Part shown: piece by piece, positions 1 through 13,727 of the stretch
Layout: each line of letters begins with the position of its first letter
Position numbering within the stretch: the first letter of the stretch is position 1
Assembly: GCA_049976425.1 (NCBI GenBank)
Contig: JBMFIG010000033.1
Location: forward strand, 1-13,727
Reading direction: 5' to 3'
Origin: Thermoproteus sp.
Lineage (GTDB): Archaea > Thermoproteota > Thermoprotei > Thermoproteales > Thermoproteaceae
DNA: 13,727 bases
The notes under the pieces: model-generated
The model's input: the letters and a program-made list of their open reading frames with translations, nothing else
The model's database searches: none
Told to the model about the DNA's origin: nothing
Translations under genes and position numbers: made by a program

Positions 1-3000
1 ATCTCAAGAAGAGGATTGAAAGTACCGCCGCTACCGCCGCTGGATATTCCTTGTAGTCGACTACATCGGAATCTCAAGAAGAGGATTGAAAGGCTCATGT
101 GGTTGCTGTCCGCAACGTCGACGCCTATGAGGAACTCGAATCTCAAGAAGAGGATTGAAAGAACTACGATCCGCTCGCCGAGGTGGTCAAATACCTCGGC
201 GGGCGAATCTCAAGAAGAGGATTGAAAGAATTGCCAAAGGCACCGAGTATGTCGTCGAGTCCATGGATACCTGAATCTCAAGAAGAGGATTGAAAGTTTT
301 ACCGCATGCCGAGCAAGTCCCAACTCAGGGAGGCCGTAAGAATCTCAAGAAGAGGATTGAAAGTGTAAAGAGGACACGTCCTCGGCCTCCTCCTCAAATT
401 TACGGACCAGGAATCTCAAGAAGAGGATTGAAAGATCATAACCACGCGCCCCTCGGCCAAGGCCTTCTTGATCTCGAATCTCAAGAAGAGGATTGAAAGT
501 CATTTCTATCTGCCTCTTCTTGACGCGCGTCAGCTTGGCCCTGGAATCTCAAGAAGAGGATTGAAAGTGAGGCTATACCGCCAGTGGTCCAACATGGGCA
601 ATTTGAAGTGGAATCTCAAGAAGAGGATTGAAAGTGAAGTGCAAACCATTTTGCAAAAACCCGGCACGCGCCGGGAGTTGAATCTCAAGAAGAGGATTGA
701 AAGCTGACCGCTATAGGCGAGGTCAAGGAGGCGGTGCTGAAGCGTAGCCGAATCTCAAGAAGAGGATTGAAAGTTCGCCAGTCGGAATATGGATGCTAGC
801 TGTGTTGCGATGAAGAATCTCAAGAAGAGGATTGAAAGTGAAGAGGAAGAACCACGGCTGTAGGAGGATCTGGGGGTTCTGTAGGAATCTCAAGAAGAGG
901 ATTGAAAGACTGTACTCACTGCTTCACGGAGGCGCGCCGCCTCCGCGGAATCTCAAGAAGAGGATTGAAAGGTCATTGCCTGTTCCGCCAGCCTGCCCCT
1001 GGCGATTTCGGTGGAATCTCAAGAAGAGGATTGAAAGGGACAAAGAGCGTTGATATTGTACAGGCAGTGGTCCGGCGTAGGAATCTCAAGAAGAGGATTG
1101 AAAGTTGAGGTGTTTGTCGACAGGAGACCCCTCTGGCTGGGCTTCAAGGAATCTCAAGAAGAGGATTGAAAGGGTAAACCTAACGTCCGGCGTACTCACG
1201 CTACAGTTCTCCACCGCGAATCTCAAGAAGAGGATTGAAAGGACAGGTCTGTGGCGCCAGTATCTCAGCGCCGCGGCGCTCAGCGGAATCTCAAGAAGAG
1301 GATTGAAAGAGCGCCGTGCTAGCCACCTGGTAGTGCTGCGAGATCTCGGGAGAATCTCAAGAAGAGGATTGAAAGAGCTGATAGACTACATCGAGTCTGT
1401 CCTCATGCAGAAGAGCCCCGAATCTCAAGAAGAGGATTGAAAGCCGACGCTACTCGACTTCATCTTCGCCGTGTCCTTCGGCGAGGAATCTCAAGAAGAG
1501 GATTGAAAGCGAACTCGTCGAAGTTGAGTATGGCGCCGGTCTTGATAGTGGAATCTCAAGAAGAGGATTGAAAGTTTTGGAAAGTGCTTTCCAAACTCCC
1601 GGCGCGTGCCGGGTTTTTGAATCTCAAGAAGAGGATTGAAAGGTCCTCCTCGTCGACAAGCTGGACAGAGGCAATATAGTGCGGATTGAATCTCAAGAAG
1701 AGGATTGAAAGATCGCCGAAACCAGCCTGTCGATCGGCGCGTACGAACACTGCGGAATCTCAAGAAGGGGATTGAAAGTCGTTGACTATAACAATGATAC
1801 CACCACGCCGCGTCACTTTGTAGGAATCTCAAGAAGAGGATTGAAAGTGCTTTTGCACGGCCGCGGCGGCGGACGCTATCCACGTGGCTATCTGGAATCT
1901 CAAGAAGAGGATTGAAAGCTATGTCGCGCCGCTGATAGCGGTACGCGACCTGCTCGACGTGACGAATCTCAAGAAGAGGATTGAAAGTATCGATATACCG
2001 TACGGTCTTTCAATTATTTCGATCCTCTGAATCTCAAGAAGAGGATTGAAAGATGGCCACAGCTACGGGGAGACCTAGCCGGCGGCTCGGTCTGGAATCT
2101 CAAGAAGAGGATTGAAAGGAACGCTGTGCCTATTGTGTTCAGCGCATTTGCGAATGTGTCGCGGATTGCGACGAGAATCTCAAGAAGAGGATTGAAAGTC
2201 TTCGCGATTCCGTGTAGCGCCTCTATGTCCGCCGCATATAGTTGAATCTCAAGAAGAGGATTGAAAGCCACCGGTGGCGCTTGCTGGACTTCATCGAGAG
2301 CTTCGATACCGCGAATCTCAAGAAGAGGATTGAAAGATTATTGTCAAGTCAGATATAGTTGAGTGCAGTGCGTTGTTCATGAATCTCAAGAAGAGGATTG
2401 AAAGACCGTCTGCGGCGCGGCGATTAAGTAGACCGTCGCGGGAATCTCAAGAAGAGGATTGAAAGTATCGGCAAGGCCGAGAGCTTCCTCTCCGCGGGTA
2501 GGGAATCTCAAGAAGAGGATTGAAAGCAAAGCGTGGCTAGCGTCACCGTGATGCTGGCAACATAGACGGCTATAGAATCTCAAGAAGAGGATTGAAAGCC
2601 TGACTAGGTTCAAGCTGACGCAGGCCGTGAAACTGCCTCCGGCATGAATCTCAAGAAGAGGATTGAAAGTAGTTCTCAAGAAGCAACGGCGCCCACATCC
2701 AGGACATCAGCGAATCTCAAGAAGAGGATTGAAAGGATAAGTCGCCCAGTGAGGTGTTCCGCGAGTCGCTGGCTGAAATTGGAATCTCAAGAAGAGGATT
2801 GAAAGTGCCTGCCTCACAGGCAGGCGGGGCTTCCGGGGAGCCTGGCAACGGGAATCTCAAGAAGAGGATTGAAAGGTCTTCTTAGGTCGAGAAATAAACC
2901 AATTCCCTTTTTTCCTCCATGGAATCTCAAGAAGAGGATTGAAAGTGAGGCACGCCCAGCTTGGGTGCGCCCCGCCGTACCGCGTCTCGAATCTCAAGAA

Positions 3001-3282
3001 GAGGATTGAAAGCAGACGACGTCCGCGCCAAGCGGCGGCGGAGGAGGAGGCGGCGGTGGGAATCTCAAGAAGAGGATTGAAAGTCGCCCCACCGCGCCCT
3101 CAAGAGGGCGTGGCGCATAGCTAAGGGAATCTCAAGAAGAGGATTGAAAGTTGGCGTTAGAAAAACCTTAGTCTATAGGATTATAAACGGAATCTCAAGA
3201 AGAGGATTGAAAGTTTGAAACACTCGATAGCCTCATCTAACGTGTCAAAGTAATCTTGGAATCTCAAGAAGAGGATTGAAAG
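1..3282 (+). CRISPR. CRISPR array, 24-bp repeat GAATCTCAAGAAGAGGATTGAAAG, 49 repeats / 48 spacers in window (continues beyond left edge)
   Basis: Repeats at 1-22 (partial), 69, 138, 205, 273 ... 3127, 3190, 3259-3282, separated by unique 37-56 bp spacers (mostly 41-47). One variant repeat (1755-1778, A1768G). The 3' end ATTGAAAG is the canonical archaeal 8-nt crRNA 5' handle, implying + strand transcription with the leader left of the window. Confidence 0.99.
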
Positions 3283-3314
3283 CCAGGTGGGGAGAGAAAT
3301 CTTAAAGATCTGGG

Positions 3315-3346
3315 AATATGTAATTCTACATATTTGCCGTTACGGC
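3315..3346. other. Two small inverted repeats between array end and cas4 stop (possible terminator/protein-binding site)
   Basis: AATATGTA-attc-TACATATT (3315-3334) and GCCGT-t-ACGGC (3336-3346), in the gap where the array and cas4 transcripts converge. Function inferred only. Confidence 0.3.
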
Positions 3347-3351
3347 GCTGT

Positions 3352-3927
3352 CTAGATCTTCTCTACTTTAGTCGCCTCGACTCCGCACCACTTCCTGTAC
3401 CAACAGCCGGAGCATTTGGCCGGGTGGGGGTTGGGCTGTGGGACCCAGCCTCTGTACATCTTGGCTATCTGCTCCGCTACGTGTAGGACCAGTTGCTGGA
3501 GGTCGCGGGTGTTCCTCACCTCGACGGCCCGCCCGTCCTCGGCGTAGTATATATAGCCGCGGGGCGCGGCTCTGCCGTAGACCGCCTGGGCCGCGGCGAG
3601 GTAGGCCCCCATCTGCGCCTTGTGGTGTAGCGGCGTCTTCCCGGGCCACGCCGACTGCTTGACCTCGAGCGGCGCAGGCCTCCCGCCTATCCAGAGGACG
3701 GCGTCGACGACGCCGCAGAAGCCGCCTCCTTCGAGGCGCCGCTGTCTCTCGACCGCCTCGGCCCCCAGCGCCTTGGCGACCGCCTCGACGGCCTCGTCCT
3801 GGGCCTCCTTCCCCTTCCTCATCCTCTCCGTCGGCGGCTCGGCGGCCCCCGCGACGATGTAGTAGGCGGCTGTGGGGCAGTAGAGGTACTGCCTCACGAG
3901 CGCTGGGTTAATGCAGGGCGACGCCAT
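3352..3927 (-). CDS. cas4: CRISPR-associated exonuclease Cas4
   Basis: 191 aa. N-terminal YLYCP and C-terminal CSGCWYRKWC supply four Fe-S cysteines; RecB-like motifs VDAV...LEVK and QMGAY (QxxxY). Confidence 0.95.
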   Translation of the reverse strand: MASPCINPALVRQYLYCPTAAYYIVAGAAEPPTERMRKGKEAQDEAVEAVAKALGAEAVERQRRLEGGGFCGVVDAVLWIGGRPAPLEVKQSAWPGKTPLHHKAQMGAYLAAAQAVYGRAAPRGYIYYAEDGRAVEVRNTRDLQQLVLHVAEQIAKMYRGWVPQPNPHPAKCSGCWYRKWCGVEATKVEKI

Positions 3928-4183
3928 CGCTACGGGGCGGCGGCTTGCCTATCCTGATCATGCCGTCGAGGGCCCTCTTGTCGACCTTGAGGATTATCAC
4001 GTCGGCGTTGGCCCCCCTCGTTATCCTCCTCAGCCTCTCCGCGAGCTCCTTGACTAAGGCGGGCGGGAGCCTGCCCACGAAGGCCGATCTCTGGACCCGC
4101 GAGAGGCCGAACGCCCTCAGGGCCTCGGCCACCTTGTTCCTCACGTCGTCCTCCGTTATGTCGTACACGACCACTAGGTACAT
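3908..4183 (-). CDS. cas2: CRISPR-associated endoribonuclease Cas2
   Basis: 91 aa starting at ATG 4183: MYLVVVYDITEDD..R.KVAEAL..FGLSRVQRSAF, the classic Cas2 YDI and RVQxSxF motifs. It is the C-terminal part of track ORF 3908..4747. Confidence 0.95.
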   Translation of the reverse strand: MYLVVVYDITEDDVRNKVAEALRAFGLSRVQRSAFVGRLPPALVKELAERLRRITRGANADVIILKVDKRALDGMIRIGKPPPRSDGVALH

Positions 4184-5061
4184 AGCGATCTGGCCAGAGC
4201 CCTCGCCTCTCTGTGTATTTCCGCCGACACGGCCCTCCTCCCGCCTGCGCCGAGCTCCTCCAGCACGGCTGCCGCCAGCTCCAGCCTCGATCCGCGGTCC
4301 AGGAGCCCGCCCTCGGTCTTTAGCCGGGGCGCGGCCCTCGCCACGACGCGGTCGACCCTCGGCCTCCACTGCTCCATGAAGTCCAGCACCAGGGACGGCC
4401 TCCCCGACTTGTCTACGTGCAGGAAGCCGACGTAGGGGTCGAGCCCGGCGAGCGCCAGCGACTTGAAGCAGAGCGCCTTCAGTATCCCGTAGCCGTAGTT
4501 CAGGCCGGCGTTCACGGGATCCCCGCCTTCCTGGTCCCTCCCGGGGAAGCCGGTCACCTCTCTGTACGCGGCCCAGTAGGCCTCGGCCGCCGCGGCCTCG
4601 GCCTCCATGACCCCCCTCGCGTCGCCGGCCCTCTCCAGAGCCTCCAAGGCCCTCCCCACCGCCTCGACGTAGTCGCCGTATCTCGACAGCCTCCTGCGCC
4701 AGGCCTTTATATTCTCCAGCTGTCCTCTCACCTTCCTCCAGACCCACCTCTTGGCCGTCTCCAGCCCCCTGCCGTCGACGGCGGCGGAGTACTGGCAGAG
4801 CCGTTTAGCCCCGGTGGCGTCGCCCACAGGCCTCATGAAGACGCCCAGCAGCTCGCCCCTCCCGTCGAAGACAGCGACCGTCGCGCCCGCCTTGAGGAGC
4901 GCTCTGAGGGCCCTCGTCGATATGGATATGCCGCCCGTCAAGAGCAGGACCTCGTCGACCTCGTGCAGGGGGTACTCCCTCCTCTGCCCGGCCGACTCCA
5001 CGACGAGGAGGCCTTTCCTGGCCCTTATCCTCGCCCCGTAGCTAGCGACCGCGATCTGCAT
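4174..5061 (-). CDS. cas1: CRISPR-associated integrase Cas1
   Basis: 295 aa. Contains MEAEAAAAEAYW, DPVNAGLNYGYGIL, GLDPYVGFLH and SLVLDFMEQWR, so the catalytic E/H/D residues are present. Confidence 0.97.
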   Translation of the reverse strand: MQIAVASYGARIRARKGLLVVESAGQRREYPLHEVDEVLLLTGGISISTRALRALLKAGATVAVFDGRGELLGVFMRPVGDATGAKRLCQYSAAVDGRGLETAKRWVWRKVRGQLENIKAWRRRLSRYGDYVEAVGRALEALERAGDARGVMEAEAAAAEAYWAAYREVTGFPGRDQEGGDPVNAGLNYGYGILKALCFKSLALAGLDPYVGFLHVDKSGRPSLVLDFMEQWRPRVDRVVARAAPRLKTEGGLLDRGSRLELAAAVLEELGAGGRRAVSAEIHREARALARSLCT

Positions 5062-5890
5062 GGCAGATCTCGTAGAACGGGCAGGCCTTGGGGCAGTCGG
5101 GGGCTGGCCCGGGGTCTCTGCCCGACGCCACTATGTCTATCGCCTCGTCTCTGGCCTCGAGGAACTTCTCCCTTGCGGAGTCCCCCAGCGGGTGCGCGGA
5201 CGCTCTGTACTCCACGGACCCGTCGACCGATATCTGGACGTGTATGCCGTAGTCTATGGGCACTCCCCACTCGGCCTCTATGGCCATGGCGTACCCCGCG
5301 AGCGCCGCGTCGACGTTTTGGGACGGGCCGAACTTGAACTCGACCACGGCTCCCAGCGCCACTCCGTCGGCCACCACGTAGCTCAGCCCGAGCGGCGCCC
5401 CGTCGACAGCCACCTGCGTGGCTATCGGAGCCGCGTAGAAGGCGGCCGAGTCCCTCCCCCTGGCGAGCCTAGACGCCGTCACGTGCTGGTGCTCGCCGAG
5501 GAGCCTCGTCGCTATGTGCCTATAGAGGGCCTCGGCCTTCGGCGCGAGCTCCTCCGGCAGGCCCTCAGGCGTGAAGGACATGGGCTGGCCCGCGTAGACG
5601 TACCTCTTGTAGTCCTCCAAGGCCTTGAACAACACGGCGTGTAGCGCCTGGCCCTCGGCGAGGGTCTTGTTGGGGCGCCCCCTCTCGCCGGCCACGTACT
5701 TGAGGTAGAGGTTGCGCCCAGTGGGGCAGTAGCCGTAGGCGAAGTCCGAGAGGGCTAGGCCCAGGTAGGCCGGGGGCTTCACGGGCGGCTTGTCGTAGCT
5801 CCAGCCTCTGAGCTCCGGCGACACCTCGACTTGTCCGTTGGTTATTTTAACGCGCCTCAACAACCTCGCTATCTCGAGGAGGGTTAACAC
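5042..5890 (-). CDS. csa1: Type I-A Cas4-family protein Csa1
   Basis: Probable GTG start at 5890 (282 aa, MLTLLEIARLLRR...). Has ELRGW, YCPTGRNLYL, ADG...VEFK and CPKACPFYEIC. The longer track ORF (to 6328) overlaps csa3 antisense. Confidence 0.9.
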   Translation of the reverse strand: MLTLLEIARLLRRVKITNGQVEVSPELRGWSYDKPPVKPPAYLGLALSDFAYGYCPTGRNLYLKYVAGERGRPNKTLAEGQALHAVLFKALEDYKRYVYAGQPMSFTPEGLPEELAPKAEALYRHIATRLLGEHQHVTASRLARGRDSAAFYAAPIATQVAVDGAPLGLSYVVADGVALGAVVEFKFGPSQNVDAALAGYAMAIEAEWGVPIDYGIHVQISVDGSVEYRASAHPLGDSAREKFLEARDEAIDIVASGRDPGPAPDCPKACPFYEICHADRGR

Positions 5891-5935
5891 AAACTTTCGA
5901 AGATCTCTGGGTATTATCCTTGCCCTGCTACAGGG

Positions 5936-5968
5936 GCAAAGGCTTAAATTGCAGACATCCGCAATTGA
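5936..5968 (+). promoter_or_regulatory. csa3 promoter (BRE/TATA-like) with downstream palindromic operator
   Basis: CAAAGG-CTTAAA (TATA-like 5943-5948) about 26 nt before the GTG, consistent with a leaderless mRNA. It is followed by the dyad AATTGC-agacatcc-GCAATT (5947-5966). Confidence 0.6.
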
Positions 5969-6589
5969 GTGCGGCTGGCCGTCACGGTCGGCTTCGAGTC
6001 GAAGCTGGTCATTAGGGCGATCACCCGGCTGGGGCCTACCAGAGGCGTCGTCTTCCTCCGAGGGATAACGGGTAGGGAGGGCGATAGGCAGTCTGAGGAG
6101 ACCGTGAGGGATCTTGTCAAGATATTGGGCTACGGGGAGGACGTGGCGGTGGATCTCAGGGATTTGGAGGAGGCCTTCGGCAAGCTCGCCGAGATAGACT
6201 TCGACGCTGTGGCGCTTGCGGGAGGCCCCAGGCTTCTGGTCGTGCTTGCTTTCCTCGCGGCCATGTACAAGGGGCGCGGCGTGTACGTAGTGCCCGAGTA
6301 CGATCCCGAGCCTATCGACGTGAGCCACCTGGCCCGCCTCCCCTCCATCTCCGCCCTCTCGCCCACCCGACTGAGGATATTGGCCTCTCTAGACGGCGAC
6401 AAGACCTATAGGGAGGTCGCGTCCGACGTGGGGGTGGACTCCTCGACGGCTCTGCGCCACCTGGAGGGCTTGAGGAGGCTGGGGCTTGTCGAGAGGGCCG
6501 GCGGCAGGTTGCCCAGATACCGCGCGGGGCCCGCCGTGGTGAGGCTGAGCAGAGTGCTGTTGCGTATAAAATCTCGCAGATCCTTGTAA
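5969..6589 (+). CDS. csa3: CRISPR locus transcriptional regulator Csa3 (CARF + winged HTH)
   Basis: 206 aa. N-terminal VTVGF and LAGGPR CARF motifs; C-terminal wHTH (TYREVASDVGVDSSTALRHLEGLRRLGLVER). Sits between the adaptation and Cascade operons. Confidence 0.92.
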   Translation: MRLAVTVGFESKLVIRAITRLGPTRGVVFLRGITGREGDRQSEETVRDLVKILGYGEDVAVDLRDLEEAFGKLAEIDFDAVALAGGPRLLVVLAFLAAMYKGRGVYVVPEYDPEPIDVSHLARLPSISALSPTRLRILASLDGDKTYREVASDVGVDSSTALRHLEGLRRLGLVERAGGRLPRYRAGPAVVRLSRVLLRIKSRRSL

Positions 6590-6592
6590 ACA

Positions 6593-6643
6593 GCCGAATT
6601 CTTAAACGATATTATTGCAGATATCTATATTTAAAAATTCGGC
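6593..6643. promoter_or_regulatory. Cascade operon promoter region with 14-bp inverted repeat and central operator-like motif
   Basis: AT-rich intergenic region. GCCGAATTCTTAAA (6593-6606) and TTTAAAAATTCGGC (6630-6643) form a 13/14 inverted repeat. TTTAAAAA lies about 27 nt upstream of the csa5 GTG. Confidence 0.6.
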
Positions 6644-6656
6644 ATTTCTATAGGTT

Positions 6657-7064
6657 GTGTCAGTACAGTCTAGACAAGCCCAAATCGATATAGTGTCCAG
6701 AGCCGCCGCGGCGGCCAGAATAGCCGTGAACGTCGAGATGGCCTACGACGTGGTCGACGAGCTCGCCAGAATGCCCGAGAAATACCCAGAGCTGTTCGCC
6801 CGCATATCGCGGCTGGTGTCGAAGGTCTTGAGGGATATAGAGAGGGCTAGGAAGGAGCGCGGGGCGGGAGGCGCGGACAAGGATCCCTTAGAGATAGCCT
6901 ACAGGCGCCTCTCGCTATGGCCAAAACTGCTGGAGGAGCTGTTCTCCGAGCTCGAGTCGAGGGACGAGGCCGCTAGGGCCAACATGGTCAAGAAGTTCGC
7001 CGCGCTGGCGGTGGCCCCCGACAGGTTGACGAACAAGGTGTCCGAGATCTTGCAGAGGGGATAG
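6657..7064 (+). CDS. csa5: Type I-A Cascade small subunit Csa5 (Cas11)
   Basis: 135 aa, predicted all-helical, with YDVVDELAR and KKFAALA. First gene of the operon, 1 nt before cas7, as in I-A loci. Confidence 0.82.
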   Translation: MSVQSRQAQIDIVSRAAAAARIAVNVEMAYDVVDELARMPEKYPELFARISRLVSKVLRDIERARKERGAGGADKDPLEIAYRRLSLWPKLLEELFSELESRDEAARANMVKKFAALAVAPDRLTNKVSEILQRG

Positions 7065-7065
7065 T

Positions 7066-8046
7066 ATGGTCTACCTAAGGGCTTCGGGGAGGTTCGAGGT
7101 GCAGGTCGCCGTGTTGACGGGCCAGGGGGTTATGGGGAACTACAACATGCACACTACCGTCCGCGTGGTCCACGACGGGAAGGTCTACGAGGTGCCCGCC
7201 TTGACCGGCAACGCGTTGAAGCACTGGCACTCCGTCCACGCCGCGGAGGCCTACGAGGCGCTCGGCGGCAAGATGCTGAATGAATACTGCCGAGCCGGGG
7301 TCGGGCTTAGGGGCAAGAACCTAAAGGGGCAGGACGCTGACAGCGAGGCGGACGCCATAGAGGACTTCTGCAACGATCTCCACGGCTTTCTGATACCCAA
7401 CAAACAGATCAAGAGGGACAGCTTGGCGAAGTTCGCCTTCGCAATCCCTGTCTTGGCCCCAGAGGTGCTGGAGTCGGTCAGCAAATTTGCGGTGACTCAC
7501 AATAGGGTGGATCCCACGAAGAAGGGCGAGGAGACTGAGATGATGGTGTTTAGGCAGGAGTACTCCTCAGGCCACCTCTACGGGTTCGCCGCGTCCTTCG
7601 ACTTGGCCTACCTGATGGTACCCATATACGACGTCCTCAGGGGAGGCGCCGCGAAAGCTGAGGCGAATACGGACGAAAAGATCAGAAGAGCTAGGGCGGC
7701 TTTCGCTGGCCTTATAGCCGCCATCTCGGGCGGCTACGGGTCGAAGGCGGCTAGGGCTCTGCCCATATCAGATCTCAAGGAGCTCGTCGTTGCGGTCTCG
7801 CAGAGGCCCATACCGCCTCTGGTCCACGGCGCCTATCAAGGCTATGCGGCTAAATCCCTCGACGTTCTAGAGGCGTATCTGCATATAGTCGGGGGTGCCG
7901 CTGACGTTGTGTGCTACGGCGTTGAGTGCCCCAGCGGCAGTAAGGCCAAGGTAAAACGCGCGGGGAGCCTCAAGGAGCTCGTCGAGATAGTCGATGGGCT
8001 GATAAGGCAGTATATCGGCGGCGAGAAGGCGAGCGAGAGGCGGTAG
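7066..8046 (+). CDS. cas7: Type I-A Cascade backbone Cas7 (Csa2)
   Basis: 326 aa. Motifs GNYNMH, EVPALTGNALKHWH, DLHGFL, IKRDSL, THNRV and GSKAARALPI are typical of Csa2/DevR. Confidence 0.95.
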   Translation: MVYLRASGRFEVQVAVLTGQGVMGNYNMHTTVRVVHDGKVYEVPALTGNALKHWHSVHAAEAYEALGGKMLNEYCRAGVGLRGKNLKGQDADSEADAIEDFCNDLHGFLIPNKQIKRDSLAKFAFAIPVLAPEVLESVSKFAVTHNRVDPTKKGEETEMMVFRQEYSSGHLYGFAASFDLAYLMVPIYDVLRGGAAKAEANTDEKIRRARAAFAGLIAAISGGYGSKAARALPISDLKELVVAVSQRPIPPLVHGAYQGYAAKSLDVLEAYLHIVGGAADVVCYGVECPSGSKAKVKRAGSLKELVEIVDGLIRQYIGGEKASERR

Positions 8047-8048
8047 TC

Positions 8049-8747
8049 GTGGCGTACTTTGTGGTGGATCTGGCGTTTCCATTATTCTCCATAAAGGAAC
8101 TCGACGTGTACCAAGTCGCGGCGTCCGCGCCTCTGCCTTCGCCCTCGTCGATAGTGGGGGCGGTGGGGGCTGCTATGGGCAGGGCGGGGCTGTGCCGCGG
8201 CGCCGAATGCCTCGACGTGGCCCGCAACGCGGTGAAGGTCGCTAGGCCCGTGGCGGTGGGCCGCGTGGCGAAGTCGCCCGTGGTTTTAAGGAGGGCCAGA
8301 GGGGTCCTGGAGGAGAGGGCTCTGCCCGGCGGCTTTGCGGAGTTCGTCAAGTTTTCGGACGCCATGTCGAGGGAGTACGTCTTCGCCGCCTCGATGAAGC
8401 TCCTCATAGTAGGCGACGTGGAGCCGGAGGTCCTCTACCTCATAGATAGGCTGGGCGACTCCGAGTCGCTGGCTGCTGTCGTGGGCGTGCGCCGGTACGA
8501 CGATGCGCGTAGTTGCGGGGGAGGGGTCAACGTGCCCGTGGCGAGGGAGGTCGTCAAGGGCGGTAGCTACACCTTGGTGAAGATGGCCGACGAGAGGGGC
8601 AAGCCGAGGTATTTCGCCTTGCCTGTCGTGAGGTCCGGCGGCGACGTCTACCAGCCCTCCGCGATCGAGGTGGACCGGGGCGTGCTTTGCGTCGAGGACG
8701 TGAGGTTCCCCGAGAACAAGGGACCCTCCGGCGGTTATGACTGGTGA
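8049..8747 (+). CDS. cas5a: Type I-A Cas5a
   Basis: 232 aa. N-terminal FSIK...YQVA...PLPSPSSIVGA, DAMSREY and RLGDSESL are Cas5a motifs. Confidence 0.93.
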   Translation: MAYFVVDLAFPLFSIKELDVYQVAASAPLPSPSSIVGAVGAAMGRAGLCRGAECLDVARNAVKVARPVAVGRVAKSPVVLRRARGVLEERALPGGFAEFVKFSDAMSREYVFAASMKLLIVGDVEPEVLYLIDRLGDSESLAAVVGVRRYDDARSCGGGVNVPVAREVVKGGSYTLVKMADERGKPRYFALPVVRSGGDVYQPSAIEVDRGVLCVEDVRFPENKGPSGGYDW

Positions 8748-10524
8748 GGTGAGGGAGGTCATTAAGGAGATGGTGGCTACGTGGTGTAGGGCCAGAGGCG
8801 CCGGGCCGTGCAGAGTCGACGAGAGCGTCCTGGACAGACAGGTCGCGGTCGCCAAGAGGATCGAGGAATCCGAGGGGCTCGTGGTCGTCAGAGCGCCGAC
8901 GGGCGTCGGCAAGACGGAGCTCTGGGCCGCTCCGTTCTTCGCCCAGTGGCGCACGGGGGACTGGTTCGCGCCGAGGATGTACGTCGTGGAGCCTATGCAC
9001 GCCTTGCTGAACCAGATGAGGGAGAGGATGGCCGCCTACGCAAAGGCTCTGGCGCCCGGCGTAACTGTCGGCGAGGATCACGGCGAGGCGCCGAGCGACG
9101 TGTACCTATACACGGCGGTTGTGACCTTGACGACTGTCGACGCGTTGGTGTACGGCTATCTCGCCCAGAGGGTTCTCAAATGGCGGCAACGCGGCGTGGA
9201 GACAGGCTACTACACCATGCCCTCGGGCTTGCTGGCGTCCGCCTACATAGTCTTCGACGAGGCCCACCTCATGCAGGACGAGTTCTACCTAGGCCCCCGC
9301 GTACTCGGCTCAGTGGTGTGCGACCTCGTTGAGGCAGGCGCTAAGGTCGTGTTGTCGACGGCCACCCTGCCGGACGCGTATCTGAAATACTTCAAGTGCG
9401 TCGATCTGGCCTCCAGAGGCGGGAAAATCGCGGAGGGTGTCACGGAGCTCGATCTCGGCAGAGGCTATCTGTTGGATCTAGAGGGGCCGGATAGGAAGGT
9501 GGATATAGAGCTCGTCGAGGGTCCTCTCACCGCCGAGGCGTTGAACAAACAACTAGACTGCGAGGGCCGCAACATCGTCATAGTCAACACGGTGAGGAAG
9601 GCGCGCGAGATCTACAAGAGGCTTGAGTGTGAGAGGAAGGCCGTGGTGCACTCGTTGATGAGGAAGGAAGATAGGGACGCGGCGTCTAAACGCGTGGAGG
9701 ACGGAGGCGTTCTGGTCGGCACGCAGGCGCTCGAGGTCGGCCTAGACCTCGACCTAGACGCGCTCTATACAGAGCTCTCGCCCGTGGACAGCCTTGTCCA
9801 GCGGCTCGGCAGGGTGGGGAGGAGGAGGCGTGGGAGGGCCCTCGTCTTCAAGGCCGAGGGGCCTGCGCCGTATTTGAAGGAGCTCGTGGAGCGCACAGAG
9901 AGGGAGGTCGCGCGGGATCCGTCTGCGCTGAACGTATGGTCGCGTGTCAAGGATCTCGTGAACAAGGTCTACGACGCTAAGGCGGTCGAGGAGATAGCCG
10001 AAAAGGGCGAGGGGATGTACGTCGAGGCTTTGGCCTACCTCTCCGAGCTGTCGCTCTTCTCCTATCCCCCTCGGAGGGAGGTCCTCTTGAGGCCGAGCAA
10101 CTACGCGATAATCTACATAGTCCGCGGACCGCCTCGGGTAAAGGTCGGCAGAGATGAGTTGCTGAGGGGCTTGGTTAAATTCTCCTATAGATCTTACGAT
10201 GAAAGTAGACTGAAGCTGTTCATCGACAATTTCGGCGGCACCATATACAAGGTCAAGGAGCTCGAGGACAAAGACGCCGTGCTCGAGAAGGTGGAAAAGG
10301 ATAGCCTCGTGATAGAGGCGGGGAGGCGGAGGGATGGAGAGCGGGAAAAGAGGCTGAGGGACGACGAGTTCGTCGTCTTCACCGAAGAACTCGGGGATCT
10401 GTACGACGACGCCGGAATCGCCGTAGAGAGGCTGGAGGGACGGGGCGGCGGCGTCGAGGCCTCCGGGCCGGGCGCGGCGAAGGCGAGGAAGAGGAGGTCT
10501 AGGAAGGGCTCTGGAGGGCCATGA
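8737..10524 (+). CDS. cas3: Cas3' SF2 helicase
   Basis: 595 aa. APTGVGKT (motif I), DEAH (II), STAT (III), VNTV, TQALEVGLD and QRLGRVGR (VI). No HD domain. Confidence 0.96.
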   Translation: MTGEVREVIKEMVATWCRARGAGPCRVDESVLDRQVAVAKRIEESEGLVVVRAPTGVGKTELWAAPFFAQWRTGDWFAPRMYVVEPMHALLNQMRERMAAYAKALAPGVTVGEDHGEAPSDVYLYTAVVTLTTVDALVYGYLAQRVLKWRQRGVETGYYTMPSGLLASAYIVFDEAHLMQDEFYLGPRVLGSVVCDLVEAGAKVVLSTATLPDAYLKYFKCVDLASRGGKIAEGVTELDLGRGYLLDLEGPDRKVDIELVEGPLTAEALNKQLDCEGRNIVIVNTVRKAREIYKRLECERKAVVHSLMRKEDRDAASKRVEDGGVLVGTQALEVGLDLDLDALYTELSPVDSLVQRLGRVGRRRRGRALVFKAEGPAPYLKELVERTEREVARDPSALNVWSRVKDLVNKVYDAKAVEEIAEKGEGMYVEALAYLSELSLFSYPPRREVLLRPSNYAIIYIVRGPPRVKVGRDELLRGLVKFSYRSYDESRLKLFIDNFGGTIYKVKELEDKDAVLEKVEKDSLVIEAGRRRDGEREKRLRDDEFVVFTEELGDLYDDAGIAVERLEGRGGGVEASGPGAAKARKRRSRKGSGGP

Positions 10525-11204
10525 GCTGTTGCGCCTATTGGGACGAAGGGGGGAGCTGCGTCGAGACCTACGAGAAGCATATCGAGAGGGTCTTGGAGAA
10601 GTGGAGGGTCATGCGGCCGTACTACAAAAGCTGGGTGGAGGGCAGGTTCGGGATAGACGCGGTGGAGTTGGCTATAAAATTCCACGACTTGGGCAAGCTC
10701 GCGAGGGCGTACGGAGATAGGTCCCAGAGGCGTCTCTACAGGCACGAGATCTTGGGCGCGTACTTCGCCTACAAGGTGCTGGAGGGCGATCTGCGCTATT
10801 ACGTCGCGGCGGCAGTAGCTCTACACCACGAGCCGATAATCATGGGCGTCTACGTCGGCGAGCTCGGCGAGAGCCGGCTCAATATATCGACGTTGTGGGC
10901 CATGTTGCGGGACGTCGATCTGAGCCTATCCTGCGACTACGCGCCCGCGGATCGCCCCCTGAAGGAGGCCGTGGATCTCTGGAGGAAGGGCGTGGACGTA
11001 TCCGACGTCACGGCCGCCTTTAGGGATATGTTGGCCTTCCTGAGCGCCGGGACGGCCGTCGAGAGGAGGCATAAGAGGCTCTTGGTCGCGGGCGTACTGC
11101 ACCCCCTCGTGGTGGCCGACTCCACTGCGGCGATGGAGGGCCGAAGAGGACGCGGCACCAAGATAGCGAGGGCGGCTATCTCGGGCGCTGAGCCGGGGCT
11201 ATGA
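10521..11204 (+). CDS. cas3'': Cas3'' HD nuclease
   Basis: 227 aa. H...HDLGK, RHE, ALHHE and VAD HD-domain motifs; ATGA overlap with cas3'. Confidence 0.94.
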   Translation: MSCCAYWDEGGSCVETYEKHIERVLEKWRVMRPYYKSWVEGRFGIDAVELAIKFHDLGKLARAYGDRSQRRLYRHEILGAYFAYKVLEGDLRYYVAAAVALHHEPIIMGVYVGELGESRLNISTLWAMLRDVDLSLSCDYAPADRPLKEAVDLWRKGVDVSDVTAAFRDMLAFLSAGTAVERRHKRLLVAGVLHPLVVADSTAAMEGRRGRGTKIARAAISGAEPGL

Positions 11205-12250
11205 GGTACTATACGCCCGGCCACGGGCTCGTCGCGGATTCCTTGATAATGCACGGTTTCGTGAAGCTCGTACACGTCTCGGGCAGTCTTTCTGGCAGGG
11301 TGAGGAGGCTCGGCGAGCGTTTCGAGATGGAGGCGGATCAAGTCGATTGGGATAGGTATAGGGAATGGGAGCTCCACGAGTTCGTGAAAGTTGCCGTCGA
11401 CCGCGACGTGGACGTAGGCCCTCTCGAGGATCTGCGGAGGTCCGCGATAGACGTGGCGGGCTTCCCGACTTGGAAGAAGAGGCTCAAGGAGGCCCTAGAC
11501 GTGTTGCCCACAGTGTTCGACCTCTCCGTAGATCACGCCGAGAGGTTCAAGGAAGGGCGCAGAAAGGGAGGGAAAGGGTACACGCTCTATCTGCCTATCT
11601 CGTTGACGTTTGGCAAATACAACGTGGTCGACTACAGCGTGATGGACTCGGCCTACACCGTGTGCCCCTCCTGTTTTGCCCTTGCGACCTTGGGCTACAT
11701 ATACGGCGCCACGAAGGTCAGAATCGGCGCCGGAAACGACTTCGTCGTATACAACATAGCGGCTGTCCCCGGCGACGAGCTCAACTTAGTCGACCTGGTG
11801 GCGTTGCAGAGGCTGGCCGGCTTGGTGGAGATATGGGGCGGCGAGAGGGCGGGTAAGGGCATAAACGCGTTGGGGGCTCTCGTCTATGCGCTGTCTTTCG
11901 GCGAGACCGTCATGGCCGTGGAGCGCCCGATAGATTTCGTCGTATGGCGGACAGAGCGGTCGGGCAATAACCAGAGAGCCATGGCGGAGGGGATCTATAG
12001 GGGGCGGAGGCTACTCGAGGCTCTGGCCAGGCTGAAGCTGTACTTCCCCAGATGGCCTAACGCGGTCAGGCGGCTGTCCGGCGACGTCCTAAACGCAGTC
12101 GGGGAATACCTCGTCTTCGGAGGGGATGCCTACGCGGTGGTCAGGGACATAGTCAGGGACTTGAGGTCAGACAAGAGAGGAGGCGGCGGGTCGCGGGCCT
12201 TCGACGTCGAGCCGATAGCGAAGGTCCTTTTAAGCTTGCAGAGCCAATAA
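11201..12250 (+). CDS. cas8a2: Type I-A large subunit Cas8a2 (Csa4)
   Basis: 349 aa. N-terminal YYTPGH, TLYLPI...GKY and CPSC...LGYIYG; position after cas3'' matches the Thermoproteus I-A gene order. Confidence 0.85.
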   Translation: MRYYTPGHGLVADSLIMHGFVKLVHVSGSLSGRVRRLGERFEMEADQVDWDRYREWELHEFVKVAVDRDVDVGPLEDLRRSAIDVAGFPTWKKRLKEALDVLPTVFDLSVDHAERFKEGRRKGGKGYTLYLPISLTFGKYNVVDYSVMDSAYTVCPSCFALATLGYIYGATKVRIGAGNDFVVYNIAAVPGDELNLVDLVALQRLAGLVEIWGGERAGKGINALGALVYALSFGETVMAVERPIDFVVWRTERSGNNQRAMAEGIYRGRRLLEALARLKLYFPRWPNAVRRLSGDVLNAVGEYLVFGGDAYAVVRDIVRDLRSDKRGGGGSRAFDVEPIAKVLLSLQSQ

Positions 12251-12253
12251 TTA

Positions 12254-13093
12254 GTGCGTTTCAAGGTCGAGATAAGGCCGGACGGAGAGAACATCTGGCT
12301 GGCCGGCGAGGGGCATTTGGCGGATAAGACGGTGATTATGGGAGCTCCCCGTTCCGGAAAATCCACGTTCCTGAAACTGCTCTATTCGCTTCTGGTTGAG
12401 TACGACGACGAGTCCCACACGGTCGCCAAGGACGTCGCCTCCCACGTGCTGGAGGGTGGCGGCTTCATTGAGCTGGCCGTGGAGGGGATGCGCCTGCGTT
12501 GCTCCGCGGGCCGTGAAGATGCGGAGCCGGCGTGTTCTAGGGACGGCGTCTCCAGATCCGAGCCGGTGTACTTATTCTACGAGGGCTTCGAGCTGAGCAT
12601 TAGGGAGGGCTTGAGGCCCCAGCTGTACCAGAACATGATGGCGAGGCTCGACGCCTTCGTCGCCGAGCAGAAGATCCGCGGGAGGTATGCCATATTGCGG
12701 AGCGAGGGCCGGTGGTACGAGGTCTTCGAGAGCCGGCGCATTCCGCTGAGCAACTCCTCCAACGCCGTGGCGGTCGTGGGATATCTGGAGAGGGCGGCCC
12801 GGCTGGAGAGGGGCTGGTTGTTGATAGACGGCGTCCTCGACCAGCTCTACCCGGAGGACGCGTTGTACGCCGCCGCGCAACTCTTGACATCGCGGGGTAA
12901 GGTAGTCGTGACGACACACAGCCCCTGGGTGAAGGATCTGTTCTTGTGCTATCCCTCCACGTTGAGGCTGGCCGGCCTCGACGCCGCGCAGAGGATCGAC
13001 GTGATAGCATACGAGGTGGTCAAGGGCGGGTTCATGAAAATCGACTACTCCTCGTACGGAGATATCTACAGCAAGCTCTATGGGGGCTGTTAA
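12254..13093 (+). CDS. ABC-superfamily (AAA_15/AAA_21-like) ATPase with degenerate Walker B
   Basis: 279 aa, GTG start 3 nt after the cas8a2 stop. Walker A GAPRSGKST, signature-like IPLSNSSNA, Walker B-like LLIDGVLDQLYP and H-loop VVTTHSP. Confidence 0.8.
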   Translation: MRFKVEIRPDGENIWLAGEGHLADKTVIMGAPRSGKSTFLKLLYSLLVEYDDESHTVAKDVASHVLEGGGFIELAVEGMRLRCSAGREDAEPACSRDGVSRSEPVYLFYEGFELSIREGLRPQLYQNMMARLDAFVAEQKIRGRYAILRSEGRWYEVFESRRIPLSNSSNAVAVVGYLERAARLERGWLLIDGVLDQLYPEDALYAAAQLLTSRGKVVVTTHSPWVKDLFLCYPSTLRLAGLDAAQRIDVIAYEVVKGGFMKIDYSSYGDIYSKLYGGC

Positions 13094-13586
13094 CTGTCCC
13101 TGCGTCGCCAGGTTTCTGTTGCGGAAGGAGCCGAGGTACTGCTATAAGTTTATACGTATATCCGGCTTGAGCCTTCTAGACTACAACGAGGCGAGGAGGT
13201 ATCTCGGCGCGGTGTCCGACGATGAGGTGATCCGATGTTCCGGCCAGCCGGACGACATGTCGGTGGATTGCGTGGCGGATTGCGGCGGGGGCCATATAGG
13301 CGTTGAGTTCACCACGTGGACCGACGTGGATAAGCTAGAGCAGAAGCTCGACAAGAGCGCGATGCGCAAGAAGTGCGGGGAGGAAATACGCTGTGTAGTC
13401 GTCGCGGGTCTGCACAGGGAGAATTTACCCCAGGCGCGGGAAAGGCTGGGCCGGCTTGAAAAGCGGCTGTCGTATGTCGACGAGAACGACCTCCCCAGTT
13501 TGCGGCAGAAGGTGTGTGGAGGCGATCTCGACGTGATTGTGCTGGCCCTAGGCGGTCAGGGATGTTGCAGATGTGAGGCTACTTAA
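13080..13586 (+). CDS. Cysteine-rich hypothetical protein, possible PD-(D/E)xK-fold nuclease
   Basis: 168 aa with 12 Cys, overlapping the ATPase stop by 14 nt. Motif SVDCVA...HIGVEFT is followed by a helix (DKLEQKL) and a hydrophobic strand (CVVVAG). The nuclease call is inference. Confidence 0.65.
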   Translation: MGAVNCPCVARFLLRKEPRYCYKFIRISGLSLLDYNEARRYLGAVSDDEVIRCSGQPDDMSVDCVADCGGGHIGVEFTTWTDVDKLEQKLDKSAMRKKCGEEIRCVVVAGLHRENLPQARERLGRLEKRLSYVDENDLPSLRQKVCGGDLDVIVLALGGQGCCRCEAT

Positions 13587-13727
13587 CTGCGCCACTAGGG
13601 TTGTCAAGAAGCTTTTGAGGGGGAGAGGCGGTCGAGTCGTTCTGTAGAGGCGCCGAGAGGTTCGTCGGGTCTCGGGCGTACCTCAAGGTGGTCGCCGTGG
13701 AGTTCGCCCCGAAGGACGCCGCCGAGC
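13573..13727 (+). pseudogene. Possible frameshifted gene (paralog-like of 13080..13586), truncated by window
   Basis: GTG 13573 overlaps the previous stop and gives MRLLNCATRVVKKLLRG..., stopping at TAG 13645-13647. The +1 frame after the G5 run (13619-13623) is open to the window end (EAVESFCRGAERFVGSRAYLKVVAVEFAPKDAAE). Confidence 0.35.

Follow-up and report, generated by a model that had tools for sequence, protein, structure and literature searches.

An ABC-type ATPase and a small Cys-rich protein beside cas8a2: a conserved pair linked to type I-A CRISPR-Cas loci of Thermoproteales

Related systems

Among the CRISPR subtypes of Thermoproteota, I-A is the most abundant according to Makarova et al. 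(2025, PMC12669027). The best biochemical model of I-A, the Cascade of Thermoproteus tenax, was built from six proteins. The T. tenax operon was reportedly defined by Plagens et al. in 2012.

The closest described counterparts of the genes reported here are two T. tenax genes. In their Table 5, Vestergaard et al. (2014, RNA Biol 11:156; PMC3973734) name TTX_1256 a "Cas ABC ATPase" and TTX_1257 a "small RRM protein, sRRM." Both are classed there as type I-specific accessory families, with five and four members and no function given alongside, and the paper reports a relationship between them and YN1551_2137/2138, a pair linked to type III. Cas_RecF and RFas, described by Vestergaard (2014) and by Shah et al. 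(2019, PMC6546367), are an ABC/SMC ATPase linked to type III systems and its partner protein of ~160-170 aa. As presented there, their design is like that of our pair: in Crenarchaeota, a CRISPR-linked ABC/SMC-type ATPase is always found beside a small protein without an assigned fold. The likeness is one of description, and Cas_RecF and RFas are linked to type III systems whereas the pair studied here is linked to type I.

Septu (PtuA-PtuB) and PARIS (AriA-AriB) have a comparable layout, in which a gene for an AAA_15/AAA_21-type ABC ATPase is followed by a gene for a small predicted nuclease. PtuB is an HNH nuclease and AriB is a TOPRIM/DUF4435 nuclease. In contrast, the small protein reported here is neither, and it matches no HNH or TOPRIM/DUF4435 family in Pfam or PADLOC. 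Our ATPase also differs from theirs in being far shorter (279 aa) and in lacking coiled-coil or insertion arms and the catalytic Glu, and pairs of this type were found only inside type I-A loci. The Rad50-Mre11/SbcCD complexes and SMC heads resemble the pair in the ABC head fold and in the pairing of an ATPase with a nuclease gene (a probable one, in our case). However, our ATPase has no coiled coil, zinc hook or Walker B Glu, and its partner is not an Mre11-type phosphoesterase.

The locus and its T. tenax counterpart

The window, by which we mean the whole 13,727-nucleotide stretch of a Thermoproteus sp. contig that was analysed, opens with a CRISPR array on the forward strand (1..3213). A repeat search identified about 49 repeats of GAATCTCAAGAAGAGGATTGAAAG in this array, which is cut by the contig start. 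The adaptation module lies on the reverse strand (3352..5900, the end of csa1 being approximate) and comprises cas4, cas2, cas1 and csa1, which were matched by the Pfam families Cas_Cas4, CRISPR_Cas2, Cas_Cas1 and Csa1 and by TIGR01896. On the forward strand, a cas segment identified by Pfam and NCBIfam matches (5969..12250) includes csa5, assigned by homology to other loci, and closes with cas8a2 (Pfam Cas_Csa4, E = 3.4e-38), the TAA stop codon of which is at 12248-12250.

Two further ORFs follow cas8a2 on the same strand. After a gap of 3 nt, a gene with a GTG start (12254..13093) encodes a "Cas ABC ATPase" of 279 aa, a minimal ABC/SMC-type head without a coiled coil. The end of this gene overlaps by 14 nt (13080..13093, forward strand) with the start of the second gene (13080..13586), which begins with ATG and encodes a Cys-rich protein of 168 aa with 12 Cys and a probable Hjc-like PD-(D/E)xK core. 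The two ORFs, the gap, the overlap and the shared strand were all part of the original prediction for this DNA, and each was confirmed from the sequence.

BLASTP aligned the window ATPase to that of T. tenax (locus L020) with 35% identity (E = 1.7e-27) and the small protein to its T. tenax counterpart with 36% identity (E = 7.5e-14). In T. tenax Kra 1 these proteins are CCC81891.1, annotated as "predicted ATPase," and CCC81892.1, which are encoded directly 3′ of cas8a2; we equated them with TTX_1256/1257 by this position. Judged by these alignments, the window genes are orthologues of the pair listed by Vestergaard et al. (2014). As described there, that pair occupies the same position directly after a type I-A cas8a2 in the same taxa (Thermoproteus and Pyrobaculum), and its ATPase and small protein always occur together, as they do in the window. 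The module is thus already known, its association with type I-A loci of Thermoproteus and Pyrobaculum relatives having been published, and our literature searches yielded no functional study of the ATPase or its small partner. New here are the type I-A linkage across 15 genomes, a TATA-like box, the missing catalytic Glu of the ATPase, and the residues of the small protein that align with Hjc.

Linkage to type I-A loci

Type I-A or I-A-like loci house the pair or the ATPase in 15 genomes (G000, G034, G037, G039, G040, G041, G046, G048, G055, G058, G060, G061, G025, G028 and G388), at the end of the I-A interference module or next to it. The small gene is kept in 14 of the 15 and is broken by stops in G028; in G037 the ATPase is retained and the small gene is only a remnant. 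A survey of the phylum detected the pair in 13 of 401 genomes, 11 of them from the window's own order. When gene neighbourhoods were surveyed across Thermoproteales, the pair adjoined cas8a2, in several orientations, in 10 of the 12 genomes with Cas_Csa4. The two cas8a2 genomes without it are G023, which is 67% complete, and G050.

Seven genomes with cas8a2 have the same gene order as the window, and several loci have the pair placed between cas3''/cas8a2 and cas6. Other arrangements also occur. In three lineages (G025, G028 and G388) the pair and cas8a2 have convergent orientations, and G034 has an inverted small gene, which lies directly 3′ of csa3, with a 4-nt overlap. Among metagenome loci, cas genes were present in 25 of the 34 with at least 1500 nt of upstream sequence, and the small gene in 29 of the 44 with at least 600 nt of downstream sequence. 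A profile search of genome contigs returned a sole locus, that of Pyrobaculum sp. WP30.

Overlaps between the ATPase and small genes measure 4 nt (ATGA) at seven loci, 14 nt in the window and 17 nt in L019, which indicates translational coupling. In combination, the results support a pair of conserved genes, coupled in translation and closely tied to type I-A cas genes, that stands outside the core Cascade. The expectation of a CRISPR-linked, non-core pair, which came from the window alone, was borne out.

A predicted promoter upstream of the ATPase gene

The pair had been taken to lack an AT-rich promoter and, probably, to be co-transcribed with Cascade. We identified a TATA-like, AT-rich heptamer (CTTTTAA) on the forward strand at 12227..12233, 27 nt upstream of the ATPase GTG and inside the 3′ end of cas8a2. 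All eight homologous loci have a heptamer with at least six A/T out of seven at −26 to −32 of the ATPase start, and an AT-rich box was found in 27 of 28 distinct metagenome sequences upstream of the ATPase. A heptamer of this kind in the same place precedes five of five csa5 starts, versus 1 of 25 internal cas gene starts. We predict that the heptamer at 12227..12233 is the pair's own promoter and gives rise to a leaderless transcript.

Given the TATA-like box in 8 of 8 loci and the convergence with cas8a2 in three lineages, the pair is probably its own transcription unit and not simply co-transcribed with Cascade. The inverted small gene of G034 adds to the doubt about co-transcription. Terminator-like sites inside the ATPase gene were at chance level (1 found, 1.6 expected). 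A sigma-70 promoter scan was set aside because it is not applicable to archaea.

The same observations bear on whether the ATPase and its partner are co-transcribed with the Thermoproteales Cascade complex and belong to it as integral subunits. Such a role would fit the 3-nt gap and shared strand after cas8a2, the gene order common to seven cas8a2 genomes, and the loci in which the pair sits between cas3''/cas8a2 and cas6. However, the TATA-like box upstream of the ATPase start argues against it, as do the convergent or inverted arrangements in G025, G028, G388 and G034 and the absence of the pair beside cas8a2 in G023 and G050. The T. tenax complex, as reported, also speaks against additional subunits: a Csa5 pull-down recovered no more than six proteins, and reconstitution of the complex used six recombinant Cas proteins (PMC4005679). 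We regard Cascade membership as very improbable.

An ABC-type ATPase without the catalytic Glu

The first gene had been assigned the Walker A, signature, Walker B and H-loop motifs of AAA_15/AAA_21 ATPases. Three of these hold in the window protein, all encoded on the forward strand: Walker A (G30-T38, GAPRSGKST; 12341..12367), the Asp of Walker B (W188-G193, WLLIDG; 12815..12832) and the H-loop (T220-P224, TTHSP; 12911..12925). K36 and H222 are invariant in two alignments (A1 and A5), and D192 is invariant as well. However, the signature motif is reduced to one invariant Ser, and Gly takes the place of the catalytic Glu in Walker B. A catalytic Glu after the Walker B Asp is absent from all members of both alignments (0 of 21 in A1 and 0 of 9 in A5), which have DG, DN or DD instead.

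The family assignment was supported, with one correction. AAA_21 and AAA_15 recognize six of nine diverse ATPase homologues at E ≤ 0.01, and the homologue from L046 clears the AAA_21 cut-off (39.1 versus 27), but the window ATPase itself falls under the Pfam AAA_15 gathering cut-off (18.5 versus 32.1 bits). Its structure model (pLDDT 92.3, pTM 0.91) is an ABC/SMC-type head. Structurally it comes closest to the SMC head 4i99_A (Z 15.3, rmsd 3.4, 221 aligned), and other matches include Rad50 3qf7_A (Z 14.7), AriA (Z 14.6) and PtuA (Z 14.1). Against Rad50, SMC, PtuA and AriA heads in general, structural Z values were 13 to 15.3 and Foldseek E values were 6e-9 to 3e-6 (best 5.8e-9). We class the gene 1 product with the AAA_15/AAA_21 (SMC/Rad50/OLD-like) ABC-type ATPases, in a family without the catalytic Glu. 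One match from the representative search, P0068 (2426 aa), is a PKD/Ig repeat protein and was rejected as spurious.

PADLOC models were matched by the window ATPase at E values of 1.5e-4 to 0.07 and over P-loop stretches only (AriA, 1.5e-4; PtuA, 0.012). The ATPase homologues match the NsnB, HEC-02A, AriA and PtuA models down to E = 1.3e-14. Six of nine match AriA (best 1.1e-9), five PtuA, four GajA and four Old, and many further PADLOC ABC ATPase models are matched besides AriA and PtuA. Such matches, with AriA and PtuA structures among the best for the ATPase fold, are consistent with a Septu/PARIS-type system for abortive infection or "guarding" that works autonomously and is only lodged beside I-A loci; an abortive-infection or guarding role was the first proposal for this DNA. 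The ABC ATPase would then be a sensor that holds a nuclease effector and frees it on infection or anti-CRISPR attack. The pair's own predicted promoter and its convergence with cas8a2 in three lineages make independent expression possible.

Stand-alone defence systems usually move among many contexts. In contrast, the intact pair was seen only in type I-A loci, a scan of viral contigs found no relatives, and the two ATPase clades that occur outside cas loci have lost the partner. The lack of an HNH or TOPRIM partner and of the catalytic Glu also argues against such a system, as do the P-loop-only PADLOC matches of the window ATPase. We consider it unlikely that the pair is an autonomous guard.

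The small Cys-rich partner

The small protein belongs to a family of about 150 aa whose members have 7 to 18 Cys each and an extra N-terminal CPC hairpin. D34, N36, E37, D63, C64, K92 and C99 are invariant across 24 sequences. On the forward strand, E37 (13188..13190) is at the start of a predicted helix (35-44), within an invariant D34-x-N36-E37 motif. It is followed by D63-C64 (13266..13271), by E76-F77-T78 (13305..13313) and by K92 (13353..13355), a candidate replacement for the motif Lys. Position 76 is Glu in 22 of the 24 sequences and Asp in two, and position 78 is Thr in 16, including the window protein, and Lys in eight. The motif had earlier been given as D-x(11)-E-F-T; the spacing was off by one, and the actual motif is D63-x(12)-E76-F-T78.

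This arrangement resembles the D-x(12)-E-x-K spacing of Hjc, the archaeal Holliday-junction resolvase (PF01870), which is similar in size. In an hhalign comparison of the small-protein alignment (A4) with an Hjc alignment, the score was 20.8 (P = 0.007) over 57 columns, with a probability of only 5.5%. In this register D63, E76 and K/T78 fall on the D, E and K of Hjc, D63 being aligned to the catalytic Asp, and the following helix-strand is also in register. None of 100 column shuffles reached this score (mean 11.1, maximum 17.7). For comparison, the hhalign probability against the window's Cas4 was 0.16%. Predicted secondary structure places E37, D63, E76 and K92 on a helix-strand-strand-helix core with Hjc-like spacing. 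The small protein differs from Hjc in having no significant sequence-family membership, in its CPC hairpin and numerous Cys, and in the Thr that replaces the motif Lys in two thirds of the members.

Several weak leads point in the same direction. The Pfam family pPIWI_RE_REase was matched at E = 0.076, and the DUF1887 nuclease 8bao_A at E = 0.35, with the alignment on its D..ExK motif. Atlas neighbours carry PDDEXK_3, PDDEXK_11, Mrr_cat_2, MunI, RmuC and ERCC4. The structure model of the small protein is weak (pLDDT 60.4, pTM 0.58), and Foldseek found nothing in the PDB for it at E ≤ 0.001, the top matches being YaeQ (E = 0.037) and HincII (E = 0.28). The best VIA matches, for residues 71-168, were the alpha/beta sandwiches SepF, IF3-C, Smr and Alba (Z 4.5 to 6.3), and a bunyavirus cap-snatching endonuclease scored Z 4.2; Z values up to 6.3 for this weak model are under the tool's noise bar.

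Vestergaard et al. (2014) present the protein as RRM-containing, and this label suggests a second reading, in which it binds nucleic acid without catalysis and has an alpha/beta fold of the RRM-like or ferredoxin-like kind. Together with the ATPase, it would be a type I-A factor for assembly, crRNA loading or regulation, not a nuclease. The VIA matches are compatible with a binder, and so are the Thr at position 78 in 16 of the 24 members and the small gene of G034, which overlaps the end of csa3. Against it stand the invariant or near-invariant E37, D63, E76 and K92 on the predicted core and the Hjc match, which exceeded 100 of 100 shuffles. Moreover, RRM families in Pfam were matched by none of the 24 members at E ≤ 10. 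A non-catalytic binder seems unlikely to us. From its sequence features, the small protein probably has a PD-(D/E)xK core, as first proposed, and such a core fits better than an RRM; its model is weak, so the fold assignment is provisional. The invariant E37, D63 and K92, with E76, align with the Hjc active site, and these four are candidate nuclease residues.

A match to a T4 clamp loader, obtained with a nine-sequence profile (E = 0.002), was judged spurious because it was lost when the profile was built from 24 sequences. Longer or fused forms of the small protein were not found, which is weak evidence.

A proposed role in type I-A immunity

We favour, with a probability of about 0.6, the interpretation of the two genes as an accessory cassette specific to type I-A CRISPR-Cas loci of Crenarchaeota, with its own promoter and with products that form a complex in which the ATPase acts as a switch on a small nuclease. 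Its own promoter would give the pair a leaderless message, to which read-through from Cascade may add. The pair's two products would associate, and the ATPase would be an ATP-binding, dimerising switch with slow hydrolysis or none. Where Cascade-Cas3 has marked or opened DNA, the ATPase may hold, load or license the small protein there as a metal-dependent nuclease. The outcome would be a second cutting or processing activity for I-A interference or for prespacer supply. The pair is dispensable for basic interference.

A bolder version, which taken as a whole we think quite unlikely, gives crenarchaeal type I-A immunity a second effector arm in the form of this pair. A hydrolysis-dead ABC clamp would sense either Cascade-Cas3 engagement or its blockage by viral anti-CRISPRs, and would release or load a Cys-cluster, Hjc-like nuclease that is possibly redox- or metal-gated. 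The nuclease would then cleave either the target DNA, where branched or unwound, or the DNA of the host itself. If this were true, the six-protein Cascade studied so far would miss part of the native system.

The window offers defined targets for the bench: the predicted promoter, an ATPase that naturally lacks the catalytic base, and the four candidate nuclease residues of its partner. The invariant C6, C8, C64, C99 and C146 of the small protein may be ligands of Zn or of an Fe-S cluster, or may form disulfides. Disulfides are common in Pyrobaculum and Thermoproteus proteins.

Location and prior description of the gene pair

The window, an entire contig of 13.7 kb, begins with a CRISPR array of ~49 repeats (1-3213; GAATCTCAAGAAGAGGATTGAAAG, identified by repeat search) that runs off the contig start; one repeat, at ~1757, differs by one substitution, G for A. 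An adaptation module (cas4, cas2, cas1, csa1) lies on the minus strand. [quoted passage not shown] Two genes follow on the plus strand: an ATPase ORF with a GTG start (12254-13093, 279 aa) and a small-protein ORF with an ATG start (13080-13586, 168 aa). Both starts agree with the N-termini of aligned homologs, and the 3-nt gap after cas8a2 and the 14-nt overlap of the two ORFs are as originally described. The longest ORFs of cas2 (3908-4747, minus strand) and csa1 (5042-6328, minus strand) have long N-terminal extensions without a family match (the Cas2 match covers residues 189-259 and the Csa1 match 149-424), and their true starts are probably internal. Long spurious ORFs are numerous on opposite strands of this high-GC DNA.

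The association of this pair with type I-A is already published. Table 5 of Vestergaard et al. (2014; PMC3973734) lists as “Type I-specific” a “Cas ABC ATPase” with 5 members, among them TTX_1256, and a “small RRM protein” with 4, among them TTX_1257, and both families are there called related to a type III-linked pair. The Thermoproteus tenax Kra 1 locus in our set (L020) encodes the pair as CCC81891.1, a “predicted ATPase,” and CCC81892.1, a hypothetical protein. Another locus (L023) contains Pogu_1142/1141, adjoining Pogu_1143, which was listed as cas8a2 by Bernick et al. (2012). Our literature search found no other paper on the locus tags of pair members and no functional study of CRISPR-linked ATPases in type I-A.

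The original prediction of an accessory module outside the core I-A genes was right, but had thus been published before as a linkage to type I-A. The T. tenax experiments described in PMC4005679 agree with it: only the six Cascade proteins were identified in a Csa5 pull-down, and the complex was put together from six recombinant proteins. This makes the pair accessory rather than core; that the two proteins are integral Cascade subunits is highly improbable.

Conservation and linkage to type I-A systems

A search of 5.8 billion proteins returned only 28 relatives of the ATPase. By sequence alone the small protein has two, and a small-protein profile picked out 29 representatives in a set of 1.84 billion proteins. 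The viral contigs searched contained no relative. Within the order, a single-sequence ATPase search had matches in 16 of 62 genomes, and we read the neighborhoods of the eight best loci. At all eight, an interference module, type I-A or I-A-like, has the ATPase homolog at its 3′ end. The homolog is followed in seven by a small protein bearing CPC...D-x-N-E...DC...G-V-E-F-(K/T) motifs; genome G037 has a mere remnant of the small gene. The two genes overlap by a 4-nt ATGA in seven loci, and overlaps of 14 and 17 nt were also seen, which suggests joint production of the two proteins and action as a complex.

With the small-protein profile, matches came from 13 of the 120 genomes searched in the class and from 13 of 401 in the phylum, and profile searches brought in six further genomes (G048, G034, G025, G028, G046 and G388). 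The pair or the ATPase was found in 15 genomes, with a type I-A locus every time. Of the 62 genomes of the order, 12 have Pfam Cas_Csa4, and in 10 of them the pair adjoins this gene. The exceptions are G023 (67% complete), with no pair within 7 kb downstream, and G050, whose Csa4 paralogs are fragmentary. Variant modules without Csa4 carry the pair in four genomes (G037, G041, G055 and G048), after cas3″ in three and after cas3″ and cas6 in G041; cas6 follows the pair in three of the four. Variant I-A-like modules without Csa4 have an unassigned gene of ~280-330 aa between cas5 and cas3′ (L018:6184-7098, L019:5005-6000, L022:11871-12809, L041:2560-3411), which may encode a diverged large subunit; the L018 and L019 copies have no Pfam match at E ≤ 0.01.

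Of 61 metagenome loci, 34 extend 1500 nt or more upstream, and 25 of these have cas genes, usually in the full order csa3-csa5-cas7-cas5-cas3′-cas3″-cas8a2-ATPase-small-cas6. The small gene is present in 29 of the 44 that extend 600 nt or more downstream. Some metagenome contigs (L072, L076, L089) have tandem pairs or two whole I-A modules, with cas6 after each pair. The G028 locus (L044, 7566-12764) is decaying, with stops that split the ATPase gene, the small gene and cas3′ into pieces. Overall, the observation behind the original prediction was largely right. The uncharacterized pair accompanies the main CRISPR subtype of Thermoproteota almost constantly and now has concrete, testable features.

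Some results speak against a strict linkage of the pair to cas genes. Two ATPase clades have neither cas neighbors nor a small partner and lie beside ankyrin-repeat genes (Pfam Ank), and at L087 the ATPase follows a variant module from which the small gene is absent. The P-loop is normal in one clade (L082/83/85/86; ATPase at 6926-7789 in L083/L085) and degenerate in the other (L091/93/95/98; ATPase at 4687-5502 in L091), which also lacks the middle segment. In a quick maximum-likelihood tree (54 rows; long branches flagged) both clades are monophyletic (SH-aLRT 95 and 100) and nested within the cas-linked radiation, and so we read them as secondary escapes from cas loci. The intact pair was found solely in I-A context, and the partner was lost where the ATPase left cas loci. 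Both points argue for dependence on type I-A. A stand-alone abortive-infection system of the PARIS/Septu kind is unlikely, and the guarding against anti-CRISPRs that was originally suggested is a conjecture.

Predicted promoter of the pair

Co-transcription with Cascade had been proposed because no AT-rich promoter was seen ahead of the ATPase gene. Crenarchaeal TATA boxes lie ~26 nt upstream of mostly leaderless starts. In eight loci that represent about six independent lineages, we searched the stretch from -36 to -17 ahead of every start codon for its best A/T heptamer, with a threshold of 6 of 7 A/T (background rate 0.14 to 0.21 for 20-nt windows). All eight ATPase starts have such a heptamer, at -26 to -32 (CTTTTAA at -27 in the window), so the claim of a missing AT-rich promoter does not hold. 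The csa5 start, where the operon begins, has one in 5/5 loci (all 7 of 7), the starts of cas7, cas5, cas3′, cas3″ and cas8a2 in 1/25, and the small-gene start in 1/8. Such a heptamer recurs in 27 of 28 distinct metagenome upstream sequences, and the stand-alone ATPase clades have a crisp TTAAAAA or TTTAAAT at -26/-27.

Gene orientation also bears on this point. In G025, G028 and G388 the pair and cas8a2 are convergent, and the small gene of G034 lies inverted after csa3. Given the conserved heptamer and these arrangements, the pair probably has its own promoter; the argument for co-transcription is weakened, with read-through from Cascade possible in addition. At the G034 locus (L042, 7648-9755) the small-gene start overlaps the csa3 stop by 4 nt, and the gene converges on the ATPase gene end.

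The small protein

The small protein is rich in Cys: the window copy has 12 among its 168 residues, and family members have 7 to 18. D34, N36, E37, D63, C64, K92 and C99 are present in all 24 sequences, F77 in 23 and C146 in 22, and the N-terminal C-P-C in every sequence whose N-terminus is present. Position 76 is E in 22 and D in two; position 78 is T in 16 and K in eight. None of the 24 members matched an RRM family in Pfam at E ≤ 10.

The predicted structure is weak (pLDDT 60.4, pTM 0.58). It has a hairpin, helix 35-44, strands 64-67 and 72-79, helix 80-93, strand 104-112 and helix 113-126, and in it E37, D63 and E76-x-T78 come to lie where a PD-(D/E)xK core would have them. Foldseek with this model gave no match at E ≤ 0.001 (top YaeQ, E 0.037; HincII, E 0.28). 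The best VIA matches (SepF, IF3-C and Smr, Z ≤ 6.3) fall under the stated noise level; a bunyavirus endonuclease has Z 4.2. The sequence-level leads all point to the PD-(D/E)xK superfamily: weak matches to pPIWI_RE_REase (E 0.076) and to a DUF1887 nuclease (E 0.35, aligned on its D..E-C-K motif), and Atlas neighbors carrying PDDEXK_3, PDDEXK_11, Mrr_cat_2, MunI, RmuC and ERCC4. With hhalign, comparison to the window Cas4 aligned the two active-site motifs alone (probability 0.16%). The strongest test, comparison to Hjc (13 sequences from relatives), scored 20.8 (P 0.007, probability 5.5%, 57 columns), with D63, E76 and K/T78 aligned to the D, E and K of Hjc. As controls, 100 column shuffles of the Hjc alignment all scored lower (maximum 17.7, mean 11.1, sd 2.0). 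Its reversal gave 10.7, and the unrelated ATPase alignment gave 17.0 over 20 columns.

We put the probability of a PD-(D/E)xK core at about 70%. Catalytic activity is less probable, since the window protein has Thr at the position of the motif Lys; that the small protein is a non-catalytic binder or assembly factor seems improbable to us.

The ATPase and a proposed mechanism

The predicted ATPase structure is confident (pLDDT 92.3, pTM 0.91). Foldseek matched it to Rad50, SMC, PtuA, RecF, AriA and GajA heads (E 5.8e-9 to about 1e-5). The best VIA match was an SMC head (Z 15.3, rmsd 3.4, 221 aligned), followed by Rad50 (14.7), AriA (14.6), PtuA (14.1), OLD and GajA (13.2) and transporter NBDs (13.0 to 13.5); the modeled fold is a generic ABC head of no clear subfamily. 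The window protein scores under Pfam cut-offs. Six of nine diverse homologs match AAA_21 and AAA_15, and the L046 homolog clears the AAA_21 cut-off. PADLOC models of many ABC defense ATPases also match these homologs (PD-T4-4_A 8/9; NsnB 6/9, down to E 1.3e-14; AriA 6/9; PtuA 5/9).

K36 (Walker A), D192 (Walker B) and H222 (H-loop) are invariant in the aligned members, and of the signature motif a single invariant Ser is left. D192 is followed by G, N or D throughout the alignments, so the catalytic Glu is missing. On the textbook ABC ATPase mechanism, these features predict that the protein would bind ATP and its heads engage, with hydrolysis poor. We infer, as the best reading, that the ATPase would be an ATP-gated clamp controlling the small protein, a putative nuclease whose target would be DNA that Cascade-Cas3 has engaged. 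C83 and C94, in the beta-rich insertion of the ATPase (window 12500-12535), are invariant in both alignments (all 21 and 9 members) and could form a disulfide or a metal site.
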